From the NCBI GenBank assembly GCA_951406725.2, contig OX597817.1, positions 175,336,001 through 175,400,000 of the forward strand: a stretch of DNA of 64,000 nucleotides. Direction: 5' to 3'. Position numbers and translations under genes: made by a program. The notes under the pieces were generated by a model. That model saw only the letters and a list, made by a program, of their open reading frames with translations. It ran no database searches and was not told the origin of the DNA. The DNA comes from Octopus vulgaris (taxonomy: Eukaryota). This document shows, piece by piece, positions 1 to 64,000 of the stretch. Numbering within the stretch: position 1 is the first letter of the stretch; every line of letters starts with the position of its first letter.

Positions 1-189
1 GCTGGAGGTGGCGAGAATTTAACTCCACGCTACCGATCTCCCCGCTAGGACATAAACAAGTGTGCATTTTTTTACCAAAAAACCGATATGAGAGTTTCTC
101 TCATGGTTGCTACCGCAGTAAAGTTTGTTCTTATAGAACATTCACGTTTAATAATATAGTAATAAATATTACTATATTATTATTACTTA

Positions 190-860
190 GATTACCTAGA
201 TAAGTTCCGGCTAAAGTTGGCCCAGACCATGTCTAATTTAACAGCACCACCTAGATGAGATACACAGTCAGATCTTGGGCCCACCACAGCCCATTCGAGC
301 AGAGAGTTGTTGTTTTCAGAGATATATCCGGGTGTGGGTGATTTGTCTGGCATTTGTTGGAGGTATTCAACTTGGGACCGTTTGAATGCCGTGAAAACAC
401 TTTCCTCCTTTATGTGGGCTGGCACGATGTTGAAGGGAATAAAGTCAGTTGAGGTGAAATTGTACTGTTGTAGTGTTGTGATACGACACGAATATGATTT
501 CTGTAGTGGACGGATGGCACGGGAGCCAAGTCACGGATGAATTTTTACGATGATACCTATACCATTTGGGCAACGTTGATGGAGTATTTTTCACATCATA
601 CAGATGCTATAGCGCTCACAGCGGCGTTGGAGGGAATACAGCCGGAGCTATTTGAGTCGATCCCAATAGTCAAAGTTTGTCATGCCATCTATTTTTTTTT
701 TTTGCGATTGTTCTCTGGGGAGCTTCAATTTAGATGATATAGAGCTCACGGAGGTGTTGGAGGGAATAAAGCCTGTGTTATTTGAGTCGATGCCAATAGT
801 CAAGGCTTGTCATGTGTGATTGATGTCTGTGGAGCTTCAATTCTCACAATATTCTGTATC
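190..860 (-). mobile_element. CR1-like LINE 3' remnant with a ~130-bp tandem duplication
   Basis: DYWDRLK.LRLYSLQRR.ERY-like and FN.VPAHIKEE..FKRS..YLQQ.PDK.PTPGY..NNNSLLEWA motifs; 604-730 repeated at about 734-845. Confidence 0.65.
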
Positions 861-1114
861 GTGTGTGTGTGGTAGTGGTAGTGGTGGTGGTAGGACGCAC
901 AGCGAACAACAGTATTCAAGGCGAGGGCGAGCAAAAGTAGAGAAAAGATGTAATATATATATCTATATATATATATATATATATATATCTATATATATAT
1001 ATATATATATATTTTGCTGTATGTATGAATGTATGTATGTATGTATGTACGTATGTATATGTGTGTCTGTCGATACATGATTATATAAAATAAATCTGAC
1101 AGTCCGTCGGTTGC

Positions 1115-1209
1115 AACATTTACCATCTAACTCCTAGACCAATGGTTTCAGACTTTTATTTGCTAAAAAAGTCTGAAACCATTGGTCCAGGAGTTAGATG
1201 GTAAATGTT
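1115..1209. repeat. Near-perfect hairpin with 43-bp arms
   Basis: AACATTTACCATCTAACTCCTAGACCAATGGTTTCAGACTTTT / AAAAGTCTGAAACCATTGGTCCAGGAGTTAGATGGTAAATGTT, one mismatch. Confidence 0.9.
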
Positions 1210-1308
1210 TATATTTTTTATTCCCTTCGAAACTTTATCCCTAATAGTGGTTTGGAATTTAACTGTCCTTTCTATGATGGATATCTCCTGTGTGTTTAAA
1301 TGTACACA

Positions 1309-1374
<66 letters not shown>

Positions 1375-1750
1375 GTAAATTACAGAAAAACAAAAGACGA
1401 AGACAGGTGTATAAACAACAAGCAGGTGTATTATTTTGACGCTCGGGAAAGTGAGAAAGTCTTTTATGTTTCGAGCCTACGCTCTTCAACAGAAAGGAAC
1501 ACGAGGAAATAAACTGAGACAAAATATTAAAAACCTGTGGATTTAGTGATCGATCATGGTGACTGGTTTGCTATATAATAGGTTAGAGGTAATCGGCTCA
1601 CTGTCGTAAGGCCATGAGTTCGATTCCCAGGCGGCGCGTTGTGTTCTTGAGCAAAACAATTTATTTCACATTACTCCAGTACACTCAGCTGTCAAAAATG
1701 AGTTGTACCTGTGTCACCGCGCTGAATCTCCCTCAGAAATACGTTGAGGG

Positions 1751-1871
<121 letters not shown>

Positions 1872-2041
1872 AACATACACACACACACACATATATAATT
1901 TAGAAACTTTAAGACAACAAAATAATTCTTTTCCGGAACATACATATTGTTGCATATCTAGACATGTCTAGATATGCAACAATATGTATGACAATGCATA
2001 TATAAAGCAAAACATAAAGATCTGCACAGCTACGTACACAC

Positions 2042-2072
<31 letters not shown>

Positions 2073-2499
2073 CATACATACATACATACATACATACATA
2101 CATACATACATACATACACACATACATACATACATACATACATACATACATACCCTGTTGATACTGAAATTGCAATGAAGGATCCTTGGATCTAGATTAG
2201 ATCCTTGGATCGAGAAACCGGCTTTTTCTCTATTGGTAAGAAATTTTGAAATAAAACTAATTACTGCCATACACACACACACACACGCAAACACATATTT
2301 ACGTGTGTGTGTGTGTGTGTGCGTGCATGCGTGTGTGTGTGCGTGTGCGCGCACGTGTATGTATGATCCTAACATACATATTCATTCATATTTCATATAC
2401 TGAGTCCTCCTGTCTTGGACTTAAATGCTTTTCTTGACGTTCTGTAAGTGTTTCTATTACCCACTCTGTCCTTAATACTTTTTCTTTCCCTTTCAATTC

Positions 2500-2598
<99 letters not shown>

Positions 2599-2599
2599 G

Positions 2600-2646
<47 letters not shown>

Positions 2647-2647
2647 G

Positions 2648-2722
<75 letters not shown>
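2500..2722. repeat. (TCTA)n microsatellite
   Basis: Directly visible. Confidence 0.97.
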
Positions 2723-3399
2723 GATGTAGAATTTGTTACACGAGTAGAATTAAAATGAATGAAATTTTGAAATTTCCCATGATATTTTGGTAAAAATTTA
2801 TTTTCATTTATCGAACTTGTTTCACAATTTTATGAATTGAAAATGTTGTGTGAGATAGAAGGGACCGAAGCTATATTTGTCTCATTTAGTAATCATTTTA
2901 AATTTCTTTTAGTTACTGTTCGCTTTGACCCTGAGCATCTAAGAGAGAAAGAAAGAAAGAGAGAGAGGGACGGGAGAGAGAGAAGCTCCAACTGCAGTAC
3001 TTGACTAGTATTTGGTTTATCGATCCCCTAAATGATAAGGATGAAAATCAATGCTGAATTTGATGTGATTTGAACTTAGCAAATATAGTTAGTTTACAAT
3101 TTCAGATAAGTTAAGTATAAATATATAAATAATTAATATAAAATAACATGTTTCTGAATAAAACTTCTGGTCGAAAACAAAATGACATTGCTTTTATGGA
3201 AAACGATTTTGATGTGAAATTGTTTTACGGAAACATGATTTCATAAATTCGATTCTATGAATGGCGTAATCATAAGAGGAAGAGCAGTGCCCGTAAACTC
3301 ATTTACAAGATGTTTGAGACTGTTTGAATTTACGAACGAACGAAACCATGACTCGAGGTTGTTGCAGTGAAGAAAGGGGAACGTGAGTGATAATCAGAC

Positions 3400-3975
3400 A
3401 TAGATCTGGTTCAAATATTTGCAACAGAGTAGATTCTGATAACAACACTCAAGGATGAGATGATAGTGCTAAAACAGGTGAATTCAGAATTCCTCCAAGA
3501 CTGGAGCCAAGAGCCATACACCCCCTACATAATTCAGTAGGACAATTTATTTTCCTCAACAGGCTCTGCTCTATTTAACATTATCCCAAAACAAATCAAA
3601 GAAGGAAAAGATTCCATCATCTTCAAACGAAACCTGGACAATTTTCTTCAAGGCATACCAGGTAAACCACCTATACCCAAGTATAGGTCAATCCATCTCT
3701 TGTGTGCCTATACAGTATTTATTTCGCTACCCGATATCATCATCATCATCATCATCATCATCATCGTTTAACGTCCGTTTTCCGCGCTAGCACGGGTTGG
3801 ACGGTTCGACCGGGGTCTGGGAAGCCGGGGGCTGCACCAGGCTCCAGTCTGATCTGGCAGAGTTTCTACAGCTGGATGCCCTTCCTAATGCCAACCTCTT
3901 AAAAAATTGACTCGATTCGAGGCTATAGTAGAAGACCCGAGATCAACAGCAACACCTTACTCGAATGAGCAATGA
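3400..3975 (+). mobile_element. CR1-like LINE 3' remnant interrupted at about 3700-3940
   Basis: FSSTGSALFNIIPKQIKEGKDSIIFKRNLDNFLQGIPGKPPIPKY ... NSNTLLE. Confidence 0.65.
3737..3897 (-). mobile_element. RTE-related non-autonomous retroposon 3' fragment with (GAT)n tail
   Basis: (CAT)n followed by CGTTTAACGTCCG and GCTGGATGCCCTTCCTAATGCCAACC. Confidence 0.5.
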
Positions 3976-5389
3976 TACGATAAAGCCTGTATCTCGCTGT
4001 ATCACAGTCAACTCTGACAGCATGGCATGGTATAAACTACACTTATTACTAAGTCAACTAAAACGATTACACGTGGTTGTCCGACCTGCTGGAAATGATA
4101 GCTAAATCTCTCTCAAATCACAAAATAATGTCATAAGGAGGGAAGGGAAGATTCGATTATATATTCTCAGATATGATAGACAGTGCCTTAAAAAGACAGC
4201 ACAGTCATTGTTAGAGCGTCTTTGATCAAAAGCTTCTTAACTGGAGAGTACCTGGAGCTAAACACCAACGACAACAACAATATTAGTTTCTAGCATTTTT
4301 TGAGGTCGATAAAAAATAAACAGTAGTCAAATAATTAACTGTTTCTTGTACCATTCCAAATTTAAGTCTTTTGCACGAGTTGGAAAATATTATGATAGTA
4401 TTATTTTTCTATAAAAATATTTATTGTACTGTTTCATTCAATGAAACAAGATATATTTTAGTGTAAAAATAACCACTCCTTAGGATATCAGAATCTAAAA
4501 AAAAAATTTTTGCTTTAGTGTGAGGGCCATTTTTTAATGAAGGGTATCGGTCGAACAAAAATTAGTCCTGCACGTGCACGCACACATGCATGCATAAATG
4601 CACGCCAATGAACAAATAAACAAACACACACACACACATACACATACACACACACACACTTCTAAAGTAACCAACGTTATTTTTGTAACGGGTGGGAGTG
4701 GAATGGTAACAAGAAAGTAAAATATCTATAATAATATCTACAATCATATTCAGCTTATCACGATATGTTTTCAAATGTTACGCTTTCAATTAATCTGTGA
4801 AATAAATTGAAGATATAGCTAAACTGTTAATATACCAAGATAATTTGAGCGTTAAGCTTTCAACAAACTTTACAATAAAACGACATCAAAGACATGATCG
4901 AGGTTATCAACATAATGAGGTACTGTTATGAAAATAATTTACATATCTAGATAGAAATAACATTTAGAAAACAACGAATTTCAATAGATCTTTCTAGCTG
5001 TTTTCATTTTATACAACTTGGAAAGTTTAGTTGAGTTTTTGTTCATGGTACAAGCGTTTTTACATTTTTGCAAGTGTTGCGTTATAGAAATGCTTTTGTG
5101 CAAGAATCGGTGCCAAAATGTCTGTTTGAGGTTAGGTCTGCTAATTCCATGTATAAGAGTGTAATATTACTCATTTTTTCCTTCCCTCAAAAATAGATGG
5201 GATAATTTGGACATGAAAAATATATTCTTTGATAATGATTGAAAATTCGTGTACATATCAGCTGTGTGGTTAAGAAGGTCGATTTGCAACCGCATGTTCT
5301 ACGGTTGAGACCCATTGTCCGGCACTTTGGCACGTGTCTTTCATTATAGTCCCGAGTCGACTCGGGTAAATTTTGTAGACGGAAACCGG

Positions 5390-5468
<79 letters not shown>

Positions 5469-6166
5469 TGTGAGTGTGTGTGTTTGTCACTTCCACTGTT
5501 TGACAACCAATGATGGTTTGTTTACGTCCCCGCAATATAGCGGTTCGGCAAAAGAGACCGATAAGATAAGTACCAGAAATTAAAAAATAAATATTGGGGT
5601 CGATTTTTGCGACCAAACCCTTTAAGGTGGTGCCCATTATGGCCACATTCCAATGACTGTAACAAGTGAAATATAAAGTTAGACATCACTATTTTCCTGA
5701 TATCACTTACAAAGACTTGGCTGATTTTAATTTCTTGTAATTAGGAGAAATTACAAAGTTCTCCTATGGTAGACTTACTGTTTATTGAATTGGCTCCAGT
5801 GCTTATTTAGGGGAAGTGGGTACGTCGATTCCATCGATTTCAGTGTTTAAAGGGTACATATTCTATCGACCCCGAAAGGATGAAGAGCAAAGTTGACCTC
5901 GTCTGAATTTGAACTTATGCAGAAGAAATACCTGTTTCTTTACTACCCACAAGGGGCTAAACACAGAGAGGACAAACAAGGACAGACAGACGGATTAAGT
6001 CGATTATATCGACCCCAGTGCGTAACTGGTACTTAATTTATCGACCCCGAAAGGATGAAAGGCACAGTCGACCTCGGCGGAATTTGAACTCAGAACGTAA
6101 CGGCAGAAGAAATACTGCTAAGCATTTTGTCCGGCTTGCTAACGATTCAGTCAGCTCGGCGTCTTG

Positions 6167-6297
<131 letters not shown>

Positions 6298-6585
6298 CAT
6301 TTTTCGCATTGAAAGAATGGTACGAGTAAGTAACGGACGAGTAAATCGATTACAATATATAACAAGAAATGTGAAGTTCTGAAAGGAAGAATTTCAAAAT
6401 AGGTTCCGATACGTTTTGAATTCAGAACACATAGAAATTAAATGGTCTAAGGTATTAGATTTGGGACTCTACCAATTTGCTATTTCAGTGACAATAACAA
6501 TGTTTAGTGTTTTAAAGAAGTCATCTTTAATACCAATTAGCTTCTAAATATTTTAAAATTTACAATATATATATGTGTGTGTATG

Positions 6586-6649
<64 letters not shown>

Positions 6650-6695
6650 TATGTATGTATATACATATATATATATGTATATATATGTATGTATA

Positions 6696-6772
<77 letters not shown>

Positions 6773-6775
<3 letters not shown>

Positions 6776-6935
6776 CGCAGGAGTGGCTGTGTGGTAAGTA
6801 GCTTGCTAACCAATCACATTGTTCCGGGTTCAGTCCCACTGCGTGGCATCTTGGGCAAGTGTCTTCTGCTATAACCTCGGGCCGACCAATGCCTTGTGAG
6901 TGGATTTGGTAGACGGAAACTGAAAGAAGCCTGTC

Positions 6936-6991
<56 letters not shown>

Positions 6992-7195
6992 ATGTGTTTG
7001 TGTGTCTGTGTTTGTCCCCCTAGCATTGCTTGACAACCTATGCTGGTGTTTACGTCCCCGTCACTTAGCGATAAAATAAGTACTGGGCTTACAAAGAATA
7101 AGACCCGGGGTCGATTTGCTCGACTAAAGGCGGTGCTCCAGCATGACCGCAGTCAAATGACTAAAACAAGTAAAAGAGTAAAAGAGTAAAGAGTA
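6773..7195 (+). mobile_element. tRNA-derived SINE family A (GGCGCAGGAGTGGCTGTGTGGTAAG head). Other copies: ~5260-5670(+), 12620-12780(-), 25060-25220(-), 28130-28515(-), 32290-32440(-), 39080-39460(-), 42432-42695(+), 63275-63663(-)
   Basis: A-box TGGCTGTGTGG, B-box-like GGGTTCAGTCCC, TGGCATCTTGGGCAAGTG core, internal microsatellite, (AAGAGTA)n tail; many copies in window. Confidence 0.85.
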
Positions 7196-7197
7196 AA

Positions 7198-7250
<53 letters not shown>

Positions 7251-7768
7251 AAGGATATAAATTCTCTTAAAGGGATGTCAGCATCCAAGTTTCCTGGTTA
7301 TATCCAGTGTATCCGTGAAAACCAAAGATGTTAGCTTCGCATTGATAGATCAGGGTATATTATTATTTATTAATTATTATTTTTACTATGCTCTAATAAA
7401 TTGGTGTCTATATGACAGTTTCTTCGTTTTCCTTTTCTCATGCATACATACATACATACATACATTTTTGTTTGTTCCTTCTCAAGCCATCACTGGCTCA
7501 TAATGGGCCGGTTTTCCGGTTTCATTGGCGTATAGGTTCCCCACCTGAATGGGACGCCGGTCCATTGCAGGTGAGTTGCTAGATGCAATAGGAAAGAGTG
7601 AAAGAAAGTTGTGGCGAAAGAGTCAGCAGAAGTTCACCATTACCTTCCGCGTGGAGCTTAAGTGTTTTGCTCATAAACACACACATCGCCCTGTCAGAGA
7701 TTCGAACCTGCGATCCCTCGACCGCTGCTCTAACCACTAGGCCATGTGCCTCCACATACATACATACA

Positions 7769-7800
<32 letters not shown>

Positions 7801-9248
7801 CATACATACATACATACATATATGTGTGTGTGTGTGTCTACGAAAGAGAGAGAGGAAAGGGTAAGAGAGAAAGAAAGGTGGGGTAGAGAGATACAATGTG
7901 TGAAGGTTTGAATGCACTAACACCGAAATGCAGAAAAGTTGGAGGTATTAGTTAATAGAAAATGTAGAAAATAGGAACGTGACATACCTCACTAGATATG
8001 TGTTAAACCGCTCTTTGTAATCCGATAACTCTAAGTGTTTACGAACCGATAATTCACATGGGATCCCCAGAAATATTTACGTCATTTTTCTCGCAGAACA
8101 TTAAATTTCACAAGGTATTTGATTTCTCCCAATGTTTAGGACAGGTAGAATATAAATTTACTTTTAGAAATTCATATAAACAGTACATGATACACGAGGA
8201 AGGGTTAACAAGAATAGAAAGGAATGAATAAGTAATCAGTTTCATGAACTTACCAAATGCAAGTAGAGAAGAGCAAAAAGAGTAACTGTAAGTTTCATTG
8301 TTGAAATTGGTAGTGAGGAGGACCAGAACTCGATGTCTATTAAGTACGATGTCTCCGGTGTATTGCAATGTTTATTTTGGAATCATTACCTGTTTATATA
8401 GAGATGGTTCACCACTAGATGTCGCTTCTCTCGTTACAAGGTTGCATCCTTGTAACTGAAGAGAATATTTCCGGTTTTCACTGTTAGGATGAAGAGGAAG
8501 TTGTTTCGTGTGCCCTGCTTGAAACTGTCGAAGTTCGACAAAAGATTACTCCCCTTGCTATATCTTATATTGGCGCTGAAGTATTTCAGTTTAATACTGA
8601 ATTATCATATATTAAGTTTCGTTCAATTTTTTTTTGTTTATATTGATATCAATTCATCCATGTACATGACGTCACTTGAAAATATCATACAAATTCTTTG
8701 ATGGGAAAGCCGTATTTCCTTTCTTTCTTTCCTTTTCTTTTTGCTGTGACCAAAATATTCTTAATTTGGATAAAGATTTTCCTTACACATATACTTGCTC
8801 TTACTACATCTGGTAAATTTGGTGGTTAGTCTTCAAGTAACAGTTGCACAAATGTACCGAAAATTCCTAAAAATAATATCAAATACAAAAACGATGGCGT
8901 TTTTTGTTCTTTTATTTTTTTTAAGTAAACAAAACTGAAAAATAACCAAGCAAAAAAAAGAAAAGTAATATATGAAATTATAGAAAACGACAATGTCTGC
9001 CGAAATATACGTGGGTGTTCGTGCGTGAAAGGAGTGTATAATCACAGTATGTGGGTGTTCGCGCGTGAGAGGAGTGTACATATGAAGGTGCTGAGTTTGT
9101 AGCAATATTTCTATTCTTCTCTCTCCTCCCAACCCCCCCTTTGCGACTGTACGTAATATATATGTATATATGTATATGTATATATATATATGCATATGTA
9201 TATGTATATATATATCATATTTAAGTAAATAATTACACACATATATTG

Positions 9249-9283
<35 letters not shown>

Positions 9284-9372
9284 CACGTGCAATATATATA
9301 TGATATATATATATACACACACACACACACACGTATATATACGTATATACATACACACATACATATATACAT

Positions 9373-9411
<39 letters not shown>

Positions 9412-10168
9412 AATACACGCAAAACACTCACACTCTCTCTCATACACGCAAATAGGGAGATAGAGAGGGAAGAAGAAGGAAAATGATGCGTGCTTCTCCT
9501 CGCTGAAAGTAATATAAGACTATATGTTTACATAGAATTTTGAAGAACAATATCACGGAGGAAATCAACAAATCCAGGAAACCGTTTAGTAAAAAGAATT
9601 AAGCAGGGAAACCCTGAAACTATCAGTGTTTTAACTATAATGGAGCCATTTCTAATCGTTTAAGATCAGATTAATTTTGAAATACAAACGTGGTAATAGA
9701 AATGAAATTTCTATGAATTCCAAAATTTAGTTATATAAAGTGTTATTTTATCCTGTTTCAAAATGCTTTCTCTTTTAAGTAAGCCAAGATTGTTAAAATC
9801 GAAATAAAAAAAAAGGCAACATCTTAGTAACTGATGATAAACTACTTATTTTCATTGTCATTTTTTCTGATTAAAAATTGGTGTGTGGTCAAAACTTAAC
9901 CATAGGCTCCAGGTTCAATCACATTGTCATGGTATGGCTTCGGGGCTCACTTCAATGAAGTCGCATTCAATAACAAACATCATTTCTATTATATTACACA
10001 TCGCAGGAGGAAAAAAAATTTAAATTTTAAAATATCAATGACTCATATATTTATTTATTTATTTCTATTTCTCTGCAACTTTGTCTTGAAATGTTCCTTT
10101 CCACTGGAAAATTGTAGGGGGCCTCGTATGAAATTACATCTCAGATTTTCTCTCTCTCTCTTTCGCTC

Positions 10169-10213
<45 letters not shown>

Positions 10214-10256
10214 ATAAGTTATCATTATTATTCATACTTTTATTATTATTACCAAC

Positions 10257-10295
<39 letters not shown>

Positions 10296-10903
10296 GTATA
10301 CATATATATATATATGCACATATACATATGTATATATATATGAATGTATATGTATGTGTATATATATATATGTATATGTGTGTATAAATGTATGTGTATA
10401 TCTGCATATGTATGCGCTTATATATATGAATATATATGTATATGTGGATATGTATGTGTGTATGTGTGTATGTATGTACGTATATATATACGTATGTGTG
10501 TGCGTGTGTCAATATATGTGTGTAATTATTTACTTAAATATAATGTACATGCACACACATACACATACATACACACAACAGACACACATAACTCACACAC
10601 ACACACACACACAACAGACACGTATAACACACACACACACACACACACCACGCATATATCAGACCATGACAGATAAATTTTCTTTGCAATTTTTACACAA
10701 GTTTCAAGGAATATCAAGTTACGTATCTGTTTCCTATTTTACTTCGTAGTCCTGCCTACTTTCAGGAATAACAGAATCTTCACATGGGACTGCATTACAT
10801 GTGTTATACGTCACAAAATTTGTCTGACATTTCCAGGCTTACGTATTCGTACCTACATTTCAGCAATGAGCAGCGTCGTAGATGTTTATGAAACTAACCA
10901 CTC

Positions 10904-12887
<1,984 letters not shown>

Positions 12888-12888
<1 letters not shown>

Positions 12889-13190
12889 CCGAAAGAATGA
12901 AAGGCAAAGTCGACCTCGGTGGAATTTGAACTCAGAACGTAGCGGCAGATAAAATACCTATTTCTTTACTACCCACAAGGGGCTAAAACAGAGAGGACAA
13001 ACAAGGACAGACAGACGGATTAAGTCGATTACATCGACCCCAGTGAGTAACTGGTACTTAATTTATCGACCCCGAAAGGATGAAAGGCAAAGACGACTTC
13101 GGCGGAATTTGAACTCAGAACGTAACAGCAGACGAAATACTGCTAAGCATTTCGCCCGGAGTGCTAACGTTTCTGCCAGCTCGCCGCCTT
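12888..13190 (-). mobile_element. tRNA-derived SINE family B (AAGGCGGCGAGCTGGCAGAA head). Other copies: ~5810-6165(-), 15376-15535(+), 34009-34500(+, two), 42188-42350(+), 43525-43910(-), 43995-44400(+), 54660-54810(+), 55590-56035(-), 58910-59530(+)
   Basis: Recurrent GAGTTCAAATTCCGCCGAGGTCGACTTTGCCTTTCATCCTTTCGGGGTCGATAAATTAAGTACCAG body with B-box GAGTTCAAATTC. Confidence 0.85.
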
Positions 13191-14129
13191 GGTTTCAAAT
13201 TTTAGCACAAAGTCAACAATTTTAGGAGGAAGAATTAGTTGAAACTTATTAAAACGCACAAATAATTACAGAGAAATAAATTGAAAAAATATACTATAAA
13301 ACACAATAGTTAAAACAAAATATGAAATATCTAGTATATAAAATTTAAACGACAACTTGCGTTGATCAAGGTATCTCACATTCCAGATTAGGCATCCACA
13401 TGAAATCCTTTCTGTATTATTCTTAGCTGGAAATCTCAGGATTTTCTACACGACGCGCTTTTGGGTCACAGTTGACAAGTGAAAGCTTTCGTCCTCTGAA
13501 TTGTTGACATGTAACACTTCGTAACTTCTATTTGAAACTTGTTTCCTTTCCGATCTGTGTATAGCATATAAGTATTTTATTAGACATTTTGCTAGTCTTG
13601 CAAAAGGGGCTGTAAATTTCATTTTGTTCAGGATGTGAGGAGGCTGTTTCCCTTTCACATGATATGGGCACTCCTTAATAGGGTACGAGTTGTTATCACA
13701 AGAAGTGTACCACTCCTCGTGATATTAATTGCTTATAATTTCTTTTTTGCTTTTATTTTTCGTTGAGGCTATATATTATTTTTTAAAGATGTCTGTTTAT
13801 CCCATTCTACCTATGTCTGGCTTCCAACATCAAAATGGATTGGGTGGAACAGTCATGTGGTGGTGTTTTCTGGTCATTTAGTTCTAAATGTTGTTGCTGC
13901 TGCTGTTGCTGAAGTTCATTCTCCTTGTCTTTGCCTGTTGTAGCTAGTGAAGTGGGTGGGTGGTTAGAGCCCTATGGATCGCTTGTGGTAATAAGGGTGA
14001 AACAATTTAATTTGGTGACGAATTATATAAGTATTTGAGAAAGAAAAACACAAGGATACCACCACGACATCTTTGATGATGTCGCCCCCTGCAAATGGTC
14101 TTCTTTATAACACAATATAGGTTACGCCA

Positions 14130-15260
14130 CCTGCAACAATTTCTGGGCGGTGAGCGTGTTTGGGCTCCGTTTGTGAGGTTCGCCTTTCTGCAGCTCGTCT
14201 CCTTGACCGAGCTGCAGTCCTGGGTGAAGAAAAGACCGAAACTAGGCGCCTACCACCTAGAATCTTGTCAGATGTTCAAAACCCTCTACCAGCGGGGCAA
14301 TGGGATCAGTAGATGTTCCACTTTAGAAATTTATAGAGGATTAGTGGGAAGTGCGAATACGTTATTGTTGGGACTCTGGGCGCCGACAAGAACGAAGTGG
14401 CTAGTCTGTAACGGAGGTCTTTCTTGTCAGGATCTATCATGGATAATTTCCTGACGTTCTTGGCCTGGCAGTGCTACCCGGTGGGGGGAAGGCGCTATCG
14501 GTTCGAGATAAACTCTACAGGCACGGATGTGCTATCAGACGGACTTGTCCGATGTGCGCGCGGAGTGACGAAACCGTTCTGCAATCCCTCGTTCGGTATC
14601 CGGGTATTGCTGACTTGTAGGGTTATTTTGAACAGCTGCAGTCGCGTGTGGGACGGATCCGTCTGTCGGACGAGTCAGTAGTGATGATCGCATCGCCACC
14701 CTCCTTCAATCGGGCGGGTAAGGCAGTTTTCCTTTGCCTGGTTGCAGTGGCGAAAGGGGTTCCTTGGTGGACAAGGCTGTAAGCATGAGGACATATATAT
14801 TCCTATTTGGTAGAGCTCTCATTGACGTCTTCAGGTTTCACTTGGAAAGGAAATTGAGAGTGGGGAGGGAAGTGCTGACCTTGAGTGAGCTTACTGAAAG
14901 GTGGGCGAAAGTTGCGAAAATAGCAAGAGTGGATGGTACCTCTCTAAGTGTAGACCTATGAGTCGGAGAGAAGGAACTGGAGAGGGCATTTGCTCCTCGG
15001 GTCAGTGAAATCTCGGACAGTGGGTTTCCTCGATTATCCTAGAGATTTTCCCGTATCAGGAGGGTCACATCTCAATCATTCTCCCGTCATTTTTTAAATC
15101 TTTGTATGCTATGCATATGTCTCTTCTTTTTCAGTGTATACAGAGTATAGATACTCTTTTTCTTTTATCATTTCATTATCATATGTAAACCCCAACACTT
15201 TATGTCATCTCTGTATTGTCCCCTTCATCCTTCGCCCTTCAGGCAAATAAATGAAATTAT
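14130..15260 (+). mobile_element. L1/Tx1-like LINE 3' remnant (post-RT Cys-rich region and 3' UTR)
   Basis: LSVRDKLYRHG...CPMCARSDETV-like zinc-finger remnant; GC-richer than flanks; ends AAATAAATGAAA. Confidence 0.55.
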
Positions 15261-15268
15261 TATTATTA

Positions 15269-15302
<34 letters not shown>

Positions 15303-15303
15303 G

Positions 15304-15364
<61 letters not shown>

Positions 15365-15627
15365 TCATTATTGTTAAGGCGGGGACCTAGCACAGTCATT
15401 TGCACGCTGGGCGAAATGCTTAGCGGTGCTTAGCCTGTCGCTACGTTCTGAATTCAAATTCCGCCGAGATCGACTTTGCCGTTCATCCTTTTGGGTCGAT
15501 AAAATAAATACCAGTTGAACATTGGGGTCGATTAAAGATCGCAGAAGATTTTGTTAGTCTCCGACTGTGCCACTCTCTACGGTTTGTGCTCATACCACAT
15601 CTTGCCTCTCTCTAGACCCCTATTATT

Positions 15628-15830
15628 ATTACCTCCGCCTTCGCTAAGGTGGAGGTATTGTTTTCAGTCGTGTTTGCTTGTTTGTTTGTCCGTGGACAAG
15701 ATAACTCAAAAACCGCCAAATGGATTCGAATGAAACTTTCAGGAATGTTTGGCCCCGTGACTGTCACGAACTGATTAGATTTTGGGATCGATCCGGTACC
15801 GGACAAGGATTCTGGATTATTTGTTATATT
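15628..15830 (+). mobile_element. Helentron/DINE-1-like non-autonomous element, partial
   Basis: TTACCTCCGCC...GGTGGAGGT hairpin followed by (GTTT)n and a GGATT..ATGAAACTT core. Confidence 0.45.
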
Positions 15831-16214
15831 TACGTTACATAAAGTATTACGATCTTACGTTCACTTTTAAGTCTTTCTGTGATTATCTCCCTTGAAAGCA
15901 CGCTCATGGTTTCCACGTAAGTTATGGCGATGTTACTGTTTCCAAAGTTTAATTTTCGTTTCTCTATTATTAATTTTACTTGCGTCTCTATCTTAATAGA
16001 AACTGTCGGAAAAAGAAATCAAACTACATAAACAAACGGTAGCAAAACCGTTCAGAAATTAAATAACACTAACATATTCAGTAACAATAATATATTCAAT
16101 CTATTCTCGACAATTTTTAGTTTTACCAATCTTGAATATATCGCTCCTGTTTAAAACCTCTTACCTACTTGACAATTGCATTTCTAGCTCTGCCTGGAAG
16201 GAAGCTTTACTTCT

Positions 16215-16430
16215 TGGACTCACGTTTTTGTGCGCAACGATGTTGTTAAACCTCCCTTAACAGCACCGTATCCAAGTCTTATCCGTTTTCTTTCATGCAC
16301 GGATAAATTTTTCACTATAGACCTTAATGGTGGTAAAGACACTATTTCAGTGGACGGACTAAAAAAGGCCTTCATAGAGAAAATTGTCTCTGTTCCCACT
16401 GCAGACGACACACACACAGCATTATAAACA
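16215..16430 (+). mobile_element. Gypsy (CsRn1-like) integrase C-terminal remnant
   Basis: HVFVRNDVVKPPLTAPY...DKFFTIDLNGGKDTISVDGLKKA matches the VFVR.D..R.PL.PPY.GP...DTVSIDRLKPA pattern. Confidence 0.65.
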
Positions 16431-16658
16431 TGGCCCTCACACCCACCTTCACATTTCATGACTACCCCCTTCTCCCCTCCTCCTCCATCCTTCCCTCCCC
16501 TCCCCTCCTTTTCCCCTCCGCCTCCCACTCCTCCCCCAACTCCTCCTCATCTCCCCTTCTCTCATCTTCCCCTCCCCTCCTCTCCCCCTCCTCGCTCCTC
16601 CTCCTCGTTGTTGTTGTTGTTATTATTATTATTATTATTGTTATTATTATCATTATTA

Positions 16659-16695
<37 letters not shown>

Positions 16696-16720
16696 CATTA
16701 TTATTATTATTATTATTACT

Positions 16721-18347
16721 TTTTTTTTACTTCTTTCAAATTTGCTTCCATTTCTTGCCGAGTGTCTTCCCGACTCCTAGGGCAAAGAAACTCATAGTAT
16801 ACATTGGTAGGCCATTAAACCAAACTCAATAGTTCGTTCATTTTTTTTTTTTTTTTTGTTAAATTAAAATACATGAGCAGCAATAGTTCTCACATCGACA
16901 ATGCTCTTCTCAATACGTGTGATGTACCAGTTAAGACAATCTTTTGCACTTCTTGCAGGGATGGTAAGCCAGGGATCATTCTCATATAATTTTCGGTTCC
17001 CTTCTTGATCACTCCTAGTGCTCCTACGATCACTGGTATTGTAACCGCCTTGAGATGCCACATTTTCTCAATTTCAATGAGTAGGTCTTTATATTTTCTG
17101 AGCTTGTCAAACTCTTTCGCTGAGATATTATGATCACAGGGGATGCTCATGTCGATCAATAAGCAAACTTTATTGTTTAGGTCTTTCACAACAATATCTG
17201 GTTTATTGGCCTTCATGGTTCGGTCTGTATGTACTGGAAAGTCCCACAGAATGGTTACATTTTCTCCTTCAGTTACAGCCTCAGGGTGGTGATTATACCA
17301 CTTGTCGGCAGTTTTGATATTGTAATGCCGACTTATTAGCCAGTGTAGATATTGGCCAACTCTGTCATGTCTTAATTTATACTCCACTGGTGCTAAGACT
17401 TTACATCCAGAGATTAGATGGTCCACTGTTTCAATCATGTCGTTGCAGAATCGGCATTTTGGGTCTGCTCCATTTTTCATCATATTGGCCTGGTAGTTCC
17501 GGGTTAATAGGCTTTGATCTTGAGCAGCCAGGATGAAACCTTCGCTCTCTGCTTTTAGCCCTGAGCTCCGTAGCCACTGATGGGTTTGCTTCTGGTCAAC
17601 ATCAGCTTGTTTGCTGCGGGCCACATATTTGCTGTGCAGAGGTTTCTCCTCCCACCTATCAGCCAATTGCTCGTGCGCTTTTTTCGTTGCCATTATTTCT
17701 ACCTTCTTTGCAACAATAGTTGCCGTACTTCCCTCGGGTTGTTCAGTTTGGGTATCCTGCACGAGATCAATAGCAAATTTTTTGCTTTCCTTTATGATAG
17801 AATGAAGCTTCTTTCGTCTCTCGTGATTTTCCACGAGTTTTAGCATCCAGTCATTCGTTATTTCGAGATATTTGGCCAGTCCAATTGTGGTTGTTTTGTA
17901 AGCTAGTTCAAACTAGATCAGGCCTCGACCTCCTTGGGCTCTGGGAAAGTAAAGGCGATCTACGTCTGCCTTTGGGTGGTGCATCCTATTACAACTCAGC
18001 AGCTTGCGTATTTTCATATCTATATTCTTTACTTCACTCATATTCCAGTTCAACACATTGTAGCTATAAGTAACAACTGGAACTGCTAAGGAATTTATAG
18101 CTAACACCTTGTTACGTGCATTTAGTTCAGATTTCAGGACTGCACGAACTCTCCTATAACATTCCTTCCTGATCTTCTCTTTCATGCTTGCATGCTGAAT
18201 ACCAGAGCCTTCATTTATCCTTAAATATTTGTATGTTTGTTCTTGCTCAAGCTCTCTTATGACTGTGTCAACATCTAAGACGACTGAATTTGTGGTCTTC
18301 ACTTTCTCTTTCTGGAAAGTGGCCTTGGCACACTTCTCAAGTCCAAT
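16721..18347 (-). mobile_element. 5'-truncated R4/Dong-clade non-LTR retrotransposon (RT C-terminus, CCHC, restriction-like endonuclease) in a (TAA)n array
   Basis: ORFs 17913-18345 and 16890-17846: YKYL, RAQGGRGL, AAQDQ, CRFC..ETVDHLISGC, RHD, KPDIVV..LIDMSIP..KYKDL; (TTA)n on both flanks. Confidence 0.9.
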
Positions 18348-18348
18348 G

Positions 18349-18405
<57 letters not shown>

Positions 18406-18408
<3 letters not shown>

Positions 18409-18775
18409 ATTTTTTTATCATGCCTAATGCACCTATTATGATAGGAATTGTTTCTGTTTTCAGATTCCACATTCTAGTTACCTCTATTTCCAGGTCTTTG
18501 TATTTTGAGAGTTTCTCCATTTCTTTTAGAGACACGTTGTCATCTGCCGGTATTGATACATCAATTAGAAAGCATTTTTTTCCTTCATGATCTCTGACAA
18601 CTATATCTGGTGTGTTGGCCTTAATTTCTCTATCTGTGTGTATCGGCATATCCCAGAGTATGGTTGCTTTCTTGTTTTCTGTGACCTTTTCTGGTGTGTG
18701 CCTATACCATTTTTTTCTGTTGTTATTCCATAATGTTGGCATAGCTTCCAATGTATGTAGGTTCCAACTCTGTCA

Positions 18776-18776
<1 letters not shown>
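18406..18776 (-). mobile_element. R4/Dong RLE-domain fragment (second subfamily)
   Basis: ILWDMPIHTDREIKANTPDIVV..LIDVSIP..KYKDL..IGALGMIKKY; flanked by (TTA)n. Confidence 0.85.
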
Positions 18777-18871
<95 letters not shown>

Positions 18872-18881
18872 TATTATTATT

Positions 18882-19710
18882 GAGTGAGAGAGTAGTGCAT
18901 GCAATCAAATTGCCACCGGGGTAAAATATACAAAGCCCAGTATACCCATCATGACTACCCGTCTGATATGGGTACACCAGGCACATGCATCACAACCACA
19001 TGTACGTGACATAGTGATAAACAGTGCATGACCTTGGAGGTGAGGCCCAGTTAGAATTTTCTCACGATCGAGAACCGCAATCTGCTCAAAATGTCCCTGA
19101 ATAAGGGTTGTTTGAGGATGATGAACGAAACACCCATGTTTCCAGAGGTGAATTATCCAAACCCCAATGAATTCCTCTCAACACATGGCTATGATGCTCC
19201 CCCACTACTTCTGCTCGTGATCAGAGATGCACATATCGTCAGCCACTAAGGTATATGCTCAACTGGTTAAGGTCAAACAACTGACAAGCAAATCTGTGGT
19301 ATTGAGCAGAATATTTGCTGTAGCCCATCTTTTATACCAAGACAAAACAATGTACATGATAACACTTCCAATCAGTTAAGATCAGAAGCCATGAGAGCCA
19401 CTGCCTGGTACTGCATCAGGCCATTGTTTCGAAAGGTGAATTATTCAAGCCCCAAAGAATCCCTCTCAACACATGGCTATGATGCTCTCCCACTACTTCT
19501 GCTCGTGATCAGAGATGCACATATTGTCAGCCTCTAAGGGACATGGTCAACTAGTTATGGTCAAACAACTGACAAGCAAATCTGTGGTATTGAGCAGAAT
19601 ATTTGCTGTAGCCCATCTTTTATACCAAGACAAAACAATGTACATGATAACACTTCCAATCAGTTAAGATCAGAAGCCATGAAAACCATTGCCTGGTACT
19701 GCATCAGGGC

Positions 19711-19714
<4 letters not shown>
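18882..19714 (-). mobile_element. Non-coding repeat embedded in (TAA)n, probably Dong-associated, with an internal ~285-bp tandem duplication
   Basis: Homologous to 45421-45820 in opposite orientation; 19137-19420 repeated at 19426-19714. Confidence 0.6.
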
Positions 19715-19750
<36 letters not shown>

Positions 19751-19753
<3 letters not shown>

Positions 19754-19969
19754 TAGTTTTAATTTTATTTTTATAGCGTGCTTTCACTTCACTACCGAGC
19801 GCAGCTCTGTGTGCCTTGGGTATGTGCTGTGATTTGTTGTGATGCTCTGATGGTTATTGTATGGAAAGTGTTCTGCGTAGGATGTGTGCAGTGCCTAGTA
19901 GTGCAATTTTCTGTATGTTATATGTGTTTGTAAGTCCTGGTGTTTTTGTTATGTATTTGTCTGAATACA
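19751..19969 (-). mobile_element. R4/Dong extreme C-terminus plus 3' UTR
   Basis: YSDKYITKTPGL..IQKIALLGTAHILRRTLSIQ* aligns with the end of the 16890 ORF. Confidence 0.8.
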
Positions 19970-19997
19970 TTATTATTATTATTATTACTATTATTAC

Positions 19998-20082
<85 letters not shown>

Positions 20083-21228
20083 CATTATTATTTTCATTTC
20101 TTAAGTAGTGAGACAAATCCAAGCGATCAAGCCTTCTCCCCAAAGTGGCTATGCTTATGTAAAACATATTCTGATATTTATTATATTGAGAACAGTGTTA
20201 TTTGCTTTGTTTGTGTCCGCATTCCTATCACATATATCCTGTTTGTTCTCCTCTTCCATTTGACATTGACTAAATATTGTTGAAAATAGAAAAGTAGTCG
20301 TTAGGAGTAAAGCAGTTACTTTTCTTCTAAAATATATGGAATACCTAACGGAAAAGAAGCTTATGACACACACTCTCTCTCTTTCTATCTCCCTTTCTCT
20401 ACCTTTGCACATATATACAAATATAATACATTCACACACACATATATGTATGTATATTAAGTCAGTCTTTGTGTCATTTTTATACGTGTAACCCAGCACA
20501 GCCTGTATTATGGCCGGCCCGTCGGCAACTAAACCGGCAACCCTACTGAGCCTGTTTGGTAAGCAGGGTGGTTTTTCGCTCGAAACGTTGCAGTACGAAA
20601 AACAAATCCCGTCAAAGGGCAGATGAACTTTGTAGAATCAACGGGCATCGAATAGCTGGGGCTGAAAAAACCCCTTGTCTTTATTTAGATACCTTTCTAT
20701 GGAGAAGATATCTAAATAACCTCTTTGACTTCGTTTGCATCCAATGATATAAACTTCTTTAGGGGCAAAAGAGTGGAATTGACTTTGTGCAAGGCCTTTC
20801 CTCACTTCAAAATGCTTCTGGTATAGGTGTTGCTTGGTTTTCAAATCTCTACTATGTGTTGCATAATGTGGTTGATCTTAGCTAAAAATGGCAAAACATT
20901 GAATTAAAAAGCCAAAATAATGAGAGCTGTAAGAAATGATACAAGTCGATGGTTTATACTCTTATCTTATATTTCGATATTTTGGCGTTAGGATACCTTC
21001 TTCAGGAATCTTCGGAGAAAAGTCAGCTTGCAGCATCAAATCTCCAGAGATTTCTCGAAGAATGGACCCCACGTGTTTAAATACAAGATAAAGTGTCGAA
21101 GTATCAAAATATAAGTTAAAAGTGCAAAATCTCGACTTTGTATTATTTTTTATAACGCATTGTTTTGCCTTTATCAAAATAATTAAAAGGAAGGCACGCA
21201 TCTCACACACACACAGACACACACACAT

Positions 21229-21743
21229 TTAACCTGCGCACTCATAAGAAAGCGGAAGCACATACTCTTCTTGACATTACTTAAATGTGTGTGTATATAT
21301 ATTTATATGTATGTATGAATGCATGTATGTACGCATGTATGTACGTATGTATGTATGTATGTATGTATGTATGTGTGTATGTATGTGTGTATGTATGTAT
21401 GTATGTGTGTATGTATGTATGTGTGTATGTATGTGTGCGTACGTTTGTACCATTGGTTATACAATAAGTGTCCTTGATTTGATTCCTAATTCAATTCTCA
21501 ATTCTATTCATATATTAAATTAGTAATATTGATATGAGTTGTACATGAAAGGTTTCAAATTCAAGAGAGTGTAATGAGAACTATAGCTATTTATATTTGT
21601 AACTACTATTACAATGTTTATAGTCATATTCAATTATATATTCTGAGACTGTTACAAATCTTTCCTTATGTATGCAGTATTGTAAATACTGTAATTTAAA
21701 ATTCAGCATTAATTCTTGTCTTGTTTTATAACGCTGAAGCAAA

Positions 21744-21833
<90 letters not shown>

Positions 21834-22245
21834 TACATGAATATATATGTGTGTATATATGTATGTAAATATATATGTATGTACGTATGTGTATATATAT
21901 ATAAAAAAGGGTAAAGACACCCTTCGGTCATGAATGACCATGGGATTGCACCTAGAAAGTTACCCTCCTAGACACAAGTCCGGGCAAGGTTGTTTATGGA
22001 AGACCAGCAGTTGCCCATGCATACCAGCCTCCCCTCTCCACGCCACCAGTGTTATCCAAGGGAAAGACAAAGGTCGATACAGCTTGGCACCAGTGACATC
22101 ACAACTCATTTCTACAGCTGAGTGAACTGGAGCAACGTGAAATAAAGTGTCTTGCTCAAGAACACAACACGCAGCCCGGTCTGGAATTTGAGCGCACAAC
22201 CTCATGATCGTAAGCTCGACGCTCTAACCACTGAGCCATGCGCCT

Positions 22246-22341
<96 letters not shown>

Positions 22342-22354
22342 CATATATATACAT

Positions 22355-22417
<63 letters not shown>

Positions 22418-22586
22418 GAAATAAGTGACATAGATACCCACTTTATACAGTTCATCCGATTGGCGCTCTGATAGAGCTTCAGGAATATATATATGAAGAT
22501 ATAAATAATGTCTTATTTTGGGAGAAAGGCTTTAACCTGTGCACTCATAAGAAAGCGAAAGCACATACTCTACTTGACATTACTTA
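21229..22586 (+). repeat. ~55-bp direct repeat (21229-21283, 22531-22586)
   Basis: TTTAACCTG(C/T)GCACTCATAAGAAAGCG(G/A)AAGCACATACTCT(T/A)CTTGACATTACTTA twice. Confidence 0.85.
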
Positions 22587-25264
22587 TTTGCACTATGTGT
22601 GACTAGGTTATCATGTGCAAGAACTTCTCCGTTGACTTCTGGTTAGCAAGGTGCCAGTTTTAGCAGTAATTCTGCTATCATGCCCACTGTTTACTAAACT
22701 TTTGAAACTTTCGTTTTCCGTTTATATTTTACCCGAATTAGAGATAGAAGCTACAGTGTGTCTCATGCGCAAGAGCAACATCTATCTAGGTGTACTTTTC
22801 TTTTGTCCCCACATTCAAAATCTGTCAAACGAATCAGCCGGAAGTGGCCACCTATTTTTTCCCCAACTTTCTCAACCGTTTCTAAGTGACTGTAGTAACG
22901 CCAGATTCAAGACGCCATTTTGGGATTTTCATCTGCGCCCGCGCAAGTATTAGTCTTCCGGAAGGCCTGCCGAAAGTCTCTCTTGACTTGACCGCTATTC
23001 TCTCTCTTCGGCCACCGGCTTCTGACCAGACAGGACGCGACTGAAGCCAGCTCCGTGGAGCTGGCATTCTGACGGCGGGCGACGTTGCGAGTCTGTGAAA
23101 ATGCCTTCGTATTTTGTGTCTAACTATTAACCCTGCTGCTTCCACCCCGGCGTCCAGGCTACCGATGTCCAGAGATGAAATGCTTATTTCGGTGAAATAT
23201 ATTATTATTGTTATTTGTTCGGAGATTCGTGTTCCCGCTATTTTTCCTTTCTACAGCTATGTAAGGAGATGTGATGCACCCAACAAGTGCAAATATCACA
23301 TAAAATCCTACATGATCATTAAAATAGTTTCTATAAATCTAGTGATCTAACGGGGATCTGCTGTCCTACGTCACATACCCGTTGTCTCTAACTGTTGAAA
23401 ACATCACAGCAAGTAATATTGATTTCCTTGGCATCAAAAAATTCTTCATCTGTAGATGGCATGAAAACCTGTGTGCTACGATGTTCGTTAATGAGCTCCA
23501 CCCATCTCTTATTTATTGGGTCAAGTATTTCCTGTCAGGCCGTACTGTGTATATTTCAACCCACCATCAACAACCAGATGCTGTTATTTCAAACCAGACA
23601 CGCTTACGCCAAGATGTTACCACCCTTCCTTCTCTAACATTCAAAATACGGGCGTCAGATTCCGTACAATTTATGTAGATCACGCTAGAATACACCACTT
23701 CAAAGAACGGAGAACTCGAAAACAGCTTGCAATGGTTCTTGATGACCTTTCTTTAAATGCACCAAAACACAGCTTTAACACGCAATATGGAAATACATAC
23801 ATCAAACTTTTCTGCTCATGAACAGCTTGCGAAAAAGCATTCAGTTTTGACAAATGACGGGCTTCACAATCGTCAATGACCTCTCATGTCAACTTCATGT
23901 ACATGGCATTGCAAAAATACCTTTCTAATAGTTCTGTTTTCTGCTCAGAGCCACAAACTACTTTATTTGTGAACAATTGTTAAGCCTCTAAAGGTACAAG
24001 TACACCCCTCGTATTGCTCACATGTATAATGCAATAAACATATTCACACACAACCATGTTATGCTATTCTAACACCCCGCCATGTAGCTGGACGTCAAAC
24101 TTTCTCTCATTTCTAGTCTATTCCCGCACAGTACCATCTTCCTGTTTATTCAACCGGAACGCACTTCTGAACTAGCAATCTGTGAACTATCACCTGCCAT
24201 CCGAGCTCATATGAAGTTCTTACATTACTTTCTTGTCACTTCTACTGTCTCACTTCCTGTACAAAGTACCTCACCCAATCCTTTACTCTTCACAATTTGC
24301 AATACTCAAAAATTGTCTTCACTAACACATCCTGAAGTCGAAGCTGAACTTAACCACATCAGTCTCACATGTGTAAGAAAACACGTTAAGTAAAAAATAT
24401 GAGTTTGCTGGGGAACACTTACGCCATTGAAACCGGGAAACCGGGATCATGAGCCTGGCTAGGCTTTAAAAGGGCGTAGTGGAGGTGCGTGGCTTAGTGG
24501 TTAGGGTGTCAGTATCATGATCGTAAGATGGTGGTTTCGATTCCTGGACCGGGCGACGCGTTGTGTTCTTCAGCAAAACACTTCATTTCACGTTGCTCCA
24601 GTCCACTCAGCTGGCAAAAATGAGTAACGCTGCGATGGACTGGCGTCCCGTCCAGCTGGGGAACACATACGCCACAGAAACTGGGAAACCGGGCCCATGA
24701 TCCTGGCCAGGCTTTAAGAGGGCGCATTTATTTTTTATTATAATGTGGACCACGTTTATAAAGTTCTAAGTAACAAATATACTAGAATTGTTAGTTGAAT
24801 GACAAACCAGTCACTATTTCAGGCTTAAGATCTGGTCAAACAAGTAAGTGGATTATAAGTAGTTCACATAACGAGCAAAGAAGGGAGTCCCCGTGGGGAA
24901 TGCTCATTCTGCTAGAAACAGGAAACAAATTTTCCTCAAATTATGATTCAATCATCTTAAAAATCGAAAGAGCTTATACTTCATCTAGCCTAGAAAAACT
25001 TTGCCTGGAAAAAAAAAAGAAAAATCAAGAAAAGATTCATACATACGTTCAGATATAGAAGCATGGGTATTTTTCAGTTTTCGTCTACCAAATCTACTCA
25101 CAAGGCATTAGTCGGTCCGGGGCTATAGTGGAAGACCCATTGTGTGGCACCTTGGGTCACACAATGAAACTGAATATAAAACCATGAGGTCGGAAAGCAA
25201 ACTTGTTATACAACGCCAGTGGGTATGTGTGTGTGTGTGTGTTTGTGAGTGTGTATGTGTGTGT

Positions 25265-25303
<39 letters not shown>

Positions 25304-25477
25304 TGATATAGGAAAACAAAGTCTGAAAAATGATTGGCGTTGCAGTTAGCCGACCGATTAAGTATGAGATACAGGTGCCTATTTTAATCTATCACTGCTT
25401 CTGTTGCACCTAATGCATTTTTATTCACATGGATACATACATATATACATATATATGTATTGATATATACATAGGTA

Positions 25478-25511
<34 letters not shown>

Positions 25512-25654
25512 AGCAAATGAATAATAGCAGGCAATGGATAATTGTCAGCTCATAACAGCTGTTTCTTACGCATCTTTTTAATAGAAGAATGAGAGTATTG
25601 CTCCATGACAAAAAGCCGTAATCATTAGTACCTGATAATGTCTGAACCTAATTT

Positions 25655-25711
<57 letters not shown>

Positions 25712-25731
25712 CATACATATACATATACATA

Positions 25732-26264
25732 TCTATTATATAAAATCCATTCTGTGTGTCTCTAGGATCTCGGACATCCTCCATCCGATTGCGCTCAAAT
25801 TTGATATGTAAATACCGACGGTATCAGGGAGTGTATAAGTCTTGAAAAAATTACAAAAATCGATTCCAAGTGAGAATGCGATCGATAAAGCCGTGGGAAC
25901 GTGCATTTGTACGCATAAGTACATCAGCTGTTGCGATCGATACTACGCGTACGCGAGAAAAATGCACGTGCAGTTTGCGCAAAAAAGCCGGCTGGCTTGA
26001 AATAATGCCTCAAAATGCAGTATATTTAAGAGACCTAAAAAGTAAGATGCAAAAGAGATATTTTCTTCAAACTTGGCATGAAGGAAAGAAAGACTATTTG
26101 GTTTCTCGAGAATTTTTTTTGCCGTAACTTCGTTTAAAAAAATCAATAATTTTATTGAAATAAAGGCATACTTAATTATTTTTTAATGAAAAGAAAACAC
26201 TGACTGTTTTTTATTCAGCAGATATGATTCAGCACCATCCATTGGACGGGGAGCGTTTTGCTCG
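25732..26264 (+). mobile_element. Putative non-autonomous Helitron
   Basis: A|TCTATTATATAAAA start; subterminal hairpin CCATCC-ATT-GGACGG; CTCG|T end (variant of CTRR). Confidence 0.5.
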
Positions 26265-26279
26265 TAAATATATATTATA

Positions 26280-27480
26280 TAGGCATACCTCACTCTACAT
26301 CGTTAATTGGCTCCAGGAGACACGACTTAAGTCGAATTAACTTTCTCTAGGTTAGGCTGGGCCGATTTTACTTGTCTCTGGGTTAAACCGATAATAACCA
26401 TTCCCAAAACTTTATTTAAGAATGCATTTTCAATAATATATGGTTAATAAAAACCTATCTTAAGCTTTAAAAAAGACTTTTTTAAAAAACAAATTCAGTA
26501 ATTATTATTGTTTTGCAATAGTAAAAAAATTAAATTATTTTAAATTTATCGATACGTAGATACAATTTGGTGGTTTACATCGCGGATGTAGGTGGATGTG
26601 GATCGTCACCATCAATAGCTGACTTTGGCTCTTCTTTTTTGATGCGCTTAAAAAACCCTGAACTGTCTTCTTTTTTTCCTCAAGGATTACATTATAAGGA
26701 GCAAAAGCTTCGTGACAAACCCCCATAATCTTGGAAAAGCATCAAGCATTTGGACCCATATCCTCGAACATAACAACACATTTTTCGATATGTGCAAATG
26801 CTTGCTGCATTTTCTTAATGGTAAAGTGACTTCTTTATTTTGCTGCTCGTGAAGCTCTCTCAAATCCTCGTGCGTCAGGGGCTGCTTGTCTTTTTCAAAT
26901 AAATCTGTGAAATCCTCCTCCTCCAAATCCATTTCTAGTCCTTTCCTCGTTGTCACCAACATTTTGTTGGTGGCAACATTATCAAACCCCTTAAAAATCA
27001 TCCACGAATGGAAGGCATAGCTTCTTTCATACACCATTCGTAGCCGTGCTCTGTACATCATTCCATGCCGCTGCTATGTTCTGTACAGCCTTGTAGGTAT
27101 CGTATCTCTTCCAAAAGTGAAGTGTGATGGACTCATCAAGATCAGTTGCAGCTATTGCGTGCGCAGCGTACGCTTCATATAGTAACGTTTGAAGATAGCA
27201 ATTCCTTGATCCATTAGCTGCGGAAGAGACGTGGTGTTCGGAGGTATACGACGGTAACGTTGGGGGTCAAAATCTACGGTGTTTTGCGGGTGGCCAGGAG
27301 CATTATCTAAGATAAGTAAAACCTTAAAAGGAATTCCCTTCTCCTTACAGTACTTCTCTGCTGCTGGGATAAAACCAATCTTCAAAAACACCAACAGTAA
27401 CCCGTGCTTTTGAATTAGCCATCCATACAATATTTGGGTATGTTCTTCAGAGTACGGAGGTTATGTGCATGATACACAAA
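26280..27480 (-). mobile_element. Tigger/pogo-type transposon remnant (DDE_1 domain)
   Basis: KYCKEKGIPFKVLLILDNAPGHP..PPNTTSL.Q.MDQG motif; Tigger-like terminus AGGCATACCTC at 26281. Confidence 0.85.
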
Positions 27481-27482
27481 AA

Positions 27483-27770
27483 AATAATAATAGAATAAAT
27501 GCACTTAACTTATACTAATTATCAAATAGATATATAAAATTACGTGTATTAACTATAAATAATCGAAAAGCGTTTAACAATATTTCTTAAAATAAAAATA
27601 AACTTATTTTATCGAAGTTAACGAAAACCCTTCGATAAGGTAAGTTTGTTTTTATTTTAAGAAATATTGTTAAATGTTTTTCGATTATTTATAGTTAATA
27701 CACGTATTTTTATATATTTATTTGATAATTAGTGTAAGTTAAGACAAATAGATTTATTCTATTATTATTT
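27483..27770. repeat. Long AT-rich palindrome (arms >110 bp, 12-nt spacer), likely inverted PLE pseudo-LTR
   Basis: ...TTTTATCGAAG-TTAACGAAAACC-CTTCGATAAGG... with arms extending to AATAATAGAATAAAT/ATTTATTCTATTATT; directly upstream of the hammerhead motif. Confidence 0.8.
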
Positions 27771-27789
27771 TATTATTATTTATTATTTT

Positions 27790-27909
27790 AGACCTGATGA
27801 GTGACTATATTTTTAAAAAGAATTAATTTTAGATCGATTTAATTTTAAATCGAATTGATTTTATTATTATTATCGATTTGAATATATAGCCACGAAACGC
27901 ATGCAGTCT
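27790..27909 (+). ncRNA. Type I hammerhead-like motif with very long stem II; cleavage triplet altered (GCA)
   Basis: AGAC-CTGATGA-GTGACTATAT...ATATAGCCAC-GAAA-CGCATG-CA-GTCT. Confidence 0.6.
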
Positions 27910-28531
27910 TTTTACTACTATTTACTATTTATTGTACTTTATTGATTTTTAGAATAAGGTTTTTATAGTATATGCTTCTATATGGTGTGAATAACATCTT
28001 TCATTATTGAATTGTTTAATAGAGGTTTTTCTCTAAAATACACACACACACACATATACATACAGAGACATACACACACACACACACACACATATATAAA
28101 TATATATATATACATATATATACATATTATTTTATTCTTTTGTTTGTTTCAGTCATTTGACTGCGGCCATACTGGAGTACCGCCCTTAGTCGATCAAATC
28201 GACTCCAGGACTTATTCTTTGTACGCTTAGTATTTATTCTATCGCACTCTTTTGCCGAACCGCAAGGTTATAGGGGCGTAAACACACCTACATCAGTTAT
28301 CAAGCGATGGTGGGGGACAAACACAGACACACAAGCATACACACACACGCAAAAGCACACACACATATACATATACGATGGGCTTCTTTCAGAGTCCGTC
28401 TACCAAATCCACTCACAAGGCTTTGGTCAGACCGAGGCTATAATAGAAGACACTTGCCCAAGGTTCCACACAGTGGGACTAAACGCGGAGCCATGTGCTT
28501 GGTAAGCAAGCTACTAAACATATAAACAATA

Positions 28532-28592
<61 letters not shown>

Positions 28593-28645
28593 GTTTAAAT
28601 ATTTGTTGTGCAAGATTTTTTATGTGAAGTCGTGTGTTGAAACAG

Positions 28646-29556
28646 ATATTGTTATATTTCGGAATGGTCATATTGCCAGTTTAGCCAATAAAAACACACG
28701 CACTATATATTTGGTGTTATTTTGCTTCAGTGATATTTATTTTTTACATTAATCTTAATCTTATTTCGGCCAAAGTTCTTTCGTCACACTCCTGTGACCG
28801 CATCAGTGGTCCTTTGTTTTCTTCTCACTTACTTGTGTCTCTCCTTACTAACCGTCAGCCATTTTGTATTTCTATTGTATGTCTTCATTTGCGCATGCTT
28901 ATATCTCTATGTGCGTCTATGTTTATTTAGTGTGTGGGGGGATGCCTGTAATATTTGTATCTTCTGGTTATATACATTCTTGTAATTTGTATTTTGTTTT
29001 TGTTGTTGTTGCTTTTGTTCTAATTTTGTTCATGTGTTTACATCCACCCATTATTATCATTACATATGCTTGTATGTATGTATAACAACAATATTAGTAA
29101 TAATAATAATAAATCTAATCGAAAAAAAAAAATATATACATATACATATATATATATACATACATATACATATACATATACATACATATATACACACATA
29201 CATACACATATAGATATTCATTTCTATTTCTTTAATTACCTGTGTATTTATTATGTTTGCAGGATCCACTATTGTCATATGTTGTGGTGTGCGCTATTGC
29301 TCCATTCTAGTTTTCTATTCAGGCTAGGTTTATTTTCTATTATATGTGTAGCTTCTGTAATTTGTCTAATTGTTGCATCTGTTCTATGTGTGGACAATAT
29401 CTTAATCTCTATGTTATTGATTGATCCCCCGTGTTCTTGTTCGGCGTGTTGGTAAGATTAATGTAAAAAATAAATATCACTGAAGCAAAATAACACCAAA
29501 TATATAGTGCGTGTGTTTTTATTGGCTAAACTGGCAATATGACCATTCCGAAATAT

Positions 29557-29564
<8 letters not shown>
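28646..29564 (-). mobile_element. Non-coding PLE-like unit bounded by 112-bp inverted repeats, with a degenerate hammerhead
   Basis: 28646-28757 is the inverse of 29453-29564; - strand 28768-28812 reads CCA-CTGATGCG-GTCACA-GGAG-TGTGAC-GAAA-GAACTT-TGG. Confidence 0.6.
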
Positions 29565-29627
<63 letters not shown>

Positions 29628-29661
29628 TGAGAAGGTTGGTGTGTGAAAGCACGTGGTTGAA

Positions 29662-31878
29662 TATATAGAAAATAGTAAAAAGTGAAAAAACTATAGAATG
29701 CTTGTTTTAAAAGGTTAAAAAATATATTTGAGTCATTATGTCAGAAGAATGTTATAAAATTTTTTTCATACAGTGACATAGTTTTTGAAGAACTTACCGG
29801 TTTCGTGTTAACTTTTCAAATTTCTCAAAACATCGTGTTATGTCTTCGTTATGAAGTGCAAAGAAGAGTTCCAGGTAGGGGAGGTAATAAGCGATTTTTT
29901 TCCTGTATAAGGGAGATAATCGCTTTATATTTCTTTTCCCTTTTATTTAATGGAGTGAATTTCTCTGTATAAGAATGTTACAGTGGTTAAGTTTGGGCTT
30001 ATATTTTTCAATGAAGAATGTTTCCTTGTTTAGTCTAATTTGTGTTGGTGTTCCAATAGCACATTGATAAAATGGAAAGATTAAAAATTGTGGTAGTAGT
30101 TGCTTTGCGCATTTCTCAATATGCTCACTAAAGGGTATCATTCTGTATTCTGGGAATGCAATCTGTTGTCGATGCAGAGTGCATCGACGTCTGAGTGATA
30201 GTCCCGTGGACCCCACGTAGTTTTGGTGGCAGCCCGAGCATCTTATAACATAAATTATGTTTTCAGAGGCACAAGTAAAATTAGATTTGATCTTGAATTT
30301 TTGTCCCTCTTTGAAGAGGAATTCTGATCCTTCTAGAAGGTTTGGGCATGTTGCGCAGTTTGGTCTACCACATGTTTTTACTTTTGCATCCGTAATTTCA
30401 GAAAACAATTTTGCCCTTGTGAGAATCTTTTTAAGTGATTTAGGTTGTTTGTAGCTTTTAATGATTTTATGTATGTTTAGAATTTCCTTTAATTTGGGGT
30501 CCTTATGAAGTATTGGTAAATTCTGGGTGATGATGGTGAAGGCTTCTTTGTTTCTGGGGTTGTATGTGGATATGTAAGGCAGTATTTTCGGGGAAGGTGT
30601 GTTGTTGTGTTGAACTTTTCTCAAAGTTTCTATGTCGATTTCTGTTGCACGTCTGATCCCATCCTTTATGAGTTGAGCTGGGTAGTGTCTGTCAACTAGG
30701 ATGTTTTTGAGTTATTGTAGTCTAAGGTTCCTGGTATTTTGTTCTGACACTATTTTGCATATCCTTCTTGCAAGGTTGAAAGGGATGTTTGTTTTAGTGT
30801 GTCTTGGGTGGCATGAATCAAAAAGTAGATATTGTTTAGCGTCTGTGGCTTTATAAAAAAATTCTGTTTCTATTTTAAGGTTAATATTTTTAATTAGTAT
30901 ATCTAAGAATGGAAGCTCCTTTTGGCTGTATTCCATTGTGAACTGTATATTTGGGTTGATGCTGTTCAATAGGTTTTTGAATTTTAGGAGTTTATCTGTG
31001 TTTTCATTCCAGAGTATAAAACAATCGTCCAGGAATTGTTTCCAATTCTCTTTTATGTATTGAGAGGGTGGTTTCCAAAGGTTGATAAAGATTCCTGGTA
31101 AATAATTATTTCCAGGTAGCCCATTGTTAGGTTCGCAATGACTGGTGCTGCCCTTGTAACCATAGCAATTCCGGATTTTTGACGGTAAAATGTATTGTCA
31201 AACATGAAGTGGTTATTATGTAGGATGAATTCAACCGATTTAGTAATGAATTCTTTACTGATCCTTTTTGGTATTTCTTCCGGAAATTGGTCCAGCCAGA
31301 ACTGTATTGCCTCTAGTCCATAATTATAAAGTATACCGGTATATAAATTAACTACATCAAATGAAACCATGATTGTTTCTTCCTTGACTTTTTTGGAAGG
31401 CGGTTTAACATATCCAAGTCATCTCTGATATGACTATCGATATGTTTAAGGAAGGGTTTCAGGAGGATGTCCATAAATAGACTTAATCTGTGTGTTTCAC
31501 AGGTTGAGCCAGCTACAATGGGTCGTAGTTTTAGGTCCCCCGGGTTAGGTGTGTGTATGTATGTCTTTGGTGATTTTTTAATGGTTTCATTTATAATCTG
31601 GCTTTTATGTATTTTTGGCAGACCATAGAAGAGGCTAGGCTTGCATTTAAAGTTTATTAGAAAGTCAATCTCTTTGGTTGTTAGTTCCTTTTCATAACGA
31701 AGACATAACACGATGTTTTGAGAAATTTGAAAAGTTAACACGAAACCGGTAATTTCTTCAAAAACAATGTCACTGTATGAAAAAAAAATTATAACATTCT
31801 TCTGACATAATGACTCAAATATATTTTTTAACCTTTTAAAACAAGCCTTCTGTAGTTTTTTCACTTTTTACTATTTTC

Positions 31879-31882
<4 letters not shown>
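29662..31882 (-). mobile_element. 5'-truncated Penelope-like element (Neptune-type RT + Cys linker + GIY-YIG) bounded by inverted pseudo-LTR
   Basis: FYGLPKIHK, LRPIV, SFDVVNLYT, LPFLDILI, SCHP; CGRPNCATC linker; IIYVIRCSGC..YVGST; 29662-29855 is the inverse of 31691-31882; frameshifted. Confidence 0.92.
31721..31757 (+). ncRNA. Minimal type I hammerhead ribozyme, U3:A8 core variant, in the PLE pseudo-LTR
   Basis: AGAAAT-TTGAAAA-G(TTAACA)C-GAAA-CCGG-TA-ATTTCT; second copy on - strand at 29789-29825. Confidence 0.65.
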
Positions 31883-31976
<94 letters not shown>

Positions 31977-31982
31977 CATATA

Positions 31983-32118
<136 letters not shown>

Positions 32119-33013
32119 TAATATAAACGACAGTGTGCAATGTTTCATCAAAGAGGAGAATTACAATTATCCCTAAATGTGGCTACGGTGTAAGGAATCA
32201 CCTACATTGCTAGAAATAAGAGCTAAACTGGTCTAATACTGTAGTTAACGCACATGAATGAAAACATATAAACTAACAGGGATATTAAATACGATGGGTT
32301 TCTTTCAGTTTCCGTCTGCCAAATCCATTCACAAGGCTTTGGTTGACCCGCGGCTATAATAGAAGACACTTACCCAAGGTGCCACGCAGGGGACTGAACA
32401 CGGAACAGTGTTGTTGGGAAACAAGCTTCTTACCCCACGCATCCAAGTGCATCCAAGTGCATTTGGAACACCCAATGCAGAGGTTGCAACCTATCACAAA
32501 AGTGAAAGAGGGTACGTAGGAACAAATGATATAATCTTGTGTCTAGCTTAATTTCCCATACATTTGTTTTATATAAATAACTGGTGACACTTACTAAGAA
32601 TAGTGGGAGCTGAACCCATTTGCTGGGAGCAGACTGGATAATGACAATCTACGTGGAACTCTTAACTCAACAGTAGCAGTCATACATCTAACTGTACACA
32701 CACACACATATTATATGTATGCATATGTGTGTGTGTGTTTGTATGTGTGTGTACGTGTGTCTGTATATATGTGTGTGTACGTGTGTACGTGTGCATATTC
32801 AAACTAATCTATAACATATGGCGCATTTTTCCAGTCATTCCAGTTTCTGTGTAAACTATTATTTTTTCTATATACCAATTTGTCAACAGTAGTGTCATTG
32901 GTTGCAGATTTCCAGCAATTCAGTTTCTCTGCATTTCTGATATTCTGATAGTGAGAGCGACAGACGAGTGTCTGTAAAGTAACATGTCCCAAGAGACTTT
33001 GTTCTGAAATTAC

Positions 33014-33071
<58 letters not shown>

Positions 33072-33209
33072 TTTTGGTGCTTCTTCGTTCTTATGCCTCG
33101 TTTCAGATTGAAACAAAATCAATGAAAAAAAACGAAAAGAAAAAGGAAACGAAACATGAACATATCAACATATTTCATCTCTGTCTCTCTTTCTTTCTCT
33201 CTCTCTCAT

Positions 33210-34008
<799 letters not shown>

Positions 34009-34228
34009 AAGGCGGCGAACTGGTAGAATCGTTAACACGCCGGGTAAAATGCTTAGTGGCATTCTGTCCGTCTCCACGTTCTGAGTTCAAATGTCGCCGA
34101 GGTCGACTTGCCCTTTCATCCTTTCGGAATCGATATAGTGAATACCAGTTTAGCACTGGGGTCGATGTAATCGACTTATCCTATCCCCCAAATTTCAGGT
34201 CTTGTGCCTTTAGCAGAAAGGATTATTA

Positions 34229-34280
<52 letters not shown>

Positions 34281-35119
34281 GAAGGCGGCGAGCTAGCAGA
34301 ATCGTTAGCACACCGGGCAAAATGCTTAGCAGCATTTCTGCTGGATTTGCGTTCTGAGTTCAAATTCTGCCGAAGTGGACTTTGCCTTTTATCCTTTCTG
34401 GGTCGATAAAATATGTAGCAGTGGAACACTTGATTCAATGTAATCGTTTTATCCCGTCCCCTAAAATCTCTGGTCTTGTGCCAAAACTTGAAACTGTTAT
34501 TATTGTTTTTGTTGTTGCTGTTATTGCTATTATTTTTATTATTATCATCGTAAAATACAAAAATGCATATGAAAAAATATCCATGTTAAAGTGTTTAAAA
34601 GTATTTCGTATACACAAGTGTATAGACGTAGTTGCGAAATTATATAACATAAAAGAGTAATACAAAGAAAATAGCAAAGTTTTTTTGATGCTTTTTGTTT
34701 TAAACACAAAGAAAATATAAAGCATTTGCGAAATAATATTTCCTAATGGATAACTACCATATTTATTACGTTATATAATTTCAGTTAGAAATGTGTATGA
34801 CAAATCTAAGCAATTATATGCTATATCGTTTATATTTTGCCGTATAAAAAGAGCCAGGAAAATTACTTACAGAGTAATAAGAAAAGACAAAATCCACCAT
34901 GTGTGCATGTATGCATGTATGTTTGCTTTCCTTTTTATTTATTTGTTAGAATTCCTCATAGAAAGGGGGAGCTGGTTTCTGTCAAAGAAACAAAAACTCC
35001 ATCACTGGAGTTTGGTTAACAACAATAATTCTTACAAATTGAACTTTAGAAAAGTCTTGCATATTTTTATTGTTCAACTTACAATTTGTATTTGTTAAGT
35101 ATGTGTCAGACGATTTCCT

Positions 35120-35520
35120 TCTTTGCCCAAATTCCTAGCTTTCCAGGGAGCCATTCAGGAATTTATTTACATAATCTGATGCATCAATGACTATACGTGT
35201 AAATGTGGATAGAGGAACTGCCGGTTTCAATGCAGTTGGCTAGAAATAATCCCCTTCTCACTGACATTGGGAGAGGTGTTCACATCTGCAGGGCAGCTAA
35301 CCTCATCTGTACATGATTCTTCTTTTCCGTCCCCAATGCATATGTCAGGTTTATTATGTTTGCTCTAGGGTAGAAATTTTGATGGGAAATTCCACCAATA
35401 TTCCTTGTGGTGTTATATTTATTCCAGGGATGGCATTTCACAATGTTTGGGCAATGACATCTTATCGCAGTAGTAATCATAGCTCAATGATATTTGTGGG
35501 CAACTAGCGATTAATTGTGT
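35120..35520 (-). mobile_element. Degenerate CR1-like LINE 3' remnant
   Basis: Weak similarity to the remnants at 190-860 and 3400-3975. Confidence 0.35.
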
Positions 35521-36419
35521 TAGGTCCCCTATAGAAAAATGACAAAATCGATATGTTTGAGGGGCACCGTGTGATTTTTAAGGTCTTCGCTATTCCTTTT
35601 GTTCATTACATATTTCGTAGCTACTCTCTGTACTTAGAATGCAATAGTGTACCATGATAATCTTACGTGAGTATATATGTACGTTTATGTACGCCCCACC
35701 GCCTCAGGTTACAGCAGAGGGCAAGGTATTGCACAGTAAGATCGAATCGATATCTGAGATAGTTAAAAACCGAAATTCTAGTTGTTGGGCGGCCTTATGA
35801 TAATAACTAGTTTTAACAAATATTTTGCCAAATGTATTTTGTTTCTTTGTCCTTTCAGATACTTAGATTGTTGAGAACAAATTCTATCAGTTCCTCTGTA
35901 GTTTATCAGCCAATAATAATAGAGTTTACAGCTCAATGACGGCACATGTAACTGGTTAACATGATACTTGCCAGAATTTATTCTGTCAGTGATGTATAAC
36001 TGTTAACATTTATACATCGTCACAAACCAATCTTTAGAGATCTGGTTTATCCCTAACATAACAAACAAGTTAGTCATTGACTGAGTGAGTGGGTGTATAC
36101 CGGAAGTAGGTCTTTGGCTTCACCAGTGAGGTTGAGAAGGGAAATGAGGATGAAGACGAATAAAAAAGCAGAGGAAGGGGAGGAAATGGAAGATGAGATG
36201 AAGGGAAAAGAAAAAGGAAGAGAAAGAAGGTGGATGTCAAGGATGAGGGGGAGGACGAGACAAAAAAGTAGAGGGTGTAGAATTAGGACTCGTAGGTATA
36301 TAACTGGTCTATTCCACGCCCTTATCTTTACCTAGTATTCTAATTATAATTTTAAAATGAGCTAAGGGAAATAACTGCAGCTGGTGAATGGCAGGAAATT
36401 ATGAAGTTCAGATAGGTGC

Positions 36420-36477
36420 TGATGCACTGACTGATGCACTGATTGATGCACTGATTGATGCACTGACTGATGCACTC
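36420..36477 (+). repeat. 12-bp minisatellite (TGATGCACTGAY), about five copies
   Basis: Directly visible tandem units. Confidence 0.9.
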
Positions 36478-39400
36478 CGAAAATTCTTCATAAGCTCAAG
36501 TTTACTTCCTAGGTAGAAAACGAAAAACAAGTTACGGCACTTGTTAGCGACATTCCATGGAAAAGTAAATATGCTTTCAAGAATTTAAGAATTAGTTTAC
36601 TCAGAAAATCATTATGCTAGTGTTCAAGATTGTTCCTGTCAACATCCACTTAACTAATTTGCTATTTCGGTCTCTGTAACCGTCCAATAACCGAGACTCT
36701 GCCTATGAACCTTATCTTGGTTGACGGTACAGATAAGGAATTTGTGGTCTGTTTCATCGATCACATTTAGCTATGAACAAACTACGCTATGTCTACCAGC
36801 CTATTGAATACTTTATTTAGATACTATCTTTATGACCAAATTCACTTTGTCCGTGACCGCATCGGCCCATTTAGGAGATCTAGTCGGCACTTGTTAGACA
36901 GTTGCAAACTCCTAAGCAGGTTTTGGAGGCTTTTGCACACTTCTCTCTTATCAGTTCGCCCACACAGTTCCAACGTCCACCCTGGATGTCATTCCAGTTT
37001 CCTACAAGTACTAAAAAACGAAACGCTTCAAGGAGTGCTACTAGTTACCTGAAGAAATCTGGACGCTTCAACCCTGTTGAAGCCTAAACAGTTACTCGTC
37101 TAATAATATGGCCTTCGCTGCTATCAAGTACAGCACCACTGACTTACCTATTGAGTTCAGAAAGATTGTTCGTATTTCGAGATCTAGATCTTTGCGAAAC
37201 AACACAGCTCACAGTTGCAGCCGATTTATAGATTTTCACACTGCGTAGCCTTTGAAGATGAGTGCGAAAGTTCGTACCTCAAGAATTCTGGTCTCACTGA
37301 TGGTCACCACATCTATATCTAATAATCCGAGAACACTGAGCTGGTTGCTTGCAAGACAACCTCAAGCCCGTGCATTGAGATTGCCTATCCCGAGTAAGGC
37401 CTAGGGAGTTGGTTAGAAGAATTAAAATGAAAAAAACCCCATTTACCTTGTTCTTGTGGAAGAACAGACGATCTAACGTTCCAATTAAAAATGAATGTCT
37501 TCACCAGAAAGTTTTTTTCTTATATATTCTTTTGTTAATTTTCCAGGAAGTCTTCCATTCCATCGCCATATTTTGCTTTCAATCTGTTCTATGTTTCATG
37601 TGTTGCCTTTAAGATAGAGATGCGTTAATGTGTTGTTTGTTGGTATGATGTGGGGATCGTGTGCAATGTTTATGTACTTATGTATGTGGCGCTTTAATTC
37701 TTTGTTATATGTGTCTATGACCCTGTAGTGGATGATGCTACTGTGTTTGCTTCGTAAATGCTGTTATTGATGTTAGTCTGGATGTAGACTCAGTTGTGTT
37801 TGTGTTTATTGTGTTTTTTGCAATGTTGGTCATATTTATGGTGGTGGTCTTGTTAGTATTTGGTATTGCGTTGTCGAGTTTTAGCCTCCCTTCAAATCTC
37901 CCAGGTTTTTGTGAGGATAAATTAGTTTTCTCATTTTTATTCGTTCTTTCTCCCTTCTTATGTGGCAGTTCTCTATTGTTTCTCTTTGTCTTATTCATTG
38001 TACAACATATCTGAGTTATCTGAAGTAGAGAAAGGCGTATGTGCTGTTGAGTTGTGGCTAGAGTATTCTGTTGCTCTTGTTGGCGACATCTTTTCTGTTG
38101 TTCTTGTTGTTTGCTGCTGTTGGGGGTTGTCATTACACCTTCTGCGGCCGCTGTTTGTTTTACTAAAGTTGGTGCGTCTTTATAGCTGTTGTTGCAGTTA
38201 TTGCTGTTGTGATTAGATGGTTTTGTTAATGCTGCTGCTGTCGTTATTGATATTGCTGTTACGATAGTAATTGAGTCGGCAGTAGTGAATGGGTCTTCCT
38301 TTTTTCCTCCTTTGCTATGGATACAAAGTCCTTAGATGGATTGTGTTAACGCGTAAGTGAAGCCTTGGATTTCTCTTCTCATCAGCCATGAACAAATGTA
38401 AGCTACCTCCTGGCAGATTGATCAAAATATTCAATGATTTTCATATCTTATTGATCTGTTTCGTTCCACCCCTGTGCCAAACATTTTTTTCCTATGCAGT
38501 CTATGGACTTGTAATATGTTTGTTCTTTTCTATATCGAGCAAAACGGCCGCTACAAGCTAGCAGATATCTATTTCTAGTAGAACAGCGATCACCTTTAAT
38601 TTTACCCACCCCACTAGAGATAGATTGGTATGAGAATCAGTTTGTTACCCTTTAGGTATGTTACAAAATGCTTTTTCTTCTCCTTCTCGGTTGGAAATCT
38701 TGGCTTAACCGTGCCGAACCTTCTCCCTCGAACGACGTAAGTTTTGAGTGTTCCCGCTTGACTTAGCACACACCTCAATCTAGATTCATGTCATTTGTTC
38801 TACTTTTCTGGACTTTAGACCTATACTTCTATATGTAATATTTTTTTCTGTGTGTTCTGAGTCTGTTGCAGAATGCTTAAGATTCTCTACTTCCAATCTT
38901 GGTTAGGAAATTTTTTGTATTTTGCAAATCCTACTAAAATAGAAAAATTGAGGATTGCATTTGGCACCCGCTAGCGAAACTTTTCAGTTGGTTTTACCAG
39001 TCACGGTATTAGCGTTAATGTTGGTGGCCGTGGTGGTCATGGTGGCGATTTTGGTAGTGGTAGTATTGGTTGATGTGTTTTACTTGTTTCAGTCATTTGA
39101 CTGTGGCCATGCTGGAGCACCGCCTTTAGTCGAGCAAATCGACCCCAGGATTTATTCTTTGTAAGCTTAGTCGGTTTCTTTTGCCGAACCGCTAAGTTAC
39201 GGAGATGTAAACACACCAACATCGGTTGTCGAGCGATGGTGGAACACACACAGACACACAAGTACATACATGCAATTATATATGTATGTATATATATACG
39301 ACGGGCTTCTTTCAGTTTCCGTCTACCAAATCTACTCACAAGGCTTTGGTCGGCTCGAGGCTATAGTAGAAAATACTTGTGCAAGGTGCCATGCAGTGGG

Positions 39401-39559
39401 ACTGAACTCGGAAGCATGTGGTTGGGAAGGAATACTCTTAGCCCACAGCCACTCCTGCACCTATACCACTGTAATAATGTCAGACACTACTGAAGTCGAG
39501 GTGGTCACCACTACTCAAAAAGAGAAAGAAAACATGCAGTTTCAGGAGCTACGATTAAT

Positions 39560-40050
39560 CCAGTAAAGTCGGTGAGCTTGGAGCCCGGCGCTTACAGAGG
39601 CAAATTCACATCGGTAAGTAGCGTGGACAATGGACTGACGGTGCTCGCGATTTGATGTAATTCAGACCTCCAGACAGTCAGAAACTGGAACAAGGTTATG
39701 AGCTGCGTGATTAGCCTCAGTCAGAAGTAAGCCGAGAGGAAGCTATATCTGAAAGGTCGGGTAGAGATAGAGAACAATTATATTGTCTCCATCATAGTTT
39801 ACCGCCTGCGTTTCTTCAGTTTTCGCCTGACCAATTTAGAGCATCTGCTCTCCTGCTTCTTGTGAAAATGATGTGTTCGACTGACCAGGTGGTCCATCAG
39901 CTACCAGTGCATTATGCCACTGGGTCGACATATTGTAATTGTTGTTGCCCAGACATGTGCTGAGGTTGCAATATCTGCAGAATTAATTTTTGGTCAGCAG
40001 ATGTGATCTCCTTTTGAAAGGCCCGTCTTCTCTCACAGCGAGTCTCGATT
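39560..40050 (+). mobile_element. L1/Tx1-like RT C-terminal remnant
   Basis: KLYLKGRVEIENNYIVSIIVYRL resembles the L1-clade LSL.GR..V.N....S...Y motif. Confidence 0.4.
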
Positions 40051-40551
40051 TGTGAAATTGTCCTCATAAAACTGAAATTTCCGTTTCTTTCAAGAGCAGC
40101 TAATCTAATTGTTCAAGAATGGAAGTAAACAGTCTGTTTAGATAACATCTTAATAGATCAGTTGACATTTTTTAAGAAAAATGCAGTGTCTTGTCGACAT
40201 GACATCGTGGCAATGGCGACTTTCTCAAAACAACGTCTGTTCTATTTCAGCAGATATAATGAAATGAACGACATTTAATCGACGAATAAAACTGTAACTC
40301 CGATGAAAATTGTAAACAAGAACACCAACTATGATAGTACCAACAGCAACACGCGTGAATGTGTGCACGCGTGCATACACACACACACGCACACACGCGT
40401 ACACACACACACGCACTCACACACACACACTCACACACACACGCACACACACACACGCGCACACACATACGCATATGTATAAAGAAAGCAATAAGTATAA
40501 CGAGAAGACAACACGGGAGGGACAAGTTTAAGTAAATGTGTGTATATAAAG

Positions 40552-40588
<37 letters not shown>

Positions 40589-40699
40589 GCGCGCACACAC
40601 GCACATACACACACATGTATGTATTTAGGATGTGTCAAGTACTTAAGAAAAGAATTAAACAGATATTATATAGATAAACAATGTATTCACAGGAAATAG

Positions 40700-41050
40700 T
40701 ACACATGTTCAACTAGATTTATTAAAGAACCGGGTTACTCGATAAAAACCACCCTTGGCCTTGATGTCGGTTACGGTGCTGCCACAGAAGCGACTGCATG
40801 CTAGGAACAGGTGGTTCTCATTCATGTTACGCATCACTTCCCCAACGGCAGATCTCAGCCATTCTTTCATATTGGGGGGCTGGGACATCAGTTGGTCTCC
40901 CCAGGCGTTGAAATCTACAGGGTTCATATCAGGAGAGCTAGGAGGTCACATACCGGAGATAACATGACCGAGAATTCTCAGCCAGCCATTCTTGGATAGT
41001 GAAGGCCATATCGGAGTGAACAAAATTTTGCTGAAAACCATATTAGAGTG
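40700..41050 (-). mobile_element. Tc1/mariner (maT/DD37D-like) transposase C-terminal remnant
   Basis: PSSPDMNPVDFNAWG motif, upstream QEWLAEN, downstream IKAKGG. Confidence 0.6.
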
Positions 41051-44000
41051 TAGTAGCTTTTTTTTTTTTTTAAGGTGATCTAGTAACCTCTTCCATTGAA
41101 GTTTTCCTGGCGTGCGGTTGAATCTTTAATGAAGTCTACCATATTTGGAATAGAGGAGGAAGGATTGATAGATGATTCGATCGAACTGTAGGAACAAGTA
41201 GGAAAAAATAACGAGTAAATCGAGCCGGAAACGAGCTTCGATTATGTGGGACGACCGTTAATACGAATCAATTTAAGAGTCTATAAACAGTTGTATCTTA
41301 GTAGGACGAAGTGGAGGCTTTCTTAATCGTTCTGACGCCTGAATTGTTCACAGACACATTTGGAATCTGACATGGCGAATTACATTGATGCGGAATACAT
41401 GAAAACAGAAGGTGGTCAGCGTTGAGATATGCTTTCCTCAAATTCTTGTAGGTGGGTTGCTTTTGTTTTTATCCTTTATATATATACACTTATTTATTTG
41501 TGTAAATTTCAAAAAATAATTATTATATCCCGATATATTGATTGTAGAACCCTACACGCGTCTTTAAATAACAACGAATATACAAATCCATATAAATTTA
41601 TAACCTTTTTGTAGCACGTTGATGTATATACGAACAAGCACTGATGGGGAAATAAATGAAATTGCTCGTAAATTTTCGTTTGTTTGACTTTCTTATAATA
41701 ATCCGACGGTAAACATTTTTGAATTGCTTTGTCGTTAAACTAACCATAATTCTGGCAAACTCGTCAGTTTCGTTTCATTTTGGCGGAATTTGTTACCTTT
41801 TTCTTGGATTTAAACATTTAAAAAAAGAACATGGCATAGCAAATGGGTGGCTTTTGGAAGATTCCCGGCGGAAAGGATTTCGCCACAGCCATCTCTCACT
41901 ATTCTCGCTCGGAACTCAACATGTAGCCGTAACGGCGATAGCAACAACAACAACATGCTACACAAAGAAAACAACCTGACAAAGACCACTTCAGCACGTG
42001 GAAATAAAGGCAACAACATAACCAGTATTAGCTATAGCAGTAGTAGCGACAACAACAACAATAACAACGGCAACGCAAGCAAAAGAACAGACGACCGCAG
42101 TGATAGCACCCCTATTGCCACACACCCTGTACCATTACCAGTTTAATAAATGACGGAAACGGCAACAACAACAATGTCGACGATTGCCGTTACGTTCTGA
42201 GTTCAAATTCCGACTTTACCTTTCATCCTTTCAGGGTCGATTAAATAAATACCAGTTACGCACTGGGGTCGATATAATCGACTTAATCCCTTTGTCTGTC
42301 CTTGTTTGTCCCTTGTGTGTTTAGCCCCTTGTGGGCAGTAAAGAAATATATATTGAAAGTAAGGAAAAAGAACTGTAACAGCAACGAAAACAACAGCACC
42401 TACAATAGTAGGACGAAAATAAGAAAATTAGTAGGAGTGGCTGAGTGGTAAGTAGCTTGCCTACCAACCACATGGTTCCGGGTTAAGTCCCACTGCGTGG
42501 CACCTTGGGCAAGTGTCTTCTACTATAGCCTCGGGCCGACCAAAGCCTTGTGAGTGGATTTGCAGTTCGGCAAAAGAGTGCGATAGAATAAATACTAGGC
42601 GTACAAAGAATAAGTCCTGGAGTCGATTTGTTCGACTAAAGGCGGTGCTCCAGCATGGCCGCAGTCAAATGACTGAAACAAGTAAAAGAGTATAAGAATA
42701 CGCCGATATGGCCTTTCTGTGTCCGCGTTTACAAGTGATCTGTTTCAACGGTTCCGCCTTCCGCAGTTGTGACTCGGGAACCAGCAAACACAGAGGTCAG
42801 CGGAGACAACCGCAACAGACTGAGTGCGCTACGAAACGGTCGCAAGAGGTGGACGTTTATTCTGATGACTGAGCAGATGTTGTTGTATATTGTTACGTCC
42901 AGCCTCTGGAAACGTATGAATCCGTTAAAGACAGCCCTAAGTTCTATTGATTAGGGCAAGTTCCTTGAAATATCCTTCCGATAGTCTTTTTCCTAACATT
43001 TTTCGAACAATTCTAACAATGAACGAGGATTAATGTATTGTTCAGAAGTCATTTGCTGACGTCGTCACTATTTTGAGTTGTTGAGGAATGAATTCCTCAA
43101 ACATCCTCCTAAATTATCTTTTAGATGTTTTGTTGTGTATTCTCTCATCTTACTTCTGTTTACATTTATAAAGTTGAAGTTGATAGAATTTGTTTTTAGA
43201 TACTTGACTGTTTTTTATCGTTTCTCATGGTATTTTGGTGTGTTTACAGCCAACTTTTAACACAGCAGTTGTGCCAGGGGTTGACTAATATGCGAGCTTT
43301 CTAGAGTTCCGTCTACTTTTCTCACTTTTTTTTTTGTTTTGTAGCGGGACAAGTCATTTGCGTCTTTTCTTTTAGCTGTTTTGATGACAACTTTTGCTAA
43401 ACTTCGGTTTGCTCCGCCATGTTATATGACATATAATTCAAGGATGAAGATAAATGTCTTATTGATACATGGGTGTGCACTTGTGCTGATATTGAGATGG
43501 GAGGAGTCTTTTCTACTCTATTCTTTTCTACTCAAGGCACAAGGCCCGAAATTTTGGAGGCGGGGGCCAGTCGATTAGATCGACCACAGTACGCAACTGG
43601 CACTTCGTTTATCGACCCCGAAAGGATGAAAGGCAAAGTCGACCTCGGCAGAATTTGAACTCAGAACGTTAAGACAGACGAAATACAGCTAAGCATTTCT
43701 TTTCTGTTCTAGGCACAAGGCCAGAAATTTTGGGGGAAGAGGCTAGTCGATTAGGTCGACCACAGAACGCAACTGGTACTTAATTTATCGACCCCGAAAG
43801 GATGAAAGGCAAAGTCGACCTCGGCGGAATTTGAACCCAGAACATAAAGACAGACGAAATACTGCTAAGCATTTCGCCCGGCGTGTTAACGTTTTTGCCA
43901 GTTCGTTATTGCTACAGTTCTTGCTATTGTTCTTTCCGTTGGTATTGCTGTGCTCGTGGTACTAGAGCAAACTTTTCAGTCTCTTTGCCTGAGAAATTTG

Positions 44001-44527
44001 CCTTTCATCCTTTCAGAGCCGATAAAATGAGTACCAGTTGAAGACTGGGGTCGATTTAATCGACTAGCCCCCTTCCCCGAGCTTGTTGGCCTTGTACCAA
44101 CATTTGAAATCAATATTTCTAACAACTCTAAGGCAGTGAGCTGGTAGAATCGTTACCACGTCGGGCAAAACGCTTAGAGCATTGGGGGTCGATGTGAGTG
44201 ACTTACCTCCTTCTCGAAATTGCTGGCTTCGTGCCAAAATTTGAAACCATTATTATTACTGTTGTGTCCTGAGCGGAGAGCTTGCAGAATAGTTAGAGCA
44301 TCTGACAAAATGCCTTGCCGTATTTCTTCCTGCATCATACAATCTGAGTTTAATTCCAACCGAAAGTTGTGCACTGGGACGATGATATAGATTAATAACT
44401 TCACCTCAAGACTCCTGGTCTTGGGTTAAATGAGAAACAACTATTACCGCTGTTTTTAAAAAGCATAATATGTACTGTATGTATATATTTTCATCCACGC
44501 TTTATTAACTATAGCAAAATTAAAGGC

Positions 44528-44847
44528 GGGAGGCGCAATGGCCCAGTGGTTAGGAGAGCGGACTCGCGGTCGGAGGATCGCGGTTTCGATTCCCAGACCG
44601 GGCGTTGTGTGTGTTTATCGAGCGAAAACACGTAAAGCTCCACGAGGCTCCGGCAGGGGGTGGTGATGACCCCTTTTGTACTCTTTCGCCCCAACTTTCT
44701 CTCACTCTCTCTTCCTGTTTCATGAGCAACGCTGCGATGGACGTGCATCCCGTCCAGCTGGGGGGAACACATACGCCACAGAAACCGGGAAAGCAGGCCC
44801 ATGAGCCTGGCTAGGCTTAAAAAGGGCGCATAAATAAAATAAAAAAC
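44528..44847 (+). mobile_element. tRNA-derived SINE family C copy with 10-bp TSD
   Basis: TGGCCCAGTGGTTAGG A-box, GTTTCGATTCCC B-box, A-rich tail; AATTAAAGGC at 44518-44527 and 44848-44857. Confidence 0.88.
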
Positions 44848-45336
44848 AATTAAAGGCACTAGTAGATTTAGATCCTTCTTATCGAATAACTTATTCTTAC
44901 TGCCATTGCCTCGCTCTTAGGTCGGTATCTCTCGAAGATAACCGCGAATGTGCTTGAAGCCATTCTGATTTTAAAAATAAAAACATGCATTTCAACTTAG
45001 GAAAAAATTGCTAAACATTTGACACTCGGTGTAAGGCGTTGTTATATAAAGCATAAATAAAATCATGTTTAGAAGCAGTTAGTGACTTTTTCCTCAAAAT
45101 GATCGATATTAAGTAAACAAACATGCACCCAAATGGGCGGAAACCGGGAATTTTGACAATAAATATATAAGTAAATAAAATAAAATAAAAATATATTATG
45201 ACGTTTATGTCAGCATGAGTTTTCCGCAGGGTTCTTGAAGCATGATCAGTAAGCAAGTGTCACCTTAGTCTGCTGGCTGTGGACAGCTGACAATTTCCAT
45301 CATACCCGGCAAAATAAAACTGAGAATTTTCCTGAC

Positions 45337-45419
<83 letters not shown>

Positions 45420-45420
45420 T

Positions 45421-45820
45421 TAAACAACTGAGCATGTCCCTTAGTGGCTGACGATATGTGCATCTCTGATCACGAGCAGAAGTAGTGGAAGAGCATCATA
45501 GCCATGTGTTGAGAGGGATTCTTTGGGGTTTGAATAATTCACCTATGGAAACATGGGTGGTTCTTTCAACATCCTTAAATAACCCTTATTCAGGGACCTT
45601 TTGAGCGGGATGGGCTACTCAACCTGAAGAAAATTCTAACTGGGCCCCACCTGCAAGGTCATGTGCTGTTTATCTTGATATGAGATCACCATGTCGCGCA
45701 CATATGGTTGTGATGCATGTGCCTGGTGTACCCTTATCAGACGGGTAGTCATGATGAGTATATTGGGCTTCGTATATTTTACCCCAGTGTCACTTTGATG
45801 GCATGACTGCTCTCTCACTC
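45421..45820 (+). mobile_element. Second copy of the (TAA)n-embedded non-coding repeat
   Basis: Reverse complement of about 18882-19270; (TAA)n on both sides. Confidence 0.65.
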
Positions 45821-45859
<39 letters not shown>

Positions 45860-45884
45860 GATGATGATGATGATGATGATGACG

Positions 45885-45972
<88 letters not shown>

Positions 45973-45998
45973 TGATGAGGATGATGATGATGATGATG

Positions 45999-46063
<65 letters not shown>

Positions 46064-46254
46064 TGATAATAATAATAATAATAATTAAAAAAAAAATTTT
46101 TTTTAGACATTCACTAGTACAACACTGAATACAAAACCAAATATATGGCACACTAGGCATAACAACAACATGAACTTCCAACCTGTTGTCTCTTGAGGTC
46201 TCTGGGTGAGACTTGGAGCCAACTTGTACAAATATAAAGCAAAAGTCAAACATG

Positions 46255-46330
<76 letters not shown>

Positions 46331-46435
46331 AATAATAATAATAATAATAACAACAAGAACAACAACAACAACAACAACAACAATAACAATAATAATAATA
46401 ATAATAACAACAACAACAACAACAACAACAACAAT

Positions 46436-46524
<89 letters not shown>
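45821..46524. repeat. Compound (TAA)n/(TGA)n/(CAA)n array with a ~150-bp insert at 46110-46256 (possible LINE 3' UTR)
   Basis: Repeats directly visible; identity of the insert is tentative. Confidence 0.85.
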
Positions 46525-46527
<3 letters not shown>

Positions 46528-46901
46528 CTTTTTTCTATAATACGTACAAGGTTTAGAGAAGGGCTAGATGATTGCATCGACTCCAGTACTCGATTGGTGC
46601 TTTATTTTATCGACCACGAAACGATGAAAGTAGATCTGAGCAGAATCTGAACTCAACGCAAAGATTCGGACGAAATACTTCGAACTATTCTGGCCGGATG
46701 AAGATGTTAATGGGGACAACAACAACAACAACAACAACAACAAAAACAACAAAAACAACAACAACAGCAGCAGTCGTCCAAGAATTTGGACCTGGAGATC
46801 ACCATTTCCAGCGACCAAAGTTTTTTTTCCCTCAGAGTCTGGGGTCTCCCGTCCCTAAGCCCTAGACAATCACCTAATCACCCTTACCCATCTTGTTGCT
46901 T

Positions 46902-46938
<37 letters not shown>

Positions 46939-47262
46939 GCAGCAGATTCCGCATGGATGGTTGTTAACGTAATTATAATATTCAAAATGATTTCAAAAAT
47001 CATCAAAATGAAAACGAAATTTAACAGGAAAACGAAGAAAGTGTTGTTTTATGAGCTGCAGTGTATAACCACGCATATTTTGTGTACTACATGTGATTAT
47101 CACATAAACTATATTGTTGAAATAACACACATATGTACATAGAATGAGGTTAACGTGGAAGACAAACAAAGCAATGGCACAAACTGTTGAATACAAACAA
47201 AACAACAGGAAAGGAATGGCACAGTAAATAAGTACAACTGATACGCAGTTTGCTATTTGTGC

Positions 47263-47295
<33 letters not shown>

Positions 47296-47770
47296 ATGTT
47301 CAACGTATACACACGAAAATACTGGAGACAAACAAACGAAACAGACTGTCTAAAAATAAAACCCACGCTATTTAAATAAAGATGAATAAAATATACCCAA
47401 GAATAAATCAATCAGTAAAGAAAACAATGGTGAATTTCGTAGTATGTAATTATTAGGTAATTCACAGGCGGTGTCCTGTTAAAAGAATAATGCCCTAACA
47501 GAAATACCCGCCATTTAATGTCAGCATCCAAAATAGAAACAAAATTAAAAAAGAACTCTGGACCAATGAAGATTTGCTTAAAACACGTCAATATTTCATA
47601 GAAAACACTTAAGTATTATAAAAGACACATGAGTTACGGAGAAAAAAAGAACAACTTGGGGAAAATATTACAACAATACTCTGACGAACGTAGGGAGATT
47701 AGTATCAATCAATAAGATCCTCCGGATACTGAAATAGAGAGGTTTATACATAAAATATGCACTGAAAATA

Positions 47771-48854
47771 TCAGGTCATCCTATAAGTTCTGTCCGAATT
47801 TTGAATAAAGAAAACAAGTGATCAAATGTTATATTTAATTGAAATTTAATCATCATTGCACCTTCTCTGATTATCTATGACTTTCTTCCATCTATTTACA
47901 AGCATTTTAATCCCATAAATGTAAAACTCTTTTGGTTTCAAAGCGAAGAACTCTGAAATGTAAGTTTCGACCTCCTCCTGGCTTACGAAAGTTATGTCCC
48001 CCAAATGATTCTGTAAACTACGAAACAAATGGTAGTATGAAGGAGCAAGGTCGGGAGAATAAGGTGGATGAGGAATTTTTCCCAACCAAGCTCTTCGATC
48101 TTCTGTGATGTGATCATTGCAGTGTGGGGTCGCGCATTGTCCTGGTAAAAAATCACTCCTTTTCGATTCACTAAAGCGGGTCTTTTTTTCTTCAAAGCTT
48201 GGTCCAAACGCTCTAATTGCTGATAGTAGATTTGAGCATTGATTGTTGCATTAGGTGGTAACAATTAAAAGTGAATTACTCCTTTGCGATCCCACCAGAT
48301 AGAGGGAAGAACTTTTTTCCATGAAGTTCCCTTCTTGGTTGCGGTTGAGCTGTTTCCCTTTTACCAAGCCACTGTTTATGACGTTTAACATTTCGATAGA
48401 AGATCCACTTTTCGTCACCAGTCACAAGTCTATCGAAAAAGGGTGAAATGAGTTCGCGAGAATGGAGAGAAGAACAGATGTCAACTCGGGATTTGCGGTT
48501 GCTTTTGGACAATTCATGAGGCACCCATTTTCCAAGTTGTTGAAGATGACGATGAACAGTTGTATGGTTTGAACTAAGCTTTATTGCCAATTCTTCAACT
48601 GATAATGCAGGTTTTTCTTCAAGTAATGCCTCAAGGAGCTTATCATCAAACTCAACTGGACGTCCTGTTCGATCTTCATCTTCAAGGCTGAAATCTCCAC
48701 TAAAGAATTTTGCAAACTATCTTCTGCAAGTTCTTTCATTCAAACATTCTTTCCCATAAACTGAGTGTATGCTTCGAGTGGCTTCGGCTGTAGAGTTTCC
48801 TTTTTTGTACTCATAGAGCATTATGTGCCTCAAATGCTCTTTGGATACTTCCAT
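47771..48854 (-). mobile_element. Degenerate mariner (Mos1/SETMAR-like) transposon, frameshifted transposase; only one TIR recognised
   Basis: MEVSKEHLRHIMLYEY start at 48854; WVPHEL, VTGDEKW, QDNARPH, HPPYSPDLAPS motifs in different frames; TA+TCAGGTCATCCTATAAGTTCTGTCCG at 47769. Confidence 0.9.
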
Positions 48855-49104
48855 GTTAGAAAGGGTTTTAATCAAAGAAATTTTGATTCTATTATTCTGT
48901 AAAATAATATTTAATTAGTTTAAATGTAGACAAATGCATAAAAATAATTTTTAATTCCATTAGACATAATAAAACACTATTTACCTACTATACAATGAAA
49001 TGAAAACGTCTCAACAAAATCCAGAGCATACAAAACATGTAACATCCCACAAAAGAAGAACAGCAACACAACTGAGATGTTCACATCTGCGAACTAAAAC
49101 AAAG

Positions 49105-49381
49105 TGTGGTGTGGTGATGAGGGAGTGTGACAGAGAGGGAGGGAGCGGAAGTGGGTCTTGCAGGTCTCGCAGGGCGCATGCGCCGGCGGAAGCGGAAGTC
49201 AGCGACAGAACGCACGTGCGGCATCGACCAGGGCAGTCAGACTCGAGAACGACGCCAAGACGACAAGACGCTAGCAAGTTGGCTCAAGGCGAATCCGGCT
49301 TCATCTCTACAGGTAAGACCAAATTACACTTCTAATTCTTTTTCTTGTTCTGTTACGCTCCTTTTCACCACACGTATCACA
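49105..49381 (+). repeat. 5' LTR (277 bp)
   Basis: Starts TGTGGTGTGG, ends GTATCACA; matches 53089-53365 except T49343 vs C53327. Confidence 0.97.
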
Positions 49382-49393
49382 AGCTATTTCGGC
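49382..49393 (+). promoter_or_regulatory. Non-canonical primer-binding site AGCTATTTCGGC, complementary to nt 1-12 of tRNA-Phe(GAA)
   Basis: Abuts the LTR's terminal CA; reverse complement GCCGAAATAGCT is the 5' end of vertebrate/Drosophila tRNA-Phe as I recall it; no TGG-type PBS present. Confidence 0.8.
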
Positions 49394-49435
49394 AAAAATA
49401 ATCACTCGGTTTCGTGAAAATAAAAAATAAAAATT

Positions 49436-50191
49436 ATGCAGACTGCTATGATTTCACGCGACCCTATAACACCGTTTTGCGGCGACACCGACGTGGTCGC
49501 TTGGTTGAGGAGGGTGAAGTTGGTGGCGAAGCTACACGGCATAGCTGACCTGGCTAGTTTTATGCCGTTGTATTTGGATGGCCCGGCGTTGGCGTTATAT
49601 CTGGAGATGGAGGAAGCGGACCAACGCAGCGCGGACAAGGTGGAGATCCGACTTATGGAGGCCTTCGCGGAAGGAATGTTCGAAGCGTACACTCGACTGG
49701 GTAGGATGAGGTGGACAGGACAGCAGGTGGACGTGTTCGCCGGCGAGCTTAGAAGGTTGGCAAAACTTGCGGGATATGAGGGAGAGTCGCTAGAACGCAC
49801 GGTCAGGTTAGCGTTCGTGACCGGCTTTCCCGACATCATGTCGGTCGAGCTACAGAAGCTCCCGAACGTGCGTTCGATGCCGATGGCCGAGATTATATCG
49901 CGGGCACGTGTACTGGTGTCGTGCAGCAGGTCGACGTCGGTAGCAGCGACTGCAACGTCGAAAAGTGGCCCAGCTAGGAGCAACGGAGAGGGGCTGGGGA
50001 AAGAACGCGTGCGGTCGTTTAAGGGACAGTGTTTCCGGTGCCAGGGCCCACACATGGTCCGTGACTGCGCGTCGCCCAAGCCCGAGGTGATTTGCTACCG
50101 GTGCCGAGAGCCGGGGCATGTGGCCAGCGAGTGTCTGCGGGGAAACGGACCGCGGGTGACTACTGCGCCGGTAGTTGTCCCTTTGGATTAG
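49436..50191 (+). CDS. gag: Gag (251 aa) with two C-terminal zinc knuckles
   Basis: CFRCQGPHMVRDC and CYRCREPGHVASEC; ATG 54 nt after the 5' LTR. Confidence 0.92.
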   Translation: MQTAMISRDPITPFCGDTDVVAWLRRVKLVAKLHGIADLASFMPLYLDGPALALYLEMEEADQRSADKVEIRLMEAFAEGMFEAYTRLGRMRWTGQQVDVFAGELRRLAKLAGYEGESLERTVRLAFVTGFPDIMSVELQKLPNVRSMPMAEIISRARVLVSCSRSTSVAATATSKSGPARSNGEGLGKERVRSFKGQCFRCQGPHMVRDCASPKPEVICYRCREPGHVASECLRGNGPRVTTAPVVVPLD

Positions 50192-53052
50192 TAGCGGCGC
50201 GTTTCTCATCGTTACCTGTGGTCGACATTCTGGTGAAGGGGAAGATGTCGCGAGCCCTGGTGGACACGGGCTGTACGACGACCCTGATGACCACAGAAGT
50301 GGCAGAGACGTGGAGTGGAGGAAGCAGTGTCAGGGCAGTCGACGGAAGAGAAGTGCACTGCGAAGGGGTTACGGATGCGCAGATCGTGGTGCAGGGACTG
50401 CAGCTGACGTTGCGAGCGATTGTGGTCGGTCACTTGGTGGACGAGATCGACGTGGTGATGGGGATGGATGCGATCACCCGTCTGGGAGGTGTTACCGTCA
50501 ACGAGACTGGCGTAACGTTTGGGCTAGCAGGGAAGCCGTGTAGGGCGACACCACGCACCGACAACGACCGTGAGGAAATGGATGCGGCGCACACCATTGA
50601 AGACCAGGATTTTCGGGCTGTCTTTGATGGCGAGAGGTGGACAGTGGAGTGGCACTGGAAGGGAGAGCCCCCGATGTTAAAGAACAAAGTGGGCTGCTAT
50701 CAGCATACTCTAAAAGGAGATGCCAGAAGTGAGTTCGAGGGGGAGGTGGAGCGGTGGATTAAGGAGGGCATACTGATCCCCTGGGAAAAAGAAGAGAGCG
50801 GAGTCCTGCCACTGATGGCGGTGATACAGCCCACAAAGCGTAAGGTCAGGCCAGTGCTCGACTTCCGAGAGCTGAATGACCACGTGTCGTGTCATACAGG
50901 CGGCGAGGCCACGGATGTCTGCGGAGACACCTTGCGAGAGTGGAGGCAGACGGCGGGGGCCTCCACGATTGTCGATTTGAAGTCGGCATACCTTCAGGTT
51001 CATGTGGCTGAGAAACTATGGAGGTACCAGCTCGTCAGGTATAGGGGCCGGACGTACTGTCTGACCAGGTTGGGATTCGGGCTGAATTCAGCTCCGAAGA
51101 TTATGGCAACAATTCTCAAGGCCGTCCTGGGGAAGGTGGACAGAGTAAAAAGGGCCACCAATTCATACATCGACGACATTCTGGTGGATGAAACCGTGAT
51201 ACCAGCAACGGAGGTCATAGGCCACCTGAAGAGTTTTGGACTGATCGCCAAGCCGCCAGAGGCTATGGAGGGAGGTGCTGCACTGGGCCTCAAGCTATGG
51301 AGAGACAAAGCCGGCGCCTTGGTGTTCCGGCGAGGGAATGAGATCCCTGAACTGGGCGCCAGCATGAGTAGACGGGAGCTGTTCTCTGTGTGTGGGAAGC
51401 TGGTGGGACACTACCCGATTGCAGGCTGGCTCCGGACAGCATGCAGCTTCATCAAGAGACGAGCCGAAGGAGTGAAGTGGAATGACAAAGTGGGGGAGAG
51501 GACGATCGACATGATGCAGGAAGTCCTGGTCAGAGTAAGAGCAGAGGACCCGGTGAGGGGCAGCTGGTACGTTCCCAAATCAAAGAGCGGGATCGTATGG
51601 TGTGACGCCAGTAGCATCGCAATAGGGATTGTCTTGGAAGTGGGAGGTGTCACGGTGGAAGATGCAGCCTGGCTCAGGAAGATGGATGACTGCAGTCACA
51701 TCAACGTGGCGGAGTTGGAAGCCGTGCTGGAGGGGGTGAACCTAGCCTTGAAGTGGGGGTTGCACACCATAGAAATCAGGACTGATTCGGCCACTGTACT
51801 TGGTTGGGCGACGGCAGTCATCACCGATGAGCGGAGGGTGCGGACCAAAGGGGCTGCAGAGATGCTGGTAAAGCGTCGATTGGGGATACTGCGTGAACTG
51901 ACCACTGAGTTCAATCTGAAGCTGAGCGTGATCTTTGTGCCTTCCGAGAAGAACAGGGCAGACGTCCTGACCAGGGTTAAGCGAGCCTGGTTGCAAGTGC
52001 CAGAGGACGCGAAGCAGGATGTAGCTGCAGTATGCCATCTGAGCGACTCGGAGTTGCGGAGACTGCACACCATGCATCACATGGGTGTGGACAGGACGTT
52101 GTTCCTGGCCAGAAAAGTCGACTCCGACGTAACAAGACAGAGCGTGCGGAGAGTGGTTAGCAGTTGCGACAGGTGCCAGTCCATCGACCCTGCTCCGGTC
52201 GTGCATGAAGCGGGAAGTATTCCAGTGGACCAGGACTGGAGACGACTGGCGGTGGACATAACACACTACCGGCAGGGGACATACCTCTCAATGGTTGACT
52301 GCGGACCGGGGCGGTTCGCCATATGGAGGGAGATGAGGTCAGGAACCGCAGAAGAAATTGCGAAAGTGCTGAACGAGATATTCCTGGAACGAGGCCCCGT
52401 GGATGAACTGCTTCTGGACAACGGCACTGCATTTCGCTCGGAGGCGCTGAGAGAAATGCTTGATGAGTGGAAGGTCAACCGCTTCTTCAGGGCGGCATAC
52501 CGGCCAAGTGGAAACGGGGTGGTGGAAAGGCATCATCGTACCATCAAGGCCATGGCTGAGAGGGGTCACATTTCACCAGTCGAGGCCGTGTTTTGGTACA
52601 ACATGTCGCCCAGATCAGGACAGGCCGAGGAGTCGGTGCCACACAGGGCAATATTCAGGTACGAGTGGAGGCATCCGTGTACTACATCAATGCGACCCGG
52701 GGCAGAGGAAGAGCACGCCTTCGTGCAGGTCGGGGAGGAAGTCTGGGTGAAACCCCCGAACGCACGGTGTACATCGCAATGGGGAAAGGGGACAATAACC
52801 TCCGTAAATTCAAAGAACAACATCTCGGTAGATGGTATGCCACGCCACGTTTTGGACATACGGAGGATTGTCCATGCCCCGGAGGATGGGACAAGCAACA
52901 GTGGGCAAGACGATAACAACAGACAGGATGACGAGGTCGGCAGCAACACGCCAGAAACAAGTCCTAGGGTCGCACTGCGACCACAGAGGGAGCGGCACCC
53001 TCCTCCCTGGTTGGCTGACTACGAAACCAGTTTCAGGTGCGGGAGCGAGTGA
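50092..53052 (+). CDS. pol: Pol polyprotein (protease, RT, RNase H, integrase), likely made as Gag-Pol by -1 frameshift near 50140-50146
   Basis: ALVDTGC (PR); DLKSAYLQV, RLGFGLNSAP, YIDD (RT); WCDAS/AELEA/RTDS/NRADVLTR (RNase H); H..H..CDRC, AVDITH, LLDNG, GVVERHHRTIK (IN); open frame has no ATG at its start and is -1 relative to gag. Confidence 0.95.
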   Translation: MLPVPRAGACGQRVSAGKRTAGDYCAGSCPFGLVAARFSSLPVVDILVKGKMSRALVDTGCTTTLMTTEVAETWSGGSSVRAVDGREVHCEGVTDAQIVVQGLQLTLRAIVVGHLVDEIDVVMGMDAITRLGGVTVNETGVTFGLAGKPCRATPRTDNDREEMDAAHTIEDQDFRAVFDGERWTVEWHWKGEPPMLKNKVGCYQHTLKGDARSEFEGEVERWIKEGILIPWEKEESGVLPLMAVIQPTKRKVRPVLDFRELNDHVSCHTGGEATDVCGDTLREWRQTAGASTIVDLKSAYLQVHVAEKLWRYQLVRYRGRTYCLTRLGFGLNSAPKIMATILKAVLGKVDRVKRATNSYIDDILVDETVIPATEVIGHLKSFGLIAKPPEAMEGGAALGLKLWRDKAGALVFRRGNEIPELGASMSRRELFSVCGKLVGHYPIAGWLRTACSFIKRRAEGVKWNDKVGERTIDMMQEVLVRVRAEDPVRGSWYVPKSKSGIVWCDASSIAIGIVLEVGGVTVEDAAWLRKMDDCSHINVAELEAVLEGVNLALKWGLHTIEIRTDSATVLGWATAVITDERRVRTKGAAEMLVKRRLGILRELTTEFNLKLSVIFVPSEKNRADVLTRVKRAWLQVPEDAKQDVAAVCHLSDSELRRLHTMHHMGVDRTLFLARKVDSDVTRQSVRRVVSSCDRCQSIDPAPVVHEAGSIPVDQDWRRLAVDITHYRQGTYLSMVDCGPGRFAIWREMRSGTAEEIAKVLNEIFLERGPVDELLLDNGTAFRSEALREMLDEWKVNRFFRAAYRPSGNGVVERHHRTIKAMAERGHISPVEAVFWYNMSPRSGQAEESVPHRAIFRYEWRHPCTTSMRPGAEEEHAFVQVGEEVWVKPPNARCTSQWGKGTITSVNSKNNISVDGMPRHVLDIRRIVHAPEDGTSNSGQDDNNRQDDEVGSNTPETSPRVALRPQRERHPPPWLADYETSFRCGSE
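50140..50200 (+). promoter_or_regulatory. -1 programmed ribosomal frameshift signal: G GGA AAC heptamer plus H-type pseudoknot
   Basis: Heptamer 50140-50146 in gag frame; 7-nt spacer; stem 1 GGGTGACTAC (50154-63)/GTAGTTGTCCC (50171-81); stem 2 GCGCCG (50165-70)/CGGCGC (50195-200). Confidence 0.82.
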
Positions 53053-53079
53053 GGAAGCCGGTTCAGTGATCTATAGATC

Positions 53080-53088
53080 AGGGGGGCG
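53080..53088 (+). promoter_or_regulatory. Short polypurine tract AGGGGGGCG
   Basis: G-run directly 5' of the 3' LTR's TG. Confidence 0.75.
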
Positions 53089-53365
53089 TGTGGTGTGGTG
53101 ATGAGGGAGTGTGACAGAGAGGGAGGGAGCGGAAGTGGGTCTTGCAGGTCTCGCAGGGCGCATGCGCCGGCGGAAGCGGAAGTCAGCGACAGAACGCACG
53201 TGCGGCATCGACCAGGGCAGTCAGACTCGAGAACGACGCCAAGACGACAAGACGCTAGCAAGTTGGCTCAAGGCGAATCCGGCTTCATCTCTACAGGTAA
53301 GACCAAATTACACTTCTAATTCTTTTCCTTGTTCTGTTACGCTCCTTTTCACCACACGTATCACA
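53089..53365 (+). repeat. 3' LTR (277 bp)
   Basis: Direct repeat of 49105-49381 followed by TSD CAAAG. Confidence 0.97.
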
Positions 53366-56300
53366 CAAAGCAAAAATGATGTAAAGCCGCTCACGCAATA
53401 AACAAATTAAGTATTACAGCAAATCAAAAGCACAAAATGATGGATGAAGACTTTAGGGAGCCTCATGGAAACACTGAGCAAAATACACAACAAATGTACA
53501 TCGTCGATCCCATATAATAACACACAGACTAAAAGCCCACCACGTAAAAGACCAATCAGAGTTAACATTAAGAAGTATCTAAGTGAAAAAATAACGAAAA
53601 CAAAAATGAACACTAGAAAATCAATGAAAAGGGTTCAGTGTAAACACCTTCCAAAACTACATTAAATAAATGCATAACATTACAAAGAAATAAATCTGCG
53701 AAGAATAAACAAACATAGTGGACCCTATGGAGATCGAAACGTTTCTTGAAATGTTCAAATCGTTCATGAAAAGCAGCAAACGCTTGGATATGTTTCACAG
53801 TTTCTTCTTTCTTATCCTTAAATAAACTTAACTTTTGCTGACTGGTGCGGTGACATATCATCCACCCAGAAACTTAAACGTTTTCTCAATATTTTCTACG
53901 TTTTTTTACAGTGTCTAGTTAAAGGCTTTAATTTTTCAGGATAATTTTATTTTGCCAGATTGTTTCATTGTAATTTTCCCGTGATTTCTCAAAATTTTTC
54001 TTTACTCCTTTTCTTCTCCTGCACATTTTATAGTTAATAGTTTGTTAAGCTCTCGTCACGTAAACTTTAGATTAACATTGCACTATGGAATCAAAAGGGT
54101 TTTAAAATTACTTTTTTTTAAAAATTGCATGTGGTAAAATGTTGTTCGAGGAAATTAGGTGTGACTGAACGCTTTCTTTTGTACATGCTGAGAAAGCAAC
54201 GAGGTAGATCCTTATAAGGGTTTTGTATATAAGCAGGAAATTCCAAGGGTGGCTATGCAACGACAATGGCGTTTCGTTTTGAGATTTTATCTGTTAAAAC
54301 GCTGCTAATTTAAGCGTCACGGTAACGAAGTTTTGTTCACAGATGTAGCATAAAATGAGAAATTAGTGTATAAAGAAAAAATAAATTACAAATAGGAAAC
54401 TAAATTTATTCTTATTAAAGATTTAGAAAAAATTATAAAAATAATGACAAACAAAAAAGTGAAAATATATTGATAACAAAAAGGAAGAGAAACTTCACTC
54501 TTTGGCTGATTTTCTACAAGACTCGACAGAGAAGTCAGAGTGGAAGTCAACAATGGTTAATAATGGTTCAAAAGCACTTGGCAAAAAGGAGAAGGTTTGA
54601 TTTTAGCTGCACTGGACTAACCCTCTGCTACAATTATCTACAGAATATAATAAAGTTATTAGAGTCATGGCATTTCGTCCGTCTGTACGCTCTGAGATCG
54701 ACTTTAAGTTTCATCCTTTTGGGGCTGATAAAATAAGTACCAGAAGAGCATTGGGGTCGATATGATTGACATACCTCCTCCTCGAAATTGCTGGCCTCGT
54801 GTGGAGACAATACAACTAATGAGACGGTTAGTCACATTATCTTCGATTGCCCAATCCTTGTTTAATCCAAATGTAGACACAGGCATGAATGAAATAGCAA
54901 CTGCCTTCTGAGAAATATGAAAGTACTTCGACATGTAAATGGGCGTGGTATAGACATGCACCAAACAAGGTATATGACAACAATTACTTGCGTATTCAAA
55001 TTGATAAGGTGGTCGTCGAGACAAAGTCCAGCTATAATAATCAAAGACTGGAAGGAAATTACAAGAATGTTGATGTGTATTACGTTCCCTTGAGATGGAA
55101 AGAAAGGTGAGAAATTGTCAAACTACAAAAATCTCATAACTGAAATAAATAGGATGTGGAATATAAAGGTAATTAGTACCAGTAATAATTGGAGTATTAG
55201 GTTTGATAAATATGAGCGAACACATAATCCATACCAAGAGATAACATCTCAGATAATCCCCACCAATGCGCAAATATAGAGCTAATGAGTACAACTTACA
55301 TCTTTCTTTAAGTTCAGTAACACAACTTCTACACAAGACACAATAACCACCCAATAAAATTACACTACAAACACTCCTTCAAAGACGATACTCGACACTA
55401 CTATCTACCGATAGATGTTATCAACAACTCACAACTTGCATTCTACACACCTGCAACAAACCACACACTACATAGTTGGCAAAATCACTGCCTGTCACTG
55501 AAACACATAACCCCAATTACACGCGATATACAAAACATTCACCATCCAACAAAATATCGCAACTCACACTGTGTATATTTTACAGAACAAACGAAATATC
55601 GATTTCAAATTTTGGCAAAAAGCCAGCAAATTTGGTGGGAGGGGCTAAGTCGATTACGTCAACCCCAGTGTTCAACTGGTACTTATTTCATCGCCTCCAA
55701 AGGATGAAAGGCAAAGTTAATTTCGGCAGAATTTTAACCCAGAACGTAAAAACAGACGAAATGTCGGTAAAAATTTTGCCCGGCGTGCTAACGATTCTAC
55801 CAGCTCACTGCTTTCGAACAAACGAAATATTCTTTTCTACTCAAGGCACAAGGCCCAAAATTTTGGAGATGGGGGGGCAGTCGATTAGATCGACCTCAGT
55901 ACGCAACTGGTACTTAATTTATCGACCCCGAAAGGATGAAAGGTAAAGTCGACCTCGGCAGAGTTTGAACTCAGACGAAATACCACTAAGCATTTCGCCC
56001 GGCGTGCTAACGTTTCTGCCAGATCACTGCCTTGAACAAACGAAATATTGTACAAGGAACAAAGCCAAGAATTTATGAAAAAGGAACAGTCAATTACACC
56101 AACCCCGCTACTTGACGAGTACTCGTCAGTCTCGGAATACTCACCCACCTTTCGATAAACAAACTGGAAAGCAGCATATCCCTCTCTGCTGTCAATCTCC
56201 TATTCAAATAGTCTTTAAAGAAATCCATACAAATTTGGCCGGAGAGCAAAATACCTGTCTTCAAATCTTTTAACCTTGTTCCCACACGTCCCCACGCCGT

Positions 56301-56584
56301 AGGCATTAGGCAAAAGAAGACTAGCCACCTTTCTCAGCAAAAGTAAGGTAGTCGATAAATTTTCACTGCAGGTTCTGTTGGTCGATAGATCCATTCTACA
56401 ACAGTTATTCACAATAAGCCTCCGTGTCAACAATGCAGGGACAGTGACCGAGAGTGTGCAGGTCGGTTTCGTCAAATTATGTACATCTGGGGCAATTTTT
56501 GGTTGTCAGTACTTCCTTGTTTGTAGAGCCTGTCTCGAACAAACAATTTTCTCTTTTTATATCACTGCCACGTCAAGCACTTTA

Positions 56585-56887
56585 TTTGTTCCTTCTCGAG
56601 CCACGCCTGGCTCATAAAGGCCGGTTTCCTGGTTTCCTTGGCGTATACGTTCCCCACCTGGACTGGACGCCGGTCCGTCGCAGGTGAGCTGCAAGATGCA
56701 GGAGGAAAGAGTGAGAGAAAGTTGTGGCGAAAGAGTCAGTAGAAGTTCGCCATTACCTGCTGCCGGAGTTGCGTGGGGCTTAGGTGTTTCGCTCATAAAC
56801 ACACACATCGCCCGGACTGAGATTCGAACCCGCGATCCCTCGACCGCGAGTCCGCTGCTCTAACCACTAGGCCATGTGCCTCCACAC
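56585..56887 (-). mobile_element. tRNA-derived SINE family C with 12-bp TSD; related copies ~1550-1750(+), 7475-7755(-), 21905-22248(-), 24400-24735(+)
   Basis: GGAGGCACATGGCCTAGTGGTTAGAGC A-box and GGGTTCGAATCTC B-box; TCAAGCACTTTA at 56573-56584 and 56888-56899. Confidence 0.88.
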
Positions 56888-56987
56888 TCAAGCACTTTAG
56901 GATATTAAAAAAAAAATCCTTGACATTAAAACATCATCAAGAAAAGATTATTAAATGTTGTTCATTCTGTCCCCGTCGACTCTCAGA

Positions 56988-57052
56988 ATGTATATATGTA
57001 TGTTTGTATGTATGTATGTATGTATGTATGTATGTATGTATGTATGTATGTA

Positions 57053-57083
<31 letters not shown>

Positions 57084-57086
57084 ATG

Positions 57087-57120
<34 letters not shown>

Positions 57121-57126
57121 TGTATG

Positions 57127-57157
<31 letters not shown>

Positions 57158-57240
57158 ATATGTATGTATGTATGTATAAATGTATGTATGTATGTATGTA
57201 TGTATGTATGTATGTATGTATGTGTGTATGTATGTATGTA

Positions 57241-57271
<31 letters not shown>

Positions 57272-57316
57272 TTGTATGTATGTATGTATGTATGTATGTA
57301 TGTATATATGTATGTA

Positions 57317-57355
<39 letters not shown>

Positions 57356-57520
57356 ATGTATGTGTGTGTGTGTGTGTATATATGTATGCATGTATGTATG
57401 CATGTATGTATGTATGTATGTGTGTGTGTATGTATGTACGTATGTATGCATGTATGTATGTATAAATGTATGTATGTATGTATGTATGTGTGTATGTATG
57501 TATGTGTGTGTGTGTGTGTA

Positions 57521-57611
<91 letters not shown>

Positions 57612-58016
57612 ATGTATGTATGTATGTGTGTATGTATGTATGTATGTATGTATGTATGTATGTATGTATGTATGTATGTATGTATGTATGTATGTATGTA
57701 TGTGTATGTATGTATGTATGTATGTATGTATGTATGTATGTATGTATGTATGTATGTATGTATGTATGTATGTATGTATGTATGTATGTATGTGTGTATG
57801 TATGTATGTATGTATGTATGTACGTATGTATGTATGTATGTATGTATAAATGTATGTATGTATGTATGTATGTATGTATGTATGTATGTATGTATGTGTG
57901 TATGTATGTATGTATGTATGTACGTACGTATGTATGTATGTATGTATGTATGTGTGTATGTATGTATGTATGTATGTATGTATGTATGTATGTATGTGTG
58001 TGTGTGTGTGTGTATG
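56988..58016. repeat. ~1-kb compound (TATG)n/(TG)n microsatellite
   Basis: Directly visible; produces the spurious MYVC/HTYI ORFs. Confidence 0.97.
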
Positions 58017-59863
58017 AAACACGCATTAAAATTTATCGAGAGATGTATTTCAGCAAGTCATGCAAGTATTTTGTAGTCACTATACAAAATGGCAAATGTT
58101 TTATTCCGAAGAATGCCAAGGGAGATGCACTGACATATCCATTCCACCACATGGGCTCGTTCCTGTGGATGGCTACCTCTATTGCGATCAGAGTGAGTAC
58201 GAAAGGGAATCGGGCTCCCAGGATGTCTGGCGTTTCCATCACTAAATGTTCGCAATGGAACCTGACGAAGAGCAACAGGTGCTTGGTCAGCTTGCGATGT
58301 TCAGCTTTTTGAGTAACAAAACCTGGGTCCGTCTCCGATTTCTGCAGATTGTTGCTGGAGAAAGAATCAATGCAGATCGCGTCCCAAATTAAAGATTTGG
58401 AGCCTCAGAATGGCTCATTACAATTTAGCACCAGAATTAGACTCAGCTCTTCGCCATCAATAGGTAGTCATGGTTACAATTTAGCGCCAACAGTTGAATG
58501 GTTGAAGCGCTTGAAAAGATTGAGAAGTGAACTCTACTTCTCCGGTCAAGCTCTCTTCAACTACTTCAGTTCCTCTTCAAACGGGAAGTGCTACCCTGTA
58601 ACAAATGTGATAAAATGTGAGTGCAGTTTACGAAACTGGGACGTATGAAAGGAACGATTCCTAAACTGTGTCTAGTGTTTGTAGCCAAAAGAGAGTAACT
58701 CCCCAGAGTGCTAAACGGGTGGTATCTTGGATCATTCATAGGTGTAAGTTTCTATTCTTGTATGTACATTTGTTTGTTTTATATTGTCATATAGCTTTCA
58801 TGTTTTTTTTTGCGTTAATGTATATGTATAAGTCAACATATTGGTTTGCAATAATTTCTTGTAAAATGTTTTGTATGCATGTGTGAGTGACTTTTGGACA
58901 CTATAGAAAGAATCTGGCGGAATTGCTAGAACATCCAAGAAAATGCTTTGCGATATGTTCTGGTTTCTTACGTTCTTGATTCAAATCACGTCGACTTTGG
59001 TTTCATATAACCAGGATCGATAAAATAAAGTATTGGTCAATTATTTGTATCGATATAATCGATTTCCCCCTTATCCTCCTTATCTCTGACCTTGTTTTCG
59101 TAACTGTAATTATTATTATAGATTGAAATAAGGCGGTGAGCTTAATGGCATTTCGTCAGTCCTTACGTTCTGAGTTTAAAATCCGCCGAGATTGACCTTA
59201 CCTTTTATCCTTTCGGAGTCGATTAAATAAGTACCAGTTGAATACTGGGATCGATGCAATCGATTTAGCCCCTCCCCCGCAATTGTTGGTCTTGTACCAA
59301 AACTTGAAATCAGTATTATATATTGCAAAAGAGCGATCAATAGATAGAATCGCGACGGCATTGAATAAAATGCTTTGCAATATTTGTCTCGGCTCTTTAT
59401 GTTTTGAGTTCAAATTCGCCGAGGTCAGTTTAGCCTTTCATCTATTCGGTATCGATTAAATAAAGTTAACTGTCAAGTACTCGGCTAATTCTGATCCTTA
59501 AAATATTTGGCTTTGTGCCTGTGTATGAAATTATTATTTATAGATTGGAAATTTTCTTAATCATGCCACAACAGTAATTACTGCAGATATTTAATGCAAT
59601 TAAGATACTCTACAAGTTTCATAATAATTTAGAAAATTGATACTGCAATCCTGCCAGTAAAGTAGTTACAGATTTATGAAATATAGTAAACGCCCGTATA
59701 TAGTTACAGTTGATTGAGTAAAATGCAGTGGTGCCTCCCTACTCAGAATTACTTTAAAGTTTAGGTGCAAATTCTAGAAGCTAAGAAATTTCATGATCTG
59801 CAACAGTATCAGATCACTCGTCTGTGTTAAATACTACTACTACTAATAATGATGATGATGATG

Positions 59864-59962
<99 letters not shown>

Positions 59963-59964
59963 TT

Positions 59965-61005
59965 CCTTCTTCTATAGGCACAAAACCTGAAATTGGGGCG
60001 GAAGAGGCTAGAGGGTTACATCGATCTCACTACTTGACTATTATTTTATTGACGCCGAAAAGATGAAAGGCAAAGTCGACCTCGGTGAAATTTGAATTCA
60101 GAACGTAAAACCTGAAGAAATGTCGCTAAGCATTTTGTCCGGTGTGCTTAACGATCCTACCAGTTCGCTGCCTTAACAGTAAGAATAATGGTTTCAAATT
60201 TTAGCAAAGGCCAGCAATTTCAGAGGAGCGGGTAAGTTGATTACATCGACCACCAGTGCTCAACTGGTACTTGTTTTATCGATCCCGAAAAGGTTAATGG
60301 CAAAGTCGTCTACGGCGGAATGTGAACTCAGAACGTAAAGGCTCTGCCAGTTCGCAGTCTTAATAATAATATTTCTGTCTACTATAGGCACAAGGCCTGA
60401 AATTTGGTGGGGAGCGGTTAGACGGTGACATCGACCCCAGTACTTGATTGGTACTTATTTTATTGACTCTGGAAGGATGAAAGGCAAAGTCGACCACGGC
60501 GGAATTTGAACTCAGTATGTAAAGACAGGCGAAGTGCTACTAAGCAGTTTGTCCGGCGCGCTAACAATGCTGCCAGCTCACCGCCTTATTAACGATATTT
60601 CTTTCTACTATAGGCACAAAGCCAGAAATTTAGGGGCAGCTAGAATAGTCGATTACATCTACCCAAGTGTTCAACTGGTACTTTATTTTATCGACCATGA
60701 GAAGATGAATGGCAATGTCGACCTCACCAGGATTTCAGCTCAGAATGTAAAGACGGAGGAAAATGCCGCTAAGCAGTTTGACGTGCTAACGATTCTGATA
60801 GGTCATTGCCTTAATTAATAATCCTTTTTATTATAAGCAGAAGGTCGGAAATTTAGTGGAAAGAGGCCAGTCGATTACATGGTACTTATTTTATTGGCCC
60901 AGGAAGGATGAAAGGCAAAGACGACCTCGGATGAATTTAAATTCGGACTGTAAAAAAAGGAGGAAAACCGATCGGCGAGATAACGATTCTGCAGGCTCGC
61001 CACTT
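59965..61005 (-). mobile_element. Head-to-tail cluster of about five diverged family B SINEs
   Basis: GATGAAAGGCAAAGTCGACC-like blocks at about 60062, 60295, 60476, 60703 and 60907, separated by short TAA runs. Confidence 0.8.
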
Positions 61006-61016
61006 TAACATTTTTA

Positions 61017-61582
61017 TTGGGTTGTCTGGAAAGTTCGTGCTGATTTATAGTAGCTTACCTTTCGACTTATTTTAGAACATGGTTGAGTCCATAAAATAGG
61101 ATTTGACTACATATCTATTCAGAGCACAGTTTAAACTATCTTTTCATGGAAGAAAGTTTATGTTCCTATAAACTGTGTTAATTCTGTAACCCTTTAAAAT
61201 GGAAGATAAGAAAGTTAATTTCCAGCACTTGATGCTTTGGGAACCAGACAAAAATTGCTGCAGCTCGGCTGGGATGTATTACCCCACCCTCCATATTCAC
61301 CAGATATTGCTCCTTCGGATTTCCACTTATTCAGGTTTCTGCAGAATAGTCTTAATAGTAAAAATTTCAATTCCTTGGATGACGTAAAAAGATACCTTGA
61401 TGAATGCTTTGTCATGAAACCACCTCAGTTCTGGGAAGAGGGTATTTTCAAGTTAAAGGAAAGATGGAGACACATTGTGCAACAAAATGGTTCATATTTG
61501 GTTGATTAAAAATGTAATGGCAAGTATTTATTGACCTTTTTCTTTCCTTTAAAAGTCAGCACGAACTTTCCGGACAATCCAA
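61017..61582 (+). mobile_element. Internally deleted mariner (566 bp) with both TIRs and TA TSD
   Basis: TA-TTGGGTTGTCTGGAAAGTTCGTGCTGA ... TCAGCACGAACTTTCCGGACAATCCAA-TA; N-terminal MEDKKVNFQHLMLWE joined out of frame to C-terminal HPPYSPDIAPSDFHLF. Confidence 0.92.
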
Positions 61583-62520
61583 TACTTTGTCGAAATAGCC
61601 GATTGATCAATCATATTTATATCTACGAGAGGCGGTTCTCAAATGATACAGCAAGGTACAATGGCATGCCACAAGATGTAGATTAGTGGTATACAGAAAT
61701 AACTGATTCTATGTTTTTCTTTTAATTTATGTAATTGTTTCTTGTGTGAAAAGAAGAAAGAGAAAAGTAGAATCAGAAATTCTAAATATAATGTCTTGAT
61801 AATTACGATCAATGATTTATGAACCTTAAATTAGTTTTTACTAACAGAAACACTGTCCGTTTTTCCACTAGTTTATTTAACACACGCACACACGCACGTG
61901 TTCGCACACACACACATAATGGCACGTACACACATACTTACACATGTATATATAGAGAATTACAATAACTCTATATATACATACATACACGCACATACAT
62001 TTGAGTATGCATGTGTGTGTGTATACATGTATATTATATGATAATAATAATAAATAAATGTATATATATATGCGTGTGTGTGTGTGTGTGCGTGCGTGCG
62101 TGTGCATATATGGGTTTAGGACGTCAACTGTGCAAACAACATGAAATACGTAGACAAATGAGTTAAATATGTAAACGAGAGAAAAAATGAAAAATTGGAC
62201 AAATAAACACAGAGAAACGACCCTTCATCAGTTGTCGGCTGTCTATCTACTCGTTTCGAGCATTCTATGACAATGTGACTTTCCAAAAGCAGTTGCTCCC
62301 ATAAATTCTAAAATGAAATTTAGGATTTATGGAGGGTCAAAGTTGAGAACAGAAATAGAACATTGGAGACATACGAGGAAACTGAGCGAAAAGAAACATG
62401 GAGGGTCGTTAGACCAGAAAGAGAAGAAAAATAGTGAACGCTGGGAGAAATATTTTCTTTAAAAAGAGAAAACTGCTTTGAGCGTCCGTGCAGGTAAAGA
62501 ACGATGGTCACATGAGGAAA

Positions 62521-62618
<98 letters not shown>

Positions 62619-63215
62619 TAGAAATGGTAAAACAACAAAAGAATGAAAGTGACCTCGATATTATGTAAATAAAGGAATTTATCTGTAAATATAATTTGTG
62701 ACAATTATTCGGTAGCCATTAATTGTCACATATTATATTTACACACACATACATATATATATATACAATTTAAAAATAGGATAAAATCATTATAAGAAAT
62801 TATCAAGCAGTTAGCGTGAAAATCCTCATAAGGAAAAATTTATTAATTTTTCCCTTTAAATATATTTATTGATATTAAGGACATTACTATACATAAATGC
62901 CTCACGCTAGGAGGGACTCTTAAAGCAAAAACTACCATAATAAACACATTGTACCGAACGCGAGGGAATGCAACTCTCGAAGCGAGCTTTTTAAAAACAG
63001 ATTCAGCTGCAGATCATATGATTTTATAATTAGTACACAAAATGCACTTTTTAATCGTCAGTGCATGCATAATCAAGAGACATAAAAATGAACAGAAAAT
63101 CAACATACTAGACGAACACCAAATGTATCCAGCATAGTACATAGAATTGTTCACACTTATATATCTATGTACACGTGTTTATTCAGAATAAAATTCAGCA
63201 CTGAATATGTTCCGG

Positions 63216-63252
<37 letters not shown>

Positions 63253-63460
63253 TATATATATATATATATATATTCTTTTGTTCTTTCAGTCATTTAACTG
63301 CGGCCATGCTGGAGCACCATCTTTAGTCGAGCAAATCGACCCCTGGACTTTTTCTTTGTAAGCCTAGTACTTATTCTATCGGCCTCTTGTCGAAGCGCTA
63401 AGTTAGGGGACGTAAACACCAGCATGGGTTGTCAAGTGATGTTGGGCGGGACAAACACAT

Positions 63461-63501
<41 letters not shown>

Positions 63502-63849
63502 ACGGGCTTCTTTCAGTTTCCATCTACCAAATCCACTCAAAAGGCTATTGTCGGCTCGAGGCTATAGTAGAAGACACTTGTCCAAGGTGCCACGCAATGG
63601 GACTGAACCCGGAACCATGTAGTTGGGAAGCAATTTACTTACCACACAGCCACTCCTGCGCCTATATATATATATATATATAGATAGATAGATAGACAAA
63701 CAGACATGTGTGTCTGAGCATGTGTTCTATATATATATATATATTATTTCGTGTGTGCGTGTGTGTGTTCTACTTAAGACGACAGGACATGCTTTGGGGG
63801 ACTTTTGGTTACTGTTTCTAGCAGATTGAGCAACTACACACAAGCTCTT

Positions 63850-63888
<39 letters not shown>

Positions 63889-64000
63889 ATCGTAGTCTGT
63901 GTTTCGTATTTTACAATTGTGGTTGAACAGGCGGGAAAAAATATGAATAAGTAGATTATTTCCGCGAGAGTGTTAATTTCCTAATGACTCATTCATTACC

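Follow-up and report, generated by a model that had tools for sequence, protein, structure and literature searches.

The two ends of the long terminal repeat (LTR) of a retrotransposon from Octopus vulgaris pair with each other in a predicted RNA duplex of 55 base pairs. We regard this duplex as a real, selected and lineage-specific predicted structure with a putative role. Its 3' arm begins at the first intron base of a splice donor, and on folding predictions we tentatively propose, at somewhat less than even chances, that the U3-dependent duplex masks the 3'-LTR copy of this donor from U1 in read-through transcripts.

The element

The window, that is the whole stretch of 64,000 nucleotides that was analysed, carries on its plus strand an element of 4,261 bp (49105-53365) with 277-nt LTRs and a 5-bp target-site duplication (TSD; left copy 49100..49104, right copy 53366-53370). 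The 5' LTR (49105..49381) has TG...CA ends and differs from the 3' LTR (53089..53365) at one base (T49343/C53327). A gag open reading frame (49436..50191) with two zinc-knuckle-like motifs (PF00098) overlaps an open pol frame (50065..53052), which encodes protease, reverse transcriptase (RT, with YIDD), DUF7047, RNase H and integrase, and the polypurine tract (PPT) region (53078..53088) abuts the 3' LTR, in the same position as in relatives. Two TG...CA LTRs, a TSD within 4-6 bp, a primer binding site (PBS), a PPT and the pol order PR-RT-RH-IN indicate an LTR retrotransposon of Ty3/Gypsy-type order. Its RT is divergent, scoring under the cut-off of Pfam RVT_1, and no Ty3 chain appears in the best 60 PDB matches of pol, which comprise retroviral integrases, HIV-2 RT and Ddi1. 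Homologues numbered 530 among 8000 candidates, the few with names coming from a cephalopod and crustaceans; a metagenome scan with a single protein query and a search of viral contigs returned no relatives. The element resembles Troyka and the Kuafuorterviruses in being a divergent animal LTR element with the order PR-RT-RH-IN, but these are described, in the parts of the sources available to us, with CG...CG ends, a 3-bp TSD and xADD in RT (PMC12440569, PMC11673190). Membership was rejected on the TG...CA ends, 5-bp TSD and YIDD found here.

A slippery-type heptamer (G GGA AAC, 50140-50146), with a predicted stem (-19.5 kcal/mol) behind it, lies in the gag/pol overlap and is a likely -1 frameshift site. 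The element adjoins broken transposase frames on the minus strand (47846-48914, judged by eye), which we take to be mariner/Tc1-like.

Pairing between the ends of the LTR

The minimum free energy (MFE) fold of the plus strand of 49105-49381 contains 55 long-range pairs that join 49105-49161 to 49313-49381 in helices of 4, 9, 16, 11, 7 and 8 bp. The 5' arm (49105..49161) is purine-rich, forms the start of the predicted U3 and ends in 8 nt complementary to the splice donor; the pyrimidine-rich 3' arm (49313..49381) reaches from the first intron base of that donor to the LTR end. Twelve of the 55 pairs are G-U, the 5' arm supplying the G in 11 of them, and pair probabilities range from 0.43 to 1.0, the minima lying in the terminal and the purine/pyrimidine helices. 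The coordinates and counts of the end-to-end pairing in the initial annotation, which had been paired by hand, thus hold in the MFE fold, and its helix list (9, 17, 10, 7 and 8 bp) deviates only through a single choice of register near 49135. Rfam covariance models gave no match to 49000-53500 at E up to 1.

The comparison with shuffled sequences that the initial annotation had proposed was run on both strands. Folding of the whole LTR gave z = -4.22 on the plus strand, with none of 200 shuffles as strong, and z = -1.37 on the minus strand, with 21 of 200 as strong. It had also been cautioned that one helix is of low complexity. When the two arms were shuffled separately, so that the purine/pyrimidine skew was kept, the real arms paired with -71.5 kcal/mol as against -38.6 +/- 4.3 kcal/mol, and since none of 1000 such shuffles reached this energy, low complexity does not explain the duplex. 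The statement that the structure works on the plus strand only is right as a preference, plus-strand pairing being the stronger in 27/27 LTRs, and wrong as an exclusive rule, since the minus-strand arms pair too (-42.2 kcal/mol, z = -5.1 against arm-wise shuffles). The difference T49343/C53327, noted earlier as keeping the pairing, is no evidence of selection: among 29 young LTRs, 28 of them classifiable, the T is private to the 5' LTR of the window (1/28), and any C-to-T change opposite G keeps a pair.

Evidence for selection on the pairing

Copies of the element were gathered from genome G000, and 27 homologous LTRs, one per element, were aligned. Eleven of 40 fetched elements were not delimited automatically; nine of these were added by hand, L139 was left out, and the 5'-truncated L021 was omitted from the LTR sets. 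All 27 LTRs paired better than their arm-wise shuffles (z from -3.4 to -9.3), with no shuffle as strong in 25 of them and 1/150 in the other two. Compensatory changes, which the initial annotation had suggested looking for, were found: RNAalifold predicted 37 long-range consensus pairs with a covariation term of -4.59, and eight of these pairs show two-sided changes, including U-G/U-A to G-C. One pair is G-C in old copies, passes through a G-A mismatch in L145 and becomes U-A and U-G, in an order that follows the ladder-like RT tree. Moreover, own arms outpaired swapped arms among 12 LTRs by a residual of -5.8 kcal/mol, a value reached in none of 20000 permutations.

On the window's structure, 89.0% of the alignment cells are paired; shuffles reach 86.3 +/- 0.3%, and slid controls 49-61%. 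Eleven pairs are two-sided, a number reached by 15 of 500 shuffles; further pair types showed no excess over shuffles (439/500 as high). The two LTRs of each element were compared in 30 elements over 25 core pairs, which were picked with the alignment already in view. Pairing holds in 728/730 cells in which an element's two LTRs agree. Core pairs are broken by 2 of 14 types of variants common to both LTRs as against 5 of 11 inter-LTR differences, and random transitions would break them in 21/50; shared against discordant variants give p = 0.10 in Fisher's test, and a binomial test gives p = 0.029. Variant sites are fewer in the arms (13/126) than in the loop (36/151; p = 0.004, CpG density uncorrected). 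The five pairs over GTAAG are kept in 26-27 of the 27 LTRs while their 5' neighbours vary; likewise, CTTRC opposite the donor is kept in 26/27 and the four bases preceding it are variable. The strongest covariation is found in the outer helices, not in the donor-covering pairs.

The covariation controls ignore kinship, and relatedness among the copies inflates all of them; taken together, they make selection on the pairing very likely. The selected molecule, judged from the sequences, is most likely single-stranded, plus-sense RNA, and the earlier proposal of selection on a single-stranded plus-sense nucleic acid is thus backed by covariation across the 27 LTRs.

Distribution of the duplex

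A second kind of LTR in G000, type C, has no duplex: its whole-LTR z ranges from +1.4 to -0.4 in 8/8 LTRs, and the arm test was negative in 4/4. Type C shares one RT clade, with end branches below 0.03, with type B, which has the duplex, and leader and PBS are common to both. Some elements (L163, L165, L166, L168-L171), compared with L158-L162, L167 and L172-L177, carry a type A LTR and PPT on a type C internal region. Type B looks like a recombinant that took a type A LTR, a swap for which a single template switch upstream of the PPT would be enough. Among the metagenome loci, 24 of 34 that bear the PBS gave an LTR, with inferred borders, and end-to-end pairing was absent in 23 of these 24 and borderline in L068 (1/100).

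The initial annotation had suggested that the duplex may be part of the unusual replication system. As a necessary part of the priming it is not supported, since the same PBS occurs clade-wide, yet the duplex is absent from type C and from 23/24 metagenome LTRs. In type C, a near-identical RT and the shared PBS occur with no duplex, so that priming seems not to need it; because the same RT and PBS occur without it, a requirement for the duplex at the start of reverse transcription is doubtful. The idea that the pairing brings the PBS next to the PPT is weakened: the helix lies flush against the PBS side in every subfamily, but in 3/27 copies, the deepest-branching, it starts 37-40 nt behind the PPT. 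These three copies (L154, L156 and L157) have 37-40 extra nt, self-folding, at the LTR 5' end, and later copies begin at the inner repeat of the LTR start. The genome offers a natural comparison, in which the same RT and PBS occur with two LTR types, with and without the duplex.

Promoter, splice donor and polyadenylation signals

A predicted upstream promoter (49146..49216) holds CGGAAG boxes, GCGCATGCGC and CACGTG, which are kept across subfamilies in the alignment; we take them to be ETS-like, NRF1-like and an E-box, respectively, with a putative promoter function. The predicted core promoter (49237..49270) has an Inr-like CA(+1)G at 49239 and a DPE-like AGACG at +28 to +32. An A stands 27 nt before the AGACG-like motif in 26/27 LTRs, which amounts to one inherited spacing, and CAGT is present in most old copies. 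The Inr consensus used for the call was that of PMC3601003, as far as this source gives it. From the Inr/DPE spacing, transcription is predicted to start near 49239; the U3/R border would lie there, which would place the whole 5' arm in U3, in agreement with the earlier view of this arm as the start of U3. Type C (L158-L176) has a pyrimidine run, CCTTTCC, 27 nt before AGACGT, where type A has CAG(T). We take this run to be TCT-initiator-like, and a change of core promoter class between the two types is possible.

The 5' splice donor CAG/GTAAGA (49310..49318, plus strand) ends its exon at 49312, and its 3'-LTR copy lies at 53296/53297. AGGTAAG is invariant in 27/27 LTRs, and G49313 is both the first intron base and the first base of the 3' arm. 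Four contig runs, which we guess to be RNA although none is recorded as such, were inspected; such contigs show the presence of a sequence rather than transcript starts, ends or levels. In contigs of two studies, with loose ends in runs X1 and X2, the sequence parts from the element precisely after 49312; two contigs stop at exactly 53296, the 3'-LTR equivalent. The donor, present in both LTRs, is thus used in probable RNA contigs, in one or other of its two copies. The loose end of X2 has a 30-nt match behind a polypyrimidine-CAG acceptor on the same strand as an element copy on G000:C18. This acceptor lies downstream of that copy, at 12,011 nt from its 3'-LTR donor and 15,995 nt from its 5' donor, and a splice to it skips at least 22 poly(A) hexamers. 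The acceptor site is repetitive, with 57 exact 24-nt matches, and of six examined one alone matches all 30 nt; by our own arithmetic, the odds of a chance neighbour are about 2% for 150 copies. The loose end of X1 was sought in G000 and was not found there. The site at G000:C18:66676869 (L183) is a very common host repeat with a ready-made splice acceptor probably taken by LTR-derived RNA, and AG stands at the junction in 4/6 copies of this repeat examined.

None of 12 poly(A) hexamer variants occurs downstream of the predicted +1 in 27 type A/B LTRs and 11 type C LTRs, and a flank hexamer lies 31-956 nt behind 34 of 39 3' LTRs. AATAAA or ATTAAA was found 20-80 nt before the LTR end in 9/24 metagenome LTRs, and such a hexamer is described as usual in the LTRs of animal Metaviridae (PMC3601003, in the part available). 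The closest metagenome relative has a canonical donor near the LTR end (L063:341-349) and no AATAAA. A pair of AATAAA motifs in the leader (49419/49426) is not conserved and was dropped as an argument.

U5 together with the first two PBS bases forms a GT...AG segment, which measures 61-72 nt in 27/27 duplex LTRs and 39-41 nt in type C, and which the 3' arm spans save for its last AG. Both the exon end (49310-49312) and the PBS start (49382-49393) read AG, and therefore a splice of this segment would leave the whole 12-nt PBS and a shortened LTR without the CA end. Among the contig joints listed, which are presence-only data, none links 49312 with the AG at 49383 or with an internal acceptor; a search for genomic copies with the 49312-to-49383 junction gave one unrelated match, and the leader has no conserved splice acceptor.

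Primer binding site

The PBS (49382..49393, plus strand) is the exact complement, over 12/12 positions, of nt 1-12 of the host tRNA-Phe(GAA), that is of its 5' end. Six of 30 loci examined are tRNA genes that start with this 12-mer, five called Phe and one a Phe-like Ile. The 12-mer is also held by a 200-bp tandem array (G000:C18:30147734-30149746), perhaps a tRNA gene array. The same type of PBS is present in 34 of 75 metagenome loci (L063-L137), where it varies at tRNA positions 4-6 plus one further change. Of the 34 metagenome loci with a gag start, 29 have the PBS directly upstream, two have it elsewhere on a permuted contig and three in a looser form. By their sequences, the variants presumably track the tRNA-Phe of other hosts. 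The match to tRNA-Phe nt 1-12 argues against a PBS for a tRNA 3' end, for an anticodon-arm fragment or for the element's own 5' end.

The primer types described in the sources available to us are whole tRNA, half-tRNA and self-priming (PMC6317226, PMC10886601). Half-tRNA primers are, in these accounts, cut in the anticodon stem, and Tf1-type elements use a self-primer (PMC6317226, PMC10886601, PMC4600332). The element shares with the described types a short PBS right behind the 5' LTR and, as in Tf1 self-priming, would need a cut that frees the primer 3' end; priming from the 5' end of tRNA-Phe would need this cut behind nt 12. It differs from all three described types in that its PBS matches nt 1-12 of tRNA-Phe. 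A PBS for the 5' end of tRNA-Phe was not described in the literature covered, which leaves out Repbase and subscription journals, where a prior note is possible. This type of PBS is probably the most novel feature here; shared by distant relatives and independent of the duplex, it may be the larger discovery.

Possible role of the duplex

An RNA starting near 49239 would carry the donor at its 5' end without the 5' arm, so that U1 could bind there. Lacking a poly(A) signal of its own, it would run through the entire 3' LTR, in which a read-through transcript holds both arms (53089-53145 and 53297-53365), and would end at a signal in the host flank. In the 3' LTR, the U3 arm would zip onto the donor and U5 and exclude U1. 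This would permit 3'-end formation nearby and prevent splicing at a site 244 nt past the stop codon of pol, an expected trigger of nonsense-mediated decay. R would stay in the loop, available to minus-strand transfer, and the long outer helices would act as a clamp closing the 150-nt loop. Read-through and a local 3'-LTR hairpin, the second option of the initial annotation, are favoured because the LTR has no poly(A) hexamer, and the splice of X2 past at least 22 hexamers shows what an open donor can do. In the folding predictions, opening the U1 site in the window costs 5.8 kcal/mol with U3 and 3.9 kcal/mol without it. U3 raises this predicted cost in 18/27 LTRs, with a median of +0.5 kcal/mol: in 10/10 of the youngest, 5/12 older and 3/5 type B LTRs, the older copies carrying post-insertion decay. 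Type C shows no consistent effect of U3 on donor opening, though the donor is present and the hexamer absent; local pairing of its donor is predicted but lacks support from covariation (term +0.64). As type C has a donor, no hexamer and no duplex, not every relative needs the mask.

A somewhat less likely reading, the circular geometry of the initial annotation, places the two arms at opposite ends of one RNA. Here the U3 arm at the RNA 3' end would pair with U5 at the 5' end, either regulating reverse transcription like CYC5/CYC3 of Ty1, or locking the GT...AG segment so that the full-length RNA keeps its integrase end. The two ends do co-fold as separate strands, with -171.7 kcal/mol as against -117.9 kcal/mol apart; the GT...AG segment under the 3' arm is intron-sized in duplex LTRs only, and no gap separates the helix from the PBS side. 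End-to-end pairing is, moreover, required in Ty1 and Ty3 according to the available part of PMC4974528. However, as the LTR lacks a hexamer, the local partner, only 150 nt off, should prevail, and the pairing would sit on the first-copied template and be undone before strand transfer, whereas CYC5 of Ty1 lies downstream of the PBS. The gap between PPT and duplex in three copies and the occurrence of the same RT and PBS without the duplex also stand against it, as does the missing splice of the GT...AG segment in the contigs listed and in genomic copies.

A wider scheme, which we consider unlikely, would join three elements. Nucleotides 1-12 of tRNA-Phe, released through cleavage in the D-arm, would represent a fourth priming mode in a wide animal LTR clade; U5 would be a mini-intron of 61-72 nt, whose removal keeps the PBS and drops the integrase end; and U3 would carry a co-evolving 55-nt antisense lock over it once the polymerase reaches the 3' LTR. 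Together, these would form a full-length checkpoint tying splicing, 3'-end formation and priming.

It is improbable that the hairpin serves as a double-stranded RNA signal, that is as a Dicer or ADAR substrate or as an export or stability element, with its G-U pairs derived in part from reverse-transcribed A-to-I edits. A stem of 55 bp with wobbles, in which the G stands on the A-rich arm in 11 of 12, would suit such a signal, but the arms of 29 young LTRs have no excess of A-to-G changes (one per arm), an A-to-G change at 49335 in contigs is a genomic variant (5/29), and cleavage of the stem would sever U3 from the PPT. Slightly less probable still is an action of the duplex in plus-strand strong-stop DNA, a molecule that covers the LTR from end to end. 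Folding with DNA parameters still yields 52 long-range pairs on the plus strand, and DNA, too, accommodates G-T more readily than A-C; against this, z values on the plus strand of four LTRs are non-significant (-1.6, -0.5, -1.7 and +0.2), and a wobble share of 20% suits RNA. That the pairing is a by-product of a purine-rich promoter opposite a pyrimidine-rich U5, or a decaying old inverted duplication, is largely refuted and very improbable: shuffled arms already pair well, since three out of four combinations of purine with pyrimidine can pair, and the minus strand pairs too, but the arm-wise shuffles, the two-sided transversion through the mismatch in L145 and the lower variability of the arms all argue against it.

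Relation to known systems

The proposed masking has its closest likeness in foamy viruses, where the 3'-LTR donor is reported to be masked by a U3-dependent structure that blocks U1 (PMC3694450, in the part available). In both cases the donor is present in both LTRs, and U3, found in the 3' copy only of the RNA, would refold the donor region here. In foamy viruses, according to the same source, 13 nt of U3 are enough and a poly(A) signal lies within the LTR itself (PMC3694450), whereas the present element has a 55-bp end-to-end duplex and no hexamer, and is known here from sequence and folding. With no poly(A) signal in the LTR downstream of the donor, we rejected the element as an instance of foamy-type masking; it may work like the foamy system without being an instance of it. 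Similarly, the complementary sequences near both RNA ends recall CYC5/CYC3 of Ty1 and the tRNA-bridged cyclisation of Ty3, as described in the accessible part of PMC4974528. CYC5, however, lies downstream of the PBS there (PMC4974528), while in the present element U5, upstream of the PBS, is the 5' partner and both arms occur in one LTR; a cyclisation element of the Ty1 type was rejected on this position of the 5' partner. The complementary TG...CA ends are shared with the att inverted repeats of LTRs, but these are given as about 7 bp and symmetric in DNA (PMC3601003, in part), in contrast to 55 bp, 12 wobbles and a strand preference here. In the literature covered, outside which subscription journals and Repbase Reports largely lie, no U3-U5 end-to-end duplex in an LTR retrotransposon was described.

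LTR elements face the common problem that the same sequence has to serve both as 5' promoter and as 3' terminator. Donor masking as an answer has so far been shown in such form only for foamy viruses, as far as the sources available extend, and with a far smaller structure. If the proposed role is true, the promoter/terminator problem would here have a new and readily legible answer, in which an LTR that lacks a poly(A) signal covers a donor in use with a co-evolving U3-U5 duplex of 55 bp.

Follow-up and report, generated by a model that had tools for sequence, protein, structure and literature searches.

A 12-nt site complementary to tRNA 5' ends follows the 5' LTR in a distinct clade of LTR retrotransposons

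A young LTR retrotransposon of 4.26 kb was found in Octopus vulgaris at 49105-53365 (+) of the window, by which we mean the whole 64,000-nt stretch of DNA that was analysed. Directly after its 5' LTR lies a 12-nt site that is complementary to the first 12 nucleotides of the host tRNA-Phe. As judged by sequence comparison, this feature is real, is clade-wide and co-varies with the 5' ends of tRNAs. We consider it very likely that the site binds tRNA nt 1-12. The site is not tied to tRNA-Phe; versions for tRNA-Lys and tRNA-Met exist. The element belongs to a distinct LTR retrotransposon clade that is marked by DUF7047 in pol and is possibly an unnamed deep LTR lineage. Its features are given below.

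49100-49104, +, left target-site duplication, 5 bp (CAAAG), with identical bases at 53366-53370
49105-49381, +, 5' LTR, 277 bp (TG...CA), a direct repeat of 53089-53365 with its sole mismatch at 49343
49382-49393, +, predicted primer binding site, the exact complement of host tRNA-Phe(GAA) nt 1-12
49436-50191, +, gag ORF with zinc knuckles (from the ORF list; zf-CCHC E 1.2e-06)
50065-53052, +, pol ORF in the -1 frame, 995 aa stop to stop (from Pfam, motif positions and the RT/RNase H fold)
50140-50146, +, slippery heptamer G GGA AAC in the gag-pol overlap (from the sequence)
53080-53088, +, polypurine tract AGGGGGG plus a 2-nt spacer ahead of the 3' LTR (from the sequence)
53089-53365, +, 3' LTR, 277 bp
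53366-53370, +, right target-site duplication, 5 bp (CAAAG)

The 5' LTR starts at 49105, a small correction, and the G at 49104 is part of the target duplication. Since the 277-bp LTR pair has a single mismatch, the insertion is recent. The element has two features of Ty3/gypsy elements, namely TG...CA LTRs with a 4-6-bp target duplication and the order protease-RT-RNase H-DDE integrase. By Pfam, the domains of pol run from aspartyl protease through reverse transcriptase, DUF7047, RNase H and an integrase zinc finger to the DDE core. The RT motif YIDD is at 51166, and the RNase H motifs D-E-D-D, at about 51598, 51700, 51781 and 51952, look intact. The heptamer presumably directs a -1 frameshift from gag into pol. 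Within the LTR, a donor-like CAG/GTAAGAC (GT at 49313) is followed by CTAAT and a pyrimidine run, which extends to the AG with which the primer site begins (49310-49383). Splicing here would delete U5 and disrupt the primer site. The donor-like site is present in L046 and L047 and absent from the remaining families checked.

The 12-mer AGCTATTTCGGC occupies 49382-49393, flush with the terminal CA of the 5' LTR and without a TGG, as an earlier sequence-only reading of this DNA had described. The LTR edge was set independently of the 12-mer, by the LTR pair and the CAAAG duplication on both sides. That reading had taken the start of tRNA-Phe from vertebrates and Drosophila, and this start is present in the host. 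A 20-letter tRNA-Phe start pattern had 85 matches in the O. vulgaris genome (G000; 2.8 Gb, 227 contigs), compared to 0 for the reversed control. ARAGORN called tRNA-Phe(GAA) at 10 of 10 pattern loci examined, with the match beginning at nt 1. All 12 letters of the site pair with the tRNA, and the pairing is bounded, as had been claimed, by tRNA nt 1 on one side and the LTR edge on the other, with nt 13-15 unpaired. When tRNA-Phe (plus CCA) was compared to the whole element, the 12-mer was the longest complementary run. The next was 8 nt within gag, and nothing in the element pairs with the tRNA 3' end over more than 8 nt, this run too lying in gag. The predicted energy of the site/tRNA duplex is -20.7 kcal/mol, compared to about 9 kcal/mol for opening nt 1-12, the latter being a rough estimate because the folding model used does not yield a cloverleaf.

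Self-complementarity of the acceptor stem was rejected as the cause of the match, as it accounts for only 7 of the 12 letters; the sequence-only reading had also held it insufficient. A two-part site with extra boxes was likewise rejected, as there is no further complementary run longer than 8 nt. Elsewhere in the genome, at G000:C18:30147727-30157146, a tandem array with a 200-bp period has units that begin like tRNA-Phe (45 matches listed).

That reading called for conservation of the 12-mer in related elements, and the site is indeed kept while its flanks diverge. The O. vulgaris genome has 287 copies of CA plus the 12-mer, compared to 14 for the control. The 12-mer was kept in 29 of 30 O. 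vulgaris loci found by DNA similarity, which is the weakest of the conservation tests because these loci include the window and the query contained the site. With 20 O. vulgaris loci chosen by RT similarity alone (73-86% identity), it was exact in 15, had one or two changes in 3 and was not seen in 2. Several of these RT-chosen loci differ in LTR sequence (0.55-0.79 across 150 nt upstream), and their leaders are unrelated (0.42-0.55 across 40 nt downstream, as in distant metagenome loci). In contrast to the window clade, which has no TGG, the ordinary Ty3/gypsy elements of O. vulgaris used as a control carry a TGG 0-2 nt from the LTR in 12 of 12 loci. These control loci were picked by the ordinary gypsy RNase H family and represent about five families. 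An RT query from L096, the element with a tRNA-Met site, gave mostly already-known places among the 150 O. vulgaris matches scored (41-47%). At L041, L042, L043 and L045, copies of the second family adjoin or lie within a further RT-coding stretch from this clade; three of the four have identical flanks, which suggests nested or co-duplicated insertions.

More distant relatives were obtained from a metagenome scan of 52 loci with RTs 34-71% identical, 17 of which have no region upstream of gag, leaving 35. Each of the 35 has a site that reads A/C-GCTA-nnnn-GGC or is a degraded derivative of this form; 31 fit the full frame and the remaining four are degenerate. The 35 contain near-duplicates (L064-L066, L071/L072, L104/L106), so that about 31 are distinct. 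CA precedes the site in 31 of the 35, with GA or TA in the others, and a TGG follows the LTR in none of them, nor in the window. In the L063/L064 family the LTR end was also fixed independently: after 14 nt common to both, L063 continues into flank and L064 into the site. In all 27 relatives measured, an ATG is found no more than 22 nt from the site, although in L061 it is not the start of gag. At the 3' LTR edge of several relatives, as in the window, there is a G-run, then 1-2 nt, then TG. L064 is present in sequencing runs (18 rows, 7 studies). The LTR and site of L065 were compared to four runs, two of which do not cover the site; among 40 of the 86 differences none fell in the site, and we give this comparison no weight.

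Since the sites were first spotted with a pattern, the test was repeated blind to the motif, with windows placed by the gag match (L061 was given a 400-nt window). In this test, 23 of 33 segments came within two mismatches of nt 1-12 of an O. vulgaris tRNA, compared to 15 of 1210 control windows. The ten misses consist of eight in which the site was cut off or outside the window, L088 with three mismatches and the degenerate L105. In a register scan with four O. vulgaris tRNAs, a set without initiator tRNA-Met and tRNA-Ile, the nt 1-12 register collected 23 hits, the two overlapping registers 8 apiece and no other register more than 2. Information per position is 1.3-2.0 bits within the site, except at nt 5 (0.11), and 0.16 at the next base. 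Such a drop past the site edge is expected for a mature tRNA 5' end.

The variants of the site follow the starts of different tRNAs. The window's own 12-mer is also found in L061, L062 and L085, whose RTs are 50-62% identical. The L089 site is the exact complement of nt 1-12 of O. vulgaris tRNA-Lys(CTT). The L096 site is the exact complement of nt 1-12 of an intron-containing O. vulgaris tRNA-Met(CAT), with its first letter altered as tRNA nt 12 is. The sites of L068 and L095 match an O. vulgaris tRNA-Lys variant (L135), whose start we take to be the usual animal tRNA-Lys(UUU) start. The two commonest variants, with nine loci each, correspond to starts of tRNA-Phe(GAA) genes in 26 of 27 and 8 of 8 GTDB matches listed; these counts hold among the matches listed, and the scan pattern fixed much of the motif. 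Overall, the start of a tRNA verified by a tool equals 25 of the 35 metagenome sites, 6 are without a eukaryote-type partner and 4 are degenerate. Of the six, which fit the full frame, three (one family) match phage tRNA-Thr only, one matches only prokaryotic Thr/Asn genes and two match nothing. The partner tRNAs are O. vulgaris or GTDB genes and not genes from the metagenome elements' own hosts, and a match with the element's own host is limited to O. vulgaris. The co-variation that the sequence-only reading had proposed as a check thus stands insofar as sites track tRNA 5' ends, with an own-host match for O. vulgaris only. Its core proposal, that the 12-mer serves primer binding by a tRNA 5' end, came through every sequence test run, but a restriction to tRNA-Phe did not.

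All the variants pair A8/T9-type letters with U8 and A9, so tRNAs with G9 seem to be avoided. G9 of tRNA is often methylated. The RT tree has 43 rows (the window, 36 loci and 6 named proteins; three near-duplicates and five short-RT loci were left out). Site variants are scattered over it and close relatives alternate between both Phe forms, with support mostly low. This scatter fits repeated primer switching, as far as it can be read from the tree.

The tRNA searches gave several further observations. The GTDB tRNA-Phe matches listed are mostly from archaeal genomes, with few on eukaryotic-looking contigs. L174, L176 and L253 look like eukaryotic contigs in bacterial bins, with tRNA bodies at most two letters from the O. 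vulgaris gene. Other eukaryote-looking tRNA-Phe genes within GTDB bacterial bins (L148-L150, L155, L156, L195, L196; L181-L184; L146, L189) are likely host contamination, and some sit in 3.7-kb tandem repeats. A three-variant start pattern had 2 matches in O. vulgaris, one being a tRNA-Lys variant and the other no tRNA. Two of three O. vulgaris places that start like the partner of L068 and L095 were discarded because they are not tRNAs (L115/L137, L136). At L125-L132 in O. vulgaris, tRNA-Met(CAT) genes are interrupted after the anticodon by an intron of about 21-22 nt.

The clade itself is large. Of 8000 candidates, 836 are relatives of the window pol at E 1e-30, and 461 clusters (50% identity) match the clade RT-RNase H at E 1e-30 or better. 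Named relatives come from Argonauta, Aplysia, Plakobranchus, Oratosquilla, Petrolisthes and Macrosteles (molluscs, crustaceans, an insect), and the Argonauta protein is the nearest named protein to the window in the RT tree. Among 14 distant relatives scanned, DUF7047 is present in all 14 and an rve integrase in 12, as in the window pol, with an integrase zinc finger in one further. With Pfam, PF17917 was not found in the window pol or these 14, and a tyrosine recombinase domain is absent from the same set. The Pfam RVT_1 match of the window RT falls below the cut-off. A fold search with this RT gave nearly equal ranks to caulimoviruses, retroviruses and a mosquito To virus, at 13-19% identity, and its similarity to the 12 O. 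vulgaris gypsy loci over RT-RNase H is weak (best BLASTP E 3e-07, 22% identity). The clade shares with ordinary Ty3/gypsy elements (Metaviridae) TG...CA LTRs, a 5-bp target duplication, gag zinc knuckles, the order PR-RT-RH-IN and a polypurine tract, but it lacks Pfam RT_RNaseH and has DUF7047. The RT/RNase H motifs of the window look DIRS/VIPER-like; DIRS, Ngaro and VIPER, however, have a tyrosine recombinase, whereas the window clade has a DDE integrase. The ESM Atlas returned unnamed RT clusters only, the top one naming Euglenozoa on 3 records. Viral contigs held no relative of the clade and no match to the eukaryote-type tRNA-Phe variant pattern.

We propose that a host tRNA whose mature 5' end is of the GCC....UAGC type (mostly tRNA-Phe, but also Lys and a Met) would release this end from its acceptor and D stems, and that the end would form a 12-bp duplex with the site. 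The tRNA would be cut where the duplex ends on the LTR side or slightly inside that point (nt 12/13; possibly 10/11), and the short 5'-terminal piece, whose new 3'-OH faces U5, would prime reverse transcription. A primer needs a 3'-OH (or 2'-OH) at the U5 edge. Once the duplex has formed, tRNA nt 12 occupies this edge, and a cut or branch at that nucleotide is therefore required. It is probable that a cut tRNA piece is the primer. The element's RT/RNase H would be the most likely cutter, doing to a tRNA in trans what the Tf1 enzyme does to its own RNA. A cut made by the element is ranked first because of the Tf1 geometry, a site length that is constant within the clade, and D-E-D-D motifs that look intact; arguing by this analogy, we put the chance that the element's own enzyme makes the cut at about even. 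Since the clade RT shows no close relationship to Tf1-like or other gypsy RTs, the parallel with Tf1 concerns mechanism and not descent. Tf1 reportedly requires a larger RNA structure around its duplex; no U5-site stem was predicted for the window element. Ordinary gypsy loci of O. vulgaris mostly have matching spacers at both ends, whereas the window clade has 1-2 nt at the polypurine tract and none at the site. Because of this mismatch the true primer end may be nt 10. The primer may therefore end at nt 12 or nt 10, or two primer bases may stay on the DNA end. The complete proposal, in which a deep, barely described lineage has a fourth priming mode whose RT captures an intact tRNA 5' end, cuts after nt 12 and primes, is tentative, and we hold it with slightly more doubt than belief.

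The site evidence fits equally well with a short primer of host origin. A 5' tRNA fragment of greater length could anneal and be trimmed to the duplex end, or a tRNase Z-like endonuclease could read the 12-bp duplex as a mini pre-tRNA and cut the trailer; jointly, we regard these host routes as unlikely but worth serious attention. Short 5' tRNA fragments are usually at least 14 nt, which counts against a host-made primer. In PMC9141469, tRNase ZL is described as cytosolic among its locations and as cutting target RNA in micro-pre-tRNA-like complexes, with the cut after the discriminator when more than 11 bp are paired; the constant 12-bp length of the site suits that ruler. The same text reports severe inhibition by 5' leaders longer than 8 nt, and the element strand would be a long leader (PMC9141469). 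A cut by this enzyme would also leave nt 13 unpaired. If instead the tRNA stayed uncut, DNA synthesis could start from the 2'-OH of nt 12, as retron msDNA starts at an internal 2'-OH. No nuclease would be needed, the geometry is suitable and the RT is an unusual one, being 13-19% identical to the viral and solved RT structures listed. We know of no LTR element with 2'-OH priming, however, and a long tRNA tail would need clearing from U5. In addition, other fragment-primed elements use cut RNA (PMC6317226), and we find this route improbable.

A different role for the site would be to dock the tRNA for packaging, dimer formation or translational control, while the freed 3' CCA primes elsewhere. 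Such docking would agree with a release of the 3' acceptor strand on pairing of nt 1-12, with the nearby ATG of the relatives, and with Ty1 and Ty3, in which additional boxes pair with arms of the tRNA. Nevertheless, these LTR ends need a primer that ends at the U5 edge, exactly the position of the site, while the 8-nt run in gag is the best that the element offers a tRNA 3' end and a TGG site follows the LTR in 0 of 35 relatives. We consider docking very doubtful. The sequence-only reading had itself named a self-primer as what would speak against its claim. Self-priming, either of the Tf1 type or through an LTR splice junction, would make the tRNA match a coincidence. The window LTR does have the donor-like site and pyrimidine run, but the best self-complement has 6-9 of 12 Watson-Crick pairs in 32 elements, compared to shuffled means of 6.7-8.1, which is chance level (the L077 value is off by one base). 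The best value over GT/GC-AG joins was 7-10 of 12, and never 12, in the 31 elements with a possible join. Exact matches to three tRNA species also speak against coincidence, and we consider this explanation hardly credible.

Three primer types of LTR elements were recognised in a 2019 survey, namely whole tRNA, half tRNA and self-primer, with half-tRNA priming reported only in Ty1/copia lineages (PMC6317226). The half-tRNA Ty1/copia elements Osser, Bryco and Bianca use an internally cut 5' fragment of a host tRNA, as proposed for the window clade, and have no TGG site (PMC6317226). They bind tRNA-Met or tRNA-Ile at the anticodon-stem region and use roughly half a tRNA as primer, whereas the window clade matches nt 1-12 of several tRNAs; their integrase is upstream of RT, whereas that of the window pol is C-terminal (PR-RT-RH-IN). 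Copia and Ty5 are also half-tRNA-primed Ty1/copia elements. In Tf1, RNase H cuts between bases 11 and 12 of the RNA 5' end that is paired with the site (PMC7175516). Tf1, Tf2, Tj1 and the Tf1/sushi elements resemble the window clade in having a site flush with the LTR and a short duplex, predicted in the window clade, with an RNA 5' end (PMC7175516, PMC4600332). The primer is 11 nt in Tf1 and a proposed 12 nt here. The Tf1/sushi primer is the element's own transcript, in contrast to the host tRNA proposed to act in trans in the window clade, where self-complementarity is at chance, and the clade RT is not close to Tf1/sushi elements as far as tested. From its sequence, the clade site would work like a cross of half-tRNA priming and Tf1 self-priming while belonging to neither group. 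Priming by a cut tRNA fragment as such is already known.

Cigr-1 is similar in length to the window element. The Cigr-1 clade (Ciona) and MolGy/PolGy (molluscs, annelids) are short, gypsy-like and from the same host groups, a comparison made by description only (PMC6238403, PMC8556966). The main texts of these two papers do not mention primer sites (0 matches for PBS and tRNA), and PMC2774666 gave no matches for Cigr, PBS or tRNA. PMC11962134 was rejected as a precedent, as the 5' tRNA-Asp fragment described there binds near ordinary gypsy sites in Arabidopsis and does not prime. Ty1 and Ty3 are reported to pass on their site without copying it anew from the primer (PMC7472051), so we do not claim that the clade site is refreshed from the tRNA. 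The sequence-only reading had left its novelty to a literature check, and no description of a site for tRNA nt 1-12 was found in the literature searched, which covers few subscription journals. The variant 12-mers gave only unrelated matches in literature text. A prior mention in Repbase, GyDB or Dfam is possible, at a rather low chance.

Annotation targets tRNA 3' ends, using the last 12 nt (PMC13524379) or perfect 3' matches plus TGG (PMC6317226), and therefore the sites of this clade would score as "no PBS". If the proposal is true, a large clade would use a fourth LTR-element primer type, and an RT would have an RNA-guided tRNA-cutting activity that links self-priming with tRNA priming. 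Under the proposal one would expect an enzyme able to open a tRNA and cut within its D stem, a previously undescribed origin for very short 5' tRNA fragments, and elements controlled by fragments from the 5' instead of the 3' part of tRNAs. It also makes testable whether RNA-duplex cutting by RT is a general primer-making route or a Tf1 oddity.

Just to the left of the element, a broken transposase at 47846-48716 (-) has a helix-turn-helix and a weak Transposase_1 match, and we take it to be mariner-like. Long AAT, ATG, AAC and ATGT microsatellites lie in 42000-47200 and 54700-62700, together with several copies of short interspersed repeats.
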